NCBI RefSeq assembly: GCF_036321535.1 | Contig: NC_087472.1 | Span: 91,700,001-91,764,000, forward strand | Source of the DNA: Camelus dromedarius | Taxonomy: Eukaryota | Length of the DNA: 64,000 bases | Direction of reading: 5' to 3' | Shown: positions 1 through 64,000 of the stretch, piece by piece | Layout: the number at the start of each line of letters is the position of its first letter | How positions within the stretch are numbered: the stretch's first letter is position 1 | Position numbers and translations under genes: made by a program | The notes under the pieces: model-generated | Databases searched by the model: none | Told to the model about the DNA's origin: nothing | What the model saw: the letters and a program-made list of their open reading frames with translations, nothing else

Positions 1-492
1 GTAAGAATCAGGTATCCTTTGCTATTAAGTCTCACTGATCAATCACCAACAATGGAATGATTACTAGGTTTAGTTATTAACTAGTGCTCATTTTTCCTAT
101 TGGCCTAGTGGTGGGGCAGTCATCTTGCTAATAACCAGAGCTAAGGGAAACTCCAACAGCCAGAGTTCTGATACCCTGTGAAGACCACCATTTCTTCTTG
201 TGCGAAATAATGAAACTCTTTATTGTATAAATCAGGGAGAGCCAAACTTTTCTGATACTTGCTGCTTAAAACATATTAATTTTTCAACGGCTAAGTCACA
301 TACCTCTCCGGGCCTTAATTTCTTTATGTATAAAATGTAAGTCTTGAATTAGATGATTGCTGAAGTTATTTCCACTATTAACATTTATGATTTTAATGAT
401 ACTGTTGATAAGGGCAGCAATTTGGTTGCTGATTATGGCAGAGGGTCTATACACTAGCAAAAAGCTTAAACATTGACAAATATTTAGCTTTG

Positions 493-1019
493 TGTATTAG
501 TTTTATATTGCTGCTGTAACAGATTGCTACAAACAGTAGTTTAAAACAATACAAATTTAGCATCTTCCAGTTCTGTGGTTTGGAAGTTCAATATAGGTCT
601 CATTGGGCTAAGAACAAGGTGTAGGCAGGGACTGTACTCCTTTCTGGAGCCTCTAGGGAAAGAATTCGCTTCTTTGTCTTTTCCAAGTTTAAAGACTGTT
701 GGCCTTCTTTGTCTTGCGGCCCCCTTCCTCCAGCTTCAAAGTCAGCAAAGACAGGTTGAGTTCTTCTCATATCACATCTCTCTGACCCTTCTGTCATCAC
801 ATTTCTTTCTGACCACAGCCCACAAAAGTCCTCTGCTTTTAAGGACTTACTTGATTAGACTGGGTCCACTAGAGAATCCAGAAAAATCTTTCTAGCTCAA
901 GGTCTTTGGCAAACCCTTAATCACATCTTCAAAGTCCCTTTCACCATATACGGTAACATATTTAGTTTCTGGGGATTAGAGCACAACATCTTTGGGGGCC
1001 CATTATTCTTCCTACCACA
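493..1019 (-). mobile_element. MaLR solo LTR (MLT1D/E-like)
   Basis: Begins TGTATTAGTTT...GCTGCTGTAACA and ends CATTATTCTTCCTACCACA, the typical reverse-strand MLT1 termini. Internal AAGGACTTACTTGATTAGACTGGGTCCAC and TAATCACATCTTCAAAGTCCCTTT blocks are also MLT1-like. Confidence 0.85.
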
Positions 1020-1764
1020 ATTGTCTTAGCAAATGTGTTTACTAAGCATTGTAGTACATATATATTGATTTTTAAAATCTTAAATAACATATTTTAAAAT
1101 CCCCAATCATGGAGCTAACAGAAAATCTTGAAAGCACTGAAAAGCACAAGGAAAATTGTAAAATTATCTATAACCTATTATCCAAGGTTAGGCAGAGTAC
1201 CATTTTAGCATGTGTCCTTTAGCATCTATGAATATATTTCTGATAAAAAATGGATTCATACTATACATATAAATGTTCACTAACTTCTCTTTTCACTTAC
1301 CACTAAATTATGAACGTGTAGAAAATGTGCCTTAATTTTATTGACTACATGGCATTCCATCATATAGATAGGACTGACATGGTTTGCTTAATGAATCCCT
1401 TATTTTTAGACATTTACACTACTAATAAACATTCACTCTTATCAATAGCAAACATTTGTGCACAAACATTTGTACATAAATAGTTGGGTACAGTCTTTAA
1501 GATCAAAATGAAATAGTGATTAAAATCTTGGGTTTTAGAGTTAGATTTTCTAGAATTGGAATTTTACCCCTTTTAAATGCTCTTACTCTCATGATTCTCA
1601 ATGCAGGGTATCAGAATCACCTGTTATGCTAATGAAAATATGAGTTCCTGGCATCACCTAGATCTAATCCATATGAATCTGGTTTCAGTACATGCATTTA
1701 ATCATTTTGAGCAGTCATTAGAAGGAAGCTAAACTTTGTTGTGCATTTACTATTCACTATATTT

Positions 1765-2262
1765 ATATTTTCCCCAACTTATGATGGCTCAACTTACAAT
1801 TTTTTGACTTCACGATGGTGGAAAAGCAATACACATTCAGTAGAATTGTACTTCGAATTTTGAATTTTGATCTTTGTCCAGGGATAATGCAGCCCAATAC
1901 TCCCTTGTGATGCTGGCAGAGACAGCAGCTCCTAGTCAGCCACTCGATTGTGAGGGTAAACAACTAATACACTTACAGCCATTCTGTACCATTCTATACC
2001 CATACCACCATTCTGTTTTCCACTTCAGTACAGTGTTCAATAAACTACATGAGATATTCAACACTTAATTATAAAAGAGGCTTTGTGTTGGATGATTTTG
2101 CCCAACTGTAGACTAATGTAAGTGTTCTGAGCATGTTTAAAGTAGATGAAGCTAAGCTACAATGTTTGCTAGGCTAGATGTATTCAATGCGTTTTCGACT
2201 TACAGTATTTTCAACTTACAGTGGGTTTATTGCAATGTGACCCATCATAAGTTGAGGAAGAT
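1765..2262 (-). mobile_element. TcMar-Tigger non-autonomous DNA transposon (MER47/Tigger5-like)
   Basis: Degenerate terminal inverted repeats CCCCAACTTATGATGG ... CCATCATAAGTTGAGG. The internal sequence GGATGATTTTGCCCAACTGTAGACTAATGTAAGTGTTCTGAGCA matches the recalled MER47 consensus. Confidence 0.85.
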
Positions 2263-2289
2263 TGAGTGATCTATCGATCTATCTATCTA

Positions 2290-2735
2290 ATCCTCACAAT
2301 GGCCCTACGAAGCAGCTATTCTCCCCATTCTGCAGATGAGAGGACAAAGGCATAGGAGGTTAAGGGTTAAACAACTTGTCCAAAGTCTCACAATTCATAA
2401 ACAGTGATGCCTGGATAGAAATATAAGCTCTGAGTCCAGACTCAATGCTTTAAACCCACTCCTATCAGGTACCATTAAAATGTCACTTCAGTATAAACAA
2501 TATTAAAAACAGTAAGAGCACCAATTATGGTATGCCTCCTCAGTGCCAATCACTATTATCCACTGACATTTTGTTTGATCCTCACAGCAAGACTCTGATG
2601 TATAGTTTTTATTGTATTGTTTAGGAAACCAAGCTCAGAGATATGAATTCCCCTGGCTGTATAGCTAGTAACTGGCATAGCTAAAACTCTGTCTACATCT
2701 CGCTGACTCTAAATCCCAAGGTCTTAACCACTGCT
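2290..2735 (-). mobile_element. Two degenerate MIR SINE fragments
   Basis: MIR core-like CCCCATTCTGCAGATGAGAGGACAAAGGCATAGGAGGTTAAG and GAAACCAAGCTCAGAGA...CTAGTAACTGGCATAGCT. Boundaries approximate. Confidence 0.65.
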
Positions 2736-4292
2736 TTATTCCAATAGTAAACAGTATCTTATTAGATGAAGACATCTTTGGTGTATTAGACTATTATCAG
2801 TAAATATACTTGTTTCACTTAATAGCATAGAAAGAATTAGCGAGAATGGCAGGCAGAACTGCTCCCAGAAGGAAATGGCTACTGGGGAGGAGGTAAGCTG
2901 AGTTTTGCATAGAGACGTTCTTGACACTGACCTCCATGTAAAAGGTCCTCACTCTGAAGATACGGCTACTGATTACCCAATTCAGAAAAGCTGCTGCCAT
3001 AAAACTGGACTCTGAAGTCAGCTCCTATCCTCACAATGTGGTTTCTGACATCTTAGTCCACCCTTGGAAACCCAGCTATCCCAATAAGGCAAATATGCCC
3101 TGTGGGTCAACCCTGCCTGGGCCACAGAGAGCCTGGCTTATATAAGCAAAGCCCTTAAAGTAAAGGTTCAGCCACAGAAAAGGAGGAGCCTGATTCTTGG
3201 AATCTGCCATTTACCATGGGAAAAATGGTTTCCAGGCACACTTAAAGGGCTTTTACTTTCCTCATAGCAAATGACAATCAAAAAATAAATCAGGATACTT
3301 TAAAGATGTCTTATACAATATATACAGCATAGGATATTATAGACTCTACTAATTCGTGTTTTTGAGCTAAATCATCTATAAGAAAGGTAAAACAAGAGCT
3401 GTGGGAAGAACTGAAGAAATGTGTTTTCAAAACAGAGTACTTTAAAGAAGTTATGATTAAGGTAAATGAAACTGAAAGAAGTAAAGGAATATAGATTGTC
3501 ATAAAGTTAATAATTATCACAAAATTTATTGTTAGAAGAGACTTTCAATGTCAGAGGAGAAATAGAGCTCTGGGGCCACCTAGAGGTGGTTCTTCAAAAG
3601 GCTTTCAGTTGAGTGTCCTGTTCATTCTATTTTTAACATAGCTTTTTAAGCAATATGTAATTAGTTGGACGAAGCTACTTAAACCAAAGTTTTCATTGAA
3701 ATTCAGGTCTTTCTACAGGTAAAATTTCCCTCACTAGTGGGTAGTAGAGTTTGGAGTGTTAAAAAAGTTTTCACAAAACCAGACCCAAAAAATAGCTGGT
3801 GGTTGTTTGTGGTTTTGTGGTCTTAGATTTGATCGTCTCGGGGAAACCAAAAGCCTCCATGGGCAAATAGGTCTGTGTGATTTTGACCAAATCTGAACAA
3901 TTCAGAATTTCCCCACAACGATCAGAACTTTGGGAACTACCCTCCCTCTCCTGTCAAGAAATGGAACATTATGTGGATTGGTGTTAAGACAAATTTTTCC
4001 AACACAGCTGTCATTGAGTAAGAAGGTTGGGCCTAAATGATTTCACAGACCATTTGATACTACAAAAGCAAAATTTATGAGAGTGACTGGGAAGACTGGC
4101 ACTGCTTTTGATAAAAATCCAGTGATTTGATGTCTATTTTCAAAAAATTTACTACTTAATCCTTCCAAAGTAAATATATATGTTCTTAGCCTTGCAACTG
4201 ATACTGCTATAGATGAGAGAGCAACCTAATGAAAAGAACACTGCGTTCTAGGGCCAGTTCTACAACTGCATATTTCTGGAATTGTTACTTGA

Positions 4293-4924
4293 TGTGGTGG
4301 TTTTAACTGTGCCAGTTTATCTGAGCTGGATCTGCTTTTCCAGAAATGTCTTTCCTCAGGTTAGAGTTGGCCACAAGAGAAACCTGCGTGAGAGTTAGAA
4401 GGTGAAAGTGAAGCGGCAGCCGCTATGCTCTGAAGGGCAGCGTGGGGCCCCAGGCTCCTCACACACGTTACTACCCGGCTGCAGATTCACCGTGTCAGCG
4501 CCAGTAGCCACCAGCCCGCGACTCCTTCAGCTCCTGCCACATCTTGCCCTTCAGTTTCTCCAAGTCTTGGTGCTGGCACGTGTGCAGTTTAATGATGAGG
4601 GGTACTGTCTCCTTTTCCAAGTTACCCGTATCATCAAGGTCGGAGGCGGTGGTAGACAAAGATGGGTTCCAGTGGGTTTGTTTGTCCCAGTGGGTTCCAG
4701 TTTGTCCTCATGCTCCTTTACCTCAGGTGCAGGTTTCCTTCCTGACTGCTGGTTCTGCTCACCTACTGTCATCTTGGACTCATCCCCAGACAGGAAAGCA
4801 ACAGCTTTACGTAGACTCCTTCACCAGCTCTCACAGCTGCCCAAGATCAACTCTGTATAATAAAGCCCTCATTCCACGTCACTGAAAAGGATTCTGCTTC
4901 TCTGATCAAACCCTCAAGGACACA
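4293..4924 (+). mobile_element. ERVL-class solo LTR (subfamily uncertain)
   Basis: TG...CA termini, AATAAA near 4859, and 3' end TTCTGCTTCTCTGATCAAACCCT...ACA typical of old ERVL LTRs. Flanks CTTGA/GCTGA are a possible degraded 5-bp TSD. Confidence 0.7.
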
Positions 4925-5179
4925 GCTGATGTTACAGGGCCTTAATTACTTCATCTGCAAAATGGAACATGGATACTAGAAGATATCTTAGTTTCTTTTC
5001 TCTATTACATATCAAAAATTTTAGCTTTTGTTAAGAGTCCCTCTGATAGGTGTGACACAGTTGGAAGTCCTTCAAAACTCTACTAAAAGGTTACTGAATT
5101 CATAATCGTTATTATTATACACTGAGAATGATTATTTATTAAATAAGTGGTTACTATTCTTCTCATCATACTAACAGCT

Positions 5180-5980
5180 AACATTTATTGAGTACTTAAC
5201 ATATGTAGACACTGTAATCTATAGACATAAGCTAATATCACTTAATCCTAACAATAATCCTACAAGGTACGTAATGTTCCATTTCATAGATGAGAAAAGT
5301 GAAGCTTAGAAGGGAGAAGTCAGACATTCAGTAAGTGGCAGAGCTTAAATTCTAATTCAAGAGGTAAGATTCAGAGACCATGTTCTTATGCTATTTGAGA
5401 GAATAACATGCCTGAAACCATAGTCCCTGTCCTCAACAAGCTTACATGTCATCGGAAATACAGTCAAGTAAATTATTTTAATTCAGTAATGTAATTAATT
5501 CTCTAGTGCTTGAATACATACCAGGACCTACGAATCAGACAGGGACATCTAAATGAGTTAATATTGTAGCTGAACTATGAAAGAGCAAGTTGCATTCACT
5601 TAGGAGAAAAGGGAAGGAAGGCTATTCTATGCAGATAAAGTCGCATGAACAACGGCTTGGAGACATGAAGCAGTCTGTCATGTTCAGGGATATTCTGAAA
5701 TATCCTGAATATTCAGAATGGTCAGAGAAAAAGATATGAGGGTGAAGGGAGAGATGGGGAGAGGAAAGGTCAGAGAGGGAAGAAGGGGCCCGATTCCTGT
5801 ATGCTAATCTAAGAAGCTGTTGTAATGCTATGGGGATTAAAGGATTTTTTTGGAGAGTGACATGGTTAGATTTGCATTTTATAAACCTCATGATCTCTGG
5901 CAGCAGCTTAGAGGATGGCTTGGAGATGGGGGAGAATGGCCACAGGGAAAACAGCAAACTAGGTACAAGGAATGAGGAAA
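5180..5980. mobile_element. MIR followed by LINE-2 fragments
   Basis: AGCTAACATTTATTGAGTACTTA...CCATTTCATAGATGAGAAAAGTGAAGCTTAGA (MIR). GAGTGACATGGTTAGATTTGCATTTTATAAA...CTCTGGCAGCAG (L2). Boundaries approximate. Confidence 0.6.
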
Positions 5981-7879
5981 TGAGGATGTGGACTGTTCTA
6001 AAGTGAGAGGCAGTGCCAGTCTGGAGACAATGAACTGTAGCAGTCTTGTCCCTTCATGGCTGTGGCCCCGGCGTGGCCTTTTGTGAAGCTGGCTGAGCTC
6101 TCCTTGCTGTCCTGGGACCCATTACCGGAAGGTGGTAGACCTCCCTTGAGAGTCCCCCCCAAAATACTGCCAGTGTCAAAACTGAATGAAAAGCAATAAC
6201 CTTGAACTTGGAGAACCTCTTGGTGCACTGGCAGGTGAGCCACGAACATCTTCATTTCAAGCTTTTCCATAGTACATTAATGATCTTAACTAAACTACTA
6301 AGAATCTTTACTTAGAATGAGAAGGCCAAGTAGTATAGTGGAAAAGTGTTGTGGGCAGGTAGGCGTGGTTCTGATTCCTGAGTCCACCATTCACTAGGGA
6401 GTGACAATGGTCAAGATATTTAACCTAGCTGAATCTCAACTTTCTCATCTGTAGAGAGCTTAATAAGTCATACCTGCAGCATAACTGAAAGGACAAAATC
6501 AGTTACCACATATAAAATAATGAGCTTGTTGCTTCACACATGAGAAGCCATCAATAAATATTAGTCTCCTTTCATTTTTCCTTCCTCCTCTTCCCATTTC
6601 TATGGTCCCATTCATATGTGGTAAATGATATTTATCTGTCAATATTATACAAACATATGCTAGAAGGAACTTAACCTTACTGAGTACTAAACGCATAATG
6701 ATGGTCCTGAGTATTTCACATTTATTGTTTGAATGTTTAGCAGGATTTGAAGTTCTGATTTTCTCAAGAAATAATAATATAAATTCCCAATCACCTGAAT
6801 AACCTCCTCCCCATGCTTAGTCACATAAACACAGAAATAAAAGCCAGAGAATAATCAGGACTTTTGATGTAAACTAGGAACAATTTTGAATTTGAAGGTT
6901 AAAATCCCAGGGTAACATACAGAAATATATAGTCTATATTTTAATTATAGAACTCTTATTTAGTCTTCTTTTCCTTTATATATTCCTGTAATGTTAAAAG
7001 TAGGAACTGATTTTATAAAGTTATATAAAAAATATGCAGCTCACTCTGCCCTTGATGTAACAAATCCAAAACCCTCCTGGCCATGTTGGTGGTCTCCAAG
7101 CTCCTCAGGACTAAAATTGACAGCTGAACTCTGCTCAAGGGAGCAATGCAGAGATTAATGTTACTTTGCATTTTTCCCAGTCACAGCATTTCTATTAGAC
7201 TCATAATAATTGACCCTTGTGTGTGGCCCCTCCACTTGGGAATCACTGAAGAATTAGTAGCTCATAAAATGGCACCTGCTCAATTGTCCCTTAGCAACAA
7301 GTGCAATAAAAATTGCCCAAATTCATAAATGTGATAGAAAATGCTGCCATAATGATGGTAATGGATCTCCTTAGGTCTGTGGTATTTCATCTGTTTCCCC
7401 ACAGTTTTTTTTTCATTCTCCTTTCATTTCCTTAACTGAAAATATTTCAAAAGTTTGATGTAAAGCCATAAAATAAAGCCATTTGGTATTAAGTCAATCT
7501 TCCCTCTTAACCCGCTCTACAGTGACTAGGCATTTTAATTAGAGCAAATCTCTTTTGTCCATGAGTAATTTTAATGAGTGTTTTGGCTGCGCTGTTCTAT
7601 ATGGCTTTAAGCTTGCATATTTTTATCCTAAATTTTGCTTTCATCCCTAACTGAAATCTGGTTGATTTTCAAATGAGAACAGGAGTATCTTGGGGCCATT
7701 TTGCTAAGTTACTCGATGAGTTTGGGTTCCTGAGGGAAAGCATTGTGGCAGAGGGAGTTGTTTGTGTTCAAAATACAATTAGTCACATAGCAAGTCCCAA
7801 ATAACAGTGGCATAATGGACTTATCTTTTTTAGATGAGTACTTCCACTTTACTTCATAATTTTTCTTCTAATTATAGCA

Positions 7880-8378
7880 AGAAGGAGACAAGTCAAAAGA
7901 CATGGATAAGAATGTACAAAGCAGCACTCTCTGTAATAGCCCCGAACTGGAAACTGCCCAATTGCCCATCAACAGTAACATGGGTAAATGTATCACCACG
8001 TATTCATACACTGGAGTACTACAGAGCAGTGAGAATGAGTAAATTACAACTACTCACAAGTGCCAGGATAAATATCACTGGCAAAATGTTCAGTAAATGA
8101 AGCCTGACAAGAAGGAGTACACAGTGATTTTTTTTTCACTTCTACAAAGTCCAAATTCAGAGAAGCTGATTTATGGTGTTAGAAGTCAGAAGAGTGGTTA
8201 AATCAGGAAGGGCGATTGTGACCACGTCAGTGCAAGTGAGGCTTCTAGGTCATATTCTGTACCTTGATATGAGTGCTGGTTACACAGGTATGTTTATTTT
8301 ATAGAAATTCACTGACATAGACACTTATGATTTGTATACTTCTCTAAATATAAATACTTTCCTTCAATCAAAATTAAA
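7880..8378 (+). mobile_element. Old L1 (L1ME-type) 3' end
   Basis: AAGAATGTACAAAGCAGCACTCTCTGTAATAGCCCCGAACTGGAAACTGCCCAATTGCCCATCAACAG and ATGGTGTTAGAAGTCAG 3'UTR motifs. Confidence 0.8.
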
Positions 8379-8841
8379 ATTGACAGTGCCGCAGCTGCTT
8401 ATCCATTGGTTAAGTTGTTTCTTGTCCATGTGGCATGTGAGAAAGCCTAAAAAACTTCCAGCTGAGAATAATGACCAATGAATATGGAAGCAGTTTGGGC
8501 TTATGTTTAGGCACCAGAAAACTCATCAGCAAGAGTATAAAAGTGAGTTTAGTCATGAAAGTGAAAATACCCCTGGCTCCATAAGCCAACACTTATACAC
8601 GAATTGCCAAGTTTCTACTGCCCAAATTAGGTACCTCCCAGTGCTCTATGGCAGCAAATAAGCATGTTAGGAAGGAATAAACTGTTGTCAATTGGGCAGG
8701 GGCCTTTGTAAATATTCCTTCAAAGAGGGGTCTGCCATCTGGATAGGAGGTTTACAGCCTCATCGTGGCATGAATGTCTGTTAAAAGGACACATGAACAT
8801 GAGACGATGAAGAAGAATAAATATGAGCATTCTGTACTCAC

Positions 8842-8927
8842 CTAGCCAGAGTGTGAAGCTCTCCACGAGACCAGACGCTGCAAGCCTCCTCAGCCCGTCA
8901 GGTGAAAAGTCCTAATGAAGATGATAC
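8842..8927 (-). other. Putative non-coding spliced exon (86 nt)
   Basis: Minus-strand acceptor ctcctctccttgctgtgttctttatactcag|G and donor TAG|gtgagt. All three frames contain stops. Lies in non-repetitive sequence. Confidence 0.45.
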
Positions 8928-10059
8928 CTGAGTATAAAGAACACAGCAAGGAGAGGAGTAATGTTGGCTGCTCAAAGGCTGTTCAGTTTCATATAAACTA
9001 GGATAATGATCAGCCCATTCTTAGACAGACTGTTAGAAGATTTTTCTCTGTGTGGACTGAAAACACTTTAAACAGTGCCTCTTAATTTAAGAATTAAATT
9101 TGAATTGTATGATTCACTTGAAAGCTAGAATTAAACCTGTCACACTGAGGAAGGGGGCAAAAAACAACTTAAGACCTTGATCTTACAAAAATAAAAGTGT
9201 CTTCTAATTATTTACACACATCCCCCCTTCCCCAGAATTCAGTGGTGAAGTGAGGCTCCGCATAAAATACAGTGCTCTGCAAGTAAGGCACTTAACCAGC
9301 ATTCACACATTTTATGTGCAGTGAGGTCACTTTCCTATTACTCTTCCTGGTGCAGGAAAGGTTTTTGTAATATATGACATTGCCCAAGCTTATCACAGCG
9401 CCTTGTTGATGCTGCTGCCACAGACTCCCAAGTGGTCATTCCCTGAGTGATATTTTTCAATGAATTTCCTCTGCTGCTTCTAGAATTCTCAGCACCTCAA
9501 GGAGAGCGTGTATGCTCTCATCCCAGGTGTGCTATCATACTTTAAATTTCTCTTAATCATGTGGTCAACAGAGAGTGAAGGATATTATGGAAAACATCAT
9601 AGCAAGTTACACACCGTATCCTTTAAATACATAACTTATGGAAGTATTTAGAGAAATGTAAAATGAAAAACTCCACTGCCATCTCTTTAAATGAAACTAT
9701 TAACCAACCCATTGGTAATCACTCCAAAATAAGGCAAGCAATCTATAATGCACCTATGCAGCAAAGCATATGGAAGGTAGTTGAAGCCACTTAGCTTGAT
9801 TAAAAGTTCTAAGCTCTTTATTTTCTTATACTTTTCAAATGCTTGGGGCTTCTCAATTGTTATCACATTTTTCTTCCCCCAAAGACAACTTATTTAAAGG
9901 TACTTAATTGCACAGTGCTTGACACATGGTGGAATCTCATTAACTATTTGGCTGAATGAATGAATTGTTGAATAGATAAACAAAGGACACAAAGATGGAC
10001 AGATGAATGGATGGATGGATATACATGGACTGAGGAACTACCTATGCATTATTAAGTTC

Positions 10060-11342
10060 TTTCCGTAGGATTAAATTCATTTTATACACTCTTCGTAAGC
10101 ATGCTTTGCAATTTATGGTAATACAAAAACTGGGAAGTTTATACCCTTTGACCGCCACCCCCCCTTCCCCCTCCCTCAAGCTCCTAGCAACTACCATTCT
10201 ATCTTCTGCTTCTATGAATGACTTTTATTTTTTTTAAAGTTTTTTTTAGTTTTTAAAAAATTATTTTTATTTAAATAATTTACTGAGGTAAAATTCTCAA
10301 TTTAGAAATTAACCATTTTAAGATGAACAATTCAAGTGGCATTCAGTATATTCACAATGTTGTGCAAACACCACTTCTGTCTAGTTCCAAAACATTTCCA
10401 TCGCCCAAAATAAAACCTCTTATACATTAAGCACTTTCCTTCTATTGGCATCCTCCTCCCAGCCCCTGGTAACCACCAATATGCATTCTCTCCCTTTGGA
10501 TTTATCTATTCTGGATATTTTCTTAAATTTACATATAGGTACTGTTCATTGTTTCTAAGAACAGTTTAGAGCTTTAGCTTTTTAAACTTACATAGCTATC
10601 AAAGGAATAAATCCAACCACAAAATAAGAATCAACAGAATGCAGTAATCCAATCATAAAGGACAGTCAAATGTGTTTACACATATTCAAGAAATCAATCA
10701 TCTAAGTTATAAATTATAAGTTCATTTGCATCCTTTTTTTTAAGATTCCACATATGAGCAATGAATTTGACTATTTTAGATTCCACATATAACTGAGATC
10801 ATGCTGTATTTGTCTTTCTCTGTCTTAGTTCACTATGCACAATGTCCTCCAGGTTCATCCATGTGGTTGCAAATGACAGGCTTTCCTTTTTAAAGACTGA
10901 ATAATATTTCATTGTATATACACTTTTTCTTTATGCATTCATCCATTGATGTACATTTAGATTGTTTCCCTATCTTGGCTATTATAAATAGTGCTTCGGT
11001 GAGCATGGGAGTATAGCTATCTCTTTGGTCCTATTTCAATTCCTTTGGTTATATACCCGTAAGTGGGATTGCTGGATCATATGGTAGTTCTATTTTTAAT
11101 TTTTTGAGTAACCTCCATATTGTTTTCCATAGCAGCTACACCATTATACATTCCCACCAATGGTGTACAAGTGTTCGGATTTCTCTGTATCTTTGCCAAC
11201 ACCTTTTGTCTCTCTTTTGTGATAACAGCCATCTTATCAGGTGTGAGGATTTCATTGTAATCTTGATTTGCATTTCCCTGGTGATTAGTGATGTTAAGCA
11301 TATCTTCATATACCTGCTGGCCATTTGTATGTCTTCTTGGAG
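10060..11342 (-). mobile_element. L1MA-type 3' end, interrupted by a nested insertion at about 10227-10760
   Basis: Reverse L1 ORF2-end/3'UTR motifs (TTGATTTGCATTTCCCTGGTGATTAGTGATGTT; GGGATTGCTGGATCATATGGTAGTTCTATTTTTAATTTTTTGAG). Listed ORFs 11077-11358 are L1 ORF2 remnants. Confidence 0.85.
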
Positions 11343-13109
11343 GAATAATTATTTCTGAGGCACAAACTTCTTGAAATTACATGACTTCATAACACTTCCT
11401 CTTTTAGGAAAGGGGAGCTTGCTGTATCCACCTGGTATTCATTAGAACAACTTCGAATGAGTAGGCTTACCAACATCATCACTCATCTCAAAAGCACTTG
11501 GTTTTAGAAACAGCACATGCCTGCTGTTGTGTACTTTCTCCGGTTTTATTAAGTAAACAATGTTAGCAGCCAATCATGGCTGATGGCTACATCATTGTAA
11601 GTATAGTCTACTGTGTGAGGATCATGAAAATCTGTACCACTACATTAGAGTCCCATTTACTTCATCAAAATCAGAATTTCTTTCTCATTTCCGTGTTTAA
11701 CTTAGTAGAACTGTTCTGCATTTTTATAAATGGGGGGGGGTGTATTATTGGCTTGGGTGAGATGCTGTCATAAAGTTAGTTAAGAAGGATTTTGCAGTTG
11801 GTGTTTTGTCTCCAGATAAACAAGTCCATCTTCTGAAACTTCATATCTAACTGGTTTAGATTTTTTCCCTTTGTTTCTCTTGCTGCTTCACAAACATTTC
11901 TGCAGTTCTAGGAACAATCAATTACAGTAGGACTTCCGGGTTTTCTGTTTTTGCTTCCACTAGGGAAAAGCTGATTAAGATTTCACAAAGCAGGTTCAAC
12001 ATTGATCTTCAAACTTTAATATAGTTACTTGCACCAATAAAAAAGTAAATGCAAAACAATTCTAACAACCATAAAATACTTTTGACACAGGAATTTTTTA
12101 TAAAGACATGGAGGCCCTAGTGTACAATACATATGCATGATAGTAATTACTGGGGGTGCTTAGTTCCAGTGTACAATGCTTTTACTGTAAGACCTAATCC
12201 CTCAATGATTATCCTTTAACTTCAATGTGATAATTAAATCGGGCAACAGATGATATGTGTTAAGTTAAGAAGGATGTTGGCTACCATTAGTGAGCAAACC
12301 AAACTGAACAACTGACGATAATTACACAAAATCTGACAAATAAAAGTAGTCATGTTTGATTTGATTCTTTAAAAACATCCAATCTTTAAAGCAATCTGCA
12401 GTAAATGCACAGAGAACCAAGGGATTATCAGTTCTCAACACACTGAGTCCCATCCAAGAGTTAGAAAGAACTCCACAGCACAATGTTTACATCCGTTGGG
12501 CCATGATCAGTAAATTGATGATGTAGGAAGTCATTTTATATTATCTTCTTTGAGATGGACTGCCAAGTCACAATTTCAAGGAATATTTTTTCCTGACAGT
12601 TGAAAAAAATAGAAGGGCGTTTTGCTCTGATTGTAGTTTGTTTTTGTTCTATTATGAGCTCCATTTTGCTGCAGTTCACTCATTATTAGTTTATGATGGA
12701 TGCTATTGTTCTGTTGCTGTATGTGCACACATTTTCAGCAAAGAGCAACTCATGGATACTAACCTGACAAAACAGATCTATTAGGGTATCATTTGTTATT
12801 TGTGAATGTCTACAGGATAGGAGATGAAGGATAGGATAAGAAAGACAGGAGAAGAAAGAACAGGTATATTCTGAAAGATACCAGTGCACTGCCTCATTAT
12901 ATCATTTATTAAAATAGATATGATACAGATTTATGTGAGGATCCTATTTGTAAGATATCTGGGGTATAGTTATTAACATATTGGGAAGTAATGTTTATTG
13001 AATGCAACGTCTGCTGAGCACTTTCATAAATCCCATTGGATTCAGTCCTAATGTTAAGCTTAGGAGGTAAATATTAACCTAATTTTAAAATGTTTTATAA
13101 AATAAAATA

Positions 13110-13650
13110 AAAATACAGGTAAACAACTACATTTTAATTGTACATGTCCATGATTTTCCATGAACTGAACACTGTGAAAGTAACAGCCAGATCAAGAAAC
13201 AGAATATGGTCAGCACTATAGAGACCACCCTCCTACTTCCTTTCCATCACAAATCCTTGCCCTTCAAGGAAACCAGCATTCTTATTTCTATTTTTTTTTA
13301 TTGAAATATAGTCAGTTCACCATATTGTGTCAATTTCTGGTGTATAGCATAATGTTTCGGTCATATAAATACATATGTGTTCCTTTCCATATTCTTTTTC
13401 ATTATAGGTTACTACAAGATACTGGATATAGTTGCCTGTGCTATACAGTACAAACTTGTTGCCTATTTCTAATAGTATGTTTTTGTTTCACCAGTTTTAG
13501 TATTTTACATTAAAAGAATCACAGAATAGGTACTTTTCTGTCTCCTTTCACTCGGCACCAGGTCTGTGAGATTTATTCATGAGACTGAGAGTAGTTGTAG
13601 ATAGTTCATTCTCATTGTTGTCAAGTTTTTTTATTGTATGACTATGGCAT
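13110..13650 (-). mobile_element. Old L1 3' fragment containing a short young L1 3' end (13291-13463)
   Basis: Poly-T then TTGAAATATAGTCAGTTCAC...CCTGTGCTATACAGTA, flanked by the direct repeat TATTTCTA (13283-13290 and 13464-13471). Confidence 0.7.
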
Positions 13651-15854
13651 GATTTAGAGCAAGTTTTCAATATAAGCCTAATTATGAAATCCACTACTCT
13701 ACACAGTTTAGTCTCTAATAATAGAAGAAATGTTACAGGCATAAAGCATTTTTTGGTTGTTACAGGTTGCTCCCTATATCGCATTTTCTAAAGCTTAATC
13801 CAATGTAGCAAGCAATGAACCAATACAACAATTAATCAATAAAAGACATACAGAAATATGGTTGGGTAGTGTTGAACTTTTAGGACAAATACTTTATATA
13901 ACCACAGTTACATTAAAAATGAGGAATTGCTACACAAAGATATAGCTCTTGTAACAGACTTTATATATATACATATACATATACATATATATAGAGAGAG
14001 AGGTAATATTTCCCAGTTACCACAATCCACTTCCAAGTCATTATCTACTTAGAGTAACTAAATTAACTGTTCCTCATTACTTGCATATGTAAAGCTATCT
14101 ATTAACTAGCTTATTAAATTAATAAAGCAATGAAAAGTGACCAATGACTCCATTCATTTAACAGTTAGATGGATTTTCATCAAACTATTTATTGTATACC
14201 TACTATATGCCAGGCACTTTACTAGATGGAGCTTCTTTCCCTTAGAAATAGGCCTGCTTGTATGTCACTCTCCTGAGGCCACCACATTCGAGAAGCTATG
14301 ATATGAATGTGAGGATACATAAAAGGCCCTAATTTCAACCATTCTAAGACAATGTTAGTGAGTGAAGTTAAACCGGCTTTGAGGGGGGCCATCTTACATG
14401 TGAAAATAATGAGTCTTACATAGACGCAATGCTTTATCCTGTGTGCCTGAAAAATAATAGACTGGTTTTCCCACTAATGAGAAGTTCAGCTATAGTATGT
14501 AAGTAGAGGAAAGATTTTCCAATAGGGTTATAAATTGGGCATGCAGCCCACCAAAAGGGGGATAATAGAGGATAAGGGGGGAAAAGTCAGAGTATCCATT
14601 GTCAATAATCTGCAACACGAGACTACAGCGGAGACTTGATTTGCCTATGTTGGGTGTATCAGGGTGTATTGGTACAACCAAGGGCCTTGTGAATATTTAT
14701 AATGGACTTTTTCCCAACTAGTGCAAATCTGAGTTAACAAGTATTTCCAGGATGTACTTCTCTTTCCTTTTATAAGCCTCAGCTCATCAATCTAATTCAT
14801 CCCATTCCAATTCAGTGAACATCAAATGAATGCCTTCTGTGAGCTAGGAGGTGTGTTAAGCACTGGGGATCCACACAGGAGAACCCTGCTGGAAGAATAT
14901 ATCTGCTGCTTTTATCGCATAGGATAATTATGAAAAACCATACAAACTAATATGTTTGAAAAAACTAGTATAAAATGTACATTTTTTTAAAGTTTGTTTG
15001 TTCTTATTTCTGCCTTTAGACTTTTTCAACTAGACATGCATCTGTTAAAAATATTCTATTTTTGGAGGATACATTCTATTTATGGTTTATGGGGAATCAA
15101 CTTCTCATAGTGAGGAAGATGTACAAACACAAATAAGCAGAGAATTCATTCCAAATAGTCAAGCCTCTTATTAGTAACTAGTCATTCTGTATCCATAATA
15201 TGGTATTAAAACATATGCCCCAACCAATCATAGGGTATACTTCTCTCTTTCTCTCCCCACCCACTTCCCACCTCTCTCCCTCTCTCCTCTAAAGTGTTTC
15301 TGTAGAGGAAATCCAGTTACAATGGGATCAAGGGAATGTATGAAAGAGGGAAAAATGTTACTAAAGGCAAAATTACAGCTGGGAAGAAGAGGAAAGTTAT
15401 GCAAATTTTCCCTTCGGTTGATGGACTAATTATAGGGAAATGAGCTTTGAATTTTTAAAAGCATTCCTTGAGAATGATGCTTTTTCTTTGTCTAGCACCA
15501 TCTGTTAATAGGTATCATTCATTCTAGACAATTAGTGGCTCTCACAAAACAGTGGTCTTTATTTAATGCAATCATGTACTAAGAATTAATAGAAGTACTA
15601 TTATTTCAAGGGATTTTTTGGGGGGGGGGGATGGAGAGGATTAGACTTCATTCTCCACAAGTGTATACCTGGAGTTAAAAGAGAGCACCAGTTTTTTCTT
15701 GCCTTACATTTGGGACTTATGCAGACCCTTTATTGGTGGGATGGTAGGATTTTAGTTCACAGGTTTCTTTACTCTGTAGCAGAAGACCATACATTCATAT
15801 ATACATCATGGACCATTGTCACTGCGTTAAAAGTACTTATAGGAGGGGTGAGAT

Positions 15855-16510
15855 TCTCATTCTGGTAATGGAGAAGTGGCTCTTATTGGACCAGCCTTTC
15901 CACAGAAAACAACTTAAAACCTTGGACATAATATAAAAATCTACCTAAAGTCAATGGAGAATAACTAAAATCATACGAATATTCAAGGAGAGTCTACACT
16001 TGGAAGTAGTGAATGGAATGGGGTAAGTTTCTCCTTTTACAGCTTTTGGCTGAGGGCAGGCTATAGTCAGTCCTAAGTGAGGTGGCTAAAACTGACAACT
16101 AGAAAGTAAGAGAGAAATAGTAAAAAGGAGAGATCCAGTAAAGGAACTCCAAATGTTGCATATAAACTCTAACTTGAACTATTGTTCAGCTGACCCCCGA
16201 ACCATGCATGTGCAAGGCAAAAGTACAAGCAATCCAGCTAGGGCAAAAATAACACCATAAAATTCACCTGCTGCTCACTAAGGGGGAGATGGAGTTTGGA
16301 TTTCAAGTCCAGCCAAGTCAACTGCCTACTAAAATTTTAAAAAAATCAATGCTCCTTGAAGTAACATAACAGACTCCAGAGTCTGAACATCCTATTTTTC
16401 ATAACGTCCAGGATACTAGACATGAACAGTCTAGTATTAGACCCAAACTGTAGAGTAAAGGCAATCAACACAAACTGACCACAAGACCAGATGTTGCACT
16501 TAGCAGAGAT
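15855..16510 (+). mobile_element. Old L1 5' region (5'UTR/pre-ORF1, L1M-type)
   Basis: TTCTGGTAATGG...CCTTTCCACAGAAAACAACTTAAAACCTTGGACATAATATA start, and GACCAGATGTTGCACTTAGCAGAGATTTTAA at the end, resembling recalled L1M/L1ME 5' sequences. Confidence 0.55.
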
Positions 16511-17244
16511 TTTAACTGATTCTCTTTATTATTTAAAATCTGATTTATTCATGGATTTGGATTCTCAAGCACTTTTGTTGTTGTCTCGCCTCCTGTACTC
16601 TCCATCCATTTTGCAGCTTCTTGGGAAAGCAGTTTTAGGTTTTCCTGAAGATGAGTGATTTTGTCCAAACCATACAGTATTTCCCTCTGAACTTGGCTGA
16701 CATTCTGCCGAGAAGCTTTTAAGATGTTTTTGGTCTCAGCAACTTGGAACTGGAGGGATTGTGAGGATTCTTTGAGTAACTGCACCTGTACTTGAAGGCT
16801 AGCCATTATCACCCCATGAAATAAAAGTTTAGAGATCTCACTTTTTTGTTCTTTTTTGAGAAAGTCCCTAGGCGAAGAGGTGAACCTGGTCATATCTTTA
16901 TGAAATGCTGCTAAACACAGAGTTTGTAACTTCAGAGAACCGGCTACCTCTGGAAGTGACTTGAAGGCTTCATAGGCTTGTGTAAACAGTCTAATCATCT
17001 GAATGAATTCATAATATTCTTGAACCTAGACAGAAAATCTTTTGGCTGCCTCTTTTTTCTTCTGTAAAGTATGTTGTCTCTTTATCATAAAAACAATCAT
17101 GGCAGCACATACCAGTATCTTCCAGGAAAACCTAAAGACACTTAGAGCTTGACTCAAATATCTGGAAAACACCACCAAAGTACCATATAAGTGCTCTAGA
17201 ACCAGCTGGAAACACATTTTTATGGCAATCAGCCCACCATCCAT
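16504..17244 (-). pseudogene. CTAGE5: cTAGE5/MIA2 (TANGO1-family) processed pseudogene or decayed retrogene; N-terminal TM plus first coiled-coil only
   Basis: ORFs 17026-17298 and 16549-16998 are in the same frame, separated by one TAG. From the Kozak ATG (gagccATGG, 17244) the translation MDGG..LVLEHL..FSWKILVCAAMIVF..FSV*VQEYYEFIQMIRLFTQAYE..SQSLQFQVAETK..LQENLKLLSQEAAKWME..ENPNP*INQILNNKENQLKSL aligns colinearly with recalled human cTAGE5 (MEEP..LLLEEL..FPWELVICAAVVGF..SKSLKSQVAEAK..LQESQKQLLQEAEVWKE..AEQVLNDKESHIKTL). No introns. Confidence 0.88.
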
Positions 17245-20200
17245 GGCTCCAAAGGGCACTGCCGTTCTGCCTTTGATTGCCAGTATCCTGTGAGCCACAA
17301 CCCACCACAGAGACTCTTGGGGAATGTTCCGATTCTAACCCACACAAGTGCCTGGCAACAAGGACAGGGTATTGGTGGGGCTGGCAGAAGGAGAGGCCAG
17401 CTAGGTTCTGTAAAAGAGTATCCCAATTTTGCTCTGCTCCCCACTCAAAGAGAGAGTGGCATTAGCTGTACAGTGCATCAGGCATTTGGAGAAGTGGAAA
17501 GGGCTGGTGGCAGCCAGCCAGAGGAGGCCAACCAGTGAGTTCTGACCACACCAGGCTGTCTGGTCTTACAATAAACCAGAGTCAAATCAGTCCCAGGCGC
17601 AAACACCTTTGAGCATGTCAGGGCATAATGGTGATGCATGCTGTAGTAGAGGACGCATGTGCCCACATCTTTGGGTGGGGCTCATTCTCCTGATTAAAAG
17701 TTTCCTTTTACAACATGGGAGCCTAATCTTGCTTAGTTTCACCAAAGGTAGTAACTAAGAGACCTGGTTTTCAATTGTAAGGATTTGGGAAAATCAACTG
17801 AAACTGGCAATGTCTTAAAATTTCAAGAATTTTTTGTGGATCCAGTTTTTTTCCTGTGCAATTCCAGTCTCCTGGAAGAGGATGACTCTCTTTTAGTGCT
17901 GACTCAGTGATCCAGGCTACTTCCCTCATGTGGCCCTGCTATCTCCAGCACGAGCCACCCAAGGTTGACCTGGAGACAGTTTCCCATCCACTCAGTCATC
18001 TTCAGAAATGTGGTGATTCTTCTAGCTGAAATTGTCATCTTTTTTTTTTTTTAAACGACTTCTCACTCTCCTAGTATTTTTCTGGCAGAGTGAGACTGAG
18101 AGTCTCTTTGTCCAACATTCAGGCTTACCACGAGTGACTCACCCTCAACACTTTTATTTTTATTATTATTTTTTCATTCCCAATACTTTTACCATGAGAA
18201 AATGGTAGGTCTGTCAGCCAAATCCCATCTGGGGGTCTTAGAGGGTGCCGGGGTTTGGGTTGCAGGTCCCCTTGTGGATGTGGAGAATAGAGACACTGGT
18301 CAAGGGAGGAGGTGCCCAAATGCCTGATGAAGTGATTTTTTGAAAAACTGAGATAATATTGGTTTACAAATTCCATGTGTACAACATTACATTTGAGAAT
18401 CTGAGGCACTCATAGGACTACAGCCACCAGCAGAAGCCACAGGATTTACCCAAGGATTCAACTGCCACCACTACCATGTCCACATCTATTCCCTGGAATG
18501 GGCTATGCCAAGGGAGCTCTAGAGTGGCTGCCTATGCAGTGACATCTCAGCCTAGAATCTATTGGCTCAGTAAGGCAGAAGCAGTGGCTCTGTGGAACAG
18601 CGAGGGATTTGAGGCCATCTCTGGTGTCAGCAAGTGTGAGGTGACCTTGGCACACATCTGTGGATTGCTTATCCGTGTACCTGTGACAGGCTGATGTGAT
18701 TCTGTGGTCAGGGACAGACAGTGGCACACATAGAAAGTCCAAAGTATAACAAGTGTGGTGCACTGATAGGACAGTGGAATAAGCAGCCTGATGGGGCAGA
18801 GGTTACTAACATGTCAGTGTAAGCCACTGCAGCCAGCCCATGGGCTTGCCCTTGGAGATAAGAACAACCACGTAGATGTAAATCAGCTCACTGACCTGGC
18901 CATATCCTCCAAACCACTGATTTCAGCATCTATCAGGCACCTGATCACATCTGTGTTCAATAGAAATCTGTTATATTTTCAGTGAAGATTTAAAGAGGGT
19001 CTTTGACAATCCAGTGTTTAAGACAGTGCCTGGCAAATGGTAGGCACCAAGTATCTGTGAAGTGACTAAACAAATACTCCAGGGAATGAATGCTCTGTCA
19101 GAGTAAAGAGATAATAATGAGGACAGTAATGGAATTAGCATTTATCGGGTGCTTACTCTGTGCCGAGCACTGAGCTAAACAATTACATGAATTACCTTAT
19201 TTAATTTTCCCAATGCAGTTGTGAGCCAGGTTCTATGATTGTCCCCATTTAACATATGAGGAACATGAGGCACAGAAAGCTTCAAGAGATGTATAATATG
19301 TACTTTATGCATACTTTTGGCTACTTAAGTAATAATCAAGGAGCATAAATTCTAATCACTGCTTCAAGAATCATGCGTGCCTGGGCACACACCCAAAAAT
19401 GGGACTTCCCAGATAACCATTCCATAATTAAGATTGGAATCCCCTAAAATTGTGTACAGTAACTGAGACTGGAACACTTATGAAGAAACTGCATGAACCC
19501 ACACACGATAAACCAGAGGACAAATTCTTATAATATAGAAGAGCTGAGAGCTCTGGGGGATGGTGGGATGCTAGTGGGGTGCAGGAATTTTTTTTTAAAA
19601 CGCCACTAGAAACTCCCATAAAAAATACTTTTGAAGCAGAAATGAAATGACACTTCCCGACAAAGGGACTGGAAAAGAACATAAACCAAACGGCTGAGTC
19701 ACACACTGCAAATTCCAGCTGCAGCTCTGAATCAAAAGGTACATAAACCAAAGAAATGTTGGGAAAATACAGGTCTTTTCTGTCACATCCAATGGCAACT
19801 TCAATCAGTAGGCATGTCACAATTAGCCACGGAATCGAGTATAGAAGGTTGAGTTGTTGCTAAGTGAGCACCCCAAGGTCCTTATGGGCACATTTTAGAA
19901 ACAGAATGCTAAAGAGATGAAAACTGGCTTGGTGATAAGGAAGAGAATGGAGACCTAGATTTACTTATTTGACTTGAGTGATCTGTTCTATCAGAGATGA
20001 TAGATTTATACACTTGCATGGGAATCGACAACTGAAACTTCCTGCAATAATAAGTGTGACTTCAGTATATATTTTTGCCTTTCATACGGAAAAGGCTTTG
20101 AAGGGCAGTGCAGTACAAATGAGAGGTATCTTTATTCAAGCTTCGTCCAGTGCATTTATAGACTATTCGGCACTTGCTCTCACACTAACCTGAGACAATT

Positions 20201-20247
20201 CTGGTCTAATTTAGCAAAACTTCATAGTTTCAAAGATTACTCTAAAT

Positions 20248-20458
20248 CAAGGACCAACAATTTTTTTTTAACCTAAAGGACCGGATAGTAAATAGTTTAG
20301 GTTTTTCAGGACATAAACTGTCTGTATTGCATATTATTCATTGTTTCTATTTTTTAAAAAACCCTTTAAAAATGTAAAAAACATTGTTAGCTCAAGGGCC
20401 ATACAAAAACAGCCCAATGGCTGGATTTGGCCCTTGGGCCATAGTTTGCCATCTCTTT
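20248..20458. mobile_element. hAT-Charlie MITE (MER58-like)
   Basis: TAAAGGACCGGATAGTAAATAGTTTAGG ... GGCTGGATTTGGCCCTTGGGCCATAGTTTGCC. Confidence 0.7.
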
Positions 20459-21016
20459 ACTAAATCACTGAAAAAGTGGATGTGTGGGTGAGAAATGTAC
20501 CATGAGGTATGTATATAATTGAATACACACATATGCGTTTACATACATGTCAAGTACATGAGTTTGTTTGTTCTCTTTCCCTTTAGAAAATAAATTCCTT
20601 CTATGTAGAGACTTCGCTGCTACTTTTTACAGTTCTCCAAAACAGCAAGAAATGAATTCTACATGCAGTGGATCTCAATAAATACAGACTGACAGACTAT
20701 TATAAAGAAAATAGCCTATGTTAAAAGACCATGGCCAGTGAAAATTTCAGTTTTTCTTTTCTCAGTTGGAAAAAAAATGACAATTTTTCTTTCTCCTTAA
20801 CACTTTCTCCTAGAAATACGTGATGTTTAACGTTCCAGTCTATGTGTACTCAGTAACGCTACTGTCATCATCAACATCAACACTACTATTTTAATGTTTT
20901 ATATCATAAATGATGACTTTCAAAACACTTTCTGCACATTATCCCCTATTAGTCTTGACATCAAAAATCCTGTGCATTTTCAGAGACTATAGTTTCACAT
21001 TAACAGAGAAACAGTA

Positions 21017-21167
21017 GAGGGGGAGGGTATAGTGCAGTGGTAGAGTACATGCCTAGCAAGTGCAGGGCCCTGGGTTCAATCCCCAGCACGACCATTAAAA
21101 AGAAATAAATGAACAAATAAACTTAATTACCTCCCCCTCCAATAAAAATAAATTTATTTTTAAAAAG
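21017..21167 (+). mobile_element. tRNA-Ala-derived camelid SINE (vic-1 type)
   Basis: GGGGGAGGGTATAGTGCAGTGGTAGAG (A box) ... GGTTCAATCCC (B box), followed by an A-rich tail. Exact 12-bp TSD AGAGAAACAGTA at 21005-21016 and 21168-21179. Confidence 0.9.
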
Positions 21168-22221
21168 AGAGAAACAGTAAACAAATTTCAGAAGCTCCAC
21201 ATGCCCTGATGTCAAAATTTAGCTAGACTAACAGCTCAAAATCTACCATTTGTACACGAAATCTACCATTTAGCACAATAAAAACTTAAAGCAAATAAAT
21301 AGGGAAGATGTTTATTTTTCCATATAATTATCTAAGTGTCTAATTGGATCAAGGAAAAGGACTGAGGATTTCAGAAGAGGAAATATGTACAGGAACTAGA
21401 GCCTCAGTAGCTTTCCATTTTATGAATCAATTGGTTTTTTGGTCATATTTGGTCATATTTTGACTGCAGAAATCTGCCTGGGCTTTTCTGCCTCTGGGCT
21501 TTATTTATTTATTTATTCTCACTGCATTGAAGGGCCATCATGTATTCTCATCATGCATTTTTAAAAACTACTGCTGAGACGTTTTCACATTCAGTGCTAT
21601 AATAAACATTTTATTATTGAACTCTGGTGTGTTCTCCTTCCCTCTAAAGATATCTGAAGTTATATATCACTAAGAATAAAAATATAGTCTTCCTGGTGCA
21701 GGAAGTTTTTATTTACAATCATTCAAAATGCCAGCATTATGAGATAAGCTATCAGAGAAGATGTTGACAACAACAGCCAATATGTACCATGTAGTCTGTG
21801 CTCCACAAGTTTTTGTGCTATTATTCACAGCTGGGGCCTGCAGTTATCATACCCTTTCCTTCAAATCACCACCACTTATGGTTTCAAAGGCAATTTTCAA
21901 GGTTGAGAAATGAAAGGGATGGGACACTGTGATATGGCAACTCTGTCTCTTTCTGTCCCAGCTCTGTCTCGTCATTGATCCTTTCTGCTAGTTCTTGGTC
22001 TTGTTCTCGTGCAACTTCACCAATGAATCTTTTTACCCAATTCTACACCCCAGAAACTCATCTGTCGCTATTTCCTTCCTTCTGTCCCCAAAGGTACATG
22101 GGAATTATGTTTGTAATGTACTTATAACCCATTAAATAAACTAGAAGTTCTCGGTTTCTTTCAAAATTACATCTAAATACCTGTTCTTTGATTTCGAGGT
22201 TTTTCATAAATTTTTTCTGTT

Positions 22222-22519
22222 TCAAAAACTGAGATATAATGACATATAACATTATATTCATTTCAGATGTATAACATGATTAGATATTTGTATATATTAA
22301 GAAAAGCTCACCACAGTATGTCTAGTTAACATCCATCACCACATACAGTTACACAATTTTTTCTTGTTATGAGAACTTTTAAGATCTACTCTTTCAGCAA
22401 TTTTCAAATATACAGTATTTTAAACTATGTCTGTACGCTACATCCCCATGACTTGTTACTTCATATCTTTTAATCACCTTCAACCATTTCACCTAAGCCC
22501 CACCCCCTGCCTCTGGCAA
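22222..22519 (-). mobile_element. L1MA/MB-type 3' end
   Basis: TGAGATATAATGACATATAAC...GAGAACTTTTAAGATCTACTCTTTCAGCAATTTTCAAATATACAGT...CCCCTGCCTCTGGCAA. Confidence 0.75.
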
Positions 22520-23179
22520 GGTCTTTCAAAATTTGATGCTTCTTACTAGCTAAGTTTTCTATAAATAAACTTGGTAAATTGCTAAATTTTATATAGCTTG
22601 TAGACAAAGTTCATTTCCAGAGAGCAGTCTCACCATCAACTGCTGATAATGGACATACACTGAGTTCAGAATCTATTAGGGGAATGAAAACAAATAAACC
22701 AAAAATAGTCTTTCCCCATGGTGTCACCTATTTAGCTCATACCAGGCTTATCTAGGTAAACATCTATGAGGTCATTCTCTCTCCTGTCCCTTCTCTTCCT
22801 TTCTAAAAGTGACCTCAGTCAAGGCTTTGGGTCCACTCTAGGAGTTGTGACTTCAGATTCTTCACATTGAAACATTCACAAGTCATATCATATTCTCTTG
22901 CCATGACCACAACTATATAGCTTCATTTTAATGGACTTTTATGCTAACAAAGTCTCTCTTTGTTCTTCGTCTAACCAGTAAAAGGTGAAGAACATCTTGC
23001 CACATTTATCCAAAAATCATCTTTCCACGTTGTTGGTCACCTCACCAACACCCTAAGGCTTCAGATTTATTCTTCATTTACCAACTTAGCTCATGTGTTT
23101 TTCTTTCCCAGAACCTCTCTTCCCCTGCACTTATTTCAGTCCCTCAGAGCCTGGATCCACATTGGCCCTCATGGAACCT

Positions 23180-23630
23180 TCTGTTTCAGCGTAACAATTC
23201 ACTGCATACTTAGTGGCATCAGACAATATTTATTATGCTTGAGATTTTTATGGGTCAGGAATTCGGTCAGGAACCACCAGGGGTAGGTAGTTCTCATTCC
23301 ACAATGACTGGGGTCTTCGCTGGGTGGTATGAATGGCTACACATGCCTGCAACGGCTCCATTCAAGGCCTGTGTGTGAGGGCTTGGTTCTGGCTGCTGGC
23401 TGCTGGCTGCTGGCTGCCTTCCATATTCTTCACATCACATTGTTGAAAACAAGAAACTCTAAGATGGCTTCTTCATTTTCATGTCTGGTGTCTGTCTGCA
23501 CTGGGATGGCTGGAATGCTGAGACTAGCCAAATATCTTTTCATGTAGCCTTTCCATGTGCTGAGTTTGGACTCCCTCATAACATGCAAGTCTCAGGGTAC
23601 TCAGACTTCTTTCCTGGTTCCCCCAAAGCA
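23180..23630 (-). mobile_element. MaLR LTR fragment (MLT1-like)
   Basis: GCGTAACAA...ACTTAGTGGC...TATTTATTATG...TGGGTCAGGAATTCGG and TCCCTCATAACATG...TCTCAGGGTACTCAGACTTCTT. Confidence 0.6.
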
Positions 23631-23664
23631 GTAAGAGTGTAAACAGGTAATCAAAATGGCGGTA

Positions 23665-24470
23665 GAAGATATTTCCAATACATATAACTGACAAAGGCTC
23701 TTATTTTGAATATATTTTAAAAACCACTATAAGTCCTTAAGAAAAAGAGCGACAACCCAATAGAAAAATGAGTGAGGTAACTGAATGGGTACTTCACAAA
23801 ACAGGGTTACATAATGGCTAATAAACATATAAAAGAAGTTAAGTCTCACAGCAGGGGAATGCAAGATGAACACAACATGACATCAGCAGTCAGTCGCCAG
23901 AGTGGGTAAAATGAAGAAGACTGAAAACACCAAGAGAAGACAAGGATGTGCACAGCTGGAATTCTCATATACTCCTGGGGATAAACTGACCACAAGCACT
24001 GTGGGAAACAGCCTGGCATTATCCACCAAAGTTGAGGATGCACATTCCCTATGACCCAGCAATTGAAAATAAATAAACCACAGCTATACACTCCAACATG
24101 GATGACTCTCACAGACATAATGCTGAGCATGAAACAATACATGCTGCATCATTCCATTTAAATACAGTTGAAAAGAGTCTTCTAAACTACAGTGTTCAAG
24201 AACTCATGAGTAAACTGAACAACTATAATGAAATACAAGGAAGTAGTTACCATGTGCGTCAGGATAATGGTTACTCCGGGGAGAAAGAAAGTCATAGGGA
24301 GGAAACATGAGGGTGACTTTTAGGGTCCAGCAATATTCCATCTCTTGGACTAGATGGTGGTAACACGGATGTTTGTTTTATGACAGACTATTTAGCAGTA
24401 CGTTCGTGCTTTGCGCATTCTCTAGTAAGTATGCTGTATTTTACAGCTAAAAAGATTAAAAAGTAAAATT
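23665..24470 (+). mobile_element. Old L1 (L1ME-type) ORF2 end and 3'UTR
   Basis: AAGAAAAAGAGCGACAACCCAATAGAAAAATG, CCCTATGACCCAGCAATT and related degenerate L1 motifs. Confidence 0.75.
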
Positions 24471-25187
24471 AAAAAATTATTCACATTTTTCTTGTGTTGT
24501 CTCTGTCTAGATTTGTGCTATACTTTATTTTATTATTTTATTTTACTGTCTCCTGAGTATGACCTTCCTGGCCAGTTTCTGTAGATTGGGAGGGAACAGG
24601 TATCACTCTACTTTGACTGGTTTTCATGGCGCAGTTCCTTTTATCAGTTGCCGTAAAACCAGGCTGCATCCTAAAAATGTGTCTTATTTCCATGATTCTC
24701 CATGAAGCCTTAACTGCCTGGTTTTTCTGAACTAACTGAATCTGGCAAGCAGCAGGGCCTGTGAAGGGGTGAGGAGGGGAACCCTGCTACCACCTGGATC
24801 TCCCATATTCTGCATTGTTTTTTACAGAAAAGTAGCTTTTGCCCTTCAGCATGCTTTGGTCCCCCTCGATAAGCGTATTTTCTGTAAGTGATTTCTGACA
24901 ACTGCAGTGCATGCAGCTACACTCACAGCAGAGCATATATCTGATATACAAAAAATAAACCTGGTGGTAGATTTTGTCTTTGCAGTTATTTTTATAAGAA
25001 CTTTCCCAACCACCAAAAATGTATTTTTTTTAATTTGGTTAATTCTTCTGTCACAGAAAGAATTTTTAAACTTACTTCGATAAATTTACATTAAAGAAAA
25101 GTGCAGTATATTTAACATCAACTAATTGTGAGCATTTAACTACCAACCAAGCACATATCTTTTTTCCCCCTTTATATTTTCTTGCAG

Positions 25188-25215
25188 GTTTCGTGATGAC
25201 AAGAAGCTAAACTGA
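25188..25215 (+). CDS. Putative terminal coding exon ..FRDDKKLN* of an unidentified gene
   Basis: Strong acceptor tcttttttccccctttatattttcttgcag|G, then G TTT CGT GAT GAC AAG AAG CTA AAC TGA. The frame is assumed; the other two frames also stop within 8 codons. Confidence 0.3.
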
Positions 25216-25481
25216 GATATAGAAGACTTACATTTAGAACATATGATTTTCTTTTCAAAGAAAAAACATGTTTTTAAAATCCTGGTGTTAGTAAGATATC
25301 AAGTGCCAAAGAGGAGGAGAGCTAAATGTTAAGACCTTGCTCTGCTTGGAGATTCTCTTGTAGCACACTATTGCCTATTCAGACTAATCTGTTTCTACAT
25401 GTACCCTAAAATAGAAAACTTTCAGTGTACAAGTCGGACTGGTGGGCCAGGCCATCCTTTAGATTAAAAGACTCCAGGGTG

Positions 25482-26871
25482 GAGAAAAGACAGTCTCTTC
25501 AGCACATGGTGTTGGGAAAACGGGACAGCAGCATGTAAATCAATGAAGCTAGAACACTCCCTCACTCCATACACAAAAATAAACTCAAAATGGCTTAAAG
25601 ACTTAAATATAAGATAAGACATGATAAACTTCCTAGAAGAAAACATAGGCAAAACATTCTCTGACATAAATCTCAGCAATGTTCTCCTAGGGCAGTCTAC
25701 CCAGAAATAAAAGCAAAAATAAGCAAATGACACCTAATTAAACTTATAAGCTTTTACACAGCAAAAGACACCATAAGTGAAACACAACCACCACCTATGG
25801 AATGGGAGAAAATATTTGCTAGTGATGCGACTGACAAAGGTTTAATTTCCAGAATATAGAAACAGCTCATACAACTTAATAACAAAAAAACAAACAACCC
25901 AATCCAAAAATGGGCAGAAGACCTAAACAAGCAATTCTCCAATGAAGACATACAAATGGCCAATAGGCACATGAAACAATGCTCATATCAGTATGAGAGA
26001 AATACAAATCATAACTACAATGAAGTATCACCTCACACCAGTCAGAATGGCCATCATGGAAAAGTCCACAAACAATAAATGCTGGAGAGGGTATGGAGAA
26101 AATGGAACCTTCCTACACGGCTGGTAGGAATGCAGGTTGGTGCAGCCATTGTGGAAAACAGTATGGAGATTCCTCAAAAAACTAAAAATAGACTTACCCT
26201 ATGATCCAGCAATCCCACTCCTGGGCATGTATCTGGAGGGAGCTCTGATTCGAAAAGATACATGCACCCCAATGTTCATAGCAGCACTATATACAATAGC
26301 TAAGACATGGAAACAATCTAAATGTCCAAGGACAGATGACTGGATAAAGAAGCTGTGGTACATTTATACAATGGAATACTACTCAGCCATAAAAAAGACT
26401 AAGATAATGACATTTGCAGCAACATGGATGGACCAGGAGGTCATCATTCTAAGTGAAGTAAGCCAGAAAGAGAAAGAAAAATACCATAGGATATTACTCA
26501 TATGTGGAATCTAAAAAAAAGAGAAAAAGAGGACACTAATAAACTCATCTACAAAACAGAAACAGACTTGCATACATAGTAAACATGTTATGGTTACTGA
26601 GGGAAAGGGAGTGGGAAGAGATAAATTTGGGAGTTTGAGATTTGCAAATGTTAATCACTATATATAAAAACAGATTAAAAACAAATTTCTTCTGTATAGC
26701 ACAGGGAACTATATTCAATATCTTGTAATAACCTTTAGTGAAAAAATATGAAAATGAATATATGTATATATATACATGACTGGGACATTATGCTGTACAC
26801 CAGAAATTGACACACTGTAACTGACTATACTTCAATTAAAAAATTAAACCTCAAAAAAATGTGTAAAAAAA
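25482..26871 (+). mobile_element. 5'-truncated young lineage-specific L1 (ORF2 C-terminus, 3'UTR, polyA)
   Basis: ORF2 remnant [29 protein letters not shown]...[14 protein letters not shown]. Exact 16-bp TSD AAAAGACTCCAGGGTG at 25466-25481 and 26872-26887, at a TT|AAAA endonuclease site. Confidence 0.95.
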
Positions 26872-27164
26872 AAAAGACTCCAGGGTGTAATGAGAAGAAG
26901 CTATTAGAGATGGCTATTTCTACATCAGAATATTTCTCAGAACCAATGTTTTGTGAGAGAACAGACATCTATATGCTGCTGTGAGTGGTGGTTCCTTTAA
27001 CAGTGAAGCTGTGATGCTTCCACAAATGACTTTAATAAATGACTTGTTTTGGACTTGCCTGTCTGCAGTGATTTTAATGAGTTATCTACCATACGAGGTA
27101 ATTAAGATGTGGTTCTTGTATGTACTGTTATATGAACTTGGCCCATATGTGAGAGGAAAGACTT

Positions 27165-27390
27165 AAGAGTATGGGCTCTGAAGTCAGAGCAACTGGGTTT
27201 AAATCCCAAGTCAGTCACAAACTGTGTAATAGATGGTAATTTTATCCCTGAACCTCAGTTTCCTCATCTATGAACAGAAGAGAAAGAAAACCTATTTTAT
27301 AGATCGTTGAGAGTATTTAAAGTAACAATGGATTATCTTTTACTATGGTGTCTCACACGTGGTTTGTGCTTGCTAAATGGTAATTATTAT
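27165..27390 (+). mobile_element. MIR SINE
   Basis: GGCTCTGAAGTCAGA..CTGGGTTTAAATCCCA..CTGAACCTCAGTTTCCTCATCTATGAA core. Confidence 0.75.
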
Positions 27391-27523
27391 TTTTCTTAAT
27401 ATGGTTATTATTACAATAAATTGATTTATTGTGAAAACCAAGCCCATAGAACCTAGTAAGACTAAAAAATGACAGCACCTTAACCCAACATGGGTTGCTG
27501 GACCAGAAGAGGGTCAATCACTA

Positions 27524-28036
27524 TGAAGGGCCTGAGACTTCACCCTACTTACAAGTTAACAGGGTGGCTTGCCGCAGTTTTGTGGATGTTGGCAGAAGGC
27601 AGGAGACTCCTGAATCAGACACAAAGGACTGATTTTTACCTTATTACTCACATCAGGGCAGGGAGCATGAGCATCATATTTGTGTCAGTTCCCTTTGCTT
27701 CCCCCCAAGTCTCCTGAGGGCAACGTAGAGCCTGTGAAGTGGAAACCCCTTTGTAGTGAGTTTGCAGCACAGGAGGAACCCTGCGCTTGGGAACTCCCAG
27801 TCTTCTAGAGGGGCTGATAGGAAACCTGCCCAAACTCTGACCAAAGGGTGGTGTTATCTTTATTCTCTTAAGAGCTAACAAATTTTCCCTCTTCCCCAGA
27901 GGGAGATACCACCTCTATTTTCCAAGATCAATGGCTACACAAATATCCTTGAAAAGAGTCCAGAACAAAAGCAGCCAATGCCTCTACTCAGAAGATGTAC
28001 AGGAACATGAGAGAAATATGAAGAATTATCCCCTAA
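27524..28036 (-). mobile_element. ERV solo LTR (subfamily uncertain)
   Basis: TGAAGGGCCTGAGACTTCACCCTACTTACAAGTTAACA...GAGACTCCTGAATCAGACACAAAGGACT resembles a recalled eutherian LTR consensus in reverse orientation. Confidence 0.55.
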
Positions 28037-29717
28037 AAAGACAAACACAGAGTGGGTTTGAGAAGGAGATAGGCGAAAAGAAGAGGATAAATAGAATGAT
28101 GTAGAATGAATTTTTCTTTGATAACCTTTTTAACTTTTTATTGACATATAATATACACACAGGAAAATGTATATATCATAATTATACAATTCAATCAACT
28201 TTCAAAAACTGAGCACAATCATGTAAACAGCACCCAGATCAACAAACAGCTGATTTTCAGCTCCAAGAAGACTCCCTTGCACTCTCTTCCAGTCACTAAC
28301 CATTTATCCGTTCTACTGCTGACAAGCACTTGGATAGGTCCTGACTTTGGATTAGTACAAATATCGCTGCTATGAGCACTGCAGTACATGTCTTTTGGTG
28401 AATATGTGTTTGCATTTCTGTTGAGCATATACCTACAAGGGAAAACTCTGGGCCTGAAAAAGAGTTTTGAAAGGGTTAAAATATGCTTATGCCCAGCTCT
28501 GCTTTAATAATTTCTCCTGGATCTTTATTAGTTGCCTCCAAAGAGTACATCAGCAGCGGCTTGAAACAACATGCCACTCCACAGCCATGATTAAAGTAGA
28601 AGAGTTTTTAGAAGCCAGTCTAAATTAGACATTCTCATCAGCCTACATATGAAGTTTTAATTAAAATACATTCACATTAAAACTCCATCACTTTAGTGCT
28701 GCTATTCACTTCTGCTGCAAAACAAGCAAGGAGGCAGAGATAGACTTGAGGCATTTGCAGCATGCATACCCAAAAGTAGAACAGACGAAACAGAAATGGA
28801 AGCTAATATGGAAAGAAAACGCCTATGACAGAAAGTCCCAGTCATGCTAGAAGAGAAGCTTAAGAAGAAATTGGTATGAATATATTCAATATATTTGGAA
28901 TACTCAATTGGCTATGTAAGCAAATAAAATGGTGTGAAAAGAATGAGTTTACTGGTTACATTCACTGAGCCAAGGGAAAATAGCAGGTAAAAGCATTAAT
29001 CCACAGAAGCAATTCCCTGAAAAGTAAGATTCTATCTCCCTGAATATACAAAAATCAGGAAGTCTAAGAGTTGTAGCCAAGTCCAGCACTGCAGAAAGAC
29101 ATGAAAGGCAAATGAGAAAGCCATAAAGGGTAGAAACCAGGCCAGGTCTCCAAGGACATCTTTAAAAAAAAAAAACACAAACCACACATAATATTTTATA
29201 GGACAAATGCAGGAAACTAGAATCTGAGGCAGAGAAGTCATGCCACTTGCAAAAGATACTGAAAAGTATACTGATAAGACTTCATTAAATATCCAGAGAA
29301 AATGGATCATACCGATGGACTTGACTGGGGAACCCAAGGAATTTATCTATTCAGCTATTTCTTTTTTAAGTTTCAATGTTTCCTCACTGCTTCACCACAT
29401 TTTGGTTTCTCTTTTGAAAAGATGTGGGAGGAAATTTTCAAAGAAAAATGGAAAAGGAATCATTTAAGCAGAATGAATTTCAATCACCAAAGCCAGTGAT
29501 GGGAAGGCCCTTCCCGGATGGAAGAGGCTCATTTTCAGCTTACAAACAGGCTGATAGGAAGGAGGACTGAGGCACCACACATGACCATTCTCTCTGCAGC
29601 ATCTGAATAATTACATTCTTAAGTATATTTGGTGGGAACTCTTAAAAAAACAAACTTTAACTTCTTTATTTGTATGTAATCTATATTTACTGAAAGTAAT
29701 CAAAGTTTCCTCTAAAG

Positions 29718-29868
29718 CAGTGGTTTTCCAAGTGTGATTCCCAGACCAGCAATGTGGGCATCACCTGGGAATTTGTTAGAAATGCCAATTACCGGTTGAG
29801 GCCCAACCATCAGAGTTCTAATAAGACATCCAAGTGATTCTGACTCATACTAAAGTTGAGAATCACTA
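29718..29868. mobile_element. hAT-Charlie MITE MER5A
   Basis: CAGTGGTTTTCCAA ... TTGAGAATCACTA terminal inverted repeats and GCATCACCTGGGAATTTGTTAGAAATGC. Exact 8-bp TSD CTCTAAAG (29710-29717, 29869-29876). Confidence 0.9.
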
Positions 29869-30714
29869 CTCTAAAGCATTCAAAGAATTCAGAAGAATGA
29901 GTAAAATCGAAAATGTCCATTCACCAATACCCATTTCTCTGGAGGTAACCTTGTTATCTGATTTGGAGTATGACCCAATAAAGCATTTTTTAGGCTTTAC
30001 AAATATCCACATTCAAAACAGGTTGAGATATAAATACATTACTAATACATACATTAGATCTTTTTGTTTTTTTGCTCTTGGTATCTGGTTCTGCTAGATA
30101 CATTGTCTCATAAAAGGTAAGACACTTTAAGAAAAGACTCAGTCTTGTTCTTTAAATTTCAGAAGCCTAATTCTAGCACAAGTTAAAGATGATAACTCAG
30201 AGCAAACTTTCTCTGATGCAAGTATAGATGAGACTTTCTAGGCTGAGAGCAGAGGAGAGCCAAGAGGGGAAGTGGTGAGAACTTCTAGCCTAGTGAGTCC
30301 TGAGAAGGGGTCCTGTGCCCTCATCTCCCACCCCAGCACCCTGACTCAGCGGGATAGTGTGTAGAAGCCCCTGGGGGGTGGTTTTGGGGTGGTGGGGAGC
30401 TGAAAGATAGGGGGCTTCCAAGAACAAAAGAGCTACCTCTATTTTCTGTCCGGCCATTGGACTTGCTACAGTCTCAGGATTCCCCGTGCCTGTGGTGTGG
30501 TTGTGACAGAAGGGCCCATGTTCCTGAGTAAAGTACAGAAGCTGATTTCCCCAGACCTTAAAGTGGCGTAGGATCTCAGAATGTTCCCCATGTGTATGAC
30601 AGTGACACAGACACGGCACAGAGAGAGAGTAGATGCAAAGAGACAGCACTGTCAGGAATGAGGCAGGATGCACAGACCTAAGTCCCCTGAACCATATAAA
30701 TAAGCCCAGGGAAA

Positions 30715-31462
30715 GTGTGGTGATTTATTGTGCTAAGAACACTTAACATGAAATCTACCCTCTTAACAATATGATCCAGTAATCCTAATTCTGGGTATGT
30801 AAAGAAAAGAATTGAAATCAGGATCTCAAAGAAATATTAGCACTCCCGTGTTCAATGCAACACAACTAACAATAGTCAAGATGTAGGAACACCCTAAAGT
30901 CCACCAACAGATCAATGGATAAAGAAAATGTAATAAGTATAACGAATATAGACAATAATATTGTACTATAATTATGCAATGTGATAAATATCACTACAAT
31001 AGCAATCATCTTATGATATGTAAACATATCAAAGTAACATGTCGCACACCTTCCATTTATACAATGTTATATGTCAAATATATTTAATAAAAAAGAAGTC
31101 AATTCATTTAAAAATTAGAGAAATATTTTTGTGAGAAACTGAAACAAATTATTACATTATGATCATTATTGTGATTATTAAGGAATGGAGAACTTTGGGA
31201 TATTAGATTGGAAGACCTGGAAAAAAAAGAAAATGTGATACATACATGCAATAGAATATTACTCAGCCTTAGAAATAAGGGAATTCTGCCATGTATGACA
31301 ATATGGATGGTTCCTGAGGACATTATGCTAAGTGAAATAAGCCAGTCACAGAAAGATAAATACTACATGATTCCATTTATATGAGGTATTTAAAATAGTC
31401 AAATTCATAGACTCAGAGAGTGAAGTAGTGGTTGCCAGGGGTTGGAGGAGGGGGAAATGGAA
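30715..31462 (+). mobile_element. L1MA/MB fragment with a short inverted 3' tip and a nested insertion (30936-31225)
   Basis: ATATGATCCAGTAATCC..CTGGGTAT and GAGGACATTATGCTAAGTGAAATAAGCCAGTCACAGAAAGATAAATAC on +. TAAGAACACTTAACATGAAATCTACCCTCTTAACA (30733-30767) is an L1 3' end on -. Confidence 0.7.
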
Positions 31463-31831
31463 ACAGAAGAACATTTTAAATCTGGTAAGATAAATTTCCC
31501 CCTCATTCCTTTATTTTCCAAATTATCTTTTGGCTACTATGCTGTCAACTATTCAAAGAAATATAAAATTCAATGTATTATATGCTATTAAATATCTCAT
31601 TAAGATTTTTGTTTGGTATTGAATCCATGGATTAATTTGATATATTTCTGTGGTATGTTTGAAAATTCATTTCTTAATTGAGATGAAATTTACATAGAAC
31701 ATCATACTAGTTTCAGGTATACAATATAAAGGTATGATATGTGTAACATCCAACATCACACATAGTTAAAATTTTCTTCTGATGAGAATTTTAAGATCTA
31801 CTTTCTTAGCAACTTTAAAATATGTAATACA

Positions 31832-33070
31832 CACAATAAACCTCCTAGAAGAAAACATAGGCAAAACATTATCTGACATACATCTCAAAAATGTTCTCCT
31901 AGGGCAGTCTACCCAAGCAACAGAAAAGCAAGAATAAACAAATGGGACCTAATTAAACTTACAAGCTTCTGCACAGCAGAGGAAACCATAAGTAAAACAA
32001 AATGACAACCTATGGAATGGGAGAAAAATTTTTGCAAACAATGAAACCGACAAAGGCTTGATCTCCAGAATATATAAGCAGCTCATATGACATAATAAGA
32101 ACAAAACAAACAACCCAATCCAAGAATGGGCAGAAGACCTAAATAAGCAATTCTCCAAGGAAGACTTACAAATGATCAATAGGCACATGAAAAAATGCTC
32201 AACATCACTAATTATCAGAGAAATGCAAATCAAAACTACAGTGAGGTATCACCTCACACCAGCCAGAATGGCCATCATTCAAAAGCCCACAAATGACAAA
32301 TGCTGGAGAGCCTGTGGAGAAAAGGGAACCCTCCTACACTGCTGGTGGGAATGCAGGTTGGTGCAGCCACTGTGGAAAACAGTATGGAGATTCCTCAAAA
32401 GACTAGGAACAGACTTACCAAATGACCCAGGAATTCCACTCCTGGGCATATATCCAGAAGGAACTCTACTTCAGGATGACACCTGCACCCCAATGTTCAT
32501 AGCAGCACTATTTACAATAGCCAAGACATGGAAACAACCTAAATGTCCATCAACAGATGACTGGATAAAGAAGAGGTGGTATATTTATACAATGGAATAC
32601 TATTCAGCCATAAAAATGACAACACAATGCCATTTGCAGCAACATGGATGTCCCAGGGGAATGTCATTCTAAGTGAAGTAAGCCAGAAAGGGGAAGAAAA
32701 ATACCATATGAGATTGCTCATATGTAAAATCTAAAAAAAAAAAAAAGAACATAAATACAAAACAGAAACAGATTCATAGACATAGAATACAAACTTGTGG
32801 TTGCCAAGGGGGCGTGGGGAGGGAAGGGACAGATGGGGATTTCAAAATCCATAGATACTAACAGGCATATGCAGAATAGATAAACAAGATTATACTGTAT
32901 AGCACAGGGAAATATATACAAGATCTTGTGGTAGCTGACAGCAAAAAAGAATGTGACAATGAATATATGTATGTTCATGCATAACTGAAAAATTGTGCTC
33001 TACACTGGAAATTGACACAGCATTGTAAACTGACTATAAAGCAATAAAAAATGTTAAAAAAAATAAAGTT
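31832..33070 (+). mobile_element. 5'-truncated young L1 nested in an older minus-strand L1 3' end (about 31670-33235)
   Basis: 166-aa ORF2 C-terminal remnant (32172-32672, [19 protein letters not shown]ys-rich motif). Exact 14-bp TSD AAATATGTAATACA at 31818-31831 and 33071-33084. Confidence 0.93.
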
Positions 33071-33239
33071 AAATATGTAATACAGTGTTACTAACTAAAC
33101 TTACCATGCTGTACATTACATCCTTAGTACTTACTTATTTTATAACCAGAAGTTTGTAACTTTTGATAGCCTTCATCCATTTCCCCCACCCTTCACCCCA
33201 CGACTCTGGCAACCAGCAATCAGTTCTCTGTACAACTTG

Positions 33240-34400
33240 ATATATTTTTAATATTCATTCTTAAATCCATCATCATAGTATGACTCTTATTTAGATTTTC
33301 TTTTATAGCCTTCAGTATTTTTTTCTGAAAATAGATCTTGCCCACTTCTTTTTAATCTTACTCACAGGAGATTTTTGAAAATAGTTTTTGTTGCTATTGT
33401 GAGTGGGTTATTCTTTTCACAGCAATTTTTCTGTTGTTTACTCAAGAAATGTTTATTGACAGGTGGTATGGGTCGATTGCATTTGAAAGTGGTTATTTCT
33501 GATGCATAGCACCACTTTAAGGACTTCAGTATTTTTACTGTATATCTGGCCACCTTTATGGGTCTCCTAATTAGTTTTACAGTTTTGTGGCTGGTTTTCT
33601 TGGATTCATATTGTCTGTAAATTATCATAATTTTTTCTTTTCCTTGCTAGTATTTTTAGCTCTTCTTACATTTTAATGTCCTATTACATTGGCTAGGCTT
33701 TCCAGAAGTGTTGTGGGGATAATGAGCACTCTTGTCTTTTTCCTACCGATAATGAGAATGCTGTTCAAGTTTCCCTGTTAACTATGATGTTTACTATATG
33801 TTTCTGGTAGGTACTCGTCTCAAGTTCAGGAATTTATATTCTTAGAATTATTAAGAGTTCTTATTTGGAGAAGTTCTTGAATTTTGTCAAAATAATTTAG
33901 CATCTAATAGAAGTAATATGATTTTCTCTCTATTCTGTTAATGTGATTAATTATATTAATATAATTCTTAATGTGAATTATCCTTGCATTTCTGGAATGA
34001 ATCCTTGAATCGAATATTCTTTCACTGCAGTATTTTTTTTGGTAAAGTTTTATTTAAGACTTCTGCGTTTATTTATGTAATGAGATTGGCTTATAAGGAT
34101 TTATAAGATTTGAAAATCAGGGTTATGCTAGCCTAGTAGAATATATTGGCAAGCTTTTCATCATTTTTTATGCTCTAAAAACTTTAAGTAGAAAAGATAT
34201 TTTTCTGTTCTTGATAAGACTGAACTGACCCATGAAACTAATTGGGCCTGTTACCTTTAAGATTGTGGAGGTTTTTACTACTTTCTTAATATTTTATAGG
34301 TATTTACCCCTTCAGTCTATCTTTGTCTTCTTCAGTCCGGTTTGGTCATTTACATTTTGCTACGGAATCTTCCATTTTATCTGAAAGGAGCAGGAAGCTT
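33240..34400 (-). mobile_element. Highly degenerate old L1 ORF2 region
   Basis: T-rich reverse L1 motifs such as TTGTTGCTATTGTGAGTGG, CTCTTGTCTTTTTCCT..GAGAATGCT and ATCAGGGTTATGCTAGCCT. Confidence 0.65.
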
Positions 34401-34741
34401 GCTGAAGATCCTCGTGATTTTCAGTGTAATAAAGAATTTTCTTGGGCCTAAAAAACTTTTGAGTGGTTCATTCCTTGAGGGAACTTACTTGCAGTTTTTT
34501 TTCCCCTCCTCATTTTCCTTGGTTAGTTTTTGAAGTCCAGAAGTATGCAGGTACTGCTCTACATCTTTTTCCAGCCACAACACACTCTGTAGCAATCCTC
34601 TCTTCAGTTCTTTGGGATTGCAATTACTTTTCTTTTTCCTCTTTCAGCCACTGTCATCTGGTCTCTATATTCCAGAAATTCCTTCACATTTTGGACCACT
34701 TTTGTCATTCTTTTGTTTTTTTCTTTTTCAGTACTTGATAC

Positions 34742-34898
34742 CAGTGCTTCTGACACTTTAAGGTATATGCAATCACCTGAGGATCTTGTTAAAATGCAGA
34801 TTCCTGTTCAGAGGAGCTGGGATGGACCTGAGATTCTGCATTTCTAACAACTCCCAGGTGTTGCTGCTGGTCCTTGGACCACACTTTGGGTAGTTATG
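34742..34898. mobile_element. hAT-Charlie MITE (MER5A-like)
   Basis: AATCACCTGAGGATCTTGTTAAAATGCAGATTC...CCTGAGATTCTGCATTTCTAACAACTCCCAGGTG...GGACCACACTTTG. Confidence 0.85.
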
Positions 34899-35439
34899 CT
34901 ATAGACCATGCTGACTGAGATAACTGACAGAAGCCTTGAAGATCACGCGGTACAACTTTCTCAAGCGTTAAACAGATTCATAGGGGTTAGTAGTAGTTAA
35001 TCCAGGTCCTACTTAACATACCACACTGCTTTCTCCCACGCTGCCTTTAGGTCTTCACAGCTAAAGTCAGTGAAATGAGAGTACACCCCATTCAGATGTA
35101 ATGTCTTTTTAGCTCAACCATACACTATATATCTCAACAACAGGAGCAGTTTTATTACAGCCAGTATCTCCAAAGACAACAGTAAATATGGTCTTCATGC
35201 TCCTATCTTGGCAAAGTTGAGAGGTCAGCCACTGCGGAAGAAAGCAATCTAGCTGGGGCTAAAAAGACCAGACTATTACCATCCTCCCATCTCCATTACC
35301 CCTCTCATGCTAAATCATGCTCCCCGACCCATCACCAATCTCTCAATTTTGTTTCTGTACTACATTACAGTAACTTCACTACCATATACCTACACATGCT
35401 GCAGTGCCTAGTAAACAGTAGGGAATAAGTATGTATTTG

Positions 35440-36015
35440 TTGAAAATATAAGGGTAAGTTTAGAAACTGAATTTTCCCTATTGCCAAAAGGGAAAGAGAC
35501 CTCTTTTCTCTCCCCCTTAGAGCATTTCTGTGAGAAATCTAATGTTTGTGAACCCTTCCTCTAACACTTTGATATGTATGCAAATCTTTGCAAGGGCTAG
35601 GTAAACCCTCTGTCAGCTTTACAACTAAGTAATGTTTTTCTTAAAGGTCTAAGAACCATCTCTTTGAAATGTAAACCTTAAGGAAGATAGTGTCCCTATT
35701 TTTCTGTTACCTTGGGACTCTACCCTAGGTGCCTTTCTCAGAACCATTTGCTTCTCACAGAGATAAGACAAATTTCAGTATTCCTTTGGATAAAAGCAAT
35801 TAGCAAAAAATGGCTGCCTCAATTACCAGGTGAACTTCAGATGAACTATGAAAGAATGCATAGCAAAGGGTGCTGTCAAGTCCTCTTATAAGAAGACAAG
35901 TTACCATTAATGTAGTGAATATGTAGCTAATGGATTTTAACTGTCTAAAAAGAATGGGATTTCTTTCTGTCTTTCTATTCTTATCTGATTTCCTATAAAG
36001 AAGCACATTGTAATC
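35440..36015 (+). mobile_element. ERV1 LTR (MER34-like), partial
   Basis: CCATCTCTTTGAAATGTAAAC..AAGGAAGATAGTGTCCCTAT and CCCCCTTAGAGCATTT blocks resembling the recalled MER34 family. Confidence 0.55.
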
Positions 36016-36221
36016 TGACTTAATGCTTTTTCAAAAAATAAATCTGTTTTCTTTCTTTTCTACATTTTGTGGAGAGGATTTTGGGGATTGACAGGATTTT
36101 AAAATGTCCCCAGTAAAGGATAAAAAGGAAGAAAAGGAAGGAGGGACAACAGAAATAAACCAGAATAGGACACGAGCAAAGGAAAGGAGGAAAGAGAAGG
36201 AAAGAAGATGAAGGGGACATC

Positions 36222-37470
36222 CACACACAAAAAACAAATTCAGACACAGACTTTATCCCCTTTACAAAAATAAAATCAAAATGGATCAAAAACCTAAATG
36301 TAAAATGCAAAACTATAAAACTCTCAGAAGATAATATAGGAGAAAATCTAGGTGACCTTAGATATGGTGATTATTTTTTAGATACAACATCAAAGGCATG
36401 ATCCAGGAAAGAAAGAATTCATCAGATGGATTTCATTAAAATTAAAAAACCTCTGCTCTGTGAAAGACAATGTCAAGAGAATGAGAAGACAAGGCACAAA
36501 ATGGAATATTTATAAAAGACACATCTGAAAGAGGACTGTTATCCAAAATCATACAAAGTACTCTTAAAACTCAACAATAAAAAAGTGAACAACCCAAATT
36601 TAAAAATGGGCAAAAGACCTGAATAGGTACCTCACCAAAAGAGATGTACAGATGGCAAGTAACCATATGAGATGTTCAAGATAATATGTCATTAGGGAAC
36701 TGCCAAATTAGAATGAGACATTATTACACATCTACCAGAATGGCCAAAATCCAGAACACTGACAACACCAAATGCTACTGAGAAAGTAAACCAACAGGAA
36801 CTCATACATTGACAGTAGGAATGCAAGATTGTACAGCAACTTTGGAAAACAGTTTGGCAGATTCTTACAAAAGTAAACATACTTTTACCATACAATCCAG
36901 CAGTCATGCTCCATGGTATCCACCCAGATGAATTGAAAACATGTCCATACAAAAACCTGCACTTGATTGTTTATGGAATCTTTATTCATAGTTGCTAAAA
37001 CTTGGAAGAAAACAATATGCCCTTCAGCACATGAATGAATACATAAATTATGGTACACCTAGACAATGGAATATTATTCAGACATACAAGAAATGAGTTC
37101 TCAAGCCATATAAAGACATTGCAGAACCTTAAACGCTATTAACAAGTAGAAGAAGGCTATCTGACAAGACTACATATATATGATTCCAACTATGACATTC
37201 TAGAAATGGCAAAACTATGGGGACAACAAAAAGATTAGTGGTTATCTGGGATTAGGAGGGAGAGAGGTATAAGTAGGCAGAACAAAGAGGATTTTTAGGA
37301 AAGGGAAACTATTCTGTATGATACTATAATGGCGGATGCATGTCATTACACATTTGTCAATAACCACAGAATGTACAACACCAAGAATGAATCCTAATGT
37401 AAACTATGGACTTCGGGTGATTACAATCTGTTGGTGCAGGTTCATATATTGTATAACTACCTTAACGTGG
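36222..37470 (+). mobile_element. L1MB/L1MC-type ORF2 end and 3'UTR
   Basis: AAAACTATAAAACTCTCAGAAGATAATATAGGAGAAAATCT and CACAGAATGTACAACACCAAGAATGAATCCTAATGTAAACTATGGACTT. Confidence 0.88.
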
Positions 37471-37622
37471 ATTGTAACCACCTTAACTTACTGCATATAT
37501 AATAATATAAATAATACTAAATATATTCATATGTATTAATTATTAATAACATAAAATACCTATTACATAATATATGCAATGATACAATTATATCATATAT
37601 AATTATATAATTGTATATACTA

Positions 37623-37655
<33 letters not shown>
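37623..37655. repeat. (AAT)11 microsatellite at the end of an AT-rich low-complexity tract
   Basis: Directly visible tandem AAT. Confidence 0.9.
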
Positions 37656-38836
37656 TTTTTGTGCTTTCCTTTTTCTCTTTTCCTGACACCAAATAGGAAT
37701 ATAATGGCCTGATGAACTATATATAAATGTTTACCTTGATTTCTTTATTAAGGCATAGATATGCATGTATGTTTCATATGTATTGCCTGATTTTCAGCAA
37801 AATGCTTTAAAAAGAAATGGATTATGAGCTGAAGTAACCCTTTATGTCAGAGAATATTGTGATGCTTGGAATACAAGATCCACAAAGAATTCTGTGATTT
37901 GAGGAATTTGAGAGCTAATTAAAAAGAATACCCATAATCTCCTATATTTTTTCTAGTAGTCAATTATTTAGTAGTAAATATCAGTATAATAATGGGTGGG
38001 TGATACCATCTTTTTCAATACCTGACAAATAACTTGTCTCAATGGTTGGCATAATTTTGTAGTGTTTAATAATTCTCATCTGTGCATACTTGTCTCTGGG
38101 TGCTGCTTAATTACTGGAGAGTTTCTGTTGAGGATTTTTAGCCCTCTTTGAGTCGACAGTTGTTAGAGAATTTTGGTTTTCACATTAGTTTGGACTATGA
38201 TTTTTTTCTGAACACAGTGCACAACTAAATCTTGAATTCCTAGTCAAAGTCAACAATACAGCACCCACTAGTTCAACTCTTTCACCTACCATATTTCCTC
38301 GATGTAAATTAGCATTCACAAAACTGAATAGATGAGGACTGAACTCTTGCAGATAGCTTGGGGGGGGGGGAATGATGACATGCAACAATCTGTGAAATAG
38401 TCCTGTATTTTTAACAACACTTTTGGCTGTACATGAAGCCCTTCATGACTTGCTTTCCTTCACCCCCTGGCAGCAATCTCCTTATAACCTTTTTCCTTTG
38501 GTCAGAAAAGGGAGGTGAGTGCCAACATGGTTAGTATGCCAGTGTCAGTCAAGACTCTGCTGCCCAATGGCTTCTTCATTTGAATTAATGAAAACATGGT
38601 CAGCTGTATCAAAGGTGTTCTCACTACAGGGAGGCCAAAGCCCATGGCAGGAAGAAAATGGCCCAATTCCACTTTTAAGGATGTGTCACTGAAGAGCAAC
38701 TTTCCTTAAGATATGGACAGGGTTTGCTTTCTCACGCCTCTTAGGTTCTTTGGGCGAGGGGGTGTGTGGTGTCTTTTCTGATCACTTTATTATAAAATAA
38801 TACTCTCCATAGATGGGTGAGATGCCCTTGAGCTAT

Positions 38837-39416
38837 TGAGGCGGGAAACCCCCATAAAAAGACCGGCAGGACCCCTAGGCAGGGCCGCTGCTCTCCTCCG
38901 AGCACCGTCCGGTTCCCTGGCCCAGAGGCTCTATGTCACTTTTTGCCTCTAAAGCGGCTAACTTACACCTAAAATTCTATTGGTTCCCTGAGCTCACTTC
39001 TGATCGGTTATTTCCTTCACTCCTGATTGGCTATTACTCTCATTTCTGATTGGTCCACTTCCCTAACTTCTGATTGCTCCATTTGTAGTACTTCATTTGC
39101 ATGGAACTCACTCCTGATTGGTTATTTCTCTCACTCCTGATTGGTCTATTTCTACAAAGCTTGTTCCTGGTTGGTCAACTTCTGTTATACTTTATTTGCA
39201 TATGATGTTGCAAAGTGTAAAACTGGCAGCCTATAAAAGGCCTGTGTAAACCTACAAATGGGGTCCCAGAGCTTGGAGTGTTAACTCCTCTGGGCCTGCT
39301 GGTGTAATAAACCTGAGTTCTCCAACTCTCTGAGTGCTGCTTGGTCTCTCGCCTGGATCCAGGTTGCTGTCACAACTGAGCTGTAACACCAAGCTGTAAC
39401 ACATTTTTCCGCAGCA
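38837..39416 (+). mobile_element. ERV1-type solo LTR with intact promoter architecture
   Basis: TG...CA termini with a 4-bp TSD CTAT (38833-38836, 39417-39420). Repeated ATTGG boxes, TATAAAA at 39232, AATAAA at 39306, and a duplicated GCTGTAACAC in U5. CpGs are retained. Confidence 0.85.
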
Positions 39417-39907
39417 CTATTTCACCCAAGTCAACATTAATGGAACATCTAACATGTGCCAGGCTCTGCGCTAGGTGCTGGTGATAACAAGCGGAGTGTC
39501 ACGCTGCTGACAAGGAGACCAGTGCATAAACAGACAGACAGAAATTTGTGGAACTGAGAAGAGGGAAAATAAGAGTCTTCACTGGTGAGATAAGAGCTTT
39601 TGGGGGCTGTATATTGAAGAATTAATGAATACGGCATGATTCCACAAATGGGGAAGGGACAAGGTGAAATTTCAAGCAAAAGCAGTAATCAGTGCAAAGA
39701 CTGCAATTATTAACAGAGTTAAGACAGTACAAAAATCATAAAACCAGTAACTTCAGTAAGTAACAAATTACCATAAATATGTGTTGATGTGTTGGGAACA
39801 GAAGCTATTTTCTATCAATTCTCAGTGTCTAGTACAGAGCAGGCCACAGAGTAGGGATTTAATAAGTGTTGAATGAGTGGTCATTAGTGCCTTTTAAAAA
39901 AAGTTTT

Positions 39908-40174
39908 ATTTATTTATTTTACATTTTTTTTTGAATTATAATAGTCAGTTTACAATGCTGTGTCAAATTCTAGTGTAGAGCACAATTTTTCAGTTATACA
40001 TGAACATACATATATTCATTGTCACATTTTTTTTCGCTGTGAGCTACCACAAGATCTTGTATATATTTCCCTGTGCTATACAGTATAATCATGTTCATCT
40101 ATTCTGCATATGCCTGTCAGTATCTACAAATTTTGAACTCCCAGGGGTGTGGGAAGGGAAAGACTGGGAGTTCG
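39908..40174 (-). mobile_element. Short young L1 3' end with 5' inversion
   Basis: Poly-T and the reverse 3'UTR shared with the L1 at 43764-45773, then a plus-oriented piece GGGGTGTGGGAAGGGAAAGACTGGGAGTTCG. Near-TSD AAAAA(A/T)GTTTT at 39897-39907 and 40175-40185. Confidence 0.85.
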
Positions 40175-41766
40175 AAAAATGTTTTTTATAATTTTATGAT
40201 GTAGGCACACCATAAATTTTGAAGTGACCTGTAGAACTTAGTCTTTACCAAAATGAGTTGGACTACATAAGAAATACGATAATTTAGTTGACAGTGAAGG
40301 AGTATTGATGAAACATAGTAAGTTAGGATTTTTGATGTGGTAGCCTCACATCTTAGGTCTAAACATTTAGAAGTAGGAGGCATCAAATAATCTTCAGATC
40401 CCTACCCACCTTATACGCAACCATCCCTTTAACATTAATTGGTAAGTGCTCTATGGGGTCATGTAGCACTTACTCTGGGAATTCTCTGAGTTGTCCCCAC
40501 TCTGCCTGAGACCAGCAAAAGAAGTTATTATGAGAGTCCCTCAGGAACTATGCCTGAGCTGCACCGTCCTTGTCAGAGAGCCTGCTACATATTTAAAGAA
40601 TATACCAGATATCCTTTGATATACACAAGCTTCCACCACAGACACACTGGTGTGTATACAGAGTGTGTTATGTTACGGGACTCTGCTGCTTCTTTTTTGA
40701 GAAAGAAACCTTTTGGAACCATAGATGCCGCAGTTTAAGAGAAAGAGGCTAACACTTCTCCACCTGACACACACCTACCTGTCCTGGCTGACAGTGCCAT
40801 CAATAAAACTTAAGACAGCCCTACAAAGGGAAAGAGGAGTGGCACATACAAAAAGAACAAGCTATCAGCGAGGCGCTCTCTAAGAAAAGCAACAAGCTTG
40901 GTATGTTTTAGAGACTGGGTAATGAGAAGGCCAGAGGAGCAAAATGAAAAGAGAACTGTTGGAGGAATGTTCAATAATGCATTTGCTCAGATCCACAGAT
41001 TGGAAGCTCTCAAACACTATGGTGCAAATTAAAGATATGCCAGGCAAAGGAAATTAATTATTAACAAAGTCAAGGCAGCATAGGAATCATAAGATTAGTG
41101 ATTCCAATTTTAAAGTGAAAAAATTACAAATAAACTATATCCATAATGTAATGAGAGGAAGCAGTAGTAATTTCATAGCTCCTCTAATGCCACCCCACTG
41201 AGAACTCAAATTCCTCCAAATTGTCCTCCCACTTTCCTCCAAAGTCATTAAGATTTTGTTTTGTCATTGCTCAATCATAAGTTTTTAAGTTATTTTTGTA
41301 TTTGGAAGTTCAGGGAAAACTCTATGTGAATATAGTAAAGTCTCTTATAATTTGATAAAATATAAAGTGAACACATAAGAACTCAGTTTATCATAGAAAT
41401 AATTAAGCAACACGATGTGAATGGAACAGGAAGAATATGGGGAATGAGAGTACAGATTCTTTAGGGACCAGCGCACAGGGACTGGGCACTTCCAATGGGA
41501 ACTGGAATTAAAAAGAGGTTCATCAACTGCTGAAGACTTTGCCTGAAGCTGAAAGAGAAGAACTAACTGTCCCGGCTTCTGCCATCATACTGTCCTCCAG
41601 TTTCTTCTCAGTGCCCTTCATTGGCTGTCCCTAACCAGAATCCATAAGGCAAGGGGTCCTGGGGAATGTAGTGTGTGAAAATAAGTGCCCTGAAACAGAG
41701 AAAAGAGGAGAAAAAGAGCAAGAGTTGCATCTGAGCAAGCAAGCAAATGACTAGAAGAGGGAAACT

Positions 41767-42400
41767 ATAGTGGTTTTAAAACATGTTCATAAATTCTTTG
41801 ACACTCCTACTACCAAAAGTGGAATCCAGTTCCCCTTCTCTTGAATATGGCTGGCCTCAGTGACTTGTTTCTAAGGAATAGAATGTAGCAAAAAGTGACT
41901 GCATAAATTCATAAGAGAAGGTATAGCTTCTACCTTGTTCATTTCTTTCTCTCTCTCTTTCTCTCCACCCCACCCCTCATCCTTGGAACCCAGGTTCTGT
42001 GAGGGGCAATCCAACGGAGGAAATTTAATATAGGGAAATAATTTCAAATAGTAGTTTGTAAAAGAACTGAAAAATTAAACAGAGGCCAGAGAGGCAGTCT
42101 AGGGATTAGCAACAGCCAAGCAAAGATGAACAGAGGACCCATGTGGGTGTTCTGGTCACAGCCCCAGCTCAAGTTTCAACTGACAGATGGCACTGAAGGC
42201 AAGACAAGTGAGGGAGCAAACCTTTAGATGATTCTAACCCCAGTATTTGAGACACCTCTGCTGATGTCACATGGAACCGAGACAAGCTTCCCCCACTGAG
42301 ACCTGCCCAAATTGTAGATTCATGAGCTAAATAAATATTGCCATTGTTTAAGCCACTAAGTGGTGTGGTGGGCTGTTAAACAGCAATGGATAACCCCAAC
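41767..42400 (+). mobile_element. MaLR LTR (MLT1F-like) within older LTR debris
   Basis: AAATTCTTTGACACTCCT..CCTTCTCTTGAATATGG..GTGACTTGTTTC..AATAGAATGTAGCA start and TGTTTAAGCCACTAAG..CAGCAATGGATAAC..AACA end. Confidence 0.75.
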
Positions 42401-43763
42401 AGGATCTGAGAGCAAACAAGCCCATGACTAGCACAATACCATTCTCATTTTCTCATTTCGGCTTCAGCTAACATTTGAAGGTCTCAGTCAAAGCCAACCA
42501 CACTTAAACTTTATGGCCGTTTTGATATTTATTGGCCAGTGTTACTGGCAGTAAAAACAATTTTTCAACTCATTAATTCTGATTATACTTCCAAAGGATG
42601 AATGATTGTTCATGGAAGCTATGGTTTATTTCTCCATTTAGAAGAACTTCCAAATAAAAGTGTTGACAGAGCTTGGTCTCCTAATAGGAAATTTAAGATT
42701 TTGAAATCTTAATTACCCATGTGAAATTCAATTTAATTTACTACTATTAACCATTAATTTGAAATAAGGGCCAGCTCATTGACAAAAGAAATACTTATCT
42801 ATTTGAAGAGCATTACTGCATAAGAGATTAATTTGATAATTGTTTGTGGCATTTATTTTGTATGTTGCCCTTGTATAGTCATGGGAAAAATGTAGAGTAA
42901 AAGATGGATGAGAGGGAGAGAAAATAGGGAAAAGAGTAGAAGAATGAGAGAGAAAAAAGTGGAAGGTGAGGGCAAAGGAGAGAGAGCGAAGCACAACATT
43001 AAAGAATAAGAATCTCGATACAGATCTACACTCACAAGCATGCTGAGTCAATGGCCCTTTCACACGATGGCAGTGTTTTGTCAGTGGAAGAGAAGAATAT
43101 AAACATAATTGGTACATTTCCCAATATGTCTTTGGAGACAACAGATTCAGGATGGTTTGCTGGTAAACATACCAGATGGAGGCAGGAGACCAAAGTGTGC
43201 CACCAACAAGCCATGTGACAGTTAGGTCACTTATTGTTTTTGTGGAGCAAAAGAAATGTTAGACTGATAAAAACTGATACATAACAACTTGTCCTAGCAT
43301 GGTAACTTCCTGCACACCTCACTGTGAATTCTAGAGTAGCAACTCTGACACCATCTGTTTTGTTTATTTTGATTTGTATTCACATAAAAGTAAAGGAAAA
43401 CTGCCTTCCATATTTTTGTCCCAAATATTTTAAAAACGAGAGAAATGGAGAACCTAATTATCCACACCCTGCTTTCATACAAAAAAAAATGAAGATCTTT
43501 AACATTTCTTATAGTACAGATCTGATTAATAATTCTTTAAGCCTCAATTTATTTAAAGTATCTTTATTTAACCTTTTAAGAATATTTTCACTAAATACAG
43601 AATTCTACATGGACTCTTCCTTTCCTTCAGCACTTTAACAAAACCATTCCAATGTTTTCTAGTTTCCACTGTTTCTGATAAGAAGTAATTTATCATTATC
43701 ATCATTTCACTACATGGAATGTGCCTTTTTCCTTTGGCTGATTTTAAGGTTTTTCTATCTTTT

Positions 43764-45773
43764 TTTTAAGATTTTTTAATTGAGTTATAGTCATTTTTAC
43801 AATGTTGTGTCAAATTCCACTGTAGACCACAATTTCTCAGTTATACATGAACATACATATATTCATTGTCACATTTTTTTTCGCTGTGAGCTACCACAAG
43901 ATCTTGTATATATTTCCCTGTGCTATACAGTATAATCTTGTTTATCTATTCTGCATATGCCTGTCAGTATCTACAAATTTTGAAATCGCAGTCTGTCCCT
44001 TCCCACCCCCCACCCCCTTGGCAACCACAACTTTGTATTCTATGTCTATGAGTCTGTTTCTGTTTTGTATTTATGTTCTTTTTTTTTTTTTTAATATTCC
44101 ACACATGAGCGATCTCATATGGTATTTTGCTTTCTCTCTCTGGCTTACTTCACTTAGAATGACATTCTCCAGGGACATCCATGTTGCTGCAAATGGTGTT
44201 ATGTTGTCGTTTTTTATGGCTGAACAGTATTCCATTGTATGAATATACCAGTGCTTCTTTATCCAGTCATCTGTTGATGGACATTTAGGCTGTTTCCATG
44301 TCTTGGCTATTGTAAATAGTGCTGCTATGAACACTGGAGTGCAGGTGTCTTTCTGAGTAGGGTTCCTTCGGGATGTATGCCCAGGAGTGGGATTCCTGGG
44401 TCATATGGTAAGTCTATTCCTAGTGTTTTGAGGAATCTCCATACTGTTTTCCACAGTGGCTGCACCAAACTGCATTCCCACCAGCAGTGTAGGAGGGTTC
44501 CCTTTTCTCCACAGGCTCTCCAGCATTTGTCATTTGTGGGCTTTTGAATGATGGCCATTCTCACTGGTGTGAGGTGATACATCACTGTAATTTTGATTTG
44601 CATTTCTCTGATAATTAGTGATATTGAGCATTTTGATATTGCTGATATTGATCATTTGTATGTCTTCCTTGGAAAACTGCTTGTTTAGGTTTTTTGCCCT
44701 TTTTTTCATTTGGGTTGTTCATTTTTTTCTTATTAAGTCTTATGAGCTGCTTATATATTCTGGAGGTCAAGCCTTTGTCAGTTTCATCATTTGCAAAAAT
44801 TTTCTCCCATTCCGTAGGTTGTCATTTTGTTTTACTTATGGTTTCCTTTGCTGTGCAGAAGCTTGTAAGTTTAATTAGGTCCCATTTGTTTATTCTTGCT
44901 TTTATTTCTATTGCTTGAGTAGACTGTTCTAGGAGAACATTTTTGAGATCTATGTCAGATAATGTTTTGCCTATATTTTCTTCTAGGAGGTTTATTGTAT
45001 CTTGTCTTATGTTTAAGTCTTTGATCCATTTTGAGTTTATTTTTGTGTACGGTGTAAGGGAATGTTCTAGCTTCATTGCTTTACATGCTGCTGTCCAGTT
45101 TTCCCAACTCCATTTGCTGAAGAGACTGTCTTTATTCCATTGTATCTTCTTGCCTCCTTTGTCGAAGATGAGTTGACCAAAAGTTTGTGGGTTCATTTCT
45201 GGGCTCTCTGTTCTGTTCCATTGGTCTATATGTCTGTTTTGGTACCAATACCATGCTGTCTTGATGACTGCAGCTCTATAGTATTGTCTGAAGTCTGGGA
45301 GAGTTATTCCTCCAGCCTCTTTCTTTCTCTTCAGTAATGCTTTGGCAATTCTAGGTCTTTGATGGTTCCATATAAATTTTATTATGATTTGTTCTACTTC
45401 TGTGAAATATGTCATGGGTAATTTGATAGGGATTGCATTAAATCTGTAGATTGCCTTGGGCAGTGTGACCATTTTAATATATTGATTCTTCCAATCCAGC
45501 AACATGGGATATCTTTCCATTTTTTTAAGTCTTCTTTAATTCCCTTAAGCAGTGTTTTATAGTTCTCTGTGTATAAGTCTTTCACCTCCTTGATTAGATT
45601 TATTCCTAGGTATTTTATTACTTTGGGTGCTATTTTAAAGGGGATTGTTTGTTTCTTTACTTTCTTTTCCTGTTGATTCATCATTAGTGTAAAGAAATGC
45701 AACTGATTTTTGAACATTAATCTTGTAACTTGCTGAATTCTTCTATTACTTCTAGTAGTTTTTGTTTGGACCT
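43764..45773 (-). mobile_element. 5'-truncated young L1 (about 2 kb; disrupted ORF2 C-terminal region), nested in an old L1 (about 43480-46330)
   Basis: ORF 44822-45520 ([41 protein letters not shown]) and adjacent frameshifted ORF2 pieces. Approximate TSD ..TATCTTTT on both sides. Confidence 0.95.
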
Positions 45774-47819
45774 CTTTTTATCTTTTGCTTTTAGGAGTTT
45801 GACTATGATGTGTCTGTGGTTTTATTCTTATTTATGTTGCTTGGAATTTACTGAACTTCCTAAATTAGTGTGTTGATGTTTTTTCTTCAAATTTGGAGTC
45901 ATTTAAAAATTTTCCTGTGCTGTTCTTTCTTTCTCTGATAATCCAACTACATATATGTTAGTACATTTAATATTGTTCCTACTAATTGATGTTCTATTTT
46001 CTCTAGATGGCTCATTTTCTGTTTACTGTTCCTTTTTTCTGTGTACAATCATATTTTTTCATTTCCTATATATTATTTTTCTAGTTCAAAAATTTTCACT
46101 TTGTTATTTTTGGAATTTTAATCTATTTTTAATTTTAGAATTCTTCTCTCTCTCTCGCATTCCCCCTTCTTTTTGTTCTTTCCACCTTTTCTTTATAAAT
46201 TATTTAACAAATTTATTATAGTTGTTTTAAAGTATTTATCTGCTAGTTTCTAACTCTGTCATCTGTGTGCCTGTTTTCATTGACTGCTATTTTTATATTT
46301 CCTGGTTGTTTACATTTTCCTTCTTAATATTTTTATTGCTTGCCAAACTTTGAATATAAAAGAAGGCAGAAAACTGAATTATAATATTTCTGCATTTTGT
46401 TTAATTTTTCCTGGAAACAGTCACTCATTTCATCTAAAAGGCAGCTAAGCCACGCACTTGTAATTCAGATTCAACCAAGAATTGTGTTGAGCTAGGGCTG
46501 TAGTGCAACTTCAATTAATTTGGTTTTACTTCTAGTTTAAAATAATAAGATTTTGCTTTTCTTTTCAGTTCCACCCTCAACTAAGGAATTAATATCTTTG
46601 CTATTGTTAAGATTTAAGCTAGGAGGATATTAGTTTGCAACTTTAACTTTTAAATTGAACTTTGAATTCATCTCCACCAAAGCCCTAAAATCTGAGCACC
46701 AGAACAGTATACAAATTCTCTCTGCTTTCCAGTTTTATCTCCACTGAGTACTCTACCTTCTCCACTGCTTACCCAGCAAAATGTTCAAGGCATGAAATGG
46801 AATTCTTCCAAGATAGGACCAAGCGATTTATTTTTTCATTTTTGGCTTTTCCAAATCCCAGTCCACTTTGCTATCCAACCATGTCACTAAATGCTCAGGT
46901 GTAGTTTCCTTGTCCTTCAAATTCTCTGTCATCTCCATCAGGCCTACTCCTCTGACTATCCACACTCTTCTTAGCACTCGCCTCCAAGTATGGAAGTTAA
47001 CTGTGGCTGTTTGTTCACCAGTGAAAAGCACATCCCTCTCTGGAACTCAGCTGATTAATGCTTCTCAGTATGCACTGTTATTCAATGGCTTTAAAGATGT
47101 GTATAAGTATGATTATTTACTGTATCTAGTTCGTAATTGTTGTTACCACATGGTGGTTCACATCCTTCTACAATCTGATCAGGACTGGCATGTCAAAATA
47201 GATGAATGAACTTCTAGAAAAGGCCATAGGTTGAGAGAATAGAAGCAGTTGGAGGGTCACAAAATCTGAAAATTAAGTGCTTTTCAGTACCAAAGTCAAA
47301 ATATATCCTATAAAAGATAAATTTAAGAAGACCACATGATGATGATTAAAGAATCACTTTTTCTCCCTTAAGTTTTATAAAGATCCCAAAGGCTAATAGA
47401 CAGAGATAAGTCAGAGGAGAGGCAAAAGTTTTCAACTCTGTGTCTCCCAAGGAGGTCTAATTCTGCTCTGACACACTCCCCTCAACAGAATCCTACGTGG
47501 GATGATAAATCCCTAGACCATGTGGAAACCTGAATACCAAGGAGCCTAATGCCTAGTTCTCATGTGAAATTTCACAGATACTTGCCAATGCCAGAACAGT
47601 GGGGCAGCCACAGAGAAGTAGTGGCAGTCAGCCACACCTAGGCAGTCAGGACCTGAGACAGGCAATGAGTCCCTTGCAGACCACAAAAGTTGCATTTTAA
47701 ATACCCAAGAGAACTTTTGAAAATTGGACATATGCTGAGAGACATGTGCGAACGGGAGTATTGAGATCACAGAATATATGAAGTCATATGTGGAAGAAAT
47801 TGGTAAGAGTTCACCAATA

Positions 47820-48450
47820 CTAATGTGCTCCTTAACATTTCCCAGACTCTCTTGCAGTTAGTTTTGCCATGGGACTAGTTCTGGCAAAAGGATATTAGCA
47901 GAAGTGGTATGAATCACTTCTGGACAAGTTGACTAAGTTTTAGGTGTGACATTAGAGACTACCTACAACACATGAGGAAAAGGAAATAGATTCTTCCATC
48001 ACTATTTGAAAGAAAGCTGCCCAGTAAAGTCCAGACCAGGAATAACTACATTAGAGTTTACGTAAGCAAAATATACATTTTCATTCTTGTAAGCCACTAA
48101 GATTTCATGTTTTATTTATTAATTAAAAATAGCTTAGATTAACGTTATTCAAAATGTGGTCTACACTGGTTAAGTTCTCATCTGCCAATTGCTTGACACC
48201 AATCTATTATAAAATTAAGTACAAAATGGAAAGCTTTTAGAAACTTTTATAGCAATTTGAATGAGAAATTTTATATCTATTGAGTTAAATAAAAAGCAAA
48301 TCCAGATTTGTATTGTCTTTTTCTTGACTTTTTAAAAATTTCACTCTTCTTGTAATTTATCTTCATTGTATTTCACCAAAGTATTGGTCTGTGATAGACT
48401 GAAAATAATTAAAGCTGGTTCTTCAGCACTAAGAGTTTGATAAACACTGG
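47820..48450. mobile_element. MLT1-type LTR fragment followed by a hAT-Charlie-like MITE
   Basis: ACATTTCCCAGACTCTCTTGCAGTTAG..CCATGGGACTAGTTCTGGC and TAAGCCACTAAGATTT (MLT1). TCAAAATGTGGTC ... AGTTTGATAAACACTG (Charlie-like ends). Confidence 0.55.
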
Positions 48451-50293
48451 CTATTCTATCCTAATATATAAAAGCAAAAATAAGAATGTCTTAGAAGAAT
48501 AACAAAATAGATTTAGAAGGACTGAACACTAGATATTTTAGTCTGAAAGAAAGACATAACATAGGCCTCTTGCAAGTTAGATGCTTCCTGTGCAAATACA
48601 GAAGAAAACTGTATGAATTAACTATTTTTAATCTTGAAATAATTATGTAAACAGCATTTCCTACGATTCTATTTTCTACCTTGAAATAAAATAGTACTGT
48701 GGGATAGGAAATAAGTTCAGTCATAGAGAAAGCAAGTGAAATGTCCATACCTCATCTCACCACTTGGCTTTAAGACTAGAATAGTGGTAGAGACAGTCAG
48801 ATATGAGCTTCCTGAGAGGGTATTTCTTGATTAATAAGTTATGCAAGCTTCCTTTTCTCCTACTTCTCCCAAAAGGCACCTCTCATCATCTGCATGCAAG
48901 AAGGATGACAGTCATCTTCCCCTGTTCACTTGCGTTGTTGATGACTTCTTATGATAAGGCAATTATAACAATGTGAAATCTCATGAGATTTTTAAGCTGT
49001 GCATCCTTACATTTCCTTATAATCAGGCAGTTCTAACACTGAATTCTACTGGGGCCTTAGCTGCCCGCCTTCACTTGTCCTTATGAAAATGCAGTTATAA
49101 TGCTGTGAAACCTTGAAAATTTTTAAGTTGACATTCTCACCTACCCTCAATAAAGAGCTCAAGTGATCCATCAGGAAGATTTTCATTGTGTTGAATTTGT
49201 GATGGTTGACTTGGCATCACTGCTTCCAGGCCCTCTGAAGTCACGGAACTATGTTTCTTAGCACCACCTTCACTCTATAGACCTACGGTAGAGTTTACTA
49301 ATCAAAGGAACTCTTGTGAAAATTGGGAGGTAGAAATTAAACAGAAGCCATTCTTGCTCAATACATCATGACAATCAGAGGAGCAGGTATCTAGTTCCAT
49401 ACCACTCTGCAAACTCTCACTTTGTGCCATTAGAAGTTTCTTGGACTTCTCCAGGATTGGCAGCTTCTACACTCACTCCATGGCTTCAGATTGATGTCAC
49501 AACTGCTGTTTCTCTGACCCCTCAGCTGCATTCATCCAGACCTTCACTCCCCCTGTTCCCATATTAATCCCTAATTGATATATTAAACCTCTTATTTCCT
49601 TAATTCTTACAGTGAATTTTTAAGTTCTTAAACCATACTGATACTCAAAATTTCCAAGTAATAGCAACCCTGTTATCTCAAAAAATGTATATCAACATAA
49701 ATGATGTTGACAAAAGTTATTGCAAAGATGCACTGTGAACTGTGTCACTAATTATTAAGATACCACACATGTGTTCAGCTTCTAGCCATAGTTACTGCAC
49801 TAGGTTGTAAAACAAGTGAGACACATTGAAGAGGCATCCAGACATCTCTCTCCCAAATGGGAGTTTCTTTCAGATCATGATCATTTAACAACAGATGACA
49901 CAGTACAGAGTTGAACCCTATGATATTGCTGGTATTTGACAATTCTGACCTAGAGAAACAAAAATGTCTTATGGTTTAACCTAAGGCTATGACGATCTCT
50001 TCATTCTAATGGAATTTCAGTGGAGAGTGTACCATTTTTTTCTCATCTAGGAATGGTGACTTCTCTTCACAGAATCTATACTTTGTAAGCAGGCAGTATT
50101 TGCTGAGAGTATGCATGAAATTATAACTCCCTGAATTCAGATGAGAAATCTATGTATTTTAACCCAAAGCAGCAGTGCCCTCAACCACAGGTGATTTCAC
50201 TTTTTAAATATATATTAGCGTTCAAGGACTGATGCTGTTAGGAAAACTCATTCCTCAAAAATGCTAAGATCTCATCAGATGTCTGTCCCAGGT

Positions 50294-50550
50294 CAGGGTT
50301 TCTCTTCCTTGGCACCACTGACATTTTGATCCAGATAATACTTGTTGTGAATGGGGGATGGGAGGACGCAGGGTGTGGAAGCTGTCCTATGCATTGTAGG
50401 TTTAACAGTATTCAGGCATCTATCCGCAGATTGCAGTAGCATCTCTGAGTTTTGACAACCAAGAGGGGATCTGGACATTGCCAAATGCTCCCCCTGAACC
50501 AGGGGAAGGGGAGGGGGCAGGAGGGAATCATCCATGGTTTAGAAACACTC
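50294..50550. mobile_element. hAT-Charlie MITE MER20
   Basis: CAGGGTTTCTC..TTGGCACCACTGACATTTTGATCCAGATAATACTTGTTGTG..CTGTCCTATGCATTGTAGG..GACATTGCCAAATG. Confidence 0.85.
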
Positions 50551-52471
50551 TCCCAGATAAAAGAGAAATATTATGTTGAGAAGAGTTTAAGGTCTCTCTA
50601 CTATCAGCTTGTATTTCAATCTTCTACCTTACATTTGGTTTTCCTTCAGGAAAAACTGAAATCTCAACATCTCAGTAAGGATACTGAATGTTACCAAACT
50701 ATGTAAGATGTGCCCCCCAAAACTATTTTAAGTGCATTGGCTATAAAGGATCAAAGGAGAGGCCACGTTTAATTGCTTAGGAGTGGCAATTTAGAGTGAG
50801 TTCACACTATACACTGCCGCTGCTATTTATTTTTCTTTTAAATTAGATACCATTTTCATCACCAGGAGATAACAGATTGGGTATCAATAAAATAGACTAT
50901 ACAACTGATGAGCATGTAATGATCAAAATATCTCTTTACTTTCAAATTCAGCTATAAACTACTTCTACCTTAACTCACTGAAGCATAATTTACAGGAATT
51001 CAAACCAAACACAGTGCCTAATATTGAATCACTGTGCTCCTAACTAAAACAGCATGAACTCCAACTTCTTTGTTCTCTCTCCTCTTCTCCTAAACTTTCT
51101 CTTATTTTCTGATGAATTTCAGGCTTACCATGTAAAACATGTAGCACAAGCTAACAGGGAAAACAATCACTGACCTAGCAAGAGAATAATGACACACTAC
51201 TAAACGGACCCTCTAACACAAGTGGTTCCCTAATCTAGAGAAAGCAGGCCTGTGACAGCCCAGCTGGTCCTCTCATTTCAGCTGTCTCAAAAACCAATAC
51301 TATTACTACAGCAGAACAGGCTGTCAGTGATTCCATCTGGAATGTACTTCAGTCTTTAACTTTCGTAAGTACTATATATTATCTCAAATAGACAAAATCT
51401 GGATTCGTGTATTTTATTTGCGACACATGTCTACCTAAAATAGTATGAACATAAAACACACACACACAAATCTTGCAAATCCAAGTGTTCAGACTACTTT
51501 AGCTAAAGGATATAATCACTCTCATGATCTCATTGCTCTTATCACCCTGAGATCTGATCACTATTCTGCAATGCCATTCTCATCATGAATCTGGCTCACC
51601 AAACTAGCTGATGAGGTTGAATGTCATTAGATTGATTAAGAAAAACAGTATCCTTTACATTCAAGTAAATCTATGGAGAGGCCTCCATGGATTTGGCAAT
51701 TTTATCTGCTCAGGAATTCAGCCACAGGCATTTTCCTTGACCTTCTTACCCAACCTCAATGGCATGATGCTGACTGCCCTCTCCACACTCACCAAGGAAA
51801 ACCTACTATGGGAATGTCTAGGTTGAGAGGAGCTTTATGAAGATTATACTAAACTTGAGAGTCTTTGCCATACGATGTATTATTCTAGTTTAAGGAGACC
51901 TCTGAATCAAGAATGAGAGAACAATATTTCTATTTTATAAATGGAAAAATTAAGGAACTATTTAAGGTAAAATCTTTAGCAATAACAACAAATGTACAGA
52001 AGCCTTATGAGATAAAATAGAAATAATATTTTCTACCCTAAGAATGAGAAAAAAGTGGCTGTGGGTGAATGTGGTAAATATGAACACAGTCACAATGCGA
52101 ATGGGTAGGGGACAGAACTGGGGACACATACTTAGAAATTCTGGAAATGTGTCTAGTGTTATTTCCTCCACATCATGCAGCAATAAAAGTGAATGGAGAA
52201 GTATGGTGTTTTGGTAAATAAACACTGTACACCTAGCAATAAGGTTTCATACAACTCACTCACCACAGAAGAGAAAGAAACATATCCTGTCTGGATTTCC
52301 AAGGGGCATTATCTGAAAGAAAACATCAATTTCCACCTCCTTTTGTAGAGAAGAAATAATTGCATTCATGTAAGCTTAATTCCTGAGAGTCTGACAGGGT
52401 ATGAAGGTCATGAACAGATCAAGAAGTCAAAAACACTGGAGGGTGATAATTGAATCAGTGGTGTACGTACA

Positions 52472-52474
<3 letters not shown>

Positions 52475-52514
<40 letters not shown>
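52475..52514. repeat. (AC)20 microsatellite
   Basis: Directly visible perfect dinucleotide repeat. Confidence 0.95.
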
Positions 52515-52516
<2 letters not shown>

Positions 52517-55427
52517 ATCATTTTTCTCCTCTATCCGAAAGGGAAAAAGTCAGAGAATATTTTACTTTGGAAAGAAAATACTGAGGAAAAAAATGTCTAA
52601 AGAGCTCACTCACTTCCGGAACATGCTAAAAATCTAAATGCTGATAAACCTTTCAATCCACAGTACTGCCTTTCCCCATCAAGAGAAGATGAAACCCACA
52701 GGAAACAGGGACGTGAGTCAGCATACAGTTCTACAGGTCCTCTGTGAAAATATAAAGTACCTGTTACCTGAGTGGGATCTCTCTTTATAGAACAGTGAGT
52801 TTTTTCCGAGACCCAGACAAAACTGTTGTTTGTTGTTTTGCTCGAGGTCTGAATCCACTCAGTAATCTTCAAAATCACTAAAAATATTAACATAAGGCTT
52901 TATGCTATTATTCAATGGCGTATTCAGTGATCTGTGATACCTGGTGATCTTTGCCCCCACTCAGGAAACTAGAAAATAGAGCATTTGTCTACATCCCAAA
53001 AAGTGGATGCTGCAAGATGAGCTGAGAACTTTTAATAAGGGTATTCATGGCAGAAAGATTATATAATGGTTCAGAGCAAGGCTATCCACTCCAAGATTAG
53101 AAAAGATACTCCAGATTAATGAGACTGCAGAAAATCTCTAGAAAACATTGACTGAATATAGTCAGTGTGGATCCCTCAGAAAGGTTAGACTTGAGCCATA
53201 CAGTTCTACCAAGTTCAGCCTCATCTTGAAGGTGGGGAGTGAAGGGAAATCCTGATAAATTAGAGATACAAGAACGTAAGAAACCTGGACTCCCTTTTCC
53301 TGGATACTCTGGAGACTCAGCAAGCTTAAAGAGATTTAGAAATGTCTGCACTGGGTGTCTAGGCCAATGGGACTGAGAGCTCACAGAGTAAGTGCACCCA
53401 AAGGTGGAAAAGAACAAGAAGAAAATTTCCATGCATCCACAGTGGCTTAAAAAGAACCAAACTGAAGGTGGCTTGTACTTGGGAGTAGAACTTGGCTATG
53501 ACTCATGGGGATCAATGAACAGATAGGAACAAGGACAACTTGGAAGATGCCAATGTGCACAGACTACTCAGGCCAAAGTCCCTCTCCTATGTCTCAGCAA
53601 TATATAATCTCCGTGTAATTAGATTAAACCCTGAAGGAAAAGCAGGGATATGGGGAAGAAAGTGAATAAATTAAGATAAATACCACTACCCAGTAGAAAT
53701 AAGTAAAACAAATAGGAATAAAGTTCTTCTACCTTTCCAGCACACCTCAACAAACAGACTCAGATTTTTACCTGCCACACCAGCTCCATCGCAAAACAGA
53801 TTAGTTTTGTAAAGCTGCAAAATAATAATCATCAGCTGCACATACATTCACGTCCTTATTTCTAGCCCAGAAAAGAGGTCTTTTTATATTGATATCAAAT
53901 TAGGGTAACTTTATGGAAAAAAATTTTAACAATAATTTTGAAATATAAGACTTTCCTAGTTCTGTGTATTAATAATGCCAAAGTATGCACAATTAATTTA
54001 CAAAGTCTGCATCTCTCAAATTATGTTGCAGCATATCTTAAAGAGATGTAGATGTAACTGCTTGGTTTCCCATTCATAGATCCAGATTTTTACAAAGAAT
54101 AAGAACTTTGCTGTAGTTAGTGTGCAAAGAGTTTGCAGTTATAGTAACAGATATGGGGGTTATTACAAAAGTTTTTAGCAGATACAACTGACTGAAAGAA
54201 TGACTTCAGTAGGCCTCTATTCCAATTTGGGGTGGGATTTAATATAGCCAAATTCCCAAAGACTACATTACTTTGCTCACCTCCATTTTATGTCTGCTTC
54301 CTTCATAACACACATTCAAAGAGCTGTGTCCTTTCCATCAGAGTAACTATTCAGTGAATATCTGCACCGTACACTAGGCTCTAATTCTACTGAAGCAGGA
54401 GCCTTGTCTGATTTAACTCATGCTGGTAACTCCAAGCCTAAGATAGTTAACATTTGCCAAATGAGTTGGTATATTCATTAACTGTTCATCTTACCAGTTT
54501 CCTTTTTAAGTACAGTACTCGGTAAGAAATTACTCTCCCTCCACTTGTCTCCCCATTCTCTGCTCTTCTATTCTCGTGGAACAGATGTAATGATACCAAA
54601 CTAATTCCACAAACCTTTCGTTTTTCTGACTCATTTTCTTTCCTCTGGGCTAAGAAGCCAGAATAATCAGAATAAGATGAATGTCTTGTGTCTGTGTCAA
54701 TGCCAGTTATAAGTCTCTGAAAGCATTCTCATCTCTGATTGCTCTCTCAGGTGTCTTATTAATACGGCCATTTGGTGATGACACCTATGATGGAGTTCTG
54801 AACTTTAATGGTCATCTCAAGGTTGTGCAGCAGGGTACACACTCGACAGCATGTCTTAGAAAAGGACAAGAGTTCCCCAGGGTCCAGATCTGATATTCAA
54901 AATTACTTCTGTCTGGCTGGCTAATGAGGTAAGAACAGATCCATCCATACTGATACACTATAACCTCTTTATGGTAGTGTGTCTACAGAAATTGCTCCCA
55001 CAGTGAACTCCTTATAACAGTGCAGTGGAAGAGGCTGTGACAGCATCTATACAATGCTAAAAACAGCCGTTTGAAAAGTGTGAAACACACAGCAATATCC
55101 TGAAGAATCAAAGACACATTTCTCTGATTTCCTAAATGTAGTAATAAATAACATGGAAATACTAGAGGACCTGGATTGAGCTGGTTGGTCAGTTCAGGCA
55201 TAAAACAAAACAAAAACAAAAAAACTCAATTTGGCTGTTTTGTTTTTCTTACTAAATTGCTGAAATGCGCCAGATGTCTAGGTGTCAAGTAACAATGTAC
55301 TTTCTAAAAGGTTTGCAATTATATTCTAAGCCCCATTCCTCTGAGGTCTTTCTCTTTTCTTTAATGGAGTTGATCAGCTGTTTGCTGAAATGACCAAAAT
55401 GACTGACTAGGTGTTGTAGAAGTGAAT

Positions 55428-55447
55428 ACACACACACACACACACAC
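55428..55447. repeat. (AC)10 microsatellite
   Basis: Directly visible. Confidence 0.9.
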
Positions 55448-57159
55448 CTGAATACATATGTTAATGTTTACCTCCTCTATTTTTTATATATGTCTCTCTA
55501 TATGTGTATCTACATATAATCTCCCCAGAAAAGATTTGTGATTTAATTACTAGCCCCATGCCTTCCTTGCAATTACCTCCAGGCTGCTAAAGATTCCATC
55601 AGGAATTTTTATGATCCCTGTGTGGACCATTTAGGGAACACAACTGTGGCCTTTTAAACAGCTCACTTCACTGCTCCCTAGCAACTTTAGCCTGTGCAAG
55701 GCAAAGCTTTGAAAGGCAGCTGGGCAACACCGTCTTCATTCCAAGTGTTAATGTGATATCTGCATAATTTAATCTCCTCCTTCTAAATACCAAACCCTGT
55801 TTCCAGAAGTTAATTGGTTTTCTTTCCTTTTTGCTTTTTTTTTTTTTTCCAATTTAGATATATTAACAGATTTTGTTTGCATTTTAATTTTCTGAGTTTT
55901 GGCAAGGTCCACATTTCAATTATAATTATTTGGGCTCACCATGGGATTTATATATTTTAAAGATTACATTAATTAGCTCTCAAGCAAAAAATAAATTTTA
56001 TTCCTCATCAAGAGTATTATCAGCAAGCAAGCATATCCAAATGACTTTCAGGCAGCTTCAGGGCATTAGTAATTTAGAGAACAGTCACGACCATTGTGTT
56101 TTTTATTAAGGACCAATTGTATTGGTGTTAATTTACTTAATTTGTAGGACCAAAGATGATTTAGACCTAAATATGCAGATACACAGCCTCTCTATCACCT
56201 TCTCTCGACCACACACACACTTACTCTTGGGAATAATTGGTTCTAGCTCTATAATGGTTGTAAGCCATTATTTTGAAGCTAAACAGTCATTATGATAAAA
56301 ATGGGATAACTCTAACCGGCTAATATAGAAAACACTTGAACTCTAGCTCTGAAGTCCTTCTCCCAACCCCATCATTTGGGGCTTTCTGGAGTAGATCTCA
56401 GGAGTATTCATAGGCATCAATGTGGTCTTCTCCATGGCAACATAGAAGTATCTTTTCCCTACAGTAATGTCTGCTGCTGAGACCTCCCAGAATGCCCTTC
56501 CCTCCCTCAGCTGCAGCTGTCCCGTGACTGTTGCCACCACCCTCCTGCTGCCAGCACCAACAGCCATGCCTTATTGTCTATGCTCTGTGTTGCCTGGCTG
56601 CCACACCTGCTAATATGCCCCTAGCCCTGGAGAAATGGTGGGGACTGTGGATACTGGGCAGTGTTGAGGTGTGACCCCACTGCTGGTGCAGGAGGGATCC
56701 TTCCCAACCTCTAACTTTGTGGCATGCTTTATTACCAAGTAGTGCGCCCTGTGCTCCGGATGTCTGAAATTTTTGTGAGAAAACTATCTTTTCAGATTTT
56801 ATCAGTGGAATTTCTCTCCACTAGGGTTCCTATGTCTATTCATAGGAAGCAATATACACTGTGCTCTGACCAATACCAATACCAATACCACCTTTCACTC
56901 TAATAGTAGGAACACCTATAGTGGAGCAAGCTTCTTTTTTGCTCTCCTTAAGACCTGCTGTTTCCCATGAGGCACCTGAGTGCCTCATAGAAATAGACCT
57001 CTAAGGACCTGGATCCTGAATACCCTGATGCCATTCCAGAATGACAAAGCCAGCAGACCTGGCTCAAGGTATAACCTGTTCTGCAATAGAGAAACTGTGC
57101 AGTATGAAAACTATGTGTGTATATATGTGTGTTTATGCAACATATCAGTGTGAGAGGTA

Positions 57160-57392
57160 GGTACAGTATAGTGGTTCAAAGCGTGAATTCTGGAGCCAGA
57201 CCACATGGACCCAAATCCTAGCTCTGTCTACGTGCTAGCTCTGTGGACCTAACTAGTCACTTAGCCTTTCTATGCCTCATGATTCTCATCTTTAAAACTG
57301 TGAATAATGAAAGTACCCTCTTTCCAGGGTTATCATGTGATTAGACAATTTAATTCACGTAAAGTCCTTAGAATAGTACTTGGCGCATAAAA
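57160..57392 (+). mobile_element. MIR SINE
   Basis: AGTATAGTGGTTCAAAGCGTGAATTCTGGAGCCAGAC..CAAATCCTAGCTCTG..GTCACTTAGCCTTTCTATGCCTCA..CTCATCTTTAAAA..GTAAAGTCCTTAGAATAGTACTTGGCGCATA. Confidence 0.85.
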
Positions 57393-58017
57393 CAGTAATG
57401 GCTCTCTCTGAGTGGTGCAATTATTCATTTTGGCTCTCTAGGTGATGGGGATACAGCTGTGACTAAAATATACAATGACCTTGACCTCATGGGGGGACAG
57501 GACAATAAACATATATAATCGCAGGAAGGAATAAATGCAGCAAAACAAAAACTGAAGAAAGAAGAAAAAGGGTACTACGTGTTTAAGGGATAATTTTTAA
57601 GCCATTGTCAATAAGAGTGTCATATTTTTGTTTTAAAAGAAGCAACTGTTTTTGCTTCACGTTACCATTTTTAAAACTAACTGCGTTTGAAAATATAGAT
57701 AAAACCTAGCTAAGAAGTAGTTTTAGTTTCGTTAGTTCATCCTAGAAAAGTACTGGTCCAGCAAACACACTGTTGTTTTCGTGTAGTTCACATAGCACAG
57801 AGAACCAGCTCGGAAATGCTCACAGTGTTTTTAGGAAGGTTGGGGATTTTTATGTGGCATTCCATATTTATTTGCTCTTTTACCTATGTTTTCTTGAAAA
57901 TGTTTCTGCTTCTATTGAAGATTCAAAGCACAGGACTGAGACCAGAAACCATCTGCTTATATACTTAGACACTGAAAACTGAAACCACTTATCCCCATAC
58001 AACTTACTGTCTCCATT

Positions 58018-58222
58018 AGGGGTCAGCAAACTACAGCCCACCAGGCCAAGTCTTGCTCCCTGTTTATTTTTGTAAATAAAGTTCGGAACACAGCCATGCT
58101 CGGTTATTTCCGTTTTATCTGTGACTCTTTTTGCACAGCAACAGAGTCGAGCCATTGCAACGGAGATCCTATGGCCCAAAGCCTAAACGTTCTCACTATC
58201 TGGCCCTCTCCAGACTTTGCCA
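58018..58222. mobile_element. hAT-Charlie MITE MER58A
   Basis: AGGGGTCAGCAAACTACAGCCC..TTTGTAAATAAAGTT..GGAACACAGCCATGCTC..TGGCCCAAAGCCTAAA..ACTATCTGGCCCT. Confidence 0.85.
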
Positions 58223-58269
58223 AAAGCCTATCGAGAGGCGAAACAGCAGTTGAGAACCACTCATGTGCT

Positions 58270-58682
58270 TCACTAACAATCACTGGCACGCTACTTCTTA
58301 GTTGTCTACATTAGCAGAACTTTATTATTCTAGAAGACTCTTGCCTAGGCAAATAATTATATTGTTCATTACAGGACTTTCCAAAGGCCCATCAACTCTT
58401 CAATAGAAAACATGAACAATTTGTATCCTCACTTTGCTGTGCCCCCAATCTTAAACAAATATATCATGATCTTCGCTTAATCCAAAGTAAACCTCCACAC
58501 CAAAAAACCATCTTAAACCGAACTTCAAATGCTTAACAAAAATCTAACGTAGTCCTTCTCTCTCTGAGATAAGATCAAGTTCTGTTAAGGCGGCGATCTC
58601 CATTACCATGGTCAGCAGTACATTTAGATCTGTCTTATCGACAGGTTGTATTTAGTGATATTTGGAGTGCCAGCATTCGATA
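58270..58682 (+). mobile_element. Probable old ERV1 LTR remnant
   Basis: The ending CTTATCGACAGGTTGTATTTAGTGATATTTGGAGTGCCAGCATTCGA resembles recalled MER110/MER92-like LTR 3' ends. Confidence 0.4.
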
Positions 58683-61600
58683 GTATGTAGAAAGATTTCA
58701 AATTTCAATGTCTTACATATATAAAAAGGACTTTTCTTAAATTACTTGATTTCTATTCAGGCAATTATACTTAAGGCATCCTTTTCACTTACTAAACACT
58801 GTGTTGAATCTAAACTATTTCTTTCACATTTTAGATTTTTAATTACCTCTGTCCTCACTGCTTTTAGATTTAGAATAAATCTAGAAAAAAATACAGATAC
58901 TATATTCCCAAATGCAATATTTTAATGTTATTGGATTTCCCCAACGAAGTATAATTAAACATATTTGAGAGTCAGTTATCAGCATATTGAATTGGCATCC
59001 ACCCTAACAAAGAGGGAATTGCTGAGTTCTACTTAAGAAAACTGCCTTCTGCTTGAGTAAATAAAAAGGCAAGAAATACTTTAAGTGATTGGGAAAACTT
59101 ACCATTTGCCTGAATAAAAAATAATGACTCAAACTGGCCAAACTGGATAAAAATAACTTGGTTTTTTAATCTACCTGAAGCCAAATAATAAGCCTGAGTG
59201 TTTTTCTCAGTTTCCTACCAGTTGTTGTAGATGGAGCTTTATGAAATGCATTCTATGCTTTATTCGCTGCTCAATCCTCAAAGTAAAGAATTTCTTCCAC
59301 GTAGGTGTTCAATAAATGTTTGTTAAATAAAATAATAAAGTAACGTATTCTCTATATAAATGGAAATAAATGAAATCATTTCTGAGAACTTGCTTATAGG
59401 TCACAGCCCTCATCTCAACTTCAATTGCATTAACATCTAAAATCTTTAGGCTTCCTATGAAGACTGCCTGCTCTGATGGGATGTGTTCCTGACTGCTTGC
59501 TTTTCAGAAGTTTTCTTACAACTCTGCAGAGTCATCCTTTCCAGTTAACAACTTTCATTCCTTTGTCCTTAGTACCCAAACCCCAACTAGAGCTCTTGAT
59601 TAGGGAGATGCATTTAGTGCCTTGATAGTGAAGAAACAGTAAGATCTCTGCTTCATCTCAGGATGCCGAAAGCCATGAAAGAACAATGATTCTACCCTAA
59701 CAATGAGAAAAAGTGAATAATTTGCAAAGTCATAAATTTTTGAGCCCCTTGGAGAGTGGACAACAAGATGAACTTAATTCCAAAGGGTGGCAAACCTCTC
59801 TGAGGAGGGAAAGGGGAACCAACATTGTTCTACCTTTGACAGAACATGGGAGGAAGAGTTGGCTTTCAATAAAGCTGGTAAGAAGAAAACACGAAAGTTT
59901 AATAAATTCTTACATGCTGAGTATGTGTGAATGGGATAGGTCATAATCCTTGGGAATGGCATACACAAGGTGAGTCTGCACCCACTTGCCAACACTTTGT
60001 GAACATTCCCCAGAACGTGCAAGGAAAATCGGGGTCAGGCATGAGCTCTGTGATTCTCTTCCTGGTAGAGCCACGCAGGACCTGCCAACATTTGAAGTTT
60101 GAGCAAAAGTACCCAGAGAAGCCTATCTGTGTTCCTCCTAGGACTTGCATGCCTCTGAAGTGATGAGCAGCTGCTACTCTGTCATAGACACAAAACCTGA
60201 CAAACATGCCCACACCTAGAACTCATCTCTGACAGGAAGCAAAGGCATCTGCTAATGAGAAGGGCAGGAAACCTGCCCACATCTGGAATCCGACAATACT
60301 TCATTAGGAAAGGCTACCTGCCACCAGGGAAGAAGAAGGAAAGTGTCCCACTCCACAGTGGACAAAGTTTGGCTGCTGCTGGCTGAGGAACAGAAAACCC
60401 ACTCTCCCAATCGTGCACTGACACTATTCCAAAGCCACCTGCCAATGGGAGAAGGACAGGAAATCTGCTCGTGTGCAAGAATTTACACTGACAGCAGGCC
60501 ACTGACTCCCACTGCTGGGAGAAGGGCAGGAAACTCATTCATGCTCAAGATGCCACAGATCTTGCCGATACAGAGCTGATGTATAGGGCATTACAGATGC
60601 TGCACTGAGTGGGGGGAAGAGATGGCCGGCCACTAGAGGAGGGCTCAAGCACAAGAAGATCCACTTCTGAAGCTGAGTTACACAGGGCATGCCTAAGACT
60701 GAGGTTGTAGAAGGAAAAAGGCAAATTCCCCTTATATTCACAAGTCTTGCACTAAGTAACAGCCTACCACTGTGGAGAGGGGCAACAGTACACAGAAACA
60801 CACCCTTCTGTGTCACAAGCATGCAGAGCTAGCTGAAAGCAAAGAGGGGAGGAGACACACTGAGAGAAACCTTAGAGCAGTAAAGGCATCACACTAAGCA
60901 GAAAATGGAAGCAGTGGTCCCCTGAAGGAATAAGTGAGTTGCTTCCAAAGAATGTAAGAAGGGGAAAATACTAACGTTGCAGGGGAGAAAGCTGGCAGAT
61001 CTCACCTCAACCAAGAGGTCAAGGTCAGCATCACCAGTGATGTCATGTGGAGAGCATGGAGCCCCTGATATGAAGTGATGAGAGGAGCACATACCTCTGT
61101 GGTCCTCTTCCTCCAAACCCATAACCCCGTCATTAGAGGAGAAAACTTCAGACAAACCTAAATTGCGAGATATTCAACAAAATTCTTGACCAATATCCTT
61201 TTAAAAATGTGTAGATAATGAAAAACAAGGAAAGACAGAAACTTTTATAGACATGAGGAGACTACAAAGACATGGTGACTAATGTAACACAGTCCCCTTG
61301 ATTGGATCCTGGCACAGGAAAAGGACATGAGTAGAAAAATGGTGGTGTTTAGTTAATAGTCTCAATGTTAATATTTTACTTTTGACAAATGTACCATTGG
61401 TGTGTAAGATAATAACATTAGGGGAAGCTAGGTGAAGTATACACGGGAACTCTCTGCACTATATTTACAACTTTTCTATAAAGTTGTTCCCAAATAAAAA
61501 GGTTTTAATGTTAAAAATGGAAAGAAATAGAAATAAAGTAACCAAATTGAAGCACAAGGAGAAAAACAAGAAAAATACAACAGTGTGTACAAAAGCTGTG

Positions 61601-61693
61601 GGAAATCATCAGAAATAAAAGAGGGACAATAGAGCAGAAGAAATATTTGAAGATACAATGACTATTTCCCAAAACTGAATAAAAGACAAACCA

Positions 61694-61807
61694 GGGGGAG
61701 GGTATAGCTCAGTGGTAGAGTGCGTGTTTAGCATGCACGAAATCCTGAGTTCAATCCCCAGTACCTCCATCAAAAATAAATAAATAAACCTAGTTACCCC
61801 CCCCCCC
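61694..61807 (+). mobile_element. tRNA-Ala-derived camelid SINE (vic-1 type)
   Basis: GGGGGAGGGTATAGCTCAGTGGTAGAGTGCGTGTTTAGCATGCACGAAATCCTGAGTTCAATCCCCAGTACCTCCA plus an AAATAAATAAACCTAGTTACCCC tail. TSD AAAAGACA(ACA)AACCA. Confidence 0.92.
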
Positions 61808-63723
61808 AAAAGACAACAAACCACAGATTCAAGAAGCTCAGAGAATCCCAAGCATAATAAAGTTAAGGAAAACAACCTAAGCATATCAGAGTCAAACTAA
61901 AAAGCAAAAGTAAAAAAAATCTTGAAGTATTCAAAGAAAAACAGTATGTTTAGCAGGTCATAGCTAAGAATGAAAGCAGACTTCTCATCATGAAAATAAC
62001 ATATAATGATATCTTTAAAGTACTTAATGGAAAAAACAAACAAACAGAAACCCAAACACAGGACCTTAAAATTCTATGAATGGTGAAAACATCATTCAAA
62101 AATAAAAGTGAAATAGGTTTTTTGAGACAAAAGAAAAAGCTAAGAGATCATATTGCCAGAAGACATATGCTTCAGACATTGAACAGTAACAGGGGGTATC
62201 TGAACAACTCTATTCCAATAAATTTGACAACTTAGATAAACTGGACAAAATCACTCCAATGGCACAAAATACCATCTCTCACTGAAGAAGAAATAGATAA
62301 CCTGAATAACCCTATATCTATTAAAATTGAAGTTTTAGTCAGAAACCTTTCTGCAAGAAAACTCTAGGTTCACATGGCCACACTAATGAACTCTACCAAA
62401 CACTGAAGGTAAAATGTGAGGGGGAGGGCAAGGGGGAGGTGGGACCTCACTTTTGACACTAGAATTACCATGATATTAACACCTAACAAAGATGTTACAA
62501 GAAAGGAAACTGTAGACCAATACTGTTCCTAACATAAATGCAAAATCCCTAATACAATACTGGGAAATCAATTTGTACAGCATATGAAGTAGATATTATA
62601 TCATGAACAAATAGGCTTTCTTCCAAGAAACTCAAGTTTCAACATTCAAAAACCAATGTATTTTGCCACATTAACAGACTAAAATGCATACCATATGAAA
62701 AATCATTTGACAAAATTCAACACTGATTCATGAGAAAATTCTCATTAATTTGAAAATAAAATGTAATTTCCTCAGCCTAACGAAGGGATTCTACAAGCAT
62801 AGCTAACATCGTACGTAATAGTGAATTAGAAACAAGTCAAGAGTATATGTTCTCACCTTTTCAATTCAATATTAACTGGAATTTCTAGCTAGCACAATAA
62901 GGCAAAGGAAAAAAAGGTATTTGGATCGGAAAGTAAGAAGTATAACTGCTTTTATTATCAGATGTCATGATTATCTACAAAGACTGTCTTCAGGAATCTA
63001 CCCAAAAAATGATTAGAGAAGTGAGCTTCACAAAGCCACAGGAGAAAAGGTCAGCATACAAAAGTCAAATGTATGTTTATGACCTAGGACAGCCGAAATG
63101 TTTTGTAAAATACAAAATTAGAGTACTTATGCTACCTATACAGCTATGTGTCAGTGTCACACTGACATAAGGATAAACACACAGATCAATGCAGCAGGAT
63201 AGTACAGAAACAGACTCACTTATAAATGGTAAGTTTAATTTTTGACAAAGGTGCAAAAGTAATGCAATGGGGCAAGTAATTTTAAAAACTGTGTTCACTA
63301 CACTTAAAATGTGTGAGTCCAATAAGAACTTAAACAATGAATCTTCTATGAGAAAACATAGGAGAGAATCTTTGACCTTGGGTTATTAAATACTTCCTAG
63401 ACAAGACAAAGAACTTATAGAGATTTATCAAAAAAATGTTTAAAATCTTGTATTTCAAAACACAAGACAAAGACTAGGAGAAAATACTTGCAAAACATGT
63501 ATCTGATAAAACTCTTGTATACAGAATATATAAAGAACACTTGTAGCTCAATAACAAAAAGACAAAATACTCAGTTAAAAAATAGTCAAGATATTTGAAC
63601 ATTTCATTAAAGGAAATATATGAATGGCCAATAAGCAAATGCAAAGATGTTCAACATACTTAGTCAACATGGAAATGTAAATTAAGACACTACTATATAT
63701 CCACTAGAATGGCTAAAATTTTT

Positions 63724-63827
63724 ATTTATTTATTTATTTATTTATTTATTATTTATTGAGTTATTTATTGAGTTATAGTCAGTTTACAATGTTGTGTCAA
63801 TTTCCAGTGTAGAGCACAATTTTTCAA
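63724..63827 (-). mobile_element. Extremely 5'-truncated young L1 (about 100 bp) with (TTTA)n tail
   Basis: TTGAGTTATAGTCAGTTTACAATGTTGTGTCAATTTCCAGTGTAGAGCACAATTTTTCA matches the 3' end of the L1 at 43764. 19-bp TSD TAGAATGGCTAAAATTTTT at 63705-63723 and 63828-63846. Confidence 0.9.
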
Positions 63828-64000
63828 TAGAATGGCTAAAATTTTTTTTAAATGAAAGAAAAGAAAACTAATGAGCATTGGTAAGAATGTGGGAAAACTG
63901 TAATATTGTTAGAATGCAAAATGATAAGTCTCACTAAGAAACAAAACTACCACACCAGGCCTTCGAAATAATGCACTAAAATGTGACTATGAATCTGCAG

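Follow-up and report, generated by a model that had tools for sequence, protein, structure and literature searches.

An open stretch of 247 codons on the minus strand of the window (the whole stretch of 64,000 nucleotides of DNA analysed here, C37:91.70-91.76 Mb in a genome of 2.3 Gb) raises the question of whether a working gene was lost at this place or whether the sequence is simply a decayed copy of a gene located elsewhere. A sequence-only reading had taken it for a highly diverged but frameshift-free retrocopy of cTAGE5/MIA2, translated and evolving fast for a long time, and recently inactivated or polymorphic. With a probability of about 0.75 we consider the locus to be the disabled representative, in this genome, of an old short gene that descends from MIA2/cTAGE5, has no introns and encodes about 225-254 aa. 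In our judgement it is a lineage-specific pseudogene of an uncharacterised, short and fast-evolving cTAGE5-derived retrogene, and an ordinary case of lineage-specific gene loss.

Identity and extent of the reading frame

The frame (17244..16504) starts at an ATG in the context gagccATGG. Recounting in the translated window gave the two in-frame stops described before, a TAG at codon 73 and a TGA at codon 232, and no others (Table 1). Over the same 741 bases (39% G+C), 13-20 stops were counted in each of the remaining five frames, and two or fewer stops were obtained in 0 of 5000 mononucleotide shuffles (mean 17.1, sd 3.8). The openness of this frame is real and goes beyond chance.

Table 1. 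Positions in the window, strand and supporting observations for the features of the locus
Feature	Position	Strand	Basis or remark
Old interspersed repeat just past the end of family similarity	16243..16417	.	69-75% identity to at least 5 other places in the genome
Full span of protein-level MIA2/cTAGE5 similarity	16492..17308	-	tblastn
Remnant of ancestral MIA2 coil1 coding sequence past the short gene's stop	16492..16548	-	INQILNNKENQLKSL...
Conserved C-terminal tail and natural stop TAA (16545-16547), now in the +1 frame	16545..16604	-	WRVQEARQQQKCLRIQIHE-stop
Second stop TGA, codon 232	16549..16551	-	First stop reached after the shift; the natural TAA lies 2 bases away
Approximate site of the frame change relative to clade relatives	16597..16602	-	tblastn ends, three-frame translation, tail-versus-frame scores
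Premature stop TAG, codon 73	17026..17028	-	Relatives' column and bat MIA2 alignment
Hydrophobic segment, residues 36-54, homologous to the MIA2/cTAGE5 transmembrane segment	17083..17139	-	Hydropathy and alignment to bat MIA2
Alternative-frame open stretch, 109 aa	17132-17461	-	'...GSQDTGNQRQ...' motif, in frame in the C18-type relatives P0128 and P0022
Start ATG	17242..17244	-	gagccATGG; matches the Met in the G-A-M-D/E motif that is conserved among relatives
In-frame stretch upstream of the ATG	17298-17245	-	Coding in P0013/P0125; the window has GTG where their start ATG sits
5' region common to other family copies	17250..17418	-	74% DNA identity to C22:31300303-31300468

To identify the encoded protein, 1.84 billion representative proteins were searched exhaustively with HMMER, and 86 matches were found at E<=1e-3, with 24 of them at <=1e-10 and 5 at <=1e-30. 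The long matches bear the name MIA2 (P0042 from the turtle Mauremys mutica, P0046 from the bat Rhynchonycteris naso and P0053 from the lizard Hemicordylus capensis), and these named proteins cover query residues 24/35-247 with E-values of 2e-9 to 3e-8. In a pairwise comparison the window frame was 27% identical to residues 594-858 of bat MIA2 over 270 columns (E 3e-19). The bat protein aligned in a single frame across 17223-16504, i.e. past both stops, in agreement with the earlier observation that cTAGE5-like sequence continues in frame after each of them. When used as a query against the same genome, bat MIA2 recovered the window at E 1.4e-11. Judged by these alignments, the locus belongs to the MIA2/cTAGE5 family, as had been proposed. 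Other searches gave no family assignment. Pfam analysis of the read-through translation, the paralogues and the intact relatives yielded sub-threshold coiled-coil noise and no family match, and a PDB sequence search with the window protein yielded a single chance-level match (E 0.22). The top scores in the ESM Atlas (0.79-0.83; a 'hypothetical protein' cluster and two TANGO1-named clusters) were under the meaningful level. A word-indexed search among longer proteins found no homologue of the window protein, whereas the exhaustive search did find some.

The homologous span comprises the hydrophobic N-terminus, the membrane segment and most of coil1 of MIA2. The Kyte-Doolittle mean over 19 residues peaked at 2.01 in residues 36-54 of the window frame, and coil1 is present in that window residues ~60-247 align to residues 660-858 of bat MIA2. 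With 13 family proteins used as tblastn queries against window positions 13001-20000 (E<=1), no further MIA2/cTAGE5-family similarity was found beyond the span given in Table 1, and no coil2, i.e. no similarity past MIA2 residue ~858-860. The Pro-rich C-terminal domain was found neither in window 13001-20000 nor in the intact relatives of 225-254 aa. Of the cTAGE5 architecture cited in the earlier reading, the locus covers only the transmembrane segment and the coil1 part; coil2 and the Pro-rich tail are lacking. The remnant that follows the short gene's stop pairs with ...KQILCDKENQIKSL of bat MIA2 and crosses the parent's next exon junction by a few codons.

Processed origin and family members in the same genome

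The multi-exon MIA2 gene of this genome is located at C5:43.52-43.60 Mb. Residues 602-856 of MIA2 are distributed there over seven separate pieces within 16 kb (43549275-43565505), so over at least seven exons, and in the window the same span is contiguous within about 720 bases. The copy therefore descends from a spliced transcript, and its earlier designation as a retrocopy is confirmed. Its similarity to the family breaks off near 16492 and is followed by the old repeat; the original 3' end is gone, and any poly(A) tract or target-site duplications are thus outside view.

The window protein matched 19 places in its own genome, itself counted, and the best of the other matches, at C18:7508744-7509301, reached no more than 38% identity. 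On C2, at 116.05-116.76 Mb, there are three intact intronless genes of 503-528 aa. These are 96% identical to 'CTAGE family, member 5-like protein [Camelus ferus]' and 58% to 'cTAGE family member 15-like [Hippopotamus]'. The search with bat MIA2 brought up a further subfamily, made up of seven loci at dispersed places. Their ATG-to-stop frames range from 174 to 245 aa, and six are at least 209 aa long. The expansion of the cTAGE family outside the primates, suggested before as a possibility, is borne out by these copies. Dead members were also detected: in two copies (L003 and L004), 186 and 169 aligned columns contain 7 and 9 stops, respectively, and further pieces lie in a second frame.

Short relatives in other mammals

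Among the short proteins, P0014, the cluster of which includes an entry from Sousa chinensis, was 72% identical to the window. The values were 63% for P0017, 57-60% for P0125 and P0013, 44-45% for P0015 and P0016, and 37-40% for the bat proteins P0021 (Pipistrellus kuhlii A0A7J7V675), P0126 and P0127. Most of the close relatives are unnamed proteins from short contigs of unknown species, and the libraries admit open frames only and are biased toward intact copies. In single-protein scans of metagenome contigs and prokaryote genome contigs no DNA of the relatives was found. One member of the P0013 cluster is filed as a hypothetical protein of Anaplasma, which presumably represents host DNA.

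A maximum-likelihood tree was calculated from 29 rows and 253 of 399 columns, with the long proteins trimmed to the homologous part, the window row cut at residue 216 and two reptile MIA2 rows as the outgroup. The window was placed in a clade of 12 rows that contains short proteins only (99% SH-aLRT), separate from the C18, C2 and C14 copies of its own genome. Its end branch (0.18) was not elongated. Two clade members carry names, one from a bat and one from a dolphin (the Sousa chinensis cluster of P0014). Seven clade members (P0013, P0125, P0015, P0016, P0021, P0126 and P0127) have complete open frames of 225-254 aa, and these are mutually 35-68% identical. Four non-ruminant-like frames share the C-terminus ...CVKIQ/E-x-x-E-stop, and the 140-aa fragment P0017 ends in ...SMKIQVYE-stop; P0125 stops a few codons before the shared end, and P0013 earlier still. 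Based on the tree and on the absence of a closer paralogue in the same genome, we infer that the window copy is the orthologue of these short proteins, and that the gene would be older than the split between bats and even-toed ungulates.

Some of the relatives are incomplete. P0014, P0017, P0018, P0019 and P0023 are fragments. The dolphin-like copy is apparently broken too, with P0113 shifting frame near the membrane segment and both P0113 and P0014 ending early after ...QKNVN.

Premature stop and change of frame

The TAG at codon 73 leaves a product of 72 aa in which the membrane segment is kept and the coiled coil is lost. The codon had been aligned to a Leu, with a single TTG>TAG change as its possible origin. 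Leu is indeed present in bat MIA2, but ten of the 11 other rows in alignment A1 cover the site and show Gln (7), Lys (1) or Arg (2) there. As seven of these ten relatives carry Gln, CAG>TAG appears to be the simpler and likelier path. We also considered the TAG as part of a new splice acceptor (ttttctgtctag/G), and this was rejected since the relatives read through the site with Gln.

The frame had further been described as free of frameshifts, with every indel in frame. In comparison to the distant parent and the long paralogues the statement on indels was correct. A single frame accommodates the alignments of MIA2 and of the long paralogues P0128, P0024 and P0026 down to 16492-16504, and the DNA alignment of the window with the parent exon has a net 3-base gap; the original frame is therefore the ancestral MIA2 frame on both sides. 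In comparison to the clade relatives, however, a frame change was found. The tblastn alignments of P0013, P0125, P0016, P0126, P0127 and P0021 all end at 16600. We scored the last 24 residues of eight relatives (the seven full-length frames and the 140-aa P0017) against the three window frames, with 500 shuffles. The +1 frame was the best for seven of the eight tails, with scores of 36-47 that were equalled in 0-2 of 500 shuffles, in comparison to scores of 12-27 for the original frame, and the matching stretch reads ...RIQIHE-stop (16604-16545). The tail of P0013 ends earlier, and no window frame matched it.

Relative to the clade members, these alignments indicate at least one frame-changing indel near 16597-16602, and the simplest event would be the loss of 2 bases from the GAGAG run that directly follows ...QEAAKWME. 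Over the 60 bases of the tail region, more than one alignment to the parent exon is possible, and the number and kind of indels there are provisional. As aligned, the tail of the short gene uses a different frame between two flanks in the ancestral frame. Since the tail lies in the +1 frame, the TGA at codon 232 is a by-product of the shift and not the independent disablement that it had been taken for.

Neutral decay or a period under selection

Of 1935 single-base changes in codons 1-216, 99 create a stop (about 5.1%). By a rough estimate, the end branch of 0.18 per residue corresponds to ~39 replacements and, if neutral, to ~50-55 base changes, which predicts ~3 stops and a few frameshifts. 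One nonsense codon and one frame change lie weakly below this neutral expectation for the camelid branch, and the loss could have occurred anywhere along it.

These numbers bear on the alternative that the locus is just another dead processed pseudogene of MIA2/cTAGE5, under neutral decay from its insertion onward, with the open frames elsewhere as chance survivors picked by gene callers. Several observations would fit such a history. The residue divergence is high, and the amino-acid identity to the nearest full-length relatives (58-60% to P0013/P0125) is close to what we estimate for neutral drift, which weakly suggests that purifying selection was weak at best. In addition, several relatives are broken or fragmentary, no Pfam family is matched, and the annotations are just 'uncharacterized' or 'hypothetical'. 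Nevertheless we find this history unlikely. The two stops contrast with the 13-20 of the other frames and with the shuffles, none of which had so few, and the dead copies L003 and L004 show what decay in this family looks like, with their 7 and 9 stops and second-frame pieces. Seven full-length open frames have persisted over a range of 35-68% identity, and the four non-ruminant-like ones have a common end. With 5.1% of changes making a stop, neutral divergence should have closed such frames, and neutral decay since before the bat-ungulate split appears hard to reconcile with seven open frames that differ by 32-65%. The long period as a translated, fast-evolving retrogene that had been suggested for the locus is thus probably correct, with the clade relatives still open at 225-254 aa.

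Reality of the lesions

All of 108 sampled 31-letter words from 16350-17450 (a fraction of 1.00) were contained in each of 16 sequencing runs (organism labels A and B, samples S1-S12, studies P1-P6), and 4 of the 16 runs carried no flag marking them as a potential source of the assembly. As every sampled word occurs in all 16 runs, the lesions are real and widespread; this argues for an allele that is widespread across two species labels and against an assembly slip. The contigs show presence only and are compatible with a second allele, and the idea of a polymorphic retrogene gained no support from these 16 runs, all of which cover the stretch well and contain all sampled words.

A gene that still works in the species, with the assembly showing a null allele, a sequencing error or a stop that is read through, would be in line with the presence of just two lesions and with the intact ATG context and membrane segment. 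It is quite improbable in view of the complete word content of all runs across the two organism labels and six studies, and of the two separate lesions that lie on one haplotype; the absence of a protein of this locus at >=90% identity from the protein libraries is weak evidence in the same direction. That the locus is a young retrocopy of cTAGE5 or another family member, specific to camelids and diverging very fast, has hardly any likelihood, since, despite the many lineage-specific family copies in the genome, some of them near-identical to each other, the window is nearer to the dolphin-cluster, ruminant-like and bat proteins (37-72%) than to the copies in its own genome (<=38%) or its own parent, and nests with 99% support within a clade of other mammals.

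We thus return to a disabled short gene. Intact clade relatives are found elsewhere (with orthology drawn from the tree), lesions are found here, and no intact copy of the same clade is found in the same genome, which is the pattern of a unitary pseudogene. The family arose by retroposition of an MIA2/cTAGE5 transcript, and the present branch has kept only the N-terminal hydrophobic/transmembrane part and most of coil1. This short gene would have evolved fast under selection for an open frame, and at some point on the camelid branch the constraint would have been lost. In this genome the frame is interrupted by the TAG at codon 73 and shifts ~20 codons before the natural stop. Any transcript would now encode a membrane stub of at most 72 aa without a coiled coil, and the gene presumably no longer works. 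The short gene may be dispensable in general.

Comparison with MIA2/cTAGE5 and the CTAGE genes

In itself the locus is a routine pseudogene, and its value is that of a pointer to independent, large counterparts of the cTAGE5/MIA2 retrogenes in other mammals. It also holds a lesson for the reading of similar sequences. A frame with few stops and 'no frameshift' had been judged against a distant parent, and the nearest relatives expose a hidden change of frame.

More tentatively, and with considerable doubt, the clade might represent an undescribed fast-evolving intronless gene of Laurasiatheria, possibly linked to a sex chromosome, that consists of a membrane anchor and coil1 only, has been open since before the bat-ungulate split and was repeatedly lost (here, and apparently in dolphins). 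If this is true, nature would have provided a 'coil1-only' protein that modulates the cTAGE5-Sec12 module at ER exit sites or acts as its decoy, perhaps with a germline specificity like that of the primate CTAGE genes, and CTAGE-type expansions would not be confined to primates. Among the papers listed in our literature search for CTAGE retrogenes and retroposition, none dealt with non-primate CTAGE expansions.

MIA2/cTAGE5 is the partner of TANGO1 at ER exit sites. Coil1 (61-300) of cTAGE5 is described to bind Sec12 (PMC4164946), and its coil2 to bind TANGO1 and its PRD (651-804) to bind Sec23/24 (PMC3128532). The window copy resembles MIA2/cTAGE5 in the hydrophobic N-terminus, the transmembrane segment and most of coil1, but differs from it in being intronless, very diverged and disabled, and in having neither coil2 nor the Pro-rich tail. 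Where the short gene is intact, its product is predicted to be a coil1 module anchored in the ER membrane, without the TANGO1-binding coil2 or the Sec23/24-binding Pro-rich tail. Because coil1 is the Sec12-binding part and the two other parts are missing, such a coil1-only product could have a modulating role at ER exit sites or serve as a decoy there. The short form with a transmembrane segment and coil1, open in several lineages, may be regarded as a natural truncation experiment on the Sec12-binding module of cTAGE5.

The annotated intronless genes of Camelus and Hippopotamus ('CTAGE family member 5-like', 'cTAGE family member 15-like' and 'MIA2') belong to the same family as the window copy. 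The intact C2 copies, however, retain coil2 and the Pro-rich end, share only 27% identity with the window copy and belong to a different clade. A0A7J7V675 of Pipistrellus kuhlii and the unnamed proteins P0013, P0125, P0015, P0016, P0126 and P0127 are closer counterparts and share with the window the clade (99%), the start motif, the membrane segment and the C-terminal tail. These relatives of 225-254 aa are open from start to stop, whereas the window has a nonsense codon and a frame change.

The best known retrogenes of this kind are the primate CTAGE genes, which are cancer/testis antigens. Their expansion is described as primate-specific and as starting with a retroposition in the ancestor of Haplorhini (PMC4949931), and the same source describes the ancestral retroposition as followed by DNA duplications, with the family under positive selection (PMC4949931). 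As far as these descriptions go, the two groups are alike in being intronless, derived from MIA2/cTAGE5 and members of a fast-evolving multi-copy family. They differ in that the clade of the window is laurasiatherian (bat, dolphin cluster, camelid), encodes proteins of about 225-254 aa and forms an independent branch.

Relatives and chromosomal setting of the disabled cTAGE5-like copy

P0113 and P0014 are short-gene relatives of the window copy whose cluster includes a Sousa chinensis entry. The frame of P0113 changes close to the membrane segment, and the ORF stops early past ...QKNVN in both. This dolphin-like copy of the gene looks likewise broken, which suggests that the gene has been lost repeatedly. 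P0113 was also informative on the upstream region, as the frame of the 109-aa open stretch over the gene start is joined there to the main frame, and the region upstream of the window gene may therefore once have been coding. The '...GSQDTGNQRQ...' motif of the same stretch was found in the main-ORF frame in the C18-type relatives P0128 and P0022. The relative P0098 (P0013 cluster of the same short-gene group) is mammalian cTAGE-like, and its NCBI entry is an Anaplasma phagocytophilum hypothetical protein. It is present on at least 1000 contigs, and its filing under this bacterium is most likely host DNA within bacterial and metagenome assemblies.

The contig that carries the window (C37) has a minimum length of 97.6 Mb, as compared to 40-49 Mb for contigs 17-20, and thus fits a candidate sex chromosome numbered after the autosomes. 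If so, the window locus would be X-linked and cancer/testis-like. Two other open stretches in the window (193 and 237 aa), for which Pfam gave no family, look like LINE-1 ORF2 fragments.

Family loci in the dromedary genome and open stretches in the window
Feature	Location	Strand	Description
L009-L011	C2:116.05-116.76 Mb		three CTAGE5-like genes, intact, intronless, 503-528 aa, at most 0.7 Mb apart
L005/L006	C2:105.18-105.19 Mb		inverted copy pair, ~7 kb spacing, identical scores
L002	C18:7.51 Mb		nearest own-genome paralogue of the window copy, 38%
L026-L032	C17:38.16 Mb; C18:45.99 and 28.47 Mb; C20:29.70 Mb; C8:16.47 and 38.01 Mb; C4:11.16 Mb		dispersed
Open stretch	window 32091-32672	+	193 aa
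Open stretch	window 44822-45535	-	237 aa
Open stretch	window 17132-17461	-	109 aa, different frame; spans 5' region and gene start

Other family copies in the dromedary genome

The seven dispersed loci L026-L032 have alike ATG-to-stop frames of 174-245 aa (at least 209 aa in six of them) with the stretch '...MEGLLSSVELGFGLILR...'. In the tree they group as a separate clade with long branches. They matched residues ~617-779 of bat MIA2 with 31-33% identity, and Pfam gave no family for the one member searched. They look like a second short subfamily derived from the cTAGE5 N-terminus and amplified in this genome.

The C18 paralogue L002 is broken across two frames, with ORFs of 236 and 218 aa, whereas its relative outside this genome, P0128, has a single 314-aa frame, and L002 may therefore be another disabled family member.
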